A stretch of DNA of 64,000 nt from Pristiophorus japonicus (taxonomy: Eukaryota). Shown in pieces: positions 1 through 64,000 of this stretch (the first letter of the stretch is position 1; the number at the start of each line of letters is the position of its first letter). The stretch covers positions 145,762,001 through 145,826,000 of the forward strand of contig NC_091984.1 in assembly GCF_044704955.1 (NCBI RefSeq), written 5' to 3'. The notes below the pieces were generated by a model. That model had not been told where the DNA came from. It ran no database searches and saw only the letters and a list, made by a program, of their open reading frames with translations. The translations under genes and the position numbers were made by a program.

Positions 1-229
1 TTAACCCTTTATTCTCCTCCTCCAGCTTTCCTACCCTTTCTCTTAACAGTTGTGTCTGCTTCTGCAGGCACATGAGCCAAACCGCCTTCTCTTTTGACCC
101 TTTGTGGTTACTACTGACTGTCCACTCTGCCGCTTTTTCCTGCGGATCCCCAGAGTGCAGCATTTCCCGTGCCCATGGCTCTGAAATGTCCAATTTGTTG
201 CCTATATATCCAGCTACCTTAGCCTCCAT
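1..229 (-). CDS. gag: gag N-terminus of element A (open to the window edge)
   Basis: MEAKVAGYIGNKLDISEPWAREMLHSGDPQEKAAEWTVSSNHKGSKEKAVWLMCLQKQTQLLRERVGKLEEENK aligns without gaps, 37/74 identical, to ORF 13471 (MEDRIFSDMFNKINMSQPW...KEKVIWLLCLQKQ). It is absent from the ORF track because it has no stop in the window. Confidence 0.8.
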   Translation of the reverse strand, partial: MEAKVAGYIGNKLDISEPWAREMLHSGDPQEKAAEWTVSSNHKGSKEKAVWLMCLQKQTQLLRERVGKLEEENKGL

Positions 230-1067
230 GGACTACCTACGACTGCTCTAGCCACGGGCTCTACCGCGTTTTGCTGCGGTGAGTCCATTTCCAGTGCCTC
301 TGGCTGAGAAATTCTCCCTGACTACCTTGGTGTCCCCTGAGACCACCTCGCAGTGACCTGCGGTTCCTGTTACTCTGGCTTCTCTCTGTGGCTACCCTAG
401 TCGACCCGAGACTACTCCGGCCTGTCAGAGACTTTCTCTCCTGGTCCTCTAGTCGCCCTTGAGATCACCCTTGGCCTCCCTGAGACTATCAGCGACTACT
501 ATTGGCTTTTCTCTGTGACCACCCCAGTCAACCGAGATTACTCCAGACTATCCGAGACTGTTTCTCTCCTCAGGCTGCCCTGGCCGCCTGTGAGATTATC
601 CCTGGCCTCCCTGACACCCCTGCGCAGACTACCTGCGATTACTTCTCCCAGTGGCTGCCCTAGTCAGCTGGAGCTCTTCGGCTACCCTGGTCCCCCTTGA
701 GATTCCCTTGGTCTCCCTGAGACCCCTTCGCAGACTACCTGCGGCTTTCTCGGTGGCTACTTTAGTCAACCCGGGATTACTCCAGCCTAGCCAAGACTGT
801 TCCTTCCTCTGCTGGCTGCCCTAGCTGTCCTTGAGAGTACAATGGTCTCCCTCAGACCACTGAGCAACTACCTGAGACTTCTTTTCTCAGTGGCTACCCT
901 AATCGACGGAGACGACTCAAGCCTATCAGACCCTGTTACTCTTCTGGTCACCCTAGCTGCCCTTGAGAAGATCCTTTTCGACTACCTTATCCGACCTTAG
1001 ACATATCCAAGCCTCCCTTAGGGTTTTTGCCCTGGTATGTGTCCGTGATACTATTCCCAAAGCCGAG

Positions 1068-1085
1068 GTCCTGCCGCGGTCACCA
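1068..1085 (-). promoter_or_regulatory. Primer-binding site, tRNA-Arg(TCG)-type, 17/18
   Basis: TGGTGACCGCGGCAGGAC, 5 nt after an LTR-like TACA end. Confidence 0.8.
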
Positions 1086-2409
1086 ATTTCTGTAGGTAGT
1101 TTGTTTTTCACTCTACTCTGATTCTTAGACCTGGGAACTTGTAGTGGGAAAGGACAACATGTGGCACAATATTTAGGCTTCACCCAGTGTCAGTTTTTTG
1201 TGCACAAAACCGTCAAAAACTACAGGACTAGACTTCTGAGAGAAATCAACTGAAACCATACAATTGCCCTTCCTGGCTGTAGCTATTGTAGGTTTGTGGT
1301 CATTGGTTCCGTGACCGGTTGGTTCTTCTTCTGGCCATTCTCTGCAGTGCTGTTCCTTCTGTGTACGTTCCGTACAACATGTCTTTCCGTCCGTTTGTTT
1401 GTTTGTTCTTTCGACCTGTGTCCATCTGTACATGTGTCCTTCTACTTCTCCTGTGTGCTTCTTCTTCCGTCTGTTCCTGTCCTTGTTCCATCTCCTGCTG
1501 AGCTGCTTCTAGCTCACATATTTATATCCAGGTTATGACAGATCTCCCACCACTGCGCTTTCTGATAAAGTGTTTGCATCAATACATTGTTTTGTGGTCC
1601 CCTTGGTTGATTGATTACAATAATGAACTCGTCTGTTTTCCCATTTGCACACTGAGTCTGCAAGGCTCAAGTTGATTTCTCATCTTAACACCTCATCCTA
1701 AAAAATGTGCAACTGTTGTGGTTCCTTTGTTGTCAGGTCCTTTTACAGACCTGGGGCTAGAACCTCCTCTTTTATTGCCTGTTTAATGCCCACTTAACAC
1801 CCATTTTACCACTGAAATGACATATAACGCCCAGATATCACCCATTTTGGCACAAAATGGAAACTGACGGGCTTTTTTAGGAGACTTGTTGCCGAGCGTT
1901 ACTTTCCCAATGGGCTTAACGCAGAGAATAAATATTATCGCCCACCTACTTTTTTGGGGCGGAATCAGCAGAATGGGCAAATTCAGCGCCCATATTATCA
2001 CCCAGCGTTACTTTCCTCGTGGAATTAATGCCGAGATTCAATATTAATAAGCCGACTATTTTTTGTCGTTAAGAGCATATTTACCCAAAGTAACGGCCAT
2101 GGAGATCACCCACCGTCAATTTCACCACTTCGTACACATATCGCCCACAATATCGCTCGCTCAAAAAACCGCCCACAAAAAGTGGAACTAACCAGAACGA
2201 ATCACAGCGTTATGGACGCCGTGATGTAGATCACATGTCGCGTCCTTTCACCTCGGCGGAGTTCGGATGTACTCTGCAGGTCGTTGGAGTTGATGTGAAC
2301 ATCTCTGAAAACATCTTGACCACACTGTGACCGATTGGAATTGAAGAGGTGTGCTCGTCGGGACATTCTTTGCTTGTGTGCAATCGGTGACAGACACAGA
2401 GCTACTGCA

Positions 2410-3618
2410 ATGGGGCCTGTCCTTTCTCATCCTCTCTTGGTGACCAAATATATGCAGCAGACTCAACATCGCTGAAGGAACGCTACATTGCATTATGTGC
2501 CCAATGTACGAAATAGCAGACAGATGAAGAGGACCAGACGTTACACCCCCCGCAAGTACAAGGAGAAGCATTCTTACCTCGACTTGCCCGACACCACCTG
2601 CCTTCAGAGACTGCGCTTCCACAAAGAGGTTATCACTGAGGTATGCCAGCTGATAAGGGCAGGCCTGCAACCTGGCAGCACCATCAGAACTGCACTGTCC
2701 GTCGAGGTCAAAGTCACCATGCCACTATCGTTCTATGCCTCGGGTTCTTTTCAGGCCACAGCTGGTGACATTTGCAGACTTTCTCAGCATGCCACACATT
2801 GCTGCATTAGACAGGTCAATGAAGCCCTGTACGCACACAGGAGGGACTTGATCAGCTTCCCTATGACCAGGGAGGCACAGAGTGAGAGGGTTCGAGGTTT
2901 CTCCAGAATTGCAAACTTCCCCAAGATGCAGGGAGCGATAGACTACGCACATCGCGATGTGAGCAACTTTTCAGGATGCTGAGGTTTTCAGGATTCCACA
3001 AGGGATTCCACTCCCAGAATGTCCAGCTGGATGTCGACCACCAGCAAATTATACTGGCAGTGAATGCTCAATTTCCGAGCAGCATCCATGATGCGCACAT
3101 CCTGCGTGAGAGCACTGTATCTGACTTGTTTAACAATGAGACACAAGGTCAATGCTGGACGCTTAGGGACAAAGGATATGGCCATGCCACCTTGCTGCTG
3201 ATTCCCCTGCGTGACACCCATACCGAGGCCGAGAGGCGCTACAATGAGAGCCACAGAGCAACTCGCAATATCGTGGAGAAAACGTTGGATTGCTGAAGCA
3301 GCGCTTTAGACACCTGGACCACTCATGAGGCGAGCTCCAATACCACCCTGAGCAGGTAGCTCAATTCGTGGTGATGTGCTCCATGCTACACAACTTGGCT
3401 ATCAGGCGGGGACAAGAATTGCCTGATGAGCCTGACAGTCCATCTCACCAGAGAGAGGAAGAGGAGAATGAGGAGGTGGATGCAGACATCGGGTCAGACA
3501 ATCAGGCTGACGCTGAAGACATGCCCCGCCCTTCTGTAGACTGCATGAAAGGGCCCATGGTGGCATGATAGCTGCAAGAGCCTTACGTCAGGAGCTCATC
3601 AATGATCGCTTTGCCTGA
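2410..3618 (+). pseudogene. Harbinger (HARBI1-like) DDE transposase, frameshifted and with stops
   Basis: Motifs FYASGSFQ, FPKMQGAID, KGFHSQNVQL, HDAHIL, DKGY, YNESHRATRNIVE and CSMLHN are split across ORFs 2488, 2976 and 3368. Confidence 0.9.
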
Positions 3619-3893
3619 AAGAACGTTGGTGTTATTTCCACGGCTGACACACTGCTGGGTGTGCAGGTCATAAATCAATTGTGGGCATCACCTTGCTGAC
3701 CATTAAAGTTTACTTTGCTTGAAGTTAAGTGTGATTATATCCTTTGATGTTAACGAATCACAGCTATCTGAGCAAATGTGCTGCAAGGTTTTGTTAAATA
3801 AAAAACATTTAAACCGAACATTAGTCTGAAATCATCAGTAATTCTGTATAAACCAACCCTTCCCCTGAGCCACCCCGCTTCTCCTCCCCAACT

Positions 3894-4194
3894 CTACCCC
3901 TTCCCCTTCCCCTCCTGACTCCAAGCTGCCTGGCCACCGAGATTCTCAGGCGATGCTTCATTGGGAGGTGGGTGGTGACGGCCGAGGCACTGCTTGGACG
4001 GAAACGCGAGAGGACGGTCCCGAGGTGGGAACGTGCTCCAAGCCAGAAGCGAGATGTTGCTCCTGGCTCTCATGTGTGGTTGGCAATGGGGTTGCGTCAC
4101 CTTGAGGTGCAGTGCGGCGCTCCGGGACCACTGGGAGCCCTCTGCCACCAGTGTTCCTGGCTACCAGCTCCAGGGCCTCCCCCATCCCTTCCAT
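3894..4194 (-). pseudogene. Probable 3' remnant of the Harbinger Myb/SANT partner gene
   Basis: Low-complexity P/S-rich frames convergent with the transposase and inside the TIRs; no Myb domain visible. Confidence 0.4.
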
Positions 4195-5184
4195 GTTATA
4201 TGTTATTTGTGGGACAAAAACTCGATGCTAACTATGTTCTTGGTGCTTAGTGCGCTTTTTGCTGCTGGTGAATCTCCCACGTGCCTCCCACAACAGCCAA
4301 ACAAACACACACCACAGCCACACACGCTTTCAGTGCCTCTGAGCTCCCTCTCTCTCCGTCTCCTCTTCTGCGTTTGTCATGGTGACCCTTGACGTCCAGA
4401 ATCGCGGGAATGGACCATTGCCATGCTGTTGCTCAGGATGGCCAAACTTTATAACAGAAGGTCAGAAAATTTAACACTACCGCCCATTTGATATCGTTCG
4501 CGGTAACGCACATTTTCAAAGATATAATCTAAGTGTTTTGAGAATGGGCGAGAAGCCGACGATCTGAAAACCCTTTTTTACCGCCCACACTGGAAATCAC
4601 GCCCATTTTTGGGCGCTAAGCTCAAAAGTGGAGGTTCTTGCGCTTGGTGTCTCCAGTGAGCTTGTGTTCCCACCCTGGTCAATCAAGTTCAGGGCCTCAC
4701 GTAACAACTCCATTCTTGTTATGCATGAAGTCAGTTTTGGTCCCTGACCACAGCATGTCCTTAATTGTCCAGCTTCATTCCAAAAGCTGGTATTAAGCAA
4801 TTTTTAGTTCATGGTCTCCTTCTGTGCTTTTCTGAAGATTGGTAATCTTACACACAACACCTCACCTCTCCCACCCCCAAAACCACCCCTCTCCCAACCC
4901 AACACCACCCCCAACTCCCAACCCCAACACAACCCCTCTCCACCCCCCAACACCCACCTTAAACTGACACACACAGCAGGCAGGACTTATATGGGCACAC
5001 GACCCTCCGCGGGACACATCACCACTGAGGGCTCATGTCCCCTGGCCTCACAATGGAAACCATGGCAACACAGAAGCCACAGGGGTGGACCAATCACAGC
5101 AAAGTGCTACAGACTGTGCATTTGTGCCTGAGAGAGTAACGAGGAGACAGCTTCAATCTATTTAACCCTTCGATCCCTGGCTGC

Positions 5185-5790
5185 CGTCTGAAAACTACGC
5201 CCGAGTTGGCAGAGGCAGTGACTACATTATTCCCGCTGTTATTCTGCGCCCTGCTCATTCATCTCAACCCCTGTGTTAATGTTTCTCTGCTCAATGGTAC
5301 TGCTCCCCACGGCACATCCAACCAGAGAGATTTCTCAGCTGGGTGTGAAACATGGAGAAGCAGAGATGGGCATGGACTGTGTGGGGGCACTAAAGGACCC
5401 ACTGGCTCCGACCAATAATAAAACAGTAGGTAAGGACACGGGGAAAAGGGGGGATGGGACCAGATGATGGACCTGGGCAAGTCCGACAAGGAGGCTGTCC
5501 TGCCGGCCAGAGCAATGGTGAAATACGCTTGCCTCAGCCTGCCTGGCATTGTGGAAGGGCAGTCAGCTCCGATCCTTACCGTCCCAGACGGTCAGCCAAT
5601 CACCGTGGCTTCCTCCTTCGGAGAGCTGTTCAAATCTCCACGGGTTTCACAGCTGCAGCTCACAGACACGCTGGTGAGCAGATTGTTGGGGTGTTTGCTC
5701 TACACTTGTCCAGTTGCTGTGTGTCACGGGCCTGGGCAACATTACAATTGGAGCCCATTACTGGTCTCATAAAGTGACGGGCACATTGAT
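5185..5790 (+). pseudogene. Intronless MROH1-like (maestro HEAT-repeat) pseudogene, part 1
   Basis: The collinear peptides AVTTLFPLLFCALLI, GGWDQM, ARAMVKYA, QPITVASSFGEL, LTDTLVSRLL and LCVTGLGNI resemble recalled MROH1 segments (AVLELYPQLFVVLLL, GGWELL, ARAMAEHA, QRVTTTAFLAEL, LVLRGLANL). Several frameshifts. Confidence 0.6.
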
Positions 5791-6483
5791 TAGTCTGAGC
5801 TTTCGACCACACATCCGCAGCATAACTAAGACCGTCTATTTCCATCTCCGTAACTTCGCCCGTCTCCATCCCTGCCTCAGCTCATCCGCTGCTGAAACCT
5901 TCATCCATGCTTTGTTATCTCTAGACTCGACTATTCCAACGAACTCCTGGCTGGCCTCCTACATTCTACCCTACGTAACCTAGAGGTGATCCTAAACTCG
6001 GCTGCCCGTGTCCTAACTCGCACCAAGTCCTGCTCACCCATCACCCCTTTGCTCACTGACCTACATTGGCTCCCGGTTAAGTAATGCTTTGATTTCAAAT
6101 TTCACATCCTTATTTTCGAATCGCTCCATGGCCTTGTTCCTCCCTATCTCTCTAATCTCCTCCAGTCCATAACGCCACTAGACATCCGCGTTCCTCTAAT
6201 TCTGCCCTCCTGAGCATCCCTGATTATAATCACTCCACCATTGGTGGCTGAGCCTTCTGTTGTCGAGACCCCCAAGCTCCTAAACTCCCTCCCTAAACCT
6301 CTCCGCCTCTCTACCTCTCTTTCCTCCTTCAAGATGCTCCTTAAACTCTATCTCTTTGACCAGTGCTAATTTCTACTTATGTGGCCCGGTTTCAAATTTA
6401 TATCGCATAATGCTCCTGTGAAGTGCCTTGGGACGCTTCACTACGTTAAAGGCGCTATATAAATACAAGTTGTTGTTGTTGTG
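5791..6483 (+). mobile_element. L2-clade LINE 3' end
   Basis: LSFRPHIRSITKTVYFHLRNFARLHPCLS...SRLDYSN, ending in a ggcgctatataaatacaag(ttg)n tail. Confidence 0.85.
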
Positions 6484-6810
6484 GGGGAACAATGAGAACC
6501 AGAAGGAGGTGCTGTCGAGTCTCTCCAAGAACATAATCCAGTTGAGAGCAGACACCATCCAACTGTTTGTAGACAAAACCCACGCAAGGATTCAACCGCT
6601 CTGCGATGCCGTGTGATAAAGTGCGGGCTGAAGCGCTCAGTGTGCTGGGGAACTTGGCCATGGGGGAAATCGGAGGGTCCAGGTGTTGCTGCACCTGGAT
6701 GGAAACAGTGTTGAACAACAGGTCCTGTTGTTCAACACTGCGCTCGGTATTCCCACGTATTGGATCTGCTCAGTCTTCCTCAGTCACTGAGAATGATCCA
6801 GGGGAATCCA
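6484..6810 (+). pseudogene. MROH1-like pseudogene, part 2 (after the L2 insertion)
   Basis: EVLSSLSK...ARIQPLCD...DKVRAEALSVLGNLA resembles the next MROH1 HEAT repeat (EAMLGLAR...IRIRPFFDSEKMEFRTASIRLFGHL). Confidence 0.5.
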
Positions 6811-6812
6811 AC

Positions 6813-7204
6813 AGGAACATACCATTATTGTTGCCGGGGTGGGGAGAGAGGAGATGAATATACCATTATTGTACCGGAGTGCGGGGGTGGAGAGGAGAGG
6901 GAGAGGTGAGGAACATACCAATATTGTCCCTGGGGGTGTGTGGGGGGAGGAACCTACCATTAGTGTCCCCGGCGGGGGAGAAGAGAGTGAGAGGTGAGGA
7001 ACATACCACTATTGTCCGGGGGGTGGGGGGGAGAGGAGAGGAACATGCCATTATTGTACCCAGGGGTGGAGAGGAGAGGGTGAGGTGAGGAACATACCAT
7101 TATTGTCCCCGGCAGGGGAGTTGGCGGGGGGGGGTGCAGGGGCAAGGAGAGGGCGGCGTGAGGAACTTGCCATTATATTCCCCAGGGGGGTAGATGTGTG
7201 GAAC
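6813..7204 (+). repeat. G-rich minisatellite (core gaggtgaggaacataccattattgtccc), left part
   Basis: Direct tandem units of about 40-50 bp; continues at 11730 after the CR1 insertion. Confidence 0.9.
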
Positions 7205-10200
7205 GTCGGCGAGAGGCGACAGTCCGGGGTCAGCGCGAGGCCTATAAAGGCCGCGAGATCAGGAGTCGGGCAGCGTCGGAGAGAGGTGACAGTCCGGGGT
7301 CAGCGCGAGGCCTATATAGGCCGCAAGATCAGGAGTTGGGCAACGTCGGAGAGAGGTGACAGTCCGGGGTCAGCGAGAGGCCTATATAGGCCGCAAGATC
7401 AGGAGTTGGGCAACGTCGGAGAGAGGTGACACTCCGGGGTCAGCGAGAGGCCTATAAAGGCCGCGAGATCAGGAGTCGGGCAGCATCGGAGAGAGGTGAC
7501 AGTCCGGGGTCAGCGCGAGGCCTATAAGGCCCGGCTTGTACAGCTACAGGGAGAAGGCAAAAAAGAAGTAGAAAGAAATAGAAAGGTGATGTCACAGCCA
7601 AGGGGGTAAGTGATTGGCTGGTGATTGGTGAGTAGTTTTTCTTTTTTCTCTTCGATATCAGTGAGTAACTTTTAGCAGTGTTGTTGGCAATTTAAGTTCA
7701 TCTAAGGGTTAAGTCATGGCAGGAGAGCTCGGACACGTGTTATGCTCCTCCTGTACTGTGTGGGAAATCAGGGACGCCTTCAGTGTCCCTGACGACTACG
7801 TATGCGGGAAGTGTATCCGCCTCCAGCTCCTGACAGACCGCGCTGCGGAATTGGAGCTGAAGGTGGATTCACTCTGGAGCATCCACGATGCTGAGAATGA
7901 CGTGAATAGCACGTTTAGTGAGTTAGTCTTACTGCAGGTAAAGGGTCCACAGCCAGATACAGAATGGAAGACCAACAGGAAGAGCAGTGCAAGGAAGGTA
8001 GTGTAGGGATCCCCTGTGGTCATCCCCCTGCAAAACAGATACACCACTTTGAGTACTGTTGAGGGGGATGACTCATCAGGGGGGAACAGCAGCAGCCAAG
8101 TTCATGGCACCATGGCTGGCTCTGCTGCACAGGAAATAGACTGGGAGAGTGATAATGATAGGGGATTCAATTGTAAGGAGAATAGATAGGCGTTTCTGCG
8201 ACCGCAACCGAGACTCCAGGATGGTATGTTGCCTCCCTGGTGCAAGGGTCAAGGATGTCTCGGAGCGGGTGCAGGAAATTCTGAAAAGGGAGAGTGAACA
8301 GCCAGTTGTCATAGTGCACATTGGTACCAAAGATATCAGTAAAAAACGGGATGAGGTCCTACGAGACGAATTTAAGAAGCTAGGAGCTAAATTAAAAAAT
8401 AGGACCTCAAAAGTAGTAATCTCGGGATGCCTACCAGTGCTCGTGCTAGTCAGAGTAGGAATTGCAGGATAGCTCAGAAGAATACGTGGCTTGAGCAGTG
8501 GTGCAGCAGGGAGGGATTCAAATTCTTGGGGCATTGGAACCGGTTCTGGGGGAGGTGGGACCAGTACAAACCGGACGGTCTGCACCTAGGCAGGACTGGA
8601 ACCAATGTCCGAGGAGGAGTGTTTGCTAGTGCTGTTGGAGAGGAGTTAATCTAATATGGCAGGGGGATGGGAACCAATGCAGGGAGACAGAGGGAAACAA
8701 AATGGAGACAGAAGCAAAAGACAGAAAGGAGATGAGTAAAAGTGGAGGGCAGAGAAACCCAAGGCAAAAAACAAAAAGGGCCACTTTGCAGCAAAATTCT
8801 AAAGGGTCTAAGTGTGTTAAAAAGGCAAACCTGAAGGCTCTGTGCCTCAATGTGAGGAGTATTCGGAATAAGGTGGATGAATTAACTGTGCAGATAGCAG
8901 TTAACGGATATGATGTGGTTGGCATCACAGAGACATGGCTCCAGGGTGACCAAGGCTGGGAACTCAACATCCAAGGGTAATCAACATTTCGGAACGATAG
9001 ACAGAAAGGAAAAGCAGGCGGGGTGGCGTTGCTGGTTAAAGAGGAAATTAATGCAATTGTAAGGAAAGACATTAGCTTGGATGATGTGGAATCGGTATGG
9101 GAGGAGCTACGGAACACCAAGGGGCAGAAAACGCTAATGGGAGTTGTGTACAGACCTCCAAACAGTAGTAGTGATGTTGGGGAGGGCATCAAACAGTAAA
9201 TTAGGGGTGCATGCAATAAAGGTGCTGCAGTTATCATGGGTGACTTTAATATGCATATAGATTGGGCCAACCAAACTGGAAGCAATACGGTGGAGGAGGA
9301 TTTCCTGGAGTGCATAAGGGATGGTTTTCTAGACCAATATGTCGAGGAACCAACTAGGAGGGAGGCCATCTTAGACTGGGTGTTGTGCAATGAGAGAGGA
9401 TTAATTAGCAATCTCGTTGTGCGAGGCCCCTTGGGGAAGAGTGACCATAATATGGTGGAATTCTACATTAGGATGGAGAATGAAACAGTTAATTCAGAGA
9501 CCATGGACCAGGACTTATAGAACGGTTACTTTGAAGGTATGAGGCATGAATTGGCTAGGATAGATTGGTGAATGATACTTAATGGGTTGACAGTGGAGGG
9601 GCAATGGCAGACATTTAGAGACCGCATGGATGAACTTCAACAATTGTACATCCCTGTCTGGCGTAAAAATAAAAAAGGGAAGGTGGCTCAACCGTGGCTA
9701 TCAAGGGAAATTAGGGATAGTATTAAAGCCAAGGAAGTGGCATACAAATTGGCCAGAAATAGCAGCGAACCCGGGGACTGGGAGAAATTTAGAACTCAGC
9801 AAAGGAGGACAAAGGTTTTGATTAGGGCAGAGAAAAGAGAGTAGGAGAGAAAGCTTGCAGGGAACATTAAATTGGACTGCAAAAGCTTCTATACATATGT
9901 AAAGAGAAAAAGGTTAGTAAAGGCAAATGTCGGTCCCCTGCAGTCAGAATCAGGGGAAGTCATATCTGGGAACAAAGAAATGGCAGACCAATTGAACAAG
10001 TATTTTGGTTCGGTATTCACTGAGGACACAAACAATCTTCCGGATATAAAAGGGGTCAGCGGGTCGAGTAAGAAGGAGGAACTGAGGGAAATCCTTATTA
10101 GTCGGGAAATTGTGTTGGGGAAATTGATGGGATTGAAGGCCGATAAATCCCCAGGGCCTGATGGTCTGCATCCCAGAGTACTTAAGGAGGTGGCCTTGGA

Positions 10201-11730
10201 AATAGCGGATGCATTGACAGTCATTTTCCAACATTCCATAGACTCTGGATCAGTTCCTATGGAGTGGAGGGTAGTTAATGTAACCCCACTTTTTAAAAAA
10301 GGAGGGAGAGAGAAAACAGTGAATTATAGACCGGTCAGCCTGACATCGGTAGTGGGTAAAATGATGGAATCAATTCTAAAGGATGTCATAGCAGCGCATT
10401 TGGAAAGAGGCGACATGATAGGTCCAAGTCAGCATGGATTTGTGAAAGGGAAATCATGCTTGACAAATCTGGAATTTTTTGAGGATGTTTCCAGTAGAGT
10501 GGACAAGGGAGAACCAGTTGATGGGGTGTATTTGGACTTTCAGAAGGCTTTCGACAAGGTCCCACACAAGAGATTAGTGTGCAAAGTTAAAGCACATGGG
10601 ATTGGGGGTAGTGTGCTGACATGGATTGAGAACTGGTTGTCAGACAGGAAGCAAAGAGTAGGAGTAAATGGGTACTTTTCAGAATGGCAGGCAGTGACTA
10701 GTGGGGAACCGCAAGATTTTGTGCTGGGGTCCCAGCTGTTTACATTGTACATTCATGATTTAGACGAGGGGATTAAATATAGTATCTCCAAATTTGCAGA
10801 TGACACTAAGTTGGGTGGCAGTGTGATCTGCAAGGAGGATGCTATGAGGCTGCAGTGTGACTTGGATAGGTTAGGTGAGTGGGCAAATGCATGGTAGATG
10901 AAGTATAATGTGGATAAATGTGGGGTTATCCACTTTGGTGGTAAAAACAGAGAGACAGACTATTATCTGAATGATGACAGATTAGGAAAAGGGGAGGTGC
11001 AACGAGACCTGGGTGTCATGGTACATCAGTCATTGAAGGTTGGCATGCAGGTACAGCAGGTGGTTAAGAAAGCAAATGGCATGTTGGCCTTCATAGCGAG
11101 GGGATTTGAGTACAGGGGCAGGCAGGTGTTACTACAGTTGTAAAGGGCCTTGGTGAGGCCACACCTGGAGTATTGTGTACAGTTTTGGTCTCCTAACTTG
11201 ATGAAGGACGTTGTTGCTATTGAGGGAGTGCAGCGAAGGTTCACCAGACTGATTCCCGGGATGGCGGGACTGACATATCAAGAAAGACTGGATCAACTGG
11301 GCTTGTATTCACTGGAGTTCAGAAGAATGAGAGGGGACCTCATAGAAACGTTTAAAATTCTGACGGGTTTAGACAGGTTAGATGCAGGAAGAATGTTCCC
11401 AATGTTGGGGAAGTCCAGAACCAGGGGTCACAGTCTAAGGATAAGTGGTAAGCCATTTAGGACCGAGATGAGGAGAAACTTCTTCACCCAGAGAGTGGTG
11501 AAACTGTGGAATTCTCTGCCACAGAAAGTTGTTGAGGCCATTTCACTAAATATATTCAAAAAGGAGTTAGATATAGTCCTTACGACTAGGGGAATCAAGG
11601 GCTATGGTGAGAAAGCAGGAAGTGGGTACTGAAGTTGCATGTTCAGCCATGAACTCATTGAATGGCGGTGCAGGCTCGAAGGGCCAAATGGCCTACTCCT
11701 GCACCTATTTTCTATATTTCTATGTTTCTA
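7205..11730 (+). mobile_element. Full-length CR1 LINE, disabled: 70-bp monomer 5' UTR, ORF1 (7716-~8650) and ORF2 (~8640-11632)
   Basis: ORF1 has CxxC...CxxC, a leucine zipper and the esterase motif IGDSIVR. ORF2 has an APE domain (VGITETWL, MGDFN, SDH) and RT (SPGPDGLHP, KFADD). The 3' hairpin tail ends in (tatgtttc)n. Stops are present in both ORFs. Confidence 0.95.
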
Positions 11731-12314
11731 TACCATTATTGTCCCTGGTGCAGGATGGGGGAGAGGTGAGGAACATAACATTATTGGTCCTGGGGTGTGG
11801 GGGGATGGGGGAGAGGAGGGGGCAAGGTGAGGAACATACCATTAATGTCCACAGGGGGAGAGAGGAGGGGGATAGGTGAGTAACATACCATTTATTTCAC
11901 CGTGGCGGGTGAAGAAGAGGTGAGGAACATATCATTAATGTCCCCGGGGGCGGGGGTGGTACGGCATTGGGAGAGGGAGACCGACAGGGAGTGGTGAGGA
12001 ACATACCATTATTGTCTCCGGGGAGCGGTGCAGGGAGGGGAGAGGGATAGGTGTGGAACATACCATTATTGTCCCCAGCGGGGGAGAGGTAGAGAGAGAA
12101 GTGAGGAACATATCATTATTGTCCACAGGGGGGGAGAGGGGAGGAGAGGTGAGGAACATACCATTATTGTCCACAGGGGGGGAGAGGAAGTGGAGAGGTG
12201 AGGAACATACCATTATTGTCCACAGGGGGGCAGAAGTCGAGAGAGAAGTGAGGAACATACCATTATTGTCCCCGGGGGGGAGGGGCGGGTCGAGGAGAGG
12301 GAGAGGTGAGGAAT
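11730..12314 (+). repeat. G-rich minisatellite, right part
   Basis: Same unit as 6813-7204; one unit is split at ggaac/ataccattatt by the CR1. Confidence 0.9.
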
Positions 12315-13162
12315 GGTAGCACCAGCTTTCTGGCCATTTTTATGAGCAATACTTTAAATCCTTAAATGCAAAAGCCCAAGAAAGAACTGTCCTGTTTGGC
12401 AAGCTTGTGGGGGTGGCACTGAGGTGCATTCATATACAACCGGACATTTCACACTGACAGGCTGGGTGGCAGGGAACCCAGGCCCATTGATGTCATCACC
12501 ATCTAAAGTGATTACTGGGAACAATACCCCGAGAGGTAACTCAGAGACACTGTGCCTTCGCATTATTAAAGCACAGTCACCACTCAGTCCCAACCCAAAC
12601 TGGTGCAAGGCAGGAAATGGCCGGCCCATTGTCTTCCAGGAGATAAGCCGGTTAAGCAAGATCGGTTTGTGATCGAAACCCATTACCTGCTAATGGGGGC
12701 CATCAACTCAGGAAACGACAGACATCCAGTAATCAGCACCCATTGTCTCTCCAGAGGCAAGGCCTGGGAGCGGGAAAACAAAATATAATTTTTCACAAAG
12801 ATTTCAAAGGCTACGAGGCACTCCAGGCCACGGTGGGGGGCGTCCAGACAGATCACCGGAGTCAATCCATCGGTCAGTATTGGCGGGAGGAAAGGTGATG
12901 GGTTTTCGGGATATAAGGAGCCGCTTTGCAACGGTCTGAAGTTATCTTCATTCAATGAAACACCGCTAGATGCTGAACACTGCTCTTCAATCCTCACCAA
13001 CTGACCTCGACTCAAACTGGAACTTGGATTCTGCATCGGTGGTACGGAACCAGGAGCGAGACGTTCAGGAAGAAGCTGCAAGCAAGACAACGGGCAATCC
13101 GTGTGAGCATATTGCCTGCGCCTACACATCCGCAAGACCACTTAGCTGTGTGAGGGGGTGAT

Positions 13163-13411
13163 TGTAAGTCCCAACCAAACCCAAGGGGTTTACTGCTGGG
13201 GGGTCCTGTGTTAGTTTATTTCACGGGAGGGTTCTTTTATTAATCCATGGTAACTTAGCACGGCAGGGCTTATTGGACAAGCCAGGGTTGTACCGTTTTG
13301 CACTGTTTATGTGTGGTGTTGTTAATCTTATAAAACATAATACGGTTGAGCCCGAATAATCCCTATCATCCAGAACTTGCATTTTCGGTACGCCCGAAAA
13401 AAGCACCTACA
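13163..13411 (+). repeat. 5' LTR of element B (TGTA...TACA)
   Basis: Starts after the purine-rich gagggggtgat, ends 5 nt before the PBS, and is homologous to 19624-19915. Confidence 0.8.
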
Positions 13412-13416
13412 GATAT

Positions 13417-13434
13417 TGGCGACCGCGGCAGGAC
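13417..13434 (+). promoter_or_regulatory. Primer-binding site complementary to tRNA-Arg(TCG)
   Basis: TGGCGACCGCGGCAGGAC is the reverse complement of GTCCTGCCGCGGTCG-CCA, the recalled 3' 18 nt of vertebrate tRNA-Arg(TCG). Confidence 0.85.
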
Positions 13435-13470
13435 GATAAGTTTTGTGTCGGATCATGGGCAAGACCCGAA

Positions 13471-15089
13471 ATGGAGGATAGGATTTTCTCCGACATGTTC
13501 AATAAGATTAACATGTCTCAGCCATGGGTGCTGGCGATGCTGTGCTCTGAGAATCCCCAGGATAGGGATGCAGAGTGGACAGGTAGCAGGGATCACAGCA
13601 AATCAAAGGAAAAAGTGATTTGGCTCCTGTGTCTGCAGAAGCAAGTTCAACTGTTCAGGAAGCAGGTTGAAAAGCTCGGGAATGAGCTTAAAGGGTCTGA
13701 GGATAGGTCACACATGAGGGAGATAGTCGGGAGCAGAGTATTAGAGGAACTGCACGGGGAAAGGCAAAAAGACGTGAGCAAGAGGAGACCTCCGTTAACA
13801 TGGTGGAATACCCACAGTGTCAGGTTACAGAGGCCAAGGTAAATGAGCAGGCCCTACGGGAGGAGAATGTGAGGCTAATAGCGAAAGTTGGCAGCTTGGA
13901 GGGTCAGCTAAGGGATATAAAGATAGTTTATAAAGTAGCCAGGAGTAGAGGCTATGAGGAAACAGATCACGGATCCTGTAAGGAAAGGATCCAAAAATTG
14001 AGCCAAGCCTTGTCTGGAGCCAGAGGTTTGGCCTGTTTAATGTCACCGGGGGAAACCGGGGTAGACTGGGACAAGGAGGGTCAGGAGCCTGATGATAGGG
14101 CTCAGGATAGGGAAGTCCGACCGTTGCCGGAAGTACCACCGACACCAATGTGTCCTCTGCGGCAGCAGAAGTTTGGTCCACCCACACCAAACGGTGAGCA
14201 GGGCCCACTGCAGAGCGATTACGTGGTCCCGTACACAACCCCTCAGCTGCAAGTCACGCTAGCAGGGACCCCTCAGTTCACTTTATGGAAGTAGAACAGG
14301 TAGGGGGGGTCAACGGATGTGTGAGGGCGAGATCAACAGGCTGATTCTGTCCTCCCTTGATTGGAGATTGTATCAGGGCTTATCCGCACCCACAAAGTGA
14401 GTAGAAGGCACCATAGAGGGGCTGAAAGACGAGACCCTGAGGGCCATGGGGCATACCCAGGGTAGCCCGTTCTTACAGGTAGAACGGTCGAGACAGCTGG
14501 CCGGCGAGGCACTAGATGCATTCGCGGACAGGTGATGGCCTGTGGACGTAAAGTCAACTGGAGAGACGCTCGACTGCACACAGTTGATAGGGACCCCAGG
14601 AATCACTGGCTCAGGGTCCTTGTGGCCAACAGCTTGCCAAGAATCAGGGCCAGAGCAGAAGCGTAGTTTGACCCCAAGAACCTCGCCAATATGGAGACAG
14701 GCATGCTCAGAAAGCTGAGTCCAGCCTTTAAGACCGATTCCGGGAAAGAGGTCAAATCAAATGGAAGGATCCACGAAATGAAAGCCAGTGAGGGTAATAG
14801 GAAGGAATGGCGACAGGAAGGGGTAGTACCGACAAGTCCAGGACTTGTTTCGGGTGTGGGAAGCCGGGACACTGGAGGCGAGGCTGCCCATTCCCAAAAG
14901 GGGAAGGGGGCCAGACCGAGGGGGTCCTCCAGTGCAAAAGCCGCGTGTTACAGAGGGGGAGGGGACGACCAACGAGTCATTCGAGTTTCTGGTGGCTGCC
15001 CGACGGAAGGTTATGGGAAGAACAGAGACAAGTTAGATGCTGCTGTGAGCAGGGAAATGCCCATCACACCCATATGCCCCCCACCCTGA
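13471..15089 (+). pseudogene. gag: gag of element B (coiled-coil N-terminal half, single CCHC knuckle), frameshifted
   Basis: ORFs 13471, 13800 and 14807; CFGCGKPGHWRRGC. Confidence 0.8.
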
Positions 15090-15099
15090 TTAGAACCCG

Positions 15100-18000
15100 C
15101 CCAGCCTGAGTACCTGTGTCCACTCACGTACAATAGTGGGGCAGTCTCTGGGTAAAGATGTGGATGGAGACGGAGCAGGGGAAATATTTGGTGAGCACCG
15201 GGGCTTCCAGCACGGTGGACCATTCAACAAACCCGACCAATTCACCCTGGTCCAGCATGGTGGACCATTCAGCCTCGTGGGGTTCATGGGGATCGAGCAG
15301 GCTGGGGCAATCTCAAAACCCCTGGCCATAGAACTAGGATCTCTCCATAGCACGTGGGAGTGCATCCTGATGCAATGGGAACAGTCCGGATCGGGAGTCC
15401 TTGGGGCTGACTTTATGTTGGCCCACCGAGTGATTGTGGTTTTAAGGAATCACTGCCTATGGGGGGCAGTGGGTTCAGATAAAGCCGGAGGTGACAGTGA
15501 TCCCAAGGAAGGGGTAGTGTGGTAGTATGGAGCCCAAGGGGAATTACGGCCTAGAGCAGCTGGTCTGTAATACCCCGGCCAACTATCCGGCGAACGTGTG
15601 GGACAACCTCGCCTCGTTCACCACTCACCAACACGACTGTGGCAGGGTGACGGGGTAGAAGTCAGGGTACAAGGGGACCCCATGTCACGGCCACAGAAAC
15701 AGTACAGCTTCCCCAGAGAGGCAGAAGCCGACTTGGAGACGGCACTGGGATCCCTGGAACAGGAGGTGTTGAGGCCGATAGCCAGCCAGGTAAACTCACC
15801 ACTTTGGCCAGTTACGTAGCCCGACCAGTCGTGGAGAACCACCGTGGAATATCGGGTGCTCAATAAAAATATCCCAGCCTGCTCCCACAGTCGCGGCTGT
15901 TGCTGACCTCAGAGGGAGCATTCCAGCGGCCGCAACCACTGTCACAGTGCTGGATATCTTCATTGGGTTCTGCTCCATTCTCCTTAAACGGGAAGACCTG
16001 CATAAGTTTGCATTTACATTTAAAGGGAAGCAGTACACCTGGACATGCCTTCCCCAGGGGTCCCACAACAGCCCCTCCATATTCCACCAGTGTATGGCAG
16101 ATGCACTCAAAGGCTTCAGCCGACCCCAGCAGCTAATCCAGTATGTGGACGACTTGCTTTTGTTCTCCGTGGAGCGGGAGGAGCACAGGCCACTGCTGGA
16201 TGAGCTGTTGAGGCTGTTGCGGGAGACAGGGTTTAAAGTGAACCCAAAGAAAGCCAGATCAGCCGGGAGGAAGTCAAATCCCTCGGGCTGACCGTAAGGG
16301 CTGGTGAGCGAGCGATCGATGAGGCAAAGAGGAAGGCAGTACAGGAGTTACCCGCCCCCAAGGATGTAACCGGGGTAAGATCCTTCCTGGGACTGACAGG
16401 GTACTGCCGGGACTTTATAGAGGGGTACGTCGCCACGGCAGCCCCTCTGCTTCGGCTCCTCCGCAAGGGAGTCGGGTGGGAGTGGGACCAGAACTGTCAG
16501 GAAACGTTCAGCCGCCTCAAGGAGAATTTACAGATGGCGCCCGCACTGGGAGCCATTAACAGGATTGAGGAATTCTTTCTGGAGGTAGCAGCCAGCGGGG
16601 ACAGCTTGAGCGCGGTGTTGCTCCAGGAGCGGCACGGCAAGCTCGACCCGTGGTCTACTCCTCTAGGGTTCTCACTGAAGTAGAACAGGGATACTGTAAC
16701 TGTGAGAGGCATCTCCTAGCCACGCACTGGGCCGTAAAGTGCTCCCAGCTCTTTACAGGATCATCCCTGATCGTTCTACTGACCCAACACACCCCCAGCC
16801 AGATGTTGTTAGACGGGAGGATAAAGGATAGAACAGTAAGCCGTGACTGCATTGCCCGCTGGACTTTATTGCTCTCGCAGATGAATCTGAGAGTGCAGGG
16901 GTTGACCGAGCCAAAGCTGGCTGTGAATTTAATCTACCCAGGGACGGCCCATGCATGTACTGTGGAAGAGGTGTGGGACGTAGATGTGGGATTCCGGGGC
17001 CAGGATACACCCGACAGGTCGGGAGATCTACGTAGACGGGTCCAGCGTCTCACTGGGTGTGGGATTTATGACCCCACGGCTAAGGTAGCGAGAGCCACTA
17101 AACTCCCCAGGACCCTGAGCACTCAGCACGTCAAACTGTCGGCGGTGGAGTACGTGGTTATCCATCCCGACGAGTTCCCCACCCCCTATACCATCCGTTG
17201 GGATTCCATGTTCACCTGTAATTCGTGCAATGAGTACTTGGCCATCTGGGCTCGGCGCGACTTCAAGTCTGCAGACGGGAAGCCCCTAGCAACAGCACCG
17301 TTGCTAGGGGGAATTTTAGAGGTTACGGGCACCCGGGGAGATTACTACATACACAAGTTTAAAGCCCAATTCAAAGACAGAGCCCAAGGAGGAGGACAAC
17401 CAAAGGGCAGACGAGCTGGCCAATCAGGGGGCCAGGGAAGGGGTATTCTGGGATCCGTACAGAGCAGGTCCAGTAGCAGCAATCTGGGACAAGGGAGGCA
17501 CACAGCGGGTAGCTTTGGCCCCGCACTTAAAGCAAGTCCAAGCACAGTATCCCATCCTTGTACAAAGGGGGAACGGCAAACCGGTAGAGGGTCCCAACAA
17601 GTATGGCTTAGTCCTGGTGGACGGATTCTCCCAGTGGGTGGAGGCCTTCCCATGCCGAGCAGCCACGGCACTAGCAACAGCAAGGATCCTGGTGAGGGAA
17701 GCGTTCTCCCGATGGGGACTGCCACAGGTCGTGGAGTCCGACCAAAGGAGCCATTTCACGGGGCAGGTGATGCAGGCCACCTTCAAACATCTGGGAATAC
17801 AAGGGAAGTGGCATGTGGCTCACAACCCCCAGTCATCGGGGATTGTGGAGCACATGGACCGGACACTGAAAGAAAGACTGAGGAAGGAGATAGGGCCGTT
17901 CCCACAGAGATGGGACGAGGTCCTGCCATTGGTATTAATGGGTGTCCGGGCCAGCCCCTCCAGAAGCACAGGGTACTCCCCACATGAGGTCATCACCGGG

Positions 18001-18406
18001 AGGGTTATGTGCACCCAACCCATGTGTTGGTGCCGGTCCTCACAGAAGCTCAGGTCAGGGAGGTAAACCGGGACAGGTTTGTCCAATCTGTTTGAGGTTT
18101 TAAAACAGATTCACTGGCAGGCAGCCAGTAACCTGGGGAGCCAGCACCGGGAAACATCGGTTGCTGCTCGAGCCCCGGAGAAGCCACGAGTGGAAAGTGG
18201 GAGACCAGGTAATGTTCAGGAACTGTACCCAGGTGGGGGCATTCGAGCCACTGTACATGGGGCCTTATAACATCGTAGATAAGGCCAGCCCCATGGTATA
18301 TGCAGTCAGACTCCGGAAACGCACAAAATGCTGTCACATCAACCAGTGTAAGTTGTTTAACCCCGAGGGGAGAAGTCAAAGGCAAAGAGAAATCAGGGCA
18401 CGATAA
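15100..18406 (+). pseudogene. pol: pro-pol of element B, disabled
   Basis: Protease YLVSTGAS (catalytic D replaced by S) and LGADF. RT NSPLWPV, LPQGSHNSP, YVDDLL. Tether/RNase H-like YSSRVL..YCNCERHLLA. Second RNase H IYVDG..DS..WARRDFKSADGKPL. Integrase VDGFSQWVEAFP, ESDQ, PQSSGIVE and GPY. Confidence 0.9.
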
Positions 18407-19623
18407 TGAGCCTGGTGGACGCGGGTCTTCCTCCCATGGTGTAGGATGATGATGATGACCCAGAGGGCGGGGCAGTAAGGAGAAACAGTCGGATACCACG
18501 GCATAGGGCGCCGTGGACGCCTCCTTACTCACGGGCCATGAGACACAAGAGGCCCCAACAGGAGAGATTTTAACCGGGGGCACTCGATAACGCAGAACGA
18601 ACGGTATATATATGTAAATAATGAAAGCCCGACCTGTGGAGGGGAAAAGCGTTCACTCACAGGTGGTGCTGTATCTGTTTGTCTTAATCAGGAAATCAGA
18701 AGAAACGGGAGCCCGGGTGTAATTGATCAGTAATGGACCCACAATGCACCTCCCGCAGCAGAAGACGACGGAATTCGAGATATTTCTGGTTTTGGTTACA
18801 AAATATCATCAGGGCGATTATAGCACCAGCTTTCTGGCCATTTCTATCAACAAAACTTTAAACCCTTAAATCCAAATCCCCAAGAAAGAACTGTCCTGTT
18901 TGGCGAGCTTGTGGGGGTGGCACTGAGGTGCATTCATATACAACCGGACATTTCACACTGACAGGCTGGGTGGCAGGGAACCCAGGCCCACTGATGTCAT
19001 CACCATCTAAAGTGATTACTGGGAACAATACCCCGAGAGGTAACTCAGAGACACTGTGCCTTCGCATTATTAAAGCACAGTCACCACTCAGTCCCAACCC
19101 AAACTGGTGCTAGGCAGGAAATGGCCGGCCCGTTGTCTTCCAGGAGATAAGCCGGTTAAGCAAGATCGGTTTGTGATCGAAACCCATTACCTGCTAATGG
19201 GGGCCATCAACTCAGGAAACGACAGACATCCAGTAATCAGCACCCATTGTCTCTCCAGATGCAAGGCCTGGGAGTGGGAAAACAAAATATCATCTTTCAC
19301 AAAGATTTCAAAGGCTATGAGGGGTGGGGAGATTGTCCTGACAGATCACCGGAGTCAATCGATCGGTCAGTATTGGCGGGAGGAAAGGTGATGGGTTTTG
19401 GGGATATAAGGAGCCACTTTTCAACAAGCTCCAGCTCAGGAGGAAGAAAGCTCCGGAAAAAGCCCAGGACAAAGCTCAGGAAAAGCCCAGGAAAAATCCC
19501 AGGAAAAAGCTCAGGAGCGAGACGTTCAGGAAGAAGCTGCAAGCAAGATAAAGGGCAATCAGGGTGAGCATATTGCCTGCGCCTACACATCCACAAGAAC
19601 ACTTAGCTGTGTGAGGGGGTGAT

Positions 19624-19915
19624 TGTAAGTCCCAACCAAACCCAAGGGGTTTAGTGCTGGGGGGGTCCTGTGTTAGTTTATTTCACGGGAGGGTTCTTTT
19701 ATTAAGCCGTGGTAACTTAGCACGGCAGGGCTAATTGGACAAGACAGGGTTGTACTGTTTTGCACTGTTTATGAGTGGTGTTGTTAATCTTATTGAACAC
19801 AAAACGGTTGAGCCCGAAAAATGTATGCCCGAGTCTGATCTGTCCATATAATCCCAATCGTCCAGAACTTGTAGTAGGAGGTGCGTTTTCGTTATGCCCG
19901 AGAAAACCACCGACA
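19624..19915 (+). repeat. 3' LTR of element B
   Basis: tgtaagtcccaacc...ccaccgaca after the PPT gagggggtgat; not followed by a PBS. Confidence 0.8.
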
Positions 19916-20398
19916 GACTCCTCCTCAGTGCTGCCCCTCCGACAATCCAGCACTCCCTCAGTACTGCCCCTCTGACAGTGTGGCACTCCCTCAGTACTGC
20001 CCTTCGAACAGTGCTGCGCTCCCTCAGTACTGCCCCTCCGACAGTGCGGCATTCCCTCAGTACTGTGCCTCTGACAGTGCTGCATGCCCTCAGTACTGCC
20101 CCTCCGACAGTGCGGCACTCCCTCAGTACTGCCCTTCCAACAGTGCTGCGCTCCCTCAGTACTGCCCCTCTGACAGTGCGGCATTCCCTCAGTACTGTGC
20201 CTCTGACAGTGCTGCACTCCCTCAGTACTGCCTCTTCGCCAGTGCGGTACTCTCTCAGAACTGCTCCTCCAACAGTGCAGTACTCCCTTACTACTATCCC
20301 TCCGACAGTGCAGCACTCCTTCAGTCCTTCCCCTCCAACAGTGCAGCACTCCCTCAGTACTACCCCTCTGACAGTGCAGCACTCCCTCAGGACTGCAC
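19916..20398 (+). repeat. 33-bp minisatellite (cactccctcagtactgcccctccgacagtgcgg), about 14 copies, derived from the DeuSINE
   Basis: The unit matches the SINE segment at 23076-23110 and runs into a SINE head at ~20390-20500. Confidence 0.9.
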
Positions 20399-21819
20399 AG
20401 CAGTGTATGTCTTTATTTTACACTCAGATCCCTGGAGTGGGGCTTGAACCCACGATACAACATTGCATCACTGGATGCTGCACAGTCTGAGCTGTGAGTC
20501 ATATCCCGACCTCAGTTGGAACAGCTAACTCAGAACAAACAACAACAGCAACTTTTATACAGCACCTTTAACACAGTAAAACTCCCCGATTGCTTCACAG
20601 GAGCGTTATAGAATAAAGATTGACAGCGAGCAATGTAAGGAGACATTGAAAATTGCAGCTCAGTCAAATTGTGAGGGAAATTGGCAGTGCTGTCTTCATA
20701 CCAAAAGGGGGAGATGTTGGTTCTGAAAAGGCCAAATATTTGGACAATTTCTGTGTCACTCAATTGATTGGTTTGTAAAAGCCGTTTGTACCAAACCTCC
20801 AGTCAGGTTTGCAGAATCATTTCCAGTTCCCCACATGTCATTTGATGGTGGATCTCAGCATGTATCTCCTCGTCCGCTCGGGAGGCGGTGTCTCAGACCG
20901 ATTGGCGGGTCAGCAGCCACTCCGCACTGCAGCGAGCATCGGCAGGTCATTCCACTGTGGGAGGCCTCACCGCGGAGCTCGGTGCACGGGGTATATCCAC
21001 ACAGAGACGCTCTGCCACCAGGTACAGCAGCAACAACCTGCATTGCTACAGCAACTGGAACATTAGAACCACATCCCGAGGCAGCTGACAGAGGTGTAAT
21101 CTGGTCAATGTGGTGATGAGCCAAAGGGGGAGGGGCTGGGAGGGTGATCAAAACCCTCAGTCACAGATTGGGTTTGAAGGGAGGTCTTCAAAGAGGAGAG
21201 GGGTGGAGTGGCAGAGAGGTTTAGGGAGCAGGGAGTTAGGGCCCAGGCAGCGAAGGCACGGCCCCCAATGGAGGGGGAAGGGAAGGGGGGATGGATAAGA
21301 AGCCTGAGCCAGATACAGCGGCCCCTGAACACAACAACAACTTGCATTTATATAGTGAGTGTTGTGACAATGACAGGCAGTGAGAATATAAACCTGATAA
21401 TGTAACACAGTATTTGCAGCACTTGACACTGTGGGGAAAGCTTGTAATTTTAAATCCATGAGCTGTACATAAGCGAGAGCAGGACCTGTTTGTGGCCGGT
21501 GCGGAGATCACCACTTACAGAAGGTAGTTACTGCAGGGAATTCAGGGCCACAGTGACCTCCTGGACTAGTTTCCATCGCCTGGGGGGGAGCGGGGGGCGG
21601 TCGGAGAGGAGTTTCCCAGATTTATTTCCCCCAATGGGTTTTTTCCCTGGTTTTTCTCCTCTCCCAGATCATCAGGTAGTTTTGGGTGGGGTGGAGAGTC
21701 TATACTGTGATACACAAGGTATCACAATTGTGTGGGACGGGCTGGATGGACCACAGGGTCTTTACCTGTCCGTCACTGTACGCGGGTTTGGGTTTCAAAG
21801 ATGTGAAGCTGAATTGGAA

Positions 21820-23215
21820 AGAAAGACTTGCATTTGTATAGCGCCTTTCACCACCTCAGGACGTCCGAAAGCGCTTTACAGCCAATGAAGTACTTTTGAA
21901 GTGTGGCGACTGCAGTAATGGAGGAGACACGGCAGAGAATTTGTGCACAGCAAGCTCCCATATGTGTATGAACAGATAATGGGCCCAAATTGCATATCGC
22001 CCCGGTTGGGGCAGTAACTTTTCCCATGCCCAAATCACGCCCCGGAATCGAAATTGGAGTCACGGCCCCTGACAGGTAGTGAAGCGCTGCACTTCCCCTG
22101 GAGTTAGGCTCGGTGGGGGGGTCGAGTGTCAGGCTGCATCATCGCGGCAGCGACCCTGTCACATCAGCACAGAAAGGCCCGAACGGTAAGTCGGCAAAAA
22201 CAAATGGCGGGACGCGGCGGCGTGTACCTCCCGGTAAGTTTCACCCCGCGAGTGAAGTGCGGCCTGGTTCATGACCCACAGGCCTGGCGCAGACACAGCT
22301 CACGGGACTAGGACTCGGCTCACGGGGCACGGACTCGGCTCACGGGGAGTGGACACGGCTCACGGGGCACGGACTCGGCTCACGGGGCACGGACACGGCT
22401 CACGGGGCTCGGACTCCGGACACGGCTCACGGGGAGCGGACTCGGCTCACGGGGCACGGACTCGGCTCACGGGGAGCGGACACGGCTCACGGACGGCTCA
22501 CTGGGCGCGGACACGGCTCACGGGGAACGGACACAGCTCACGGGGCTTGGACACGGCTCACGGGGAACGGACTCGGCTCACGGGGCTTGGATACGGCTCA
22601 CGGGGAACGGACACAGCTCACGGGGAACGGACACGGCTCACGGGGAACGGACACAGCTCACGGGGCTTGGACACATCTCACGGGGAACGGACACAGCTCA
22701 CGGGGAACGGACACGGCTCACGGGGAACGGACACAGCTCACGGGGAACGGACACGGCTCACAGGGCTTGGACATGGCTCACGGGCGCAGCCACGGCTCAG
22801 TGGGCGCTATCCATTTCACCCCCCGCACCACCCCCCTTCCCGGGGAAGACAATGTCACACCCCGTCAGCGCCCCCCGGAGGCACTAAATGCAGACACACA
22901 GAGGGGGAATTTCATAAAGCAATCTGATTTTGTGATGTTAATTGAGGGATAAATATTGGCCAGGACACCGGGGAGAACTCCCCTGCTCTTCTTCAAAATA
23001 GTGGCATGGGATCGTTAACAGCCACCTGAGAGAGCAGACAGGGTCTCGGTTTAATCTCTCGCCTGAAAGACGGCCCCTCCGACAGTGCGGCACTCCCTCA
23101 GTACTGCACTGGAACTGTCAGTCTCGATTTTGGAGCTTAGTCTCTGGAGTGGGACTTAAACCCACAACCTTCCGACTACAGAGGCAAGTGTGGTGCCCAT
23201 TGAGTCACAGCTGAC
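21820..23215 (-). mobile_element. SacSINE1-like tRNA-derived DeuSINE, interrupted by an insertion at ~21980-22920
   Basis: A/B-box head (tgtgactcaatggg...gggtttaagtccc), Deu core gatcccatgccactattttgaagaagagcagggg, and an L2-like tail. Confidence 0.8.
22290..22798 (+). repeat. 20-bp GC-rich minisatellite (cacggggaacggacacggct), about 25 copies
   Basis: Direct tandem units, inside a GC-rich insertion that splits the SINE. Confidence 0.9.
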
Positions 23216-23329
23216 TGGTCCATCCACAGAGTTCGCCCTCAGTGGGGTGAACAAATCCAGAAATTATGGCCTGAATGATGTAGGCTAGGCCGTTACTTGC
23301 TTTTCTATAGTTTTAAGTTTATTTCTGCT

Positions 23330-26080
23330 AAGTTAATTCTTTGACTATTAAATAGAGGCATGGCAGGGCAGTTCTGTCCCGTGCAGTGCACATCCTGTGC
23401 CATGTGGGAAGTCCTGGACGCTTCTCGTGGCCTGGACGACTACATGTGCAGGAAGTGTCAGAGACTGAGCTGGAGTCACTGCGGTGCATCCGTGAGGCTG
23501 AGAATTTCGTGGATAGCACGTTTCTAGAGGTGGCCACCCTGCAGCTTAAGAGTGTGCAGGCAGAGAGGGAATGGGTGACCACCAGACAGAAGAGGAGGTC
23601 CAGGCAGGTAGTGCAGGAGTCCCCTGAGTCCATCTCGCTCTCCAACCAGTATTGTGTTCTGAGTACTGGTGGGGGCGATGGTGCCTCTAGGAAGTGCAGC
23701 CAGAACCAAGTCCACGGCACCACGGGTGGCTCAGCTGCACAGGGGGGAGGAAGAAGAGTGGAAGAGCAATAGTGTTAGGGGATTCGATAGTTAGGGGAAC
23801 AGACAGGCATTTCTGCGGCCGCAGACGTGACTCCAGGATGGTATGTTGCCTGTCTAGTGCCAAAGTCAAGGATGTCACTGAGTGGCTGCAGTACATTCTG
23901 AGGGGGAGGGTGAACAGCCAGAGGTTGTGGTCCATATCGGTACCAATGACATAGGTAGAAAGAGGGATGAGGTCCTACAGGGGGAGAGTAGGGAGCAAGG
24001 AGAGCGAATAAAAAGCAAGACCTCAAAGGTAGTAATCTCCGGATTACTCCTGGTGCCATGTGCTAGTGAGTACAGAAATAGGAGGATAGAGCAGATGAAT
24101 GTGTGGCTGGAGAGATGGTGCAGGAGGGAGGGCTTTAGTTTCCTGAGGCATTGGGACTGTTTCTGTGGGAGGTGGGATATGTACAAACCGGACGGGTTGC
24201 ATCTCAACAGAGCTGGAATCAATATTCTTGCGGGGATGTTTGCTGGTGCTGTTTGGGAGGGTTTAAACTAGCTTGGCAGGGGGATGGGAACTGGAGAATA
24301 GATTCAGTGGGGAGAGAAGCAAAGCTGGAATTGGAAAGCAGAAAAGGAGAAATTGAATTTGGAAGACAGAGGAAAGAAACCTAGAAAATAGACAACAAGG
24401 CAGTTTGGCAGTGCTAAATGGTATATACTTCAAGCAAGGAGTATAGGGAATAAGGCAGATGAGCTGAGAGCACAGATAGACACTTGGGAGTCCGATATTA
24501 TTGCTATTACTGAGACATGGCTGAAAGAAGGGCAGGTATGGCAGCTCAACATTCCTGGTTACAGCCTTTCCTGATGGGATAGAGAGGGGGATAAAAAAGG
24601 AGGAGTTCGCAGTTGTAAAACAATTGAAAGAAACAATTACAGCTGTGAGGAGGGATGATATGTCGGAAGGATCATCAAATGAGGCCATATAGGTCGAATT
24701 GAAGAATGAAAAAGGGGTAATCACACTGCTGGGAGTGTACTATAGACCCCCAAACAGTCAGAGGGAGAGAGATCAAATATGTAGGCACATTTCTGACAAG
24801 TGCAAAAACTATAGGGCAGTTATAGCAGGGGATTTCAACTACCCTAATGGTAACTGGGATAAAATTAGTGTGAAAGGTATAGAGGGTGCGGAATTCCTAA
24901 AATGCATTCAAGAGAATTTTTTTAGCCAGTGTGTAACAAGCCCAACAAGGGATGGGACGGTTCTTGACTTGGTTTTGGGGAATGAAGAGGGGCAGGTGGA
25001 AGGGGTATCAGTGGGGGAGAGCATTTTGGTGCTGGTGATCATAATTCAGTTAGATTTAGGATAGTTATGGAAAAGGACAAAGATAGACCAGGAATAAAAG
25101 TTATCAACTGGGGAAAAGCCAATTTTGCTGAGCTGAGATGAGATTTGGCCAAAGTGGACTGGAAACAGCGAGTTGAAGGTAAATCAGTGTCAGGGCAGTG
25201 GGAGGCATTCAAGGAAGAAATTCTGTGGTTTCAGAGTAAGTCTGTTCCCTTAAAGAAAAAGGGTGGGGCTAACAAATCTCGAGGCCCCTGGATGTCAAGG
25301 GAAATACAATGTAGGATAAAGTGAAAAAAGGGAGGCTTATGACAGATACCGAGGGCTCAATACTGCAGGAACTTTAGAGGGGTATAGAAAGTGCAGGGGT
25401 GCAATTAAAAAGGAAATTAGGAAAGCAAAGAGAGAGCATGAAAACATTTTGGCAAGTAAAATCAAGGAAAACCCAAAGATGTTTTCTAAATACATTAAGA
25501 GCAGGAGGATAATTAAAGACAGAGTCAGGCCTATTAGGGACCTTAAAGGTAATCTGTGTGTGGTTTGTATGATGTATGATAAGGTCCCACATGGCAGATT
25601 GGTCATCAAAATAAAAGCCCATGGGATCCAGCGCAAAGTGGCAAGTTGGAACTGAAATTGTCTCAGAGGCCGGGAGCAAAGTGTAATGGCTGATGGGTGT
25701 TTTTCTGACTGGAAGGCTGTTTCCAGTGGGGTTCCACAGGGCTCAATGCTGGGCCCCTTGCTTTTTGTGGTATATATCAATGATTTAGACTTGAAGATTG
25801 GGGATAGGATTAAGAAGTTTGCAGATGATAGTAAAATATGCTGAGTGGCTGATAATGAAGAAGAAAGCTGCAGACTGCAGGAATAGATCAATGAAATGGT
25901 CAGGTGGACAGAACAGTGGCAAATGGAATTTAATCCGGAGAAGTGTGAGGTAATGCCTTTGGGGAGAGCTAACAAGGCAAGGGAATACACATTAAATGGC
26001 AGGACACTGAGAGGTGTAGAGGAACAAAGGGACCTTGGTTTGCATGTCCACAGATCCCTGAAGGTAGCAGGCCAGGTAGA
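23330..26080 (+). mobile_element. CR1 LINE (second subfamily), degenerate, with an internal ORF2 deletion near 25560
   Basis: ORF1 LGDSIVRG and WLERWCRREGF; APE AGDFNYP; RT remnants KVPHGRL and QMEFNPEKCEV. Confidence 0.9.
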
Positions 26081-26514
26081 TGGGGTTTTACGACAATCCG
26101 GCAGTTTCATGGTCACTATTACTGACACTAGCTTTTTATTCCAGATTTATTTAATTAAATGAATTTAAATTTCCCAGCTGTCATGGTGGGATTTGAACTC
26201 GTGTCTCTGGATCATTAGTACAGGCCATAGTAGTCCATAGCTCTTTCAAAGAGCCAGCACAGGTTTGATGGGCCGAATGGCTTCCCTCTGTGCTGTGAGA
26301 TGCTGTGATTAAGAAGCGGGGCTCCAGCTAGCGTAGGCAATGTGGGTTCAAGGGTTGAAAGCAGGGGTTTGGGTGGAGCCCATATAGATGTACCACAAGG
26401 GGGCGTTACAGCATCGATTGATCCAATTATTGGCAGCGGGGAAACCGGGGACGGAAATAGTTTCAATAAAATGTATGCTGCGACTTTTAAAGTGGTCACC
26501 ACCACCAGCACGAT

Positions 26515-27300
26515 CATAGAATCACAGAAAATTACAGCACGGAAGGAGGCTTTTCAGCACATCATGTCCGCGCCGGCCAACAAAGAGCTACCCAGCCTAA
26601 TCCCACTTTCCAGCTCTGGGTCCGTAGCCCTGTGGGTTACGGCACTTTAAGTGCACATCCACGTATTTTTAAATGTGGTGAGGGTTTCTGCCTCTACCAC
26701 CCTTTCAGGCAGTGAGTTCCAGACCCCCACCACCCTCTGGGTGAAGAATTGTTTCCTCATCTCCCCTCTAAACCTTCCACCAATTACTTTAAATCTATGC
26801 CCCCTGGTTGTTGACTCCTCTGCTAAGGGAAATAGGTCTATTCTATCCACTCTATCTTGCCCACTAATCATTTTATACACCTCAATAATGTCTCCCCTCA
26901 GCCTCCTCTGTTCCAAGGAAAACACCTCCAACAGATCCAATCTTTCCTCATAGCTAAAATTCTCCAGTCCTGGCAACATCCTTGTGAATCTCTTCTGTAC
27001 CTTCTCTCGTGTAATCACATCTTTCCGGTAATGTGGTGACCAGAACTGCACGCAGTACTCTAGCTGTGGCCTAACTAGAGTTTTATACAGTTCAAGAATA
27101 ACCTTCCAGCTCTTGTATTCTATGCCTCGGCTAATAAAGTCAAGTATTCTGAGTGCCTTTTTAACCATCTTATCGACCTGGCCTGCTACCTTCAGGGATC
27201 TGTGGACATGCAATCCAAAGTCCCTCCGTTCCTCCACCCCTCTCAGTACCCTCCCATTTATTGTGTATTCCCTTGCCTTGTTGCCCCTTCCCAAATGCAT
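26515..27300 (-). mobile_element. CR1 3' fragment
   Basis: LVRPQLEYCVQFWSPH and FFTQRVVGVWNSLP. Confidence 0.9.
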
Positions 27301-27589
27301 TAGAACAAGGCTGCAGTTAGAGCAGCCTTTCCACCCATTGACAGCACTCACTGAGTCTGACTCATGGCATCGATCAGCTGGACATTGATCTGGAAACTCC
27401 AGCCTCCTGGTGAGGGAATCAAGGCTCTGATGCGACTGATAAAAGTCAAGATGAGATTGTGGAGGTACACAGCTGTGTACAATGAACAGGAGGAGGCTAT
27501 TCAGCCCCTCGAGCCTGTTCCCCCATTCAATCAGATCATGGCTCATCTGTATCTGAACTCCATCCACCCGCCTTGGTTCCACAAGTTCC

Positions 27590-27918
27590 AAGGCCTATAC
27601 TCTCTAGAGTTTAGAAGAATAAGAGATGATCCCATTGAAACATACCCAATTCTGACAGGGCTTGACAGGGTAGATGCAGGGAGGATGTTTCCTCTGGCTG
27701 GGAAATCCAGAACCTGGTGTCACAGTCTCAGAATAAGGGGTCGGCCATTTAGGACTGAGATGAGGAGAAACCTCTTCATTCAGAGGGTGGTGAATCTCTT
27801 GAATTCTCTACCCCAGAGGGCTGTGGAGGCTCAGTCCTTGAGTATATTCAAGACAGAGAACGATAGATTTTTGAATATTAAGGGAATCAAGGGATTTGGT
27901 GGCAGTGCAGGAAAGTAG
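27590..27918 (+). mobile_element. CR1 3' fragment, preceded by a short inverted CR1 tail at ~27485-27580
   Basis: GLYSLEFRRIR...RTEMRRN. Confidence 0.8.
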
Positions 27919-27974
27919 GGGGGTGGGGGTGCGGTGTGGCAGGACAAGAGGCCTATTCCTGGGGGGGAGGGGTT

Positions 27975-28437
27975 AATTCGCACCAAGTCCCGCTCACCCA
28001 TCACCCCCACTGACCTACATTGGCTTCCGGTTAAGCAGCGCCTTGATTTTTAAATTCACATCCTTGTTTTCAAATCCCTTCATGGCCTCGCTCCTCCCTA
28101 TCTCTGTAATCTCCTCCAGCCCCACAACCCCCCGAGATGTCTGTGCTTCTCCAGTTCTGCCCTCCTGAGCATCCCTGATTATAATCGCTCAACCATTGGT
28201 GGCCGTGCCTTCTGTTGCCGAGACTCCAAGCTCTGGAACTCCCTCGCTAAATCTCTCCGCCTCTCTACCCATCTTTCCTCCTTCAAGACGCTCCTTAAAA
28301 CCTACCTCTTTGGTCACCTACACTAATTTCTTATGTGACTTGGTGTCAAAGTTTGTATCTCATAATACTCCTGGGAAGTGTCTTGGGACGTTTCACTACG
28401 TTAAAGGCGCTATATAAATATAAGTTGTTGTTGTTGA
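27975..28437 (+). mobile_element. L2-clade LINE 3' end
   Basis: Same family as 6010-6483, with a (ttg)n tail. Confidence 0.85.
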
Positions 28438-29016
28438 ATTGAGGCAAAATCTGGTATTCTGGATGTCGCCGCTCCTTTTAACGCCCTCTGCAAAGCACGC
28501 ACAGCAAATGTAACGCCCTTATTTAAAAAAGGAGGCAGACAGAAAGCAGGAAACTATAGACCAGTTAGTCTAACATCTGTCGTTGGGAAAATGCTGGAGT
28601 CCATTATTAAGGAAGCAGTAGCAGGACATTTGGAAAAGCATTGTTCAATCAAGCAGAGTCAGCACGGTTTTATGAAAGGGAAATCATGTTTGACAAATTT
28701 TCTGAAATTCTTTGAGGATGGAACAAGCAGGGTGGATAAAAGGTAACCAGTGGATGTGGTGTATTTGGATTTCCAGAAGGCATTCGATAAGGTGCCACAT
28801 AAAAGGCACAAGATAAAAGTTCACGGGGTTGGGGGTAATGTATTAGCATTTATCGAGGATTGGCTAACTAACAGAAAACAGGGAGTCAGAATAAATGGGT
28901 CATTTTCCCGTTACCAAACGGTAACTTGTGGGGTGCCACGGGGATCAGTGCTGGGGCCTCAATTATTTACAATCTCTATTAATGACGAAGGGACCAAGTG
29001 GAAAGTAACCAAGTTT

Positions 29017-29366
29017 TTTTTATTTTTTTTTAATTCGTAGCCAATCGTTCCAATTCTTTGTCAAATCACAAACGCCAGAGGTCACCTTGCACATGCCAAG
29101 GATCACTCTGCGCCAATGCTCTTAGCCAAAAGGCCTAGAGCCACTGCACCGTTCCTGGAAGTACTGCAATACCAGGTTCGTGCCATGGAGGTGGATGGGT
29201 CAGGACCCCCACACACCTCCATGGAGGTGGATGGGTCAAACCTCCCCACCCACCTCCTGTTTCCAAAAATGCAAGCATATACCTTCCTGACCAGGGAGAA
29301 ACCACCCGGAGGTCATGGTGGCTGGTCAGAAACGGTACTACACTTGATCTTAGCCAAAAGGCCGAG
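29017..29366 (-). mobile_element. U2 snRNA-derived retroposon (candidate SINE or variant-U2 retrocopy) with poly(A) and an 11-bp TSD
   Basis: 31/31 match to U2 nt 8-38, Sm site ATTTTTGG, stem-loop IV cctggtattgcagtacttccaggaacggtgca, A-tail, and TSD taaccaagttt (29006-29016) / ttaccaagttt (29367-29377). Confidence 0.9.
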
Positions 29367-29377
29367 TTACCAAGTTT

Positions 29378-29880
29378 GCTGGGAGGACAGACGCACCAAC
29401 ATTATTGTCCTCGACCAGGCCAACATCCCCAGTATTGAAGCACTGACCACATTGATCAGCTTTGCTAGGCAGGCCACATTGTCCACATGCCAGACATGAG
29501 ACTCCCAAAGCAAGCGCTCTCCTCAGAACTCCTTCACAGCAAACAAGCCAAATGGGCAGAGGAATATTACAAGGACACCCTCAAAGCCTCCCTGATAAAG
29601 TTCAACATCCCCACTGACACCTGGGAGTCCCTGGCCAAAGACCTCCCGAAGTGGAGGAACTGTATCCTGGAGGGCGCTGAGCACTTCAAGTCTCATCGCC
29701 GAGAGCATGCAGAACCCAAGCACAGGCAGCGGAAGGAATGCGCGGCAAACCTGTCCCACCCTCCCTTACCCTCAACAACTATATGTCCCACCTGTGGCAG
29801 GGACTGTTCAGCCACCTAACGACTCATTCTACGAGTAGAGGCAAGTCTTCCTCGATTCCGAGGGACTGCCTATGATGATG
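29378..29880 (+). mobile_element. RTE-clade LINE 3' end
   Basis: WEDRRTN..DQANIPSIEALT, MPDMRLPKQAL, KDTLKASL and CPTCGRDC; tail gggactgcct(atg)n. Confidence 0.85.
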
Positions 29881-31132
29881 GGTGGGAAAGCAAATTGTGA
29901 GGACACAAAAAATCTGCAAAGGGATATAGACAGGCTAAATGAGTGGGTAAAACGTTGGAAGATGGAGTATAATGTGGGAAAATGTGATGTAATTCACTTT
30001 GGCAGGAAAGCAATTTATTTTTTAATTGGAGAAAAATTGCAAACTGTTGCAGTACAGAGGGACCTGAGGGTCCTTGTGCATGAAACACAAAAAGTTAGTA
30101 TGCGGGTACAACAAGTGATCAGGAAAGCAAATGGAATTTTGGCCTTTATTGTCAGGGGCGGGGGGTGGGGGGGGGAGTATAGAAGTAGGGAAGTCCTGCT
30201 ACAACTGTACAGGGTATTGGTGAGACCCCCCTGAGAACCCCCACACCCGATCGCCCAGGTTCCCCCCGTTCCCACAAGGTCAGTCCCCGATCACTCCCCT
30301 GGTCTACCCTGAACCCCCCCCCGCCCCCCCGCTCCCCAACCCTCCTCCCCCCAGCCCCCGAACGACCCCCGACTCCCCCAGGAGCTGGAGCATCTCCTCA
30401 GGCCGACACAACAGTGCTGGGTAGCAGTCACACACACACCTACAGGCGGTGCTGGGTAACAGTCTCACACACAACACACACACACCGACAGACGGTGCTG
30501 GGGAACAGACACACACACAACACACACACCTACAGACGGTGCTGGGTAAGCCACACTAACACTCAGGGACATGTACACGGTGATACACTGACTGCTCCTC
30601 TCCCTAAGCTGAGGCCTCACTCGGTACAGTTTTGTGCTGCCGCAACGGGCCACACGTAAAGGAGAGAGAATGCAACATTGTGACTGTGGCCTCCTGCCCC
30701 CAGATTGCCCCCAGCAGTCAGCACAGAGTGCACAGTGCGATCCCACACCCCCAGTGTGCAGAGTGAGAGCCAATGCTCAGACTGGGAGGGTTTAATCCCA
30801 GCAGCTTTTAGTGTCTCTGTGTTTAATCTTGTGCACTCCAGGGGTTCGAGGTCAAATTGATCGTTTTAAAATGATTGAAAAATTTGCTTTGAATCAAATC
30901 TCCTGCTGATGTGCCATTGATTGACAGCACACCCAGCCAATCAGTTCAGACACTTACTGAAATGCAGCCAATCCAGCTGAGGGGGAGGTGGGACATTTCC
31001 AAAGCACTCGCCAGACACAGACTGAATATTCTTCACGTTTATTGCCTTTTACAGATTCACATTTACAGAAACAAGACTTGAATAAACAGCCCAGCGCGAG
31101 CGAGCTGGAGACATTCACAGGGAGAATGCAGC

Positions 31133-31138
31133 TTTATT
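31133..31138 (-). terminator. Candidate AATAAA polyadenylation signal of the light-chain transcript (a second one at 31038-31043)
   Basis: First AATAAA seen on the minus strand downstream of the C stop codon. Confidence 0.5.
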
Positions 31139-31333
31139 AAAACAGTTGTGGGGATTTTCGCCACACCGTGAGAATCCTGTCCCTTTAAACGGGGACACAA
31201 CCTTGAATTGTAACAGCAGGGTGAGCAGGGAGGGGGTCTGCTTACTGAAGCGGCACTTCGCAGTTTAACATTAGTTTTACTCTGCTGACAGTCTTCAGCA
31301 TCTTCGAGAGGTTTTACTTGGCAGCACAAGTCA

Positions 31334-31742
31334 ACACTGTCCCATCAAACCCGCCTAGGGCAGGTACAGCATGGGTTATAAACAGAGTAAAGCTCCCTCT
31401 ACACTGTCCCATCAAAACCTCCCAGGGCAGGTACAGCACGGGTTAGATACAGAGTAAAGCTCCCTCGACACTGTCCCATCAAACCCTCCCAGGGCAGGTA
31501 CAGCACGGGTTAGATACAGAGTAAAGCTCCCTCTACACTGTCCCATCAAACCCTCCCAGGGCAGGTACAGCACGGGTTAGATACAGAGTAAAGCTCCCTC
31601 GACACTGTCCCATCAAACCCTCCCAGGGCAGGTACAGCACGGGTTAGATACAGAGTAAAGCTCCCTCTACACTGTCCCATCAAACCCTCCCAGGGCAGGT
31701 ACAGCACGGGTTAGATACAGAGTAAAGCTCCCTCGACACTGC
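31334..31742 (+). repeat. 67-bp minisatellite, 6 copies plus a partial
   Basis: acactgtcccatcaaaccctcccagggcaggtacagcacgggttagatacagagtaaagctccctc(t/g); units start at 31334, 31401, 31468, 31535, 31602, 31669 and 31736. Confidence 0.95.
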
Positions 31743-31903
31743 CCCAATAACGTGCCTTACCCTCTGACCCTCAGATGCTTTCCCTGACCCAGTCCCGAGA
31801 AGGAAGAGAGTAGAAATGCAGTGCTGACAATGACCTTTGTCCTCCCGGCTCACCCCCTGTTCTATTTAAAGTTGCGTCTCCCCCGCGGACTGTCCTTGAC
31901 ACA

Positions 31904-32231
31904 CTACGCACATTCTGCTCTCCTGACGCCCTTGCTGAGGGGAGAGGAGAGGCTCTCGTGGGTGAGGCTGCAGGAGAAGCTGGCGTTGGACTCCCAGTCG
32001 GAGCCAGAGAGGGTCAGCAGGCTGCTGACACTGTAGGTGTTGTCCGAAGCTCGCAGGTAGTCGCTGGTCTGGACCCCGGCCGAAATGGTCGCCCGTCCTT
32101 CTTCCACTCCACCTCCACCGCATCGGGGTAGAAGTGATCGGCGAGGCACACCAGGGTGGCAGTGCCCTTGGTCGTGACCTCCTCCAGGGAGGGGGGCAGC
32201 AGGGTCAGCGTGGGTGGTGTCTTCCCTCGGC
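31904..32231 (-). pseudogene. IGKC: Ig kappa-type light-chain constant exon with a 1-bp deletion at ~32092-32094 (pseudogene allele or assembly error)
   Basis: Acceptor ctccctttcag, then (S)RGKTPPTLTLLPPSLEEVTTKGTATLVCLADHFYPDAVEVEWKKDG; in another frame ATISAGVQTSDYLRASDNTYSVSSLLTLSGSDWESNASFSCSLTHESLSSPLSKGVRRAECA*. 328 nt plus 1 nt from J gives 329, one short of a codon multiple. Confidence 0.9.
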
Positions 32232-32494
32232 CTGAAAGGGAGGAGAAGGATGCTTAATAGGTGTATATTAGTCTGTGTGTTGCGTGTGTTGCATGTGTTG
32301 CATGGATGCGTCTGTCACTGTGGCTGTTTCCGTGTGGGGATAATTCACAACTGAAAACGGAGAGCTGGGTTAATGAACTCCTGGCTGGCGATTAACTATT
32401 CGAGGCGAGCATCACTAATTTTTAATCTTCTTTGCCTCACTTGATAAGTTTAATCTAAATATAAATGCGTTTGATCTTAAAGTGATTAAAAAAA

Positions 32495-32923
32495 AAGTCT
32501 TTCATTTATATAGCGCCTTTCAAAACCACCAGACATTTCAAAGTGCTTTACAGCCAATGAAGTATAGTCACTGTTGTAATGTGGGAAACACAGCAGCCAA
32601 TCTGTGCACAGCAAGCTCCCACAAACAGCGATGTGATAACGACCTGATAATCTGTTCTTCTGTCATGTTGGTTGAGGGATAAATATTGACCAGGACACCG
32701 AGGAGAACTCCGTTGCTCTTCTTCAAAATAGTGTCCTGAGAGGGCAGACGGGACCTTGGTTTAATGTCTCATCCGAAAGACGGCACCTCCAACAGAGCAG
32801 CTCTCCCTCAGCACTGCACTGGAGTGTCAGCGTAGATTCTTGTGCTCAAGTCCCTGGAGTGGGACTTGAACCCACAACCTTCTGACTCAGAGGCGAGAGT
32901 GCAACGCACTGAGCCACAGCTGA
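32495..32923 (-). mobile_element. SacSINE1-like DeuSINE, near full length
   Basis: Head tgtggctcagtgcgttgcactctcgcctctgagtcagaaggttgtgggttcaagtccc with the same body as 21820-23215. Confidence 0.85.
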
Positions 32924-33474
32924 TACTCAAAATCATATTGGACTGTTGTATAAACATCTGCAGTGCAGGGTTGGCACCCATTCAGCACTGAAATGGTTAA
33001 CAGTAATAGTCGGTAAAGACTGAGTGTCCCGTTAAGACACTGTTCACTGGCAGGAAGCTCGAACTGTCGATGGGTGGATACAGGGGAAACAGGCTCAGCA
33101 GTGAGAAAGCTCAGATCACACACAGATCGGGAGAACTTTATCCGGGAACATTGCGGCACACTTGTATAAACACACTTCAGCAAGGCTTCATGTTGGGTGT
33201 CGGTGTAGAAGCTTCTAGATTGCATTTAAAAGCTTGCTGCCCAGCACCGGGGTGAGGCCCAGGGTGAGGATACAATTAGCCTCAGTGTACCAGGGGTCAG
33301 GCAGGGTCACTGCTCCCAATGATCCTGTGACCTCCTGGAAGGTCAGAGTGCGCGGACAATGGGCGAGGGTCAGGATCAGGGCCCACCCACTTCAATGAAA
33401 GAAAGCCTTGAATTTATATTGCGCCTTTCACAGCCTCAGGACGTCCCAAGGTGCTTTACAACCAATTGCACACA

Positions 33475-33835
33475 GGAAGATTTACGAGGATGTTGCCTGG
33501 ACTGGAAAATTTTAACAATGAGGAAAGATTGGATAGGCTGGGGGTGTTTTCCGTGGAACAGAGGAGGCTGGGGGAGACCTTATTGAGGTGTATAAAATTA
33601 TGAGGAGCCAATATAGAGTGGATAGGAAGGCTCTATTTCCCTTAGCAGACTGGTGAACAACCATGGCATAGATTGAAAGTAATTGGTGGAATGTTTATGT
33701 GGGTATTTGATGGGAAATATCTTCACCCAGAGGGTGGTGGGGGTCTGGAACTCACTGCCTGAAAGGGTGGTAGTGGCAGAAACCCTCACCACATTTAAGA
33801 AGTACTTGGATGTACACTTGTAGTGCCGTAATCTA
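33475..33835 (+). mobile_element. CR1 3' fragment
   Basis: ttcacccagagggtggtgggggtctggaactcactgcc (FTQRVVGVWNSLP). Confidence 0.8.
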
Positions 33836-33837
33836 TA

Positions 33838-33974
33838 GGGCTCAGTCTCTGGGCTCACACTGGGACAGTGAGCCCACTTGGGGAGCTCAGTCTGTGGGCT
33901 CACACTGGGACAGTGAGCCCACTTGGGGAGCTCAGTCTCTGGGCTCACACTGGGACAGTGAGCCCACTTGGGGA
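33838..33974 (+). repeat. 45-bp tandem repeat x3 with an internal hairpin (gggctcac-N9-gtgagccc)
   Basis: Units at 33851, 33896 and 33941. Confidence 0.9.
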
Positions 33975-34169
33975 GGGGAGCTGTGCCCCAGCCAGAGGTA
34001 GTGCCTTCAGGAGTGAGATGGGGAGCAGAACACGGGCAGCCTGTGGTGTAGAGGGGAGACATTTCACCGGCCGAGGGCAGGTGCTGAGCCCGTTTACCTG
34101 TAAGAATGTGGTAAGTGGATGGGGAAAGTGGGCCGGGCACTGAGGTAACGTCCTGTGTTGCTGGTGGAA

Positions 34170-34534
34170 TTGGTCATTTTAAACATGGCATCTTCCCATT
34201 CTCCCTGCCACATGTCTCCGTGGTTGGTTTTGCAGAACCTTACAGTCCCCCGTTAAAACACTCTGTCTCAGGATGTTTTCAAAATGTGAAGCAAAACCTT
34301 TTCCCTCTCACAGAGCCAATCTTCCCCAAATCTTACCTAAACCCATGATAAAACATTAAAATACACCAATGGTATTCATACATTTGGAATCAATACAATA
34401 CTGAAAATGTAAAAATGTTTCTCAACCAATACCCTTCACCAAATTCATTATAGTACATAGGTAAGGTTCTACAAAACCAACCACGGAGACATGTGGCAGG
34501 GAGAATGGGAAGATGCCATGTTTAAAATGACCAA
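34170..34534. repeat. 74-bp inverted repeat (1 mismatch) around a 217-bp spacer
   Basis: 34170-34243 is the reverse complement of 34461-34534. Confidence 0.95.
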
Positions 34535-35337
34535 CTGCAGCTAACAGCCTGTAAACCGCGGAGGATGATGGGACTCTGGCCACCCTGTACAGTACCAGAC
34601 AGTGTTGCACGGGCACGAAACCGGACGGGGGATGAGCCAGCTACGGTGGGGGGAGAGGAGTGTACATTTGGTTCTTCCAGGAAAATGGATACAAGGCAAC
34701 TTTATATTTTGAAAGGACCTTTCTCCAGCTTTTTGTGTAAAAACCTCACAGAAGAGGCAACATGTCCAGGCAAAACCTCCCCAGTAATACACAAGGCAAC
34801 AGAATGGGTATCAGTTGAATAATTAAACAAAGGCCCACAAGTCTGATGCAATCATTTTGGCCAGCTCAGACAGAGTGGCACATCTGTCGAGGTAGTTAAC
34901 AATCATCTTCATTCACCCCATCAGTGAGTGACAGGATACAGGAGGTGTGGCTAATCTCCCATTCCAGACAGATCGATACACATCGAACTGCCATTCACAC
35001 CCCATTTTATTCAAGGAAGACCCAAGACAATGGCATACAGTTTTGGCGCGAAGATGAACAGACTATAAGAAAAGCTGCAAAAACACACAAGAGTTGTTGG
35101 AGGTTGGGGTCGGAGGTTGGAGGTGTTGGATGTTGGGGGTTGGAGGTTGGAGGTTTTGGAGGTTGGGGGTTGGAGGTTGGAGGTTGGAGTCAGCTTTTGC
35201 ATTGAGTTGTAGAGTTGAGTTAAGAAGTTGGGAGTCAGTTTTCGTTGTGGATGAGTTGAGTTAAAGGGGAGTTGAGTCTGCTCTTCACAGGGCCCTCGCT
35301 CTGGGGAAAGTGTGCTTAACTCCAGCAACTTTTTGCT

Positions 35338-37888
35338 TGGGAGGGCATCAAACAGGAAATTAGGGGTGCATGCAATAAAGGTGCAGCAATTATCACGGGT
35401 GACTTTAATATGCACATAGATTGGGCTGAACAAACTGGAAGCAAAACGGTGGAGGAGGATTTCCTGGAGTGCATAAGGGATGGTTTTCGAGACCAATATG
35501 TTAAGGAACCAACTAGGGGGGAGGCCATCTTAGACTGGGTGTTGTGTCATGAGAGAGGATTAATTAGCAATCTCGTTGTGCGAGGCCCCTTGGGGAAGAG
35601 TGACCATAATTTGGAGGAATTCTACATTAGGATGGAGAAAGAAACAGTTAATTCAGAGACCATGGTCCAGAACTTAAAGAAGGGTAACTTTGAAGGTATG
35701 AGGCGTGAATTGGCTAAGATAGATTGGCGAATGATACTTAATGGGTTGACAGTGGATGGGCAATGGCAGACATTTAGAGACTGCATGGATGAACTATAGC
35801 AATTATACATCCCTGTCTGGTGTAAAAATAAAAAAGGGAAGGTGGCTCAACCGTGGCTATCAAGGGAAATCAGGGATAGTATTAAAGCCAAAGAAGAGGC
35901 ATACAAATTGGCCAGAAATAGCAGCGAACCTAGAGACTGGGAGAAATTTAGAACTCAGCAGAGGAGTACATAGGGTTTGATTAGGGCAGGGAAAATGGAG
36001 TACGAGAGGAAGCATGCAGGGAACATTAAGACGGATTGCAAAAGCTTCCATTGATATGTAAAGAGAAAAAGGTTAGTCAAGACAAACGTAAGTTCCCTGC
36101 AGTCAGAATCAGGGGACGTCATAATGGGGAACAAAGAAATGGCAGACAAATTGAACAAGTACTTTGGTTCGTTAATCACTAAGGCGGACACAAACAACCT
36201 TCCGGATATAAAAGGGGTCAGAGGGTCTAGTAAGAAGGAGGAACTGAGGGAAATCCTTATTAGTCGGGAAATTGTGTTGGGGAAATTGATGGGATTGAAG
36301 GCCGATAAATCACCAGGGCCTGTTGGTCTGCATCCCAGGGTACTTAAGGAGGTGGCCTTGGAAATAGCAGATGCATTGACAGTCATTTTCCAACATTCCA
36401 TAGAGTCTGAATCAGTTCCTATGGAGTGGAGGGTAGCCAATGCAAACCCACTTTTTAAAAAAGAAGGGAATTAGAAAACAGGGAATTATAGATCGGTCAG
36501 CCTGGTATCGGTAGTGGGTAAAATGATGGAATCAATTCTTAAGGATGTCATAGCAGCACATTTAGAAAGAGGTGACATGATAGGTCCAAGTCAACATGGA
36601 TTTGTGAAAGGGAAATCATGCTTGACAAAACTTCTGGAATTTTTTTTAGGATGTTTCCAGTAGAGTGGACAAGGAAGAACCAGTTGATGTGGTGTATTTG
36701 GACTTTCAGAAGGCTTTCGACAAGGTCCCAAACAAGAGATTAATGTGCAAAGTTAAAGCACATGGGATTGGGGGTAGTGTGCTGACGTGGATTGAGAACT
36801 GGTTGGCAGACAGGAAGTAAAGGTTAGGAGTAAATGGGTACTTTTCAGAATGGCAGGCAGTGACTAGTGGGGTACCGCAAGGTTCTGTGCTGGGGCCCCA
36901 GCTGGTTACATTGTACATTAATGATTTAGACGAGGGGATTAAATGTAGTATCTCCAAATTTGCAGATGACACTAAGTTGGGTGGCAGTGTGAGCTGCGAG
37001 GAGGATGCTATGAGGCTGCAGAGTGACTTGGATAGGTTTGGTGAATGGGCAAATGCATGGCAGATGAAGTATAATGTGGATAAATGTGAGGTTATCCACT
37101 TTGGTGGTAAAAACAGAGAGACAGCCTATTATCTGAATGGTGACAGATTAGGAAAAGGGGAGGTGCAACGAGACCTGGGTGTCATGGTATGTCAGTCATT
37201 GAAGATTGGCATGCAGGTACAGCAGGCGGTTAAGAAAGCAAATGACATGTTGGCCTTCATAGAGAGGGGATTTGAGTACAGGGCAGGGAGGTGTACTACA
37301 GTTGTGCAGGGCCTTGGTGAGGCCACACCTGGAGTATTGTGTACAGTTTTGGTCTCCTGACCTGAGGAAGGACATTGTTGCTATTGAGGGAGTGCAGCGA
37401 AGGTTCACCAGACTGATTCCCGGGATGGCGGGACTGACATATCAAGAAAAACTGGATCAACTGGGCTTGTATTCACTGGAGTTCAGAAGAATGAGAGGGA
37501 ATCTCATTGACACGTTTAAAATTCTGACGGGTTTAGACAGGTTAGATGCAGGAAGAATGTTCCCAATGTTGGGGAAGTCCAGAACCAGGGGTCACAGTCT
37601 AAGGATAAGGGGTAAGCCATTTAGGACCGAGATGAGGAGAAACTTCTTCACCCAGAGAGTGGCGAAGCTGTGGAATTCTCTATCACAGAAAGTTGTTGAG
37701 GCCAATTCACTAAATATATTCAAAAAGGAGTTAGATGTAGTCCTTACTACTAGGGGGAATCAAGGGGTATGGCGAGAAAGCAGGAATGGGGTACTGAAGT
37801 TGCATGTTCAGCCATGAACTCATTGAATGGCGGTGCAGGCTCGAAGGGCCGAATGGCCTACTCCTGCACCTATTTTCTATGTTTCTAT
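35338..37888 (+). mobile_element. 5'-truncated CR1 of the same young subfamily as 7205 and 48624, in the J-C intron
   Basis: Near-identical ORF2 peptides and 3' tail. Confidence 0.95.
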
Positions 37889-38082
37889 GAACCAACCGAG
37901 AGGCAACCGACGCAACATCGAGGAGTAAAACCGAACCGACCAACAGCGTAAAACCCACCCCAGAGGGACCCCGACCTGAAATAATTGCCCCCAGAACCCC
38001 GGAGTTGATAGGATTGTGAGTGTAGCCCAAACCCCCTCACAGACACAATTTAGGACAGGAATTGGTAAGAAGGTAAAAAAGG

Positions 38083-39386
38083 ATGCAGCATGTATTCATG
38101 AAGGGGAAATCATGTTTGACTAACTTACTGGAATTCTTTGAGGATATAACGAGCATGGTGGATAGAGGTGTACCGATGGATGTGGTGTATTTAGATTTCC
38201 AAAAGGCATTCGATAAGGTGCCACACAAAAGGTTACTGCTGAAGATAAAGGTACGCGGAGTCAGTGGAAATGTATTGGCATGGATCGAGAATTGGCTGGC
38301 TAACAGAAAGCAGAGAGTCGGGATAAATAGGTCCTTTTCCGGTTAGAAATCGGTGGTTAGTGGTGTGCCACAGGGATCGGTGCTGGGACTGTTTACAATA
38401 TTCATAGATGACCTCGAAGAGGGGACAGAGTGTAGTGCAACAACATTTTCAGATGACACTAAGATTAGTGGGAAAGCGGGTTGTGTAGAAGACTCAGAGA
38501 AGCTGCAAGGAGATTTGGATAGGTTAAGCGAATGGGCTAAGGTTTGGCAGATGGAATACAATGTCGGAAAGTGTGAGGTCATCCACCTTGGGAAAAAAAA
38601 CAGTAAAAGGGAATATTATTTGAATGGGGAGAAATTACAACATGCTGCGGTGCAGAGGGACCTGGGGGTCCTTGTGCATGAATCCCAAAAGGTTAGTTTG
38701 CAGGTGCAGCAGGTCATCAGGAAGGCAAATAGAATGTTGGCCTTCATTGCGAGAGGGATGGAGTACAAAAGCAGGGAGGTCTTGCTGCAACTGTATAAGG
38801 TATTGGTAAGGCTGCACCTGGAGTACTGCGTGCAGTTTTGGTCACCTTACTTAAGGAAGGATATACTAGCTTTGGAAGGGGTACAGAGACGATTCACTAG
38901 GCTGATTCCAGAAATGAGGGGATTACCTTATGATGATAGATTGAGTAGACTGGGTCTTTACTCCTTGGAGTTCAGAAGGATAAGGGGGGATCTTATAGAA
39001 ACAGTTAAAATCATGAAAGGGATAGACAAGATAGAGGCAGAGAGGTTGTTTCCATTGGTAGGGGAGACTAGAACTAGGGGGCACAGCCTCAAAATACGGA
39101 GGAGCCAATTTAAAACTGAGTTGAGAAAGAATTTCTTCTCCCAGAGGGTTGTGAATCTGTGGAATTCTCTGCCCAAGGAAGCAGTTGAGGCTAGCTCATT
39201 GAATGTTTTCAAGTCAAAGATAGATAGATTTTTAACCAATAAGGGAATTAAGGGTTACGGGGAGAGGGCGGGTAAGTGGAGCTGAGTCCACGACCAGATC
39301 AGCCATGATCTTATTGAATGGCGGAGCAGGCTCGAGGGGCTAGATGGCCTACTCCTGTTCCTAATTTTTATGTTCTTATGTTCTTA
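38083..39386 (+). mobile_element. 5'-truncated CR1 (HER1-like tail), in the J-C intron
   Basis: 310-aa RT C-terminal ORF at 38353; tail atcagccatgatcttattgaatggcggagcaggctcg...(tatgttct)n. Confidence 0.95.
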
Positions 39387-40407
39387 AGGGTGGAAGTGGG
39401 AGGTGGGTTTGTGTGTGGATGGAATGTTTCAACCTCTTATCTTCCCCTTCCCTGTTGCGAGAATTTTTCATGTTGTTGAGTGAGATTGTGCCATTACTGC
39501 TATATACGACCTCTTCCTATGCCCTCTATCTTTGTGTTTACTATTGTAAATAAACAACATTAGCCATTTTGTACTCTTAGCCACTGTGTCTGGTGCCTCA
39601 TTACTCACCCATCCTCATAAATCGCACATACAGAACCTCAGGGGAGTGGGGATTCGAACCCACACCCCAAGCTCCCTTTACACCTGCATTTATATAGCGC
39701 CTTTGACACCTGAGGATGTCCCAAAGTGCTTCACAGCCAATGAAGTACATTTTTGAAGTGCAGTCACTGTTGTAATGTGGGAAACACGGCAACCAATTTG
39801 TGCACAGCAAGCTCCCACACACAGCAATGAGGTAATTGAGATTTTTAAGCGATGTAGGTTGAGGGATAAATATCGGCCTGAACTCGAGCCACAGAAACAG
39901 CAACTGAGAGTCTCCCCACAACCCTGGAGCACTGCAGCTGCCGGATTGCGAGCTCTGCTGCCCCTGTTTGTGATCAGAAGTTGGACAGGAGGTGAGCGGG
40001 GGCTGGACAGATCAGAGTTGGAGCTGGGGGAGGTGGGACCTCGGGAGTGTCAGTGTGCTGAGGCTGAGCTCAGTTATATCAGAGACTGTGACAGGAGCAC
40101 AGACTGCCCCCAGCGAGCTCACTCACTCACACCCACACTCTGCCCGTGTCTCACACACCGTGTCTGTCACACTGAGACAGGCAGGAGGCTCGGGAGCGAT
40201 TTCCGGGGATGGTGCAGGGATGGGACCGCAGTGTGCCAACGTCCAGATCTCCTCCACACGGTGGGTAACAGTTCGTTACTTATACTTTACTGGGTGAAGG
40301 GGGAGTGTGGGTAAAGGAATACAGCCGGGCTCCCTGTCATACACAGCACTCTTCAATTAACCCTTTCATTCACCGCAGCTCCCCACCATATTATATAACC
40401 CATACAC

Positions 40408-40825
40408 AGGCACTGGATAGGGTGCAGAGAAGGTTTACAAGGATGGGACCAGAAGTGCGAGGGTTTACATATCAGGAAAGGATGAACAGGCTGGGGCTCT
40501 TTTCTCTTGAGGCTGAGGGGGTGACCTGATAGAGGTCTTTAACATTAGGAAAGGTTTTGATAGAGTGGATACAGAGAGAGTGTTTCCACTTGTGGGGAAG
40601 AGCAGAACTAGAGGCCATCAATATAAGATAGTCAGCAAGAAATCCAATCGGGAATTCAGGAGAAAATTCTTTACCCAGCGAGTGGTGAGAATGTGGAACT
40701 GGCTACCACAGGGAGTGATTGAAGTGAATAGTATCGATGTATTTAAGGGGAGGCTAGAGAGGGATATGAGGGAGAAGGGAATAGAGGGTTATGCTGATAG
40801 ATTTAGATGAGGAAAGACGGGAGGA
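40408..40825 (+). mobile_element. CR1 3' fragment
   Basis: ALDRVQRRFTRM and FFTQRVVRMWN. Confidence 0.85.
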
Positions 40826-40931
40826 TCGAGTGTAATCATATGTAAACTAACACCTTCGCATATTCAGCATTTGTGTCTTGGAAAGATTCAGTATTTAAAG
40901 TGTTAATAACGGAGGATTGGGGTTTACTTAC

Positions 40932-40966
40932 TCAGTCTGAGCTTGGTTCCTTTACCAAACGTGAGC
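40932..40966 (-). CDS. IGKJ: Ig kappa-type J segment LTFGKGTKLRL
   Basis: FGxG motif and a phase-1 donor A/gtaagt that matches the phase of the C acceptor. Confidence 0.95.
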
Positions 40967-41005
40967 CACAGTGACAGCTTCCAGTGCAGCGGCTGTACAA
41001 TATCC
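40967..41005 (-). promoter_or_regulatory. J-associated 23-RSS
   Basis: CACAGTG (40967-40973), 23-bp spacer, ACAATATCC (40997-41005; 2 mismatches to ACAAAAACC). Confidence 0.9.
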
Positions 41006-41019
41006 TCCGTCCCTGGCTC

Positions 41020-41288
41020 ACTCAGTCTCTCTCCCCCTCTCTCTGTCTGTGTGTGTGTGTCTGTGTCTTTCTCAGCGTCTCACTCTCCCTCATTTTTCTC
41101 TCTCTTTCTCACTCTCTCTCTCTCATACATTCTGTTTCTCTCTGACTACCTCTCACTCTTTCCCCTCTCCCACTCCCCCTTCACCTCCCTCCCTCACTCA
41201 CTTCTCCTCCATCTCCCTCACTCCATCCCTCACTCACTCACTCTCTCTCTTTCCCTGTCCCTCACTCCCTCCCTCCCTCTCTCTCTGT
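41020..41288 (+). repeat. CT-rich microsatellite / polypyrimidine tract
   Basis: Seen directly. Confidence 0.9.
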
Positions 41289-41569
41289 GACGAGTTTCCT
41301 GTGGCAGTACCCGGGAGAGTTGGGGATCCGACGTGTTTGGGACAAATCTCCCAGCTGCCCTTCCCGCCCCATCAGACGGTAACCCTGGGGCCACAGAATT
41401 GCTGGAGAATGAAAGTCCCCATCACACAGGGCTCACCTCTTTGTGCCCCTTGAACAACGGGCTCCGTCTATAAGTGAGATGTTTGTGTTGCTGACACAGG
41501 CCTTCCTTGGGGATAATTATAAAATAACAAGTTTCAGGGGCTTTAGAAATCTGTTTCCTCATTCCGTGA

Positions 41570-42125
41570 ATCGTGTGTACGTGGAGTGTGAGAGGATGCA
41601 GCCCCTCTTCCACTATTTGAAGGGGCTGCTCCTCGATTTCTGGCTCCACTTCAGTCCCACATTCCTGGGCCTGGTCACCCGGTGCGGGGAGAGCGGGCAG
41701 GTCGGAGGGCCTCCCCGTGGGCCTGCTCCTGGGCCTGGTCACCCGGTGCGGGGGGAGTGGGCAGGTCGGAGGGCCTCCCCGTGGGCCTGCTCCTGGGCCT
41801 GGCCACCCGGTGCGGGGAGTGGGCAGGTCGGAGGGCCTCCCCGTGGGCCTGCTCCTGGGTCTGGCCAAGTTGGCCATGCACAGGTCCTAGTTGGACGGGG
41901 CCCATGGGGTGGCTGCACTGCCTGCCTGTCTCCCTTCGGGAGCTTTGACCGTATCCCAGTGACCCTGGGGATGGAGCTCAATGTAGGCCTGAGACCTTCT
42001 GCGACGGGTGGGCACCGTAGGGCCTGGAGTGTGGGGTGGGCAGGGAAAGAGCACGACCATTTCACATGTTCACTTCCCTTTCATGTTTATACTTTGGGTT
42101 TTATAAGTTGTGGCCCTCTCAATAG
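41570..42125 (+). mobile_element. Tx1/L1-clade LINE 3' fragment with an internal ~66-bp triplication, between V and J
   Basis: VYVECERMQPLFHYLKGLLLDFWLHFSPT, and GRSEGLPVGLLLGL repeated three times. Confidence 0.6.
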
Positions 42126-42344
42126 TGGGGGGTTTGTGAGATTATTTGGATTGAGGACACAGGGACCACCCAGTGTCTCCGTGCTGTCTGAATGTACAGA
42201 GTAGAGCTGTGAGATTGTCAGTGATGAAGACACAGCCCCAACTCCTCTCTGACCCACTCCATCCTTTCCCAATTCACTGCAGCTTCCAGCTGAATATTCC
42301 TGCTGTCACTCCCATCGAGCTGTGTGTCAGTCATGTGTAAAACC

Positions 42345-42489
42345 GTACAGGAGGTGGGGCTGTGTGTCCATTATTATATATTATATATAACTGTGGGGTG
42401 AGTCAGTACAGGAGGTGGGGCTGTGTGTCCATTATTATATATTATATATAACTGTGGGGTGAGTCAGTACAGGAGGTGGGGCTGTGTAT
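42345..42489 (+). repeat. 61-bp tandem repeat x2.4 abutting the V nonamer
   Basis: Units at 42345, 42406 and 42467. Confidence 0.9.
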
Positions 42490-42494
42490 ATTGA

Positions 42495-42522
42495 GGTTTT
42501 TGTACAGCTGTGTATCACAGTG
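42495..42522 (-). promoter_or_regulatory. V-associated 12-RSS
   Basis: CACTGTG, 12-bp spacer atacacagctgt, ACAAAAACC; V-12/J-23 is the kappa configuration. Confidence 0.95.
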
Positions 42523-42821
42523 TAGAGGGAAGCTGTTATATTGCTGACAGTAATAGACTGCGACATCCTCGCTTTGCACGTTGCTGATGCTCAGGGTGAA
42601 CATGTTGGACTGGTAACTGCCGGTGAAGCGATTGGAGGTTCCAGTGAAACGAGATGTTGCTGCATAGATCAGCAGAGTGGGTTTCTGCCCGGCTTTCTGC
42701 TGGTACCAAGCAACAGCATTGCTCACGGATGCACTGGCGGTACAGGTGATGGTTGCAGTCTGTCCCTCACTCACTGACAGCACCGGGGGAGACTGGGTCA
42801 TGATGATGTCCCCACTGATAC
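42523..42821 (-). CDS. IGKV: Ig kappa-type light-chain V exon, intact
   Basis: Acceptor tttccccctcag, then [27 protein letters not shown]...[15 protein letters not shown]...[16 protein letters not shown]; both Cys and the Trp are conserved. Confidence 0.97.
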
Positions 42822-43008
42822 CTGAGGGGGAAATGGGGAAAGAAAGTGAAGTAAGCACTGTCACAGAAAGACGCTGTAAAATAAGAGATTGCTCGAGACA
42901 CTGAGCTCTCCTCTAGTGTCAGCATTTGCCCTTCAATCACTGGTCAGTAGAGTTGGACAGAAATCGACAGCAGGGAGATATTAAACGTGGAAGGAGAGAG
43001 ATTGGTAC

Positions 43009-43057
43009 CTGCGATGCAGAATGCCAGAGGCCAGATCAGCTGGATGGATGAAATCAT
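43009..43057 (-). CDS. IGKV: Leader exon MISSIQLIWPLAFCIA(G)
   Basis: accATG, 16 codons plus 1 nt, gt donor, in phase with the V exon. Confidence 0.92.
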
Positions 43058-43116
43058 GGTGTCTGCTCCTGTCCCTGTGCCTGCTTACTGATAAACTGCC
43101 CTTCACTGGGCCCTGC

Positions 43117-43170
43117 TTTATAAACCTGCAGCCTGTGAGAGTCTCACTGCCCATCCCTCAGTATGTAAAT
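43117..43170 (-). promoter_or_regulatory. V promoter: TATA (tttataaa 43117-43124) and variant octamer ATTTACAT (43163-43170)
   Basis: Position and orientation fit an IgL promoter; the octamer is 7/8 to ATTTGCAT. Confidence 0.7.
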
Positions 43171-43822
43171 GTCTTCACCCAGAGAAAGCCACGTCAGCAC
43201 ATTTCACTTCCTCTTCTTCTCTCCCTCCCTCTTCACCTCCCTCTCTCTTCCTCTCTCTCTCCATTCCCCCTCTCTCTCTCCATCCCTCCCTCTCTCTCTC
43301 TCTCTCCATCCTACATCTTTCTCCCTCTCCCCCACAGACTCCCAGGTGCAGCACACTGAAATGCAGAGTAAACCTCCCTGTGCCCTACCCCACCAATGGA
43401 TGTTAACCCTTGACCCCAGAGGATGCCTTCTCCTGGAGTAAGGCGCCATTCCCCACAGTGGCCATCCCTTGGCCTCTCTCAGTACACTGGCTGTTTATTG
43501 ACCAATTAAGGGACGTTCTGTGCAGTGGGCCTATTTTCAGTGGGGACCGGTTTGGACAGAAAGTTCATTTCATGAAGGCCCAGCAGAGAGAGGACATCCT
43601 CACCCCATCAGTGTGAGCTGGAGCGACAGGATAGGGTCTGAGCCACTGCCCTATCCTGTCCGCTCAGAACATCTTCGAATCCCTTCCCCTCTCCTTTCCC
43701 TTCCATGGCCCTGCTCCAGGTCAGGGTGTTTTTACTGGGATCAGGTCCGACGATCCCACATTTACAACAGGAAGGGTCCGCACTCCACGTCGACCATGGA
43801 CTCCATGTCCCACTGGTCCTTC

Positions 43823-43981
43823 AATAGGGCTCAGGAAACATGGCTCCTTCCTATTGGTCCCCCAACAGGGACCAGGAAACATGGATCCTTCCTATTGGTC
43901 CTCCAATAGGGAATAGGAAAGATGGCTCCTTTCTATTGGACATCCAATAGGGCCCAGGAAACATGGCTCCTTCATATTGGA
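43823..43981 (+). repeat. ~41-bp quasi-palindromic tandem repeat x4 (ccaatagg..aggaaacatggctccttcctattgg)
   Basis: Seen directly. Confidence 0.8.
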
Positions 43982-44019
43982 TATATACTTGAAAAGGAAC
44001 AATTTGCTGGGTTATGGGG

Positions 44020-45647
44020 GCGAGGAACTTAACACAGTCACAATCACTAAGGAGGTGGTACTCAGTAAGATCATGGGACTAAAGGCGAATAAATCTCCTG
44101 GATCTGATGGCTTGCATCCCAGGGTCTTATGAGAACACACGGCAGTCTCAGTGGATTCATTGGTTGTAATTTACCAAAATTCCCTGTATTCTTGGGAGGT
44201 CCCAGCAGATTGTAAAACTGCAAATGTAACGCCCCTATTTACAAAAGGAGGCAGACAAAAAGCAGGAATCTATAGACCAATTAACCTAACATCTGTGGTT
44301 GGGAAAATGTTGGAGTCCATTATTAAAGAAGCAGTAGCAGGACATTTGGATAAGCATAATTCAGTCAGGCAGAGTAAGCATGGAATTATGAAGGGGAAGT
44401 CATGTTTGATAAATTTGCAGAATTCTTTGAGGATGCAATGAGCAGGGTGGATAAAGGGGAACCAGTGGATGTGGTGTATTTGGACCTCCAGAAGGCATTT
44501 GACAAAATGCCACGTAAGAGGTTACTGCACAAGATAAAAATTCACAGGGTTGGGGGTAATATGTTAGCATGGATAGACGATTGGCTAACTAACAGAAAAC
44601 AGAGAGTCTGCAAAAATGGTTCATTTTCGGGTTGGAAATCAGTAACTAGTGGGGTGCCGCAGGGATCAGTGCGGGGACCCCAACTATTTACAATATATAT
44701 TAACGACTTGGATGATAGAACCGAATATAATGTAGCCACGTTTTCTGACGATACAAAGATGGGAGGAAAAGCAATGTGTGAGGAGGACACAAAAAACATG
44801 CAAAAGGACGTAGGCAGGCGAAGTGAGTGGGCAAAAATTTGGCAGATGGTGTATAATGTTGGAAAGTATGAGATCATGCACTTTGGCAGAAAAAAAAATC
44901 AAAGAGCAAGTTATTATTTAAATGGAGAAAGATTGCAAAGTGCTGTGGTGCAGCGGGTACTTGTGCATGAAACACAAAATGTTAGTATGCAGATACAGTA
45001 AGTGATCAGGAAGGCCAATGGAATATTGGCCTTTATTGCAAAGGGGACGGAGTATAAAAGCAGGGAAGTCTTGCTACAGCTATACAGGGTATTGGTGTGG
45101 ACACACTAATTTTGGATTCCATATTTAAGAAAGGATATACTTGCTTTGGAGGCAGGTCAGAGAAGGTTCATTAGGTTGATTCAGGCGATGAGGCGGTTGA
45201 TTTATGAGGAAAGGTTGAGTAGGTTGGGCATCTGCTCATTCGAATTCGGAAGAATGAGAGGTGATCTTATCGAAATGTATCAGATTTTGAGGGGGCTTGA
45301 CAAAGTGGCTGCAGAGAGGATGTTTCCACTGAGGGGGAGAATTGAACTAGAGGGCATGATCTTAGAATAAGGGGACTCCCATTTAAAACAGATTAGAGGA
45401 ATTTCTTCTCTCTGAGGGTTGTAAATCTGTGGAATTGGCTGCCTCAGAGAGCTGTGGAAGCTGGGTCGTTGAATAAATTTAAGACAGAGATAGACAGTTT
45501 CTTAACCGACATGGGAATAAGGGGTTATGGGGAGCGGGGAGGGATGTGGAGCTGAATCCATGATCGTATCAGCCATGATCGTATTAAATAGCGGAGCAGG
45601 CTCGAGGGGCCATGAGGCCTACTCCTGCTCCTATTTCTTATGTTCTT
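44020..45647 (+). mobile_element. CR1 ORF2 3' half
   Basis: RT ORFs 44151, 44402 and 45146, plus the tail. Confidence 0.9.
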
Positions 45648-46110
45648 TAACTGGTGAGGAGTGGGACTAATTGGGTAATTCTTTGAAAGAGCCGGCAAAG
45701 GCACGATGGGCCGAATGGCCTCCTTCTGTGCTGTAAGATTCTCGGCTGTGAGCCCGGTTCACAGTTTTCTCCCGTGTCATTAACAAACGTACAGCTGTGA
45801 CAACCTCCCTCTTTCACTTCTTCTGTGGGTGAAGTTTCATTCTTCCGATCTGACAGTCTCTTCAGTTATTTTTTGCACGGGGGATTTCTGCTGTGGTCTG
45901 AGTCTCTAATAATAACTGTCCAATCAGGCAGAATAACAGCAGCTCGGACCGGCTAGGACAGCGGACCCAGACTCAGTGCTGACCCTGCAACGTCCTCCTC
46001 ACCAACATCTGGGGACTTGTGCCAAAAGTGGGAGAGCTGCCCCACAGACTAGTCAAGCACCAGCCTGACATTGTCCTACTCACAGAATCAGACCTTTCAG
46101 CCAATGTCCC
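45395..46110 (+). repeat. Inverted segmental duplicate, copy 1 (partner 58757-59480)
   Basis: CR1 tail, unique core 45745-45975 and an APE fragment are all mirrored. Confidence 0.85.
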
Positions 46111-47386
46111 AGACTCCTCCATCTCCCAAGGTGGCAGCTCAGTGGTATACAGTCGGGAGGGAGTGGCCCTGGGAGTCCTCAACATTGACTCCGGACCCCA
46201 TGAAGTCTCATGGCATCAGGTCAAACACGGGCAATGAAACCTCCTGCTGATTACCACCTCCCGCCCTCCCTCAGCTGATGAATCAGTACTCCTCCATGTT
46301 GACCACCATTTGGAAGAAGCACTGAGAGTAGCAAGGGCACAGAATGTACTCTGGGTGGGGGACTTCACTGTCCATCACCAAGAGTGTCTCGGTAGCACCA
46401 CTACTGACCGAGCTGGCCGAGAGGGGCGATGCTGACATTGCAATCCCAGGTACCGGAGGACTGGAGGACTGCAAACGTGGTACCTTTGTTTAAAAAGGGA
46501 GCAAGGGATAGATCAAGTCACTACAGGTCAGTCAGCCTAACCTCGGGGGATTGGAGGAATCTTCATTTAACAAAACACGGATTAATCAAGGACAATCAGC
46601 ATGGATTTGTTCAGGGAAGGTCGTGTCTGAATAACTTGATTGAATTTTTTGAGGAGAATCGATGAGGGTAGTGCGTATGATGCAGTGTATATGGATTTTA
46701 ACAAGGCTTTTGAGAAGGTCCCACATGGCAGACTGGTCACAAAAGTAATAGCCCATGGGATCCAGAGCAAAGTGACAAGTTGGATTCAAAATTGGTTCAG
46801 AGGCAGTTAGCAAAGGGTAATGGTTGATGGGTGTATTTCTTACTGGAAGGCTGCATCTAGTGTGGTTCCGCAGGACTCAGTACTGGGTCCCTTGCTTTTT
46901 ATTAAATGGCGGAGCAGGCTCGAGGGGCCAAATGACCTACTCCTGCTCCTATTTCTTATGTTCTTATAATAAATGCCGGCCTTGCCAGCAACGCCCACAT
47001 TCCATGAATTAATAAAAAACCCATGGGCTGACTGTTCAGGAGAATAGAACACACTTTCCTCTTTCACCCTCAACCATCATCCCTGAAACAGATTATCAGC
47101 TCATTATCACAGTGCTGTTTGTGGGAACTTGCTGTGCACAAATTGGCTGCCACGTTTCCTACATTACAACAGTGACTACATTTCAAAAAGTACTTCATTG
47201 GCTGTAAAGTGCTTTGTCATCCTGAGGATGTGAAAGGCGCTATTTTAATGCAAGTCTGTCTCTTTCTTTCTTTCACCCAACCGTAATTTCCAAGGTCAAG
47301 GGGGAGCGAGCTGAACTCTCCCTGGTTTTATTTTTCTTCAAAATATCAAATAACTGGAATGATAAAAGGTCTTTTACCCATTAGCT

Positions 47387-47820
47387 CATTTAATCCCCTC
47401 CCACACACCATGTACACCCCACCCTATCATGGACTCTACCACCCATTTAATCCCCTCCCACACACCATGTACACCCCACCCTATCATGGACTCTACCACC
47501 CATTTAATCCCCTCCCACACACCATGTACACCCCACCCTATCATGGACTCTACCACCCATTTAATCTCCTCCCACACACCATGTACACCCCACCCTATCA
47601 TGGACCCTACCACCCATTTAATCTCCTCCCACACACACCATGTACACCCCACCCTATCATGGACTCTACCACCCATTTAATCTCCTCCCACACACCATGT
47701 ACACCCCACCCTATCATGGACCCTACCACCCATTTAATCTCCTCCCACACACACCATGTACTCCCACCCTATCATGGACCCTACCACCCATTTAATCTCC
47801 TCCCACACACAGCATGTACA
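47387..47820 (+). repeat. 57-bp minisatellite (continues at 48560-48623 and ~52918)
   Basis: catttaatcccctcccacacaccatgtacaccccaccctatcatggactctaccacc. Confidence 0.9.
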
Positions 47821-47824
47821 CTCT

Positions 47825-48560
47825 CTCTCTTCTTAGGCAGACCCTCGGAGTTGAGGATGACTTGCTTTCACACTAACATGAGTTCTCAGGTGTTCGGCAC
47901 CTTCCCGAATGTCTCCTCCACTTTGAGCGGTCTTGGGCCAGGGATTCCCAGGTGTCGGAGGGGATGTTGCACTTTTTCAAGGAGGCTTTGAGGGTTTCCT
48001 TGAAACGTTTCCTCTGCCAACTTGGGGCTCACTTGCCGTGTTGGAGCTCTGAGTACAGCGCTTGTTTTAGGAGTCTCATATCGGGCATGCGGACAATGTG
48101 GCCGACCCAATGGAGCTGATCGATTGTGGTCAATGCTTCGATGCTGGGGATGTTTGCCTGAGTGAGAACACTGACATTGCTGCACCTATATTGCCAATGG
48201 ATTTGCAGGATCTTGTGGAGACAGCATTGGTGGTACTTCTGCAGTGCTTTGAGATGTCTGCTGTATATAGTCCACATCTCTGAGCCATATATGAGGGCAG
48301 GTATGACTACTGCTCTGTAGGCCATGAGCTTGGTGCCCGGTTTGAGCTCCTGGTCTTCAAACACTCTCTTCCTCAGGCGATCAAAGACTGCACTGGCACA
48401 CTGAAGACGATGTTGGACTTCGACTTTGATGTCTGCCCTTGTTGCCAGTAGATTCGCGAGGTATGGAATATGGTCCACTTTGTCCAAGGCCTTGTCGTGG
48501 ATTTTAATAATCGAGGGACAGTGCAATGTGGCGGGGGCAGGTTGGTTGAGAAGCTTTGTC
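47825..48560 (-). mobile_element. RTE-clade LINE 3' fragment
   Basis: VDHIPYL, RLRKRVF, YRAVVIPALIYGSEMW and QANIPSIEAL. Confidence 0.9.
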
Positions 48561-48623
48561 TATCATGGGATCTACCACCCATTTAATCCCCTCCCACACA
48601 CACCATGTACTCCCACCCTATCA

Positions 48624-51600
48624 GCGTCGAGGAGGTCCATTGGTGAGGACTATAAAAGGCACAGCAGGGAGTCCGGGGCCCAGCGTCGGGAGCAGTGTCG
48701 AGGAGGTCCGTTGGTGAGGCCTATAAAAGGCACAGCAGGGAGTCTGGGGCCCAGCGTTGGGAGCAGCATCGAGGAGGTGCGTGGAGAGGGCGTGACTTGT
48801 GCAGCTATAGGGAGAAGGCAAAAAAGAAGTAGAAAGAAACAGAAAGGTGACGTCACAGCCAAGGAGGTAAGTGATTGGCTGGTGATTGGCGAGTACTTTT
48901 TTTTTCTCTTCTATAACAGTGAGTAACTTTAGCATTGTTGTTGCCTATCTAAGGGGTAAGTCATGGCAGGACAGCTCGGTCACGTGTTATGCTCCTCCTG
49001 TACCATGTGGGAACTCAGGGACGACTCCAGTGTCCCTGACGACTACATGTGCGGGAAGTGTATCCGCCTCCAGCTCCTGACGGACCGCGTTGCGGAGTTG
49101 GAGCTGAGGGTGGATTCACTCTGGAGCATCCACGATGCTGAGAATGACGTGAGTAGCACGTGTAGCGAGTTGGTTGTACCGCAGGTAAAGGGTCCACAGC
49201 CAGCTTGGGAATGGAAGACCAGCAGGAAGAGCAGAGCAAGGAAGGTAGTGCAGGGGTCCCCTGTGGTCATCCCCCTGCAAAACAGATACACTGCTTTGAG
49301 TACTGTTGAGGGGGATGACTCATCAGGGGAGGGCAGCAGCAGCCAAGTTCATGGCACCGTGGCTGGCTCTGTTGCACAGGAGGGCAGGAAAAAGAGTGGG
49401 AGAGCGATAGTGATAGGGGATTCAATTGTAAGGGGAATAGATAGGCGTTTCTGCGGCCGCAACCAAGTCTCCAGGATGGTACGTTGCCTCCCTGGTGCAA
49501 GGGTCAAGGATTTCTCTGAGCGGGTGCAGGACATTCTAAAAAGGGAGGGAGAACAGCCAGTTGCCGTTGGTATCAACGACATAGGTAAAAAAATGGATTA
49601 GGACCTACGAAACGAATTTAAGGAGCTACGAGCTAAATTAAAAAGTCGGACCTCAAAAGTAGTAATCTTGGGATTGCTACCAGTGCCACGTGCTAGTCAG
49701 AGTAGGATAGCGCAGATGAATACGTGGCTTGAGCAGTGGTGCAGCAGGGAGGGATTCAAATTCCTGGGGCATTGGAACCGGTTCTGGGGGAGGTGGGACC
49801 TGTACAAACAGGACGGTCTGCACCTGGGCAGGACCGGAACCAATGTCCTAGGGGGAGTGTTTGCTCATGCTGTTGGGAAGGAGTTAAACTAATATAGCAG
49901 GGGGATGGGAACAAATGCAGGGAGACAGAGGGAAACAAAAAGGAGACAAAAGCAAAAGACAGAAAAGAGATGAGGAAAATAGGAGGGCAGAGAAACCCAA
50001 GGCAAAGAACAAAAAGGGCCACTGTACAGCAAAATTCTAAACGGACAAAGGGTGTTAAAAAACAAGCCTGAAGGCTTTGTGTCTTAATGCAAGGAGTATC
50101 CGCAATAAGGTGGATGAATTAACTGTGCAAATAGGTGTTAACAAATATGATGTGATTGGGATTACAGAGACGTGGCTCCAGGATGATTAGGGCTGGGAAC
50201 TCAACATCCAGGGGTATTCAACATTCAGGAAGGATAGAATAAAAAGAAAAGGAGGTGGGGTAGCATTGCTGGTTAAAGAGGAAATTAATGCAATACTTAG
50301 GAAGGACATTAGCTTGGATGATGTGGAATCTATATGGGTAGAGCTGCAGAACACCAAAGGGCAAAAAACGTTAGTGGGAGTTGTGCACAGACCTCCAAAC
50401 AGTAGTAGTGATGCTGGGGAGGGCATCAAACAGGAAATTAGGGGTGCATGCAATAAAGGTGCAGCAGTTATAATGGGTGACGTTAATATGCACATAGATT
50501 GGGCTAACCAAACTGGAAGCAATACGGTGGAGGAGGATTTCCTGGAGTGCATAAGGGATGGTTTTTTAGACCAATATGTCGAGGAACCAACTGGGGGGAG
50601 GCCATCTTAGACTGGGTGTTGTGTAATGAGAGAGGATTAATTAGCAATCTCGTTGTGCGAGGCCCATGGGGAAGAGTGATCATAATATGGTGGAATTCTG
50701 CATTAGGATGGAGAATGAAACAGTTAATTCAGAGACCATGGTCCAGAACTTAAAGAAGGGTAACTTTGAAGATATGAGGTGTGAATTGGCCAGGATAGAT
50801 TGGCGAATGATACTTAAGGGGTTGACTGTGGATGGGCAATGGCAGACATTTAGAGACCGCATGGATGAACTACAACAATTGTACATTCCTGTCTGGCGTA
50901 AAAATAAAAAAGGGAAGGTGGCTCAATCGTGGCTATCAAGGGAAATCAGGGATAGTATTAAAGCCAAGGAAGTGGCATACAAATTGGCCAGAAATAGCAG
51001 TGAACCCGGGGACTGGGAGAAATTTAGAACTCAGCAGAGGAGGACAAAGGGTTTGATTAGGGCAGGGAAAATGGAGTACGAGAAGAAGCTTGCAGGGAAC
51101 ATTAAGACAGATTGCAAAAGTTTTTATAGATATGTAAAGAGAAAAAGGTTAGTAAAGACAAACGTAGGTCCCCTGCAGTCAGAATCAGGGGAAGTCATAA
51201 CGGGGAACAAAGAAATGGCGGACCAATTGAACAAGTACTTTGGTTCGCTATTCACTAAGGAGGACACAAACAACCTTCCGGATATAAAAGAGGTCAGAGG
51301 GTCTAGTAAGGAGGAGGAACTGAGGGAAATCCTTATTAGTTGGGAAATTGTGTTGGGGAAATTGATGGGATTGAAGGCCGATAAATCCCCAGGACCTGAT
51401 GGACTGCATCCCAGAGTACTTAAGGAGGTGGCCTTGGAAATAGCGGATGCATTGACAGTCATTTTCCAACATTCCATTGACTCTGGATCAGTTCCTATCG
51501 AGTGGAGGGTAGCCAATGTAACCCCACTTTTTAAAAAAGGAGGGAGAGAGAAAACAGGGAATTATAGACTGGTCAGCCTGACCTCAGTAGTGGGTAAAAT

Positions 51601-52917
51601 GATGGAATCAATTCTTAAGGATGTCATAGCAGCGCATTTGGAAAGAGATGACATGATAGGTCCAAGTCAGCATGGATTTGTGAAAGGGAAATCATGCTTG
51701 ACATATCTTCTGGAATTTTTTGAGGATGTTTCCAGTAGAGTGGACAAGGAAAAACCAGTTGATGTGGTATATTTGGAATTTCAGAAGGCTTTCGACAAGG
51801 TCCCACACAAGAGATTAATGTGCAAAGTTAAAGCACATGGGATTGGGGGTAGTGTGCTGGCATGGAGTGAGAACTGGTTGTCAGACAGGAAGCAAGAGTA
51901 GGTGTAAGTGGGTACTTTTCAGAATGGCAGTCAGTGACTAGTGGGGTGCCGCAAGGTTCTGTGCTGGGGCCCCAGCTGTTTACACTGTACATTAATGATT
52001 TAGACGAGGGGATTAAATGTAGTATCTCCAAATTTGCAGATGACACTAAGTTGGGTGGCAGTATGAGCTGCGAGGAGGATGCTGTGAGGCTGCAGAGCGT
52101 CTTGGATAGGTTAGGTGAGTGGGCAAATGCATGGCAGATGAAGTATAATGTGGATAAATGTGAGGTTATCCACTTTGGTGGTAAAAACAGAGAGACAGAC
52201 TATTATCTGAATGGTGACAGATTAGGAAAAGGGGAGGTGCAACGAGACCTGGGTGTCATGGTATGTCAGTCATTGAAGGTTGGCATGCAGGTGCAGCAGG
52301 CGGTTAAGAAAGCAAATGGCATATTGGCCTTCATAGCGAGGGGATTTGAGTACAGGGGCAGGGAGTATTGTGTACAGTTTTGGTCTCCTAACCTGAGGAA
52401 GGACATTCTTGCTATTGAGGGAGTGCAGCGAAGGTTCACCAGACTGATTCCCGGGATGGCGGGACTGACCTATCAAGAAAGACTGGATCAACCGGGCTTG
52501 TATTCACTGGAGTTCAGAAGAATGAGAGGGGACCTCATAGAAACGTTTAAAATTCTGATGGGTTTAGACAGGTTAGATGCAGGAAGAATGTTCCCAATGT
52601 TGGGGAAATCCAGAACCAGGGGTCACAGTCTAAGGATAAGGGATAAGCCATTTAGGACCGAGATGAGGAGAAACTTCTTCACCCAGAGAGTGGTGAACCT
52701 GTGGAATTCTCTACCACAGAAAGTAGTTGAGGCCAATTCACTAAATATATTCAAAAGGGAGTTAGATGAAGTCCTTACTACTAGGGGGATCAAGGGGTAT
52801 GGCGAGAAAGCAGGAATGGGATACTGAAGTTGCATGTTCAGCCATGAACACATTGAATGGCGGTGCAGTCTAGAAGGGCCGAATGGCCTACTCCTGCACT
52901 TATTTTCTATGTTTTCT
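48624..52917 (+). mobile_element. Full-length CR1 LINE, disabled, with a ~71-bp monomer 5' UTR
   Basis: ORF1 at 48963 (zinc finger and GDS esterase); ORF2 pieces at 50266, 50666 and 51934; 3' tail. Confidence 0.95.
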
Positions 52918-52964
52918 AATCCCCTTCCCACACATGGTGCAGAATCTCTATGATCACGGACTCT

Positions 52965-55900
52965 CTGGGGGATAAATTCGATCGGCCCTGCAAACATGCG
53001 CGAGGATCACCATGCGGGATTAACCCACGCCCGTAGGTCCCGATGCAGGCAGCAGGCCAACGTTGTGCTGCCTGCTAACCAACATGATTGGTGCGTGCAC
53101 CCAGCACTAACTGTGCTGTTGAGTGGCTACAGGCCTCAGCGCCCGGAGCCCAATGTTCTGTGAGGCTGGCACCAGTTAAAGCTGGCCTGCACCTCTTAAT
53201 GGACATGTGAAATGTGTCTGGAGCAAGTGCTGGAAATGGCTGTGGAAGACATTCTGACCTGGACCAAGACGTACTGATGACACAACAGGGGAGAGAGCCG
53301 GCTCCAAGATCCTCCAGCGCTGCACTGGAGGCTCTGGGGGAGGAGGTGCAGAGGGGGCGAGATGTTCTCTACCCACAGGGGGCGAGGAGGCTCCACCAGA
53401 CAAACGTTTCGAAGGCAGTGAGACCAGGATCCGAGGACCGGGATGCAGTGCCGCCAAATGTTCAATGACCTCACGAGAGTGGTCAAGGTCGGTGAATTCA
53501 TCTTCAAATGCCGTGTCCCACCAACTGCACCACTAGTCTCACACATTGCTCAATGTACCACACCCCCATCACCCACTACCAACAATCTCTAGCAATCAGG
53601 ACTCATACACAAGAACATAAGGAATAGGAGCAGGAGTGGGCCATGCGGCCCCTCGAGCTGGTCCACCATTCAATAAGATCATGGCTGATTTGATCTTGGC
53701 CTCAGTTCCACTTCGCCGCCTGTTCCCCATAACCCGTGACTCTCCTGTAGTTCAAGAATCTGTCTATCTCAGCCTTGAATATAGTCAATGACCCAGCCCC
53801 CACAGCTCTCTGGGGCAGATAATTCCAAATATTCACGACCCGCTGAGAGAAGAAATTCCTCCTCATCTCCATCTTAAATGGGGTCCCCTTATTCTGAGAC
53901 TATGCCCCCAGTTCCAGATTCCCCCACAAGGGGAAACATCCACACTCACAGCTTCACCTCACTCTCACACACTTAGATTCTGCTGCAAGCCTCACGCCCA
54001 CATCTCACAGCTTGCACACACTGCCAGCTATTCAACTGTGACAGGCGCATCACCCAAACACAGGGCACCACACTCACCGATACACTTCCCTCTCTTGCAG
54101 AGCATGGTGGCCCAGAACCCGAGGCAGCAGGAGCTCAGTGGCGGGGGGCAGGCGCGCCCAGATGTCCTTATTCCCGTGGAGCAGACGGTGCTCGCCATCA
54201 TTGGCGTGCCCATCGCTGAGCTCGTGGCCAGTGGCAGGGCGGAACCACAGAAGATGATGGTATTGCCTACCTAATCCTCCTTCTCACATCCCACGTCCCC
54301 CTCAGTCCATAATCCCTTCTGATTTACAAGCTGCAGTTGGTGTAAAGCATACCCCTCTTACATCGACCCCCCCATCACCACCCTCCCCGCATTGCAACCC
54401 TCCCCTTGTACCTTTCTCCTTTCACATACCCAGGAATTGCCACTTGGCCAGGCAGTGTTGGAAGAGCAAGAGGTGGAAAAGACAGAAGACATGATGGTGA
54501 AGACACACTGTCATTCCATTTCACCCTCGCAGCCACCAGCTCAGATACTGACACTGCGTGTAATGTAGAGGGTAGTGTAGAGGCGGGATCGGCACGTGGT
54601 GAGACACCGGGCACAAGGGGCATGCAGCCAGGGCAGGGGGCAAGGATGGCGCAGGTTCCAGCTCACCGGAGGGTGAGGTCACACGGGTTCTGGTGTAGAG
54701 GACTCAGATGAGGATTTCAATGGGCGGGCTGCAGAAGAAGGCTGATGGGTATATACAATGAAACGCTTGGTGCATTGGGAACCCTGCCAGATAGCCTGCG
54801 CTCAATGTCAAGGAGCACGGAGGAGTCGGGCACCAGCTTGGCACAGAGCTTTGCGCAGAGCTTGGAGTCCATCCTTTCCAGCACGGAATGGTGGCACACT
54901 CCATTAGGGCCCTTGTGGACCCGGCCATGATGCAGCGTCTGATGGCCGATGTCTCGGCTTCCATTGCAGCACAAGCAGCAGCCACCCAACGCCATGCAAG
55001 CTCAGACTGCTGCCATCATGGCTGCAGATTCCAGTGTTCAAAGGGGCTTGCAGGGTGTCACAGCAGTCCAGCAATCTGCCCCCCCGGGAATGATGCGCCC
55101 CCTCCCCCCGGAGGATTGGCAGTGGCTCCGTGGAGCACAAACCTACTGCCCTCTCTCAGAATGACAACATTCCTACACCCACCACTGCCACTCCACCAGT
55201 GTCGATGCTGTTGCCTGTCAGCCAGCCAGCCCAGACTGCTGCCGCCAAGGCCGAGGTGGTACAGTCCACAGCCGGGCCTTCTAGGCCCAGAGCTGCTCGA
55301 GGTCGCCCTCCAAGACCATCTCCAGTCTCCCCAACTGAAAGTCAGCAGCCTTCCAGCAGCCCTGCTGCAGCCCCTGGGGTATCAGTGCACAGGAGCACTC
55401 GGACAGGCAAAGACACACACAAGGCAGACACCAAGGGAATGCACAGGGGGATTAGTGGGCTTTTTGATGTAATATTGGATGCAGTGTCGCCCCCAACATC
55501 TGGCACCACTGCCCACAGAAGTTTCATGCCCTCAGACCACTGGTCAAGGTCAGGGAGAGCATCTTCAAAAGCCGTCTCCTACCAACTGCACCACTAACCT
55601 CGCACACTGCTCAATGTCCGACCCCCTGCCCCCCCGCAATCGCTCACATACCAACAATCTGTACCAAACACCAGGCACACCTCCCAGTCCCAGCGTCACC
55701 TCACCCCCTTGGAGAAGACGCTGCAGGCCATTCTTGGCAGGGGCATGGCTGAGCCCCTGGCCAGCGGCGGGGCAAAAAGGATACAAGATGCTGGTATCCT
55801 CATACGTTATCCTCCTTCTCACGTTCCACTTCCCCCCTCAGAATAAGAATCGCTTCTAATTTACAAGGTGCGCAGGGTGTAAGCAGGCAGCTCTTGCTTT

Positions 55901-57063
55901 CCCGCCTCCCCTCACCACAACTCCACCCTTCCTCATTTCACAAATCCAGCCTGCCCAGCCCACGGGTGACCAAGCAGAGGGAGAGGAGAGTGAAGGCACA
56001 CCATCACTCGATTTCTCACTCCCAGCCACCCGCTCCTCAAGGTCGACCAGCAAGGCCATCTGCAGTGTCCCCCACTGAAAGTCAGCAGCCTTCCAGCAGC
56101 CCTGCTGCAGCCCCTGGGGTAGCACTGCGTGACATCAGTACGATAGGCAAAGACACACACAAGACAGTGACTAATGGCGATCAGTTGATTTTTTGATATA
56201 GTATTGGATGCAGATATGGATAAAGTTGGATTGGAAAGTTTGCGGGTGCTTTTATTTCAGCATTGTGGCCAAGAGGACGATGTGATGGTCAGTAACAGAG
56301 GGGCGGTAAGGTGTAGGACTAATGTTGAAAGGGGATTGGGGTGGTGGTCACTGGGAACACAGGCGGATGATTCGATCACAGATATCCCGGCCAGAAAGCG
56401 TCTGTCTGGGTTGCCTCCTTCCTTCCACTTCCTCCTCCTCCCTTTGCAAGCAGAAGTTGGAAATCTGAAATAAAGGCAGTAAATGCTGGAAATACTCAGC
56501 AGGTCAGGCAGCATCTTGAGCCGAAACGTTAACTCTGTCTCTCTCCATGGATGCTGCCTGACTGCTGAGTATTTCTAGCATTCCCGGTCTTTCCAGAGAT
56601 CTTTCTTTAACACCTGAGGCCTTGCACGTGTCCAGCAGCACCCCTTGCATTCCCTGCACACTGAAATAACATTGAACATTTATTGCACGAAGCCACTACT
56701 TCCATAAAATATATTGTTTAAAACAGACCAGAGCTTAAATACAAACATACCTGAAAGATGTGTGGCTCGTTAAGAAGCACCAACTGCATCTGTGCAGGGC
56801 TGCTTCACGCCTGATTTTCTGTGTGTGCTTAGGGCAGGGCCATATGGTGAGCGCAAATGTCCCAATTAACAGTCGTGACTCGAGTCAGGCATTGGTGTCA
56901 CCATCTGACAATCCACATTGTGAGGTGTGTGCTGCCAACGACAGCGGTACGGCCCTTACCAAAAATGGTGGATGACGTGTCCCGGGTCGCAAGCAAGGCG
57001 GCCGCGATTATTTGAACAAAACCCTCTAAATGGCTGCTGCTAGACCGGGGAAATTCTAGGCCA
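52965..57063 (+). mobile_element. Degenerate Harbinger-type element carrying a spliced Myb/SANT-like gene (exon 1 ~53277-53488); boundaries approximate
   Basis: MTQQGREPAPRSSSAALEALGEEVQRGRDVLYP...MQCRQMFNDLTRVVK resembles the Myb_DNA-bind_5/NAIF1-type domain. The internal 3' segment is duplicated (55300-55420 vs 56040-56160), and a CR1 is nested at 53605-53945. Confidence 0.6.
56465..56585. repeat. Palindromic Penelope-like / MITE remnant
   Basis: aatgctggaaatactcagcaggtcaggcagcatc ... gatgctgcctgactgctgagtatttctagcatt. Confidence 0.55.
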
Positions 57064-57064
57064 A

Positions 57065-58645
57065 AGAATCATAAGAACATAAGAAATAGGAGCAGGACTC
57101 GGCCATTTGGCCCCTCGAGCCTGCTCCGCCATTCAATAAGATCATGGCTGATCTGATCCTGGGCTCAGCGCCACTTCCCTACCCTTTCCGCATAACCCTT
57201 TACTGCCTTATCGTTCAAAAATCTGTCTATCTCCACCTTAAATATATTCAATGACCAGCCTCCATAGCTCTCTGGGGCGGAGAACTGAACAGATTTACAA
57301 CCCTCTGAGAGAAGAAATTCCACCTCATCTCAATTCTCAATGGGCGACCCCTTATTCTTAAACTCTGCCCCTAGTTCTAGATTCCCCAATGACTGGAAAC
57401 ATCCTCACTGCATCTATCTTGTCGAGTCCCCTCAGAATCTTATATGTTTCAATAAGTTCATCTCTCATTCTTCTAAACTTCAAAGAGTAAATGTGGAGTG
57501 GCCGTGGAAGTGGAGCTGACTCCATGATCAGATCAGCCATGACCTTATTGAATGGCGGAGGGGCCGTATGTCCTACTCCTGTTCCTATTTCTTATGTTCT
57601 GATTAACCTGCTCAACCTTTCTTCATAAGTCAGCCGCTTCATCTCAGGAATCAACCTCGTGAACCTTATCTGAATTGCCTCCAGTGCAAATATATCCCTC
57701 CTTACATAAGGAGACCAAAACTGTACACAGTACTCTCGGTCTCACCAATACTCTGTACAGATGTAGCAGGACTTCCCTGTTTTTATATTCCATCCCCCTT
57801 GCAATTAAGGCCAACGTTCTATTTGCTTCCTGATTACTTGCTGTATCTGCATACTAACTTTTTGTGTTTCATGCGCAAGGACCCCCAGGTCCCTCTGTGT
57901 TGCAGCATTTTGTAATCTCTCTCCATTTAAATAATAATTTGCTCTTTGATTTTTTACACTCGGTCCCTTCATATAAGTTATTACCATAGATTGTAAATAG
58001 TTGAGGCCCCAACACCGATCCCTGTGAAACCCAACTAGTTACCGTTTGCCAACCAGAAAATGACCCATTGATCCTGACTCTCTGTTTTCTGTGAGCTAGC
58101 CAATCCTCTATCCATGCTAATATATTAGCACCAACCCCATGTTCTCTTATCGTGTGCGGTAATCTTTTATGTGGCATCTTATTGAATCCCTTCTAGAAAT
58201 CCAAATACACCACATCCACTTGTCCCCCCATATCCACCCTGCGCGCTACGTCCTCAAAGAACTCCAACAAATGTGTCAAACATGATTTCCCTTTCATAAA
58301 AACATGCTGACTCTGCTTGATTGAATTATGCTTTTCCAAATGTCCTGCTACTGCTTCCTTAATAATGAACTCCAGCATTTTCCCAACGACAGATGTTAGG
58401 CTAACTGGTCTATAGTTTCCTGCTTTCTGTCTCTCTTTTTTAAATAGCGGCGTTATATTTGCGGTTTTCCAATCTGCTGGGACCTCTCCAGAATTCTGGG
58501 AACTTTGGTAGATTGCAACCAATGCATCCACTATCTCTGCAGCCACTTCATTTCAGACCCTAGGATGCAGGCCATCAGGTCCAGGGGACTTGTCCACCTT
58601 TAGTTCCATTATTTTACCGAGTACTTTTTCTGTAGTGATAGTGAT
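57065..58645 (-). mobile_element. CR1 ORF2 3' half, rearranged (short inverted tail at 57490-57600)
   Basis: RT ORFs 58193 and 57869, plus the tail. Confidence 0.9.
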
Positions 58646-58756
58646 TGTTTTCTCAGCACAGAATCTCTCACACCCAGAATCTCAGAACAGACTCTTCTTC
58701 AAAAGGGTTCCTGTTTAAGGGTTCTCGGGATTCGGGGGCGGGGAGAGGGGGCAGTA

Positions 58757-59480
58757 GGACATTGGCTGAAAGGTCTGATTCTGTGAGAAGGACTATGTCA
58801 GGCTGGTGCTTGACTAGTCTGTGGGGCAGCTCTCCCACTTTTGGCACAAGTCCCCAGATGTTGGTGAGGAGGACGTTTCAGGGTCAGCACTGAGCCTGGG
58901 TCCGCTGTCCGAGCCGGTCCGAGCTGCTGTTATTCTGCCTGATTGGACAGTTATTATTAGAGACTCAGACCACAGCAGAAATCCCCCATGCAAAAAATAA
59001 CTGAAGAGACTGTCAGATCGGAAGAATGAAACTTCACCCACAGAGGAAGTGAAAGAGGGAGGTTGTCACAGCTGTACGTTTGTTAATAACACGGGAGAAA
59101 ACTGTGAACTGGGCTCACAGCCTAGAATCTTACAGCACAGAAGGAGGCCATTCGGCCCATCGTGCCTGTGCTGGCTCTTTGAAAAAATTACCCAATTAGT
59201 CCTACTCCCCCTCATTTTAAGAACATAAGAAATAGGAGCAGGAGTAGGCCACATGGCCCCTCGAGCCTGCTCTGCTATTTAATATGATCATGGCCGATCC
59301 GATCAGGGACTCAGGTCAACTTCCCTGCTTGCTCTCCATAACCCCTTATTCCCTTGTCGGTTAAGAAACTGTCTATCTCTGTCTTAAATATATTCAATGA
59401 CCCAGCCTCCACAACTCTCTGAGGCAGCAAATTCCACAGATTTACAACCCTCTGAGAGAAGAAATTCCTCCTCATCTCAG
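58757..59480 (-). repeat. Inverted segmental duplicate, copy 2
   Basis: Reverse complement of 45395-46110. Confidence 0.85.
59045..59054 (+). promoter_or_regulatory. ETS-IRF composite element (EICE) GGAAGTGAAA, with an E-box CAGCTG about 15 bp away
   Basis: Exact GGAAnnGAAA consensus; function is inferred only. Confidence 0.45.
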
Positions 59481-62086
59481 TGTCCTCTACCGTAAAGACT
59501 GATACAAAATATTTGTTCAGAGTTTCTGCCATCTTCATGTTCCTCATCACTAATTCCCTGGTTTTATCCTCTCAGGGACCAACATTTATTTTAGCCACTC
59601 TTTTCCTTTTTATATACCGATAGAAACTCTTGCTATCTCTTTTTATATTTTGTGCTAGTTTACTTTCATAATCTATCTTCCCATTCTTAATCATTTTTTT
59701 CATCATTCTTTGCTGGCTTTTAAAAGTTTCTCAATTTCTGTCCTTCCACTAGTTTTGGCCACTTTGTATGCCCTTGTTTTTAATTGGATACCATCCTTTA
59801 TTTCTTTAGTGAGCCACGGATGGCTATCTTTTCTTTTACACCATTTCCTCCTCACTGGAATATATTTTTCTTGAGAGTTGTGAAATATCTCCTTATATGT
59901 ATGCCATTGTTCATCAGCCATCCTACACTTTAATCTATTTTCCCAGTCCACTTTCGCCAAATCTGACCTCATACCTTTGTAGTCTCCATTATTTCAGCTT
60001 AGTACGCCGGTTAGAGATCCATCTTTCTCACCCTCAATCTGAATTTGAAATTGAACCATGTTATCCTCACTCAGTCCAAGGGGATCCTTTACTCAGAGAT
60101 TGTTTATTAATACTGTCTCATTATACAGGACCAGATCTAAGATAGCCTGTCCCCTGGTTTGTTCCATTACAAACTTCTCAAGGAACCCGTCCCTTATGCA
60201 CTCTATGAACTCTTCCTCAAGACTACCCTGATCAATTTGATTTATCCAATCAATGTGGAGGTTAAAATCACCCATAATTATTGCTGTTCCCTTTTTACAA
60301 TCCTCCACTATTTCTTGCTTTATACTCCGATCAACTGAGTTGCTAATGTTAGGGGGCCTATAGATATGCCCACCAGTGACTTTTTCCCTTTATTATTCCT
60401 TATCTCCACCCAAACTGTTTCAACATCCTGATCATTTGAGCCAATATCATTTCTCACTATTGCAGTGATTCCATCCTTTATCAACAGAACAACCCCACCT
60501 CCTTTTCCTTTCTGTCTGTCCTTCCGGATTGTCAAGGACGCCTGAGTATTTAGTTCCCAGTCCTGGTCACCTTGTAACCATGTCTCTGTAATGGCTATCA
60601 GATCATATTCATTTGTATCTATTTGTGCCTTCAACTCATCTATTTTGTTATTTAGACAAAGAGCCTTTAAATTTGTTTTTTTACCCTTTTTATCTGCTTG
60701 TTTCCTCTCTCCTTCAAACTCACTTTCTTTATTTTTGCTTTCTAATTCCAGCTTTAGTCCCCTCCCTACTGAATCTATTCTCAGGTTCCCATCCCCCTGC
60801 CAAGCTAGTTTAATCCCTCCCCAACATCACTAACAAATGCTCCCCTCGAGGATATTGGTCCTGGCACTGTTGAGGAGCAACCCGGCCGGTTTGTACAGGT
60901 CCCACCTCCCCCAGAAACGGTCTCAATGCCTCAGGAAACTAAAGCGTCCCACCTGCACCATCTCTCCCGCCACGCATTCATCTGCTCTATCCTCCTGTTT
61001 CTGTATTCACCAGCTCGTGGCACCGGGAGTAATCTGGAGATTAGAGAATAATTAGAGATTAAAGATTCTGAGAGAAGAAATTCTTCCTCATCTCGCTCTC
61101 ACCTCAGCCCCCTAGTTCTAGTCTCCCCTATCAGTGGAAACATCCTCTCTGCATCCACCTTGTAAAGCCCCCTCATAATCTTACATGTTTCGATAAGATC
61201 ACCTCTCTTTCTTCTGAATTCCAATGAGTAGATGCCCAACCTACTCAACCTTTCCTGAAAAGAAAATCCCCCTCATCTCTGGAATCAATCTAGTGAACCT
61301 TCTCTGAACTGCCTCCAAAGCAAGTATATCCTTTCTTAAATATGGAAACCAAAATTGCATGCAGTATTCCAGGTGTGGCCTCACCAATACCCCATAAAAC
61401 TGCAGCAAGACTTCATTACTTTTATATTCCATTCCCATTGCAATAATGGCTAAGATTCCTGACCACTTGCTGTACCTGCATACTATCCTTTTGTGTTTCA
61501 TGCACAAGTACCCCCAGGTCCCGCTGTACTACAGCACTTTGTAATTTTTCTCCATTCGAATAATAACCTGCTCATTGATTTTTTTCTGCCAATGTGCATA
61601 ACCTCACAGTTTCAAGCATGATACTCCATCTGCCAAACTTTAGCCCACTCACTTAGCCTGTCTATGTCTTTTTGCAGGTTTTTTGTGTCTTCCTCACACA
61701 TTGCTTTTACTCCCATCTTTGTATCATCAGCAAACATGGCTACATTACACTCGGTCCCTTCATCCAAATCATTAATATAGATTGCAAATAGTTGGGGTCC
61801 TAACACTGATCCCTGCGGCACCCTAGTAGTTACGGATTGCCAGCCCAGAGAATGAACCATTTATCGTGACTCTCTGTTTTCTGTTAGTTTGCCAATCCTC
61901 TATCCATTCTAATATATTACCCCAAACCCCATGAGCTTTTATCTTGTGCAGTAACCTTTTATGTGTCACCTTGTCAATTGTCTGCTGGAAGTCCAAATAC
62001 ACCACATAAACTGATTCCTCTTTATCCACCCTGTTCGTTACATCCTCAAAGAACTCCAGAAAATTTGTCAAACATGACTTCCCCTT
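59218..62086 (-). mobile_element. Stack of CR1 fragments (tail, APE/ORF1 part, RT part)
   Basis: IAITETWLQGD, MGDFNLHIDW, MFADDTKM and RPHLEYC. Confidence 0.9.
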
Positions 62087-64000
62087 TGTTATGTATTGTC
62101 CAGGTACATTAAATGTATAAGTGCAATGGTGCGCCATAGAGGACACTGTGGTGGGAGACTGGAAAGTACCTGCAAGACAGAGTCTAAAAGTCTGCCCACC
62201 ACACCTGAGAGGCACTCTGGAGTCAGACAATAAAGGACTAAGGTCACAGCAGTTACTACAACACCAGACTGTGTGGAGTCAGTGATTTGAGTGCGACATA
62301 CATCACATTGGCGACAAGGACACGGACGAACTTCATTCATCATGCAACTATGGCTACTCTGGGCTCGTTAAAGGATTTTACAATGGGAAATGATTGGGAG
62401 GCCTTTACGGAAAGGCTCGAGTACTACTTCACAGCAAACGACCTGACGGGGCACATGGACGCACTGAGAGAAGCGTAAGGCAATATTACTTTCCAGCTGT
62501 GGCTATGAGGTTTACTGTCTTGTCAGGGATTTGCTGGCACCCGGGAGTGCCAGGGACAAGTCATATGAGAAGCCGGTGGGACTCATTCGTGACCAACTTA
62601 CGTGACCAAAGGAGAGCATCTTCACAGCCCGGTACAAATTCTATCACCACTGCAGACCTGAAGGCCAGGATGTCACCAAATATGCTACGGACCTCAGGAG
62701 ACTCGCGGCGCGATGTGATTTTGGCACACACCTTGAAGACGCGTTGCGAGACATTTTTGTTTTGGGGATTGGCCATGAGGGTCTCTTTCTCAAGCTGCTA
62801 TCCACGGAACCTACAGTCACCCTGAAGCGAGCCATCATCACCAGCAGGGCATTTATGGCCTCGACTTGCAGCACCAAACAGATGATCCACACAGTCTCGA
62901 ACCCGGCAGGCACTGTCCACAGGATAGCGCCCACCATGGACAAACTGCAGAACGTGGCTCTGCCTGGGGCAGAGAGCACGGACCTCGAGGTCCTGGAACT
63001 CAGAGTCCGCTGAGGGGGGCTAATCGAGTAGCACCATGCTGGCGCTGTGGAGGAAGCCATGGGGCTCACCGGTGCAGGTTTGCGGAGTATACGTGCAATA
63101 CCTGCCACACGAAAGGCCACCTTCAGCGTATGTTTAAAAGAGACACGACTCACCGTGTGGCTGAGGAGATGGTGGAGGGTCCATTTTCCAGCGAGGAGCA
63201 GGCAGAAGGAGACAAGGCGTTGTTTGGACTGTACACGTGTACTGATGGTTCGGCCCCGGTGATTATGGAGGTCAAGATTAACGGAGTCCCTGTGAGTATG
63301 GAAGTAGATACTGGCTCGGGTCCATCGTTGATGAGTCAGGAAACTTTTGAAAAACTGTGGGTTAACCCAGCTGCACGACCCAAGCTGGTCCCGGTCATGG
63401 CAAAGCTGCGTACCTACACCAAGGAACTGATACCTGTTCTTGGCAGAGCAGATGTGCAGGTATCTCACGGGGACGAGACGCACGGTTTACCTTTGTGGGT
63501 CATTGCAGGTGATGGGCCGTGCTTCTCAGCAGAAGGTGGATGGGAAAGGTCCGTGGGAGCTGGGAAGACTTCACTCCTCCACAGACCGCTGTCCCCCGGG
63601 TCCCCAAAGAGCAGCACCGACCGAGCTGGAGAAGAAGTAAGCAGTTCATCAGCAGCCTCAATTCCACAGGCCACAGCAACCCTGCAGCCCCAACCCTGGA
63701 AGAGCAGCTTTTCAACCCGGCTGCAGGAGTGGCGGCAGGTGCTGGAGCAGGAGCGGAGGCTCAGGAGAGGCGGCACCAGCAGCAGGAATGGAGGCTGCAG
63801 CGGCGGCGGAGGCTACGGAGGCGGCAGCTATGACTTGGGAGAACGCGATTTCTTGGACAGATAAAGGAGCCAGAGCAGATGCAGGAGTCAGAACAGAGGA
63901 AACGGCCAGGTTCAAGATCATGCTTTGGCTGTTTTCTTTCCTTCTTTCTTCGTTATTTCTTCTTTTCCAGAGAGTAAAATGGCAGGCCAGCGAGCTCAAG
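62087..64000 (+). mobile_element. Ty3/Gypsy (Mag-like) LTR retrotransposon, 5' part: LTR 62087-62307, PBS, gag, protease
   Basis: TGTT...CACA LTR with AATAAA; PBS TGGCGACAAGGA (tRNA-Ser(GCT)-like); gag DWEAFTERLEYYFTAND; knuckles CWRCGGSH...CNTCHTKGH; protease MEVDTGS; frameshifted. Confidence 0.85.

What the first reader, a model, noticed from the sequence alone, without database searches (positions are those of the whole stretch)
29006..29377. U2 snRNA-derived retroposon that preserves U2 snRNP architecture through compensatory changes
Seen on the minus strand, 5' to 3': (1) an exact copy of U2 nt 8-38, including stem I and the branch-point recognition sequence GUAGUA; (2) stem IIa rewritten from TATCAG/CTGATA to TGACCAG/CTGGTCA, with a new inner hairpin CCACC/GGTGG in its loop and stem IIb absent; (3) an intact Sm site ATTTTTGG (29270-29263); (4) stem-loop III replaced by a different, well-paired hairpin (GGAGGTGGGTGGG/CCCATCCACCTCC) present twice in tandem; (5) stem-loop IV with the U2B''-binding loop ATTGCAGTAC; (6) a second partial stem I (ctaggccttttggctaag); (7) an ~85-nt non-U2 tail, poly(A) and a 10/11 TSD. 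Established: ordinary U2 pseudogenes are truncated copies that decay at random, and I know of U-snRNA-derived SINEs (SINEU) only from crocodilians. Inference: covariation plus retained protein-binding sites means the source RNA was selected to fold and probably to assemble on Sm proteins. It is either an undescribed shark SINE family that exploits the snRNP pathway or a retrocopy of a functional variant U2.
Basis: partly seen in the sequence, partly recalled or inferred. Interest (0 to 1): 0.85.

Follow-up and report, generated by a model that had tools for sequence, protein, structure and literature searches.

The report
Shark snRNA-mosaic retroposon copy (SINEU-like)
A 349-base poly(A)-tailed mobile-element copy stitched from pieces of the spliceosomal U2 and U1 RNAs has landed in another jumping gene. 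It resembles the SINEU elements published only for crocodilians, and nothing here shows that it works as, or was selected to fold like, a U2 snRNP.

Summary
Rfam's U2 model matches 29139-29373 (-) at 67.5 bits. The insert has a poly(A) tail and an 11/12 target-site duplication, so it is a retroposed copy and not a gene.

The "compensatory rewriting of stem IIa" does not hold. The inner hairpin is a remnant of U1 stem-loop I (2 of 5000 shuffles reach its score). The enclosing hairpin is no more stable than shuffled sequence (z -1.5).

The element is a mosaic: U2 nt 8-38 (exact), diverged U2 39-51, U1 stem-loop I, U2 about 85-188 with stem-loop III tandemly duplicated, a second U2 5' module, an 88-nt unique tail, then poly(A). 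This matches the design of crocodilian SINEU-1 (Kojima 2015). It lies antisense in a CR1 reverse-transcriptase gene.

One new lead: the exact U2 block stops at nt 38, the published insertion site of the U2-targeting LINEs Keno and Utopia.

This scan has already noted at least 22 similar U2/U1 mosaics elsewhere in the same genome.

Verdict: new member of a known kind, moderate interest.

The parts
29366..29377 (-). 5' target-site duplication AAACTTGGTAAC. The last C could instead be U2 nt 8.
   Evidence: 11/12 match to 29016-29005; 8 of 50000 shuffles reach it
29336..29366 (-). U2 snRNA nt 8-38 (stem I plus the branch-point recognition GUAGUA), exact
   Evidence: 31/31 against the Rfam RF00004 consensus. 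The block ends at nt 38, the Keno/Utopia insertion site in U2 genes.
29322..29335 (-). diverged U2 nt 39-51/52 (CCGTTTCTGACCAG)
   Evidence: alignment: about 8 of 13 identical, in sharp contrast with the preceding block
29294..29319 (-). remnant of U1 snRNA stem-loop I (ACCATGA...GGTGGTTTCTCCC).
   Evidence: local score 26 against the U1 stem-loop I oligo printed in PMC5041995. Reached by 2 of 5000 shuffles and by one other locus among 3518 window tiles. No Rfam U1 hit.
29263..29283 (-). U2 single-stranded region resuming at about nt 85, with Sm site ATTTTTGG at 29270-29263
29223..29257 (-). U2 stem-loop III, copy 1: a 13-bp perfect stem
   Evidence: aligned to stem-loop III of RF00004; -27.9 kcal/mol, z -5.0
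29187..29220 (-). U2 stem-loop III, copy 2 (tandem duplicate; identical 3' arm, one uncompensated mismatch in the stem)
   Evidence: z -3.0
29145..29180 (-). U2 stem-loop IV with loop AUUGCAGUAC, and the U2 3' end
29120..29144 (-). second U2 5' module. Model nt 7-26 lie at 29139-29120. By eye it may reach back to about nt 2-4, which would be a head-to-tail junction of a U2 3' end with a U2 5' end.
   Evidence: 14.5 bits, 19/20 identical; the extension is read by eye
29032..29119 (-). 88-nt non-snRNA tail of unknown origin
   Evidence: No Rfam match at E<=10. Fold no better than shuffles (z -0.4). No similar DNA in the window.
29017..29031 (-). poly(A) tail, A9 T A5
29005..29016 (-). 3' target-site duplication AAACTTGGTTAC
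28600..29016 (+). host: CR1-like LINE reverse-transcriptase gene, interrupted right before the FADD box (...GSVLGPQLFTISINDEGTKWKVTKF|)
   Evidence: Seven other copies of this RT stretch lie in the window. Six of them run straight through the site (F[AS]DDTK) and the seventh has a deletion there.
29383..29883 (+). separate 5'-truncated L2-like LINE 3' fragment ending in (ATG)3, inserted 4 bp from the retroposon's TSD. The CR1 RT resumes at about 29884 (MGGKANCEDTK...).

Best explanation
This is one dead, retroposed copy of a composite, non-autonomous retroposon built from spliceosomal snRNA modules.

Module order, 5' to 3' on the minus strand:
- U2 nt 8-38, exact
- a diverged U2 nt 39-51
- a remnant of U1 stem-loop I, which replaces U2 nt about 52-84
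- U2 nt about 85-188, with stem-loop III tandemly duplicated
- a second U2 5' module
- an 88-nt unique tail
- poly(A)

Shown: an RNA of this structure was reverse-transcribed and integrated, with a 12-bp target duplication, at a nick that leaves ...AGTTT-3' to prime on the poly(A). The site lies in the RT gene of a CR1 LINE.

Inferred:
- The enzyme was an L1/Tx1-type LINE acting in trans.
- The mosaic grew by repeated template jumps of the reverse transcriptase. Each jump went from the 5' end of the element's RNA onto the 3' end of a U2 or U1 RNA, as Kojima proposed for crocodilian SINEU-1. A partial duplication was added on top.
- The intact stem I, Sm site and stem-loop IV are there because those modules were copied from real U2 not long ago. 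Selection for snRNP assembly has not been shown.
- With U2 nt 1-7 missing, no promoter, and T4-T5 runs that would stop RNA polymerase III, this copy is inert.
For: - The U2 covariance model scores 67.5 bits (gathering score 46), covering the full model 1-192 with a 45-nt insertion in stem-loop III and a rebuilt IIa/IIb region.
- A second U2 5' module lies at 29139-29120.
- The U1 stem-loop I match is reached by 2 of 5000 shuffles.
- Stem-loop III is tandemly duplicated with identical 3' arms.
- There is a poly(A) tail and an 11/12 TSD; 8 of 50000 shuffles reach that.
- The flanks are an interrupted CR1 RT gene, so there is no snRNA promoter context.
- The published SINEU design is the same: U1/U2 pieces added recurrently at the 5' end of a shared non-LINE-like tail, partial duplications inside the snRNA parts, poly(A), TSDs of about 10 bp, oligo-T runs that exclude pol III, and Tx1 as the mobiliser.
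- As leads only, not evidence: this scan holds at least 22 notes of U2/U1 mosaic poly(A) retroposons in the same genome. One is described as III-III-IV-I plus a non-U2 tail, and one as a U2 3' end fused to a U2 5' end.
Against: - Only one copy could be examined. There is none elsewhere in the 64-kb window.
- Copy number, shared termini and a consensus could not be obtained.
- The partner LINE and the origin of the tail are unknown.
- The U1 assignment rests on 26 nt, and Rfam's U1 model does not report it.
- This species' own U2 sequence is unknown to me, so some 'divergence', for example in stem-loop III, could be native.
Confidence: 0.75

Rival explanations
1. A one-off chimeric retropseudogene. 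During a single L1-type retrotransposition the reverse transcriptase jumped between several cellular RNAs (an unknown polyadenylated RNA, U2, U1, U2). On this reading the element belongs to no family.
For: snRNA-mRNA/LINE/Alu chimeras with poly(A) and TSDs made by template switching are well documented in humans (summarised). Only one copy is visible to me.
Against: It needs at least four junctions plus an internal tandem duplication in one event. The sharply uneven divergence of the U2 parts (31/31, then about 8/13) suggests modules of different ages. Other notes of this scan describe the same module order elsewhere in the genome (unchecked).
Confidence: 0.12
2. One reading: the source RNA is under selection to keep U2 snRNP architecture. 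On this reading it is either a SINE that rides the Sm/snRNP biogenesis pathway or a functional variant U2, and the changed stems are compensatory.
For: Stem I, the Sm site and stem-loop IV are intact. Both stem-loop III copies are well paired, and the head folds better than shuffles (z -5.1). Relative to human-type stem-loop III the changes lengthen the stem (by eye, from memory of the human sequence).
Against: The 'rewritten IIa' is a U1 module and its hairpin is not significant. The two stem-loop III copies differ by an uncompensated stem mismatch. The conserved nt 39-46 are changed and stem IIb is lost. The intact parts are simply those that are near-identical to the parent U2. No alignment of copies exists to test covariation, and no RNA data could be laid.
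Confidence: 0.1
3. A live U2 or variant snRNA gene sits at this locus.
For: The Rfam U2 score is above the gathering threshold.
Against: It is flanked by a TSD and poly(A) inside a CR1 RT gene. U2 nt 1-7 are missing. There are no upstream snRNA promoter elements, because the upstream DNA is LINE coding sequence.
Confidence: 0.01

Closest known systems
SINEU-1 subfamilies of crocodilians (Kojima 2015, PMC4494074)
   Same: A short poly(A)-tailed non-autonomous retroposon. A short U2 5' piece is joined to a tail that matches no known LINE. Further U1/U2 pieces are stacked on the 5' side. There are partial duplications inside the snRNA-derived parts, TSDs of about 10 bp, and oligo-T runs that argue against pol III.
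   Different: This element keeps an almost full-length U2 including the Sm site and stem-loops III and IV. The insertion is into a CR1 RT gene rather than Mariner-N4.
SINEU-3 (an internally deleted U2, analogous to monomeric Alu)
   Same: The U2 5' end and the U2 3' half are retained, the middle of U2 is lost, and a short non-U2 3' end and poly(A) follow.
   Different: Here the missing middle is replaced by a U1 stem-loop I remnant, stem-loop III is duplicated, and a second U2 5' module precedes the tail.
L1-mediated snRNA chimeric retropseudogenes (Buzdin 2002; Garcia-Perez 2007, as cited)
   Same: An snRNA sequence at the 5' side of another RNA's 3' end, with poly(A), TSDs and template switching as the joining mechanism.
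   Different: Those are independent single-junction events. This element has at least four junctions, and scan notes suggest a recurring architecture.
Keno (Tx1 clade) and Utopia, U2-gene-targeting LINEs (PMC4640811)
   Same: Their insertions leave U2 nt 39 onward as the 3' flank. In this element the exact U2 block ends at nt 38.
   Different: No LINE coding sequence is present here. This copy is not inserted in a U2-like target. The link is a single coincidence of position.

Membership tests
SINEU (snRNA-headed SINE-like retroposons, Kojima 2015) | 5' region derived from U1 and/or U2 snRNA | tested here: met
   RF00004 at 67.5 bits; second U2 module; U1 stem-loop I remnant
SINEU (snRNA-headed SINE-like retroposons, Kojima 2015) | short (<500 bp), non-coding, with a 3' poly(A) tail | tested here: met
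   349 bp from 29366 to 29018 by my first count, ending in A9TA5. Open frames across it are short and found nothing in protein searches.
SINEU (snRNA-headed SINE-like retroposons, Kojima 2015) | inserted by LINE machinery: target-site duplication of about 10 bp | tested here: met
   12-bp TSD, 11/12; 8 of 50000 shuffles
SINEU (snRNA-headed SINE-like retroposons, Kojima 2015) | a multi-copy family whose copies share junctions and tail, not a sum of independent chimeras | tested here: inconclusive
Only unchecked scan notes suggest many copies.
SINEU (snRNA-headed SINE-like retroposons, Kojima 2015) | sequence homology of the non-snRNA tail to crocodilian SINEU consensus sequences | not tested
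   No SINEU consensus (Repbase) was available in the tools.
SINEU (snRNA-headed SINE-like retroposons, Kojima 2015) | shares target preference with, and is mobilised by, a Tx1-clade LINE | not testable with these tools
   No Tx1 element in the window. Scan notes report CR1-targeting Tx1 families in this genome, but their target letters were not shown. Only 1 of 8 CR1 copies in the window is hit at this site.
Functional U2 snRNA gene (Rfam RF00004) | covariance-model score above the gathering threshold | tested here: met
   67.5 against 46 bits
Functional U2 snRNA gene (Rfam RF00004) | conserved nt 39-46 and stems IIa/IIb | tested here: not met
   3 of the 8 positions nt 39-46 are changed. Stem IIb is absent and the region is replaced by a U1-like segment.
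Functional U2 snRNA gene (Rfam RF00004) | complete 5' end and gene context (external promoter, 3' box, no poly(A)) | tested here: not met
   It starts at nt 8, is flanked by a TSD inside a CR1 RT gene, and carries extra 3' modules and poly(A).
L1-type chimeric snRNA retropseudogene | a single template-switch junction between an snRNA and one other RNA | tested here: not met
   At least four junctions plus an internal duplication

The most novel reading that the evidence does not exclude
The active masters of this family sit at the Keno/Utopia site (between nt 38 and 39) of genuine U2 genes. They are transcribed from the U2 gene's own external promoter. Every transcript therefore starts with authentic U2 nt 1-38 and continues into the element's older, diverged U2/U1 body. 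The retained Sm site and stem-loop IV would then send this RNA through the cytoplasmic snRNP assembly route, where a Tx1/L1-type LINE protein captures it. This would answer the open question of how SINEU-type elements are transcribed.
Probability: 0.12. Interest if true: 0.75.

Novelty: new member of a known kind. Interest (0 to 1): 0.42.

Why it matters
snRNA-headed SINEs are published for crocodilians only (Kojima 2015). How they are transcribed without an internal promoter is still open.

A second, independent occurrence in a cartilaginous fish would show that this design arises repeatedly. These copies look younger and keep an almost whole U2, so they would give better material for finding master copies and the partner LINE.

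The abrupt switch from perfect to diverged U2 at nt 38/39 makes a concrete hypothesis searchable: masters inside U2 genes at the Keno site.

For annotation, such copies score above Rfam's U2 threshold and will be miscalled as U2 genes or pseudogenes.

Tried and rejected
The later folds were local scripts.
- **The look-up of sequencing runs.** 24 runs from 8 coded organisms hold parts of the 1-kb stretch, and none is on record as RNA. The small shares cannot be assigned to the element rather than its LINE flanks.
- **Fetching other copies through called ORFs.** No candidates came back, not even the window's own ORF, so this collection does not hold such ORFs.
- **Metagenome scan with a 20-mer across the junction between the second U2 module and the tail.** One hit, L001, which is unrelated RT-like coding DNA.
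- **The search of earlier findings by sequence with the tail.** Blank.
- **Rfam on sub-regions.** No U1 hit and no family for the tail. A sub-threshold Prion_pknot hit on the plus strand comes from the duplicated CCATGGAGGTGGATGG motif and is rejected as chance.
- **U1-derived 26-mers quoted by Kojima.** Only weak matches, with 51-69 of 2000 shuffles reaching them.
- **Pfam on the larger ORFs of the window.** Only CR1-type RT domains and no Tx1 partner.
- **CpG observed/expected as an age marker.** 0.39-0.41 against 0.43 for the window, which is uninformative.
- **Similarity between the CR1 target site and the U2 nt 26-50 target of Keno.** None by eye.

Full report
**Observation**

Rfam's U2 model (RF00004) matches 29373-29139. 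The score is 67.5 bits against a gathering score of 46, with E 3.7e-11, and it is the only family at gathering level in the 64-kb window.

The alignment shows these points:
- U2 nt 8-38 are identical to the consensus (29366-29336).
- The stem IIa/IIb region is rebuilt.
- The Sm site AUUUUUGG lies at 29270-29263.
- Stem-loop III carries a 45-nt insertion.
- Stem-loop IV is almost canonical, with the loop AUUGCAGUAC.

A second U2 5' module (model nt 7-26, 19/20 identical) lies at 29139-29120. After it come an 88-nt stretch with no Rfam match (29119-29032) and a poly(A) tail A9TA5 (29031-29017).

The insert is bounded by AAACTTGGTAAC (29377-29366) and AAACTTGGTTAC (29016-29005). That is an 11/12 match, and only 8 of 50000 shuffles of the 20-nt flanks reach it.

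**What the 'compensatory' features are**

Its inner part, ACCATGACCTCCGGGTGGTTTCTCCC (29319-29294), aligns to the U1 stem-loop I oligo printed in PMC5041995. Both stem arms are kept: ACCATGA, then GGTGGTTT followed by TCCC, where the element has one extra C between the two blocks. The loop differs.
- The local score of 26 is reached by 2 of 5000 shuffles.
- It is reached by one other locus among 3518 tiles of the window.
- Rfam's U1 model does not report this stretch, so the assignment is moderate, not strong.
- It agrees with the U2/U1 mosaics that other readers of this scan describe in the same genome.

The outer 8-bp pairing CTGACCAG/CTGGTCAG joins diverged U2 nt 44-51 to sequence just 3' of the U1 piece. 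The whole hairpin folds no better than dinucleotide shuffles (z -1.5), and Rfam pairs the region differently. It is a junction product, not demonstrated covariation.

*The stem-loop III hairpins.* The 'different hairpin present twice' is U2 stem-loop III. Rfam aligns its outer arms to stem-loop III. It is tandemly duplicated, as 29257-29223 and 29220-29187, with identical 3' arms.
- Copy 1 is a perfect 13-bp stem (z -5.0).
- Copy 2 has one uncompensated mismatch (z -3.0).

Whether its differences from the human-type stem are compensatory or simply native to this species' U2 cannot be told. I have neither that U2 nor other copies.

**Anatomy as a mosaic**

The module order is:
1. U2 nt 8-38, 31/31 identical
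2. U2 nt 39-51, about 8/13 identical
3. U1 stem-loop I remnant, replacing U2 nt about 52-84
4. U2 nt about 85-188, with stem-loop III doubled
5. U2 nt (about 2-)7-26
6. tail
7. poly(A)

The junction of the U2 3' end (...GGTGCA) directly with a U2 5' end is what a jump of reverse transcriptase would leave, from the 5' end of one RNA onto the 3' end of a U2 RNA.

The sense strand carries T4, T5 and T4 runs: the two stem I loops and the Sm site. These would stop RNA polymerase III. The tail is not unusually structured (z -0.4) and has no relative in the window.

**Context**

The plus strand to the left of the insert is a CR1-like reverse-transcriptase gene ending ...GSVLGPQLFTISINDEGTKWKVTKF. That is immediately before the FADD box.

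Seven other copies of this CR1 stretch lie in the window. Six run straight through the site (KFADDTK, MFADDTK, TFSDDTK) and one has a deletion there.

Four bases to the right of the right-hand TSD begins a separate 5'-truncated L2-like LINE 3' fragment (29383-29883). It reads ...WEDRRTN...AGHIVHMPDMRLPKQ... and ends in ATGATGATG. After it the CR1 RT resumes with MGGKANCEDTKNLQRDIDRL.

So the element sits antisense in a CR1 that had taken, or later took, a second insertion almost at the same place. There is no snRNA promoter context, and U2 nt 1-7 are missing. This copy is an inert insertion.

The nick inferred from the junction leaves ...AGTTT-3', which can prime on poly(A). This fits L1/Tx1-type target-primed reverse transcription. 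That step is an inference.

**Comparison with the known**

Kojima (2015, PMC4494074) described SINEU in crocodilians:
- They are short poly(A) retroposons with U1/U2-derived heads.
- SINEU-1J is a short U2 5' piece on a tail that matches no LINE.
- Younger subfamilies arose by repeated 5' addition of U1 or U2 pieces and by partial duplications within them.
- SINEU-3 is an internally deleted U2.
- TSDs are about 10 bp.
- Oligo-T runs exclude pol III.
- Tx1-Mar LINEs are the likely mobilisers.
- None was found outside crocodilians.

The present element has the same design in every respect I could test. No paper in the searchable library reports such elements in cartilaginous fishes. Repbase and Dfam themselves could not be consulted.

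**A new lead**

Kojima and Jurka (PMC4640811) report that the U2-targeting LINEs Utopia and Keno (Tx1 clade) share one insertion site. The U2 sequence 3' of their insertions starts at nt 39.

In this element the perfect U2 block stops at nt 38, and the next 13 positions are only about 60% U2-like. One reading is that the subfamily's master copy lies in a real U2 gene at that site and is transcribed from the U2 promoter. Authentic nt 1-38 would then be fused to an older, diverged body. This is a single post-hoc coincidence of position, roughly 1-3% by chance. I give the model about 0.12.

**What could not be done**

- Copy number, shared termini, empty sites and expression were to come from read laying. 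Folding of the whole element was done in a local script.
- Two attempts to reach other copies through ORFs called on public contigs found no candidates.
- A metagenome scan gave one unrelated hit.
- The claim that this is a family therefore rests on the architecture and on unchecked notes of this scan. There are at least 22 notes of U2/U1 mosaic retroposons in 356 windows of this genome. Three earlier follow-ups reached the same SINEU-like reading and also could not count copies.

**Verdict**

This is a real feature. It is a retroposed copy of an snRNA-mosaic, SINEU-like element, and a new member of a known kind.

That inference was compensatory evolution preserving snRNP architecture, and hence selection for Sm assembly. 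The best example is a U1 module, and the intact protein-binding sites are the parts still identical to ordinary U2. It remains a testable minority hypothesis.

Noticed in passing
window 29383-29883 (+): A 5'-truncated L2-like LINE 3' fragment (ORF2 C-terminus ...WEDRRTN...AGHIVHMPDMRLPKQ..., ending in ATGATGATG). It is inserted in the same CR1 FADD codons, 4 bp from the retroposon's TSD, with about 11 nt of CR1 missing and no TSD. The GATGAT of the FADD codons may have offered microhomology to the (ATG)n end. A second copy of this LINE part lies at 48183-47914.
   Followed up: partly
window 10468-10758, 36632-36924, 38128-38387, 44421-44707, 51708-51998, 57953-58261, 61732-62061: Seven further copies of the same CR1 RT stretch, in two subfamilies at about 80% and about 69% identity to the local copy. 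Six are intact at the site hit here and one has a deletion there.
   Followed up: partly
window 29183-29234 (+): The antisense strand of the duplicated stem-loop III gives a sub-threshold Rfam Prion_pknot hit (35.2 bits against 39) and translates to HGGGW twice. This is a chance look-alike of the prion octarepeat, caused by the repeated CCATGGAGGTGGATGG motif.
   Followed up: yes
window 29139-29120 and 29366-29347 (-): Both U2 5' modules of the element begin near U2 nt 7-8 when aligned strictly. If that holds in other copies, it would hint at a preferred stop of reverse transcription near the heavily modified 5' end of mature U2.
   Followed up: no
L001 991-1010: The only metagenome contig (OFLC01001154.1) with the 20-mer spanning the second U2 module and the tail is unrelated coding DNA that looks like a reverse transcriptase. 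It is a chance match.
   Followed up: yes
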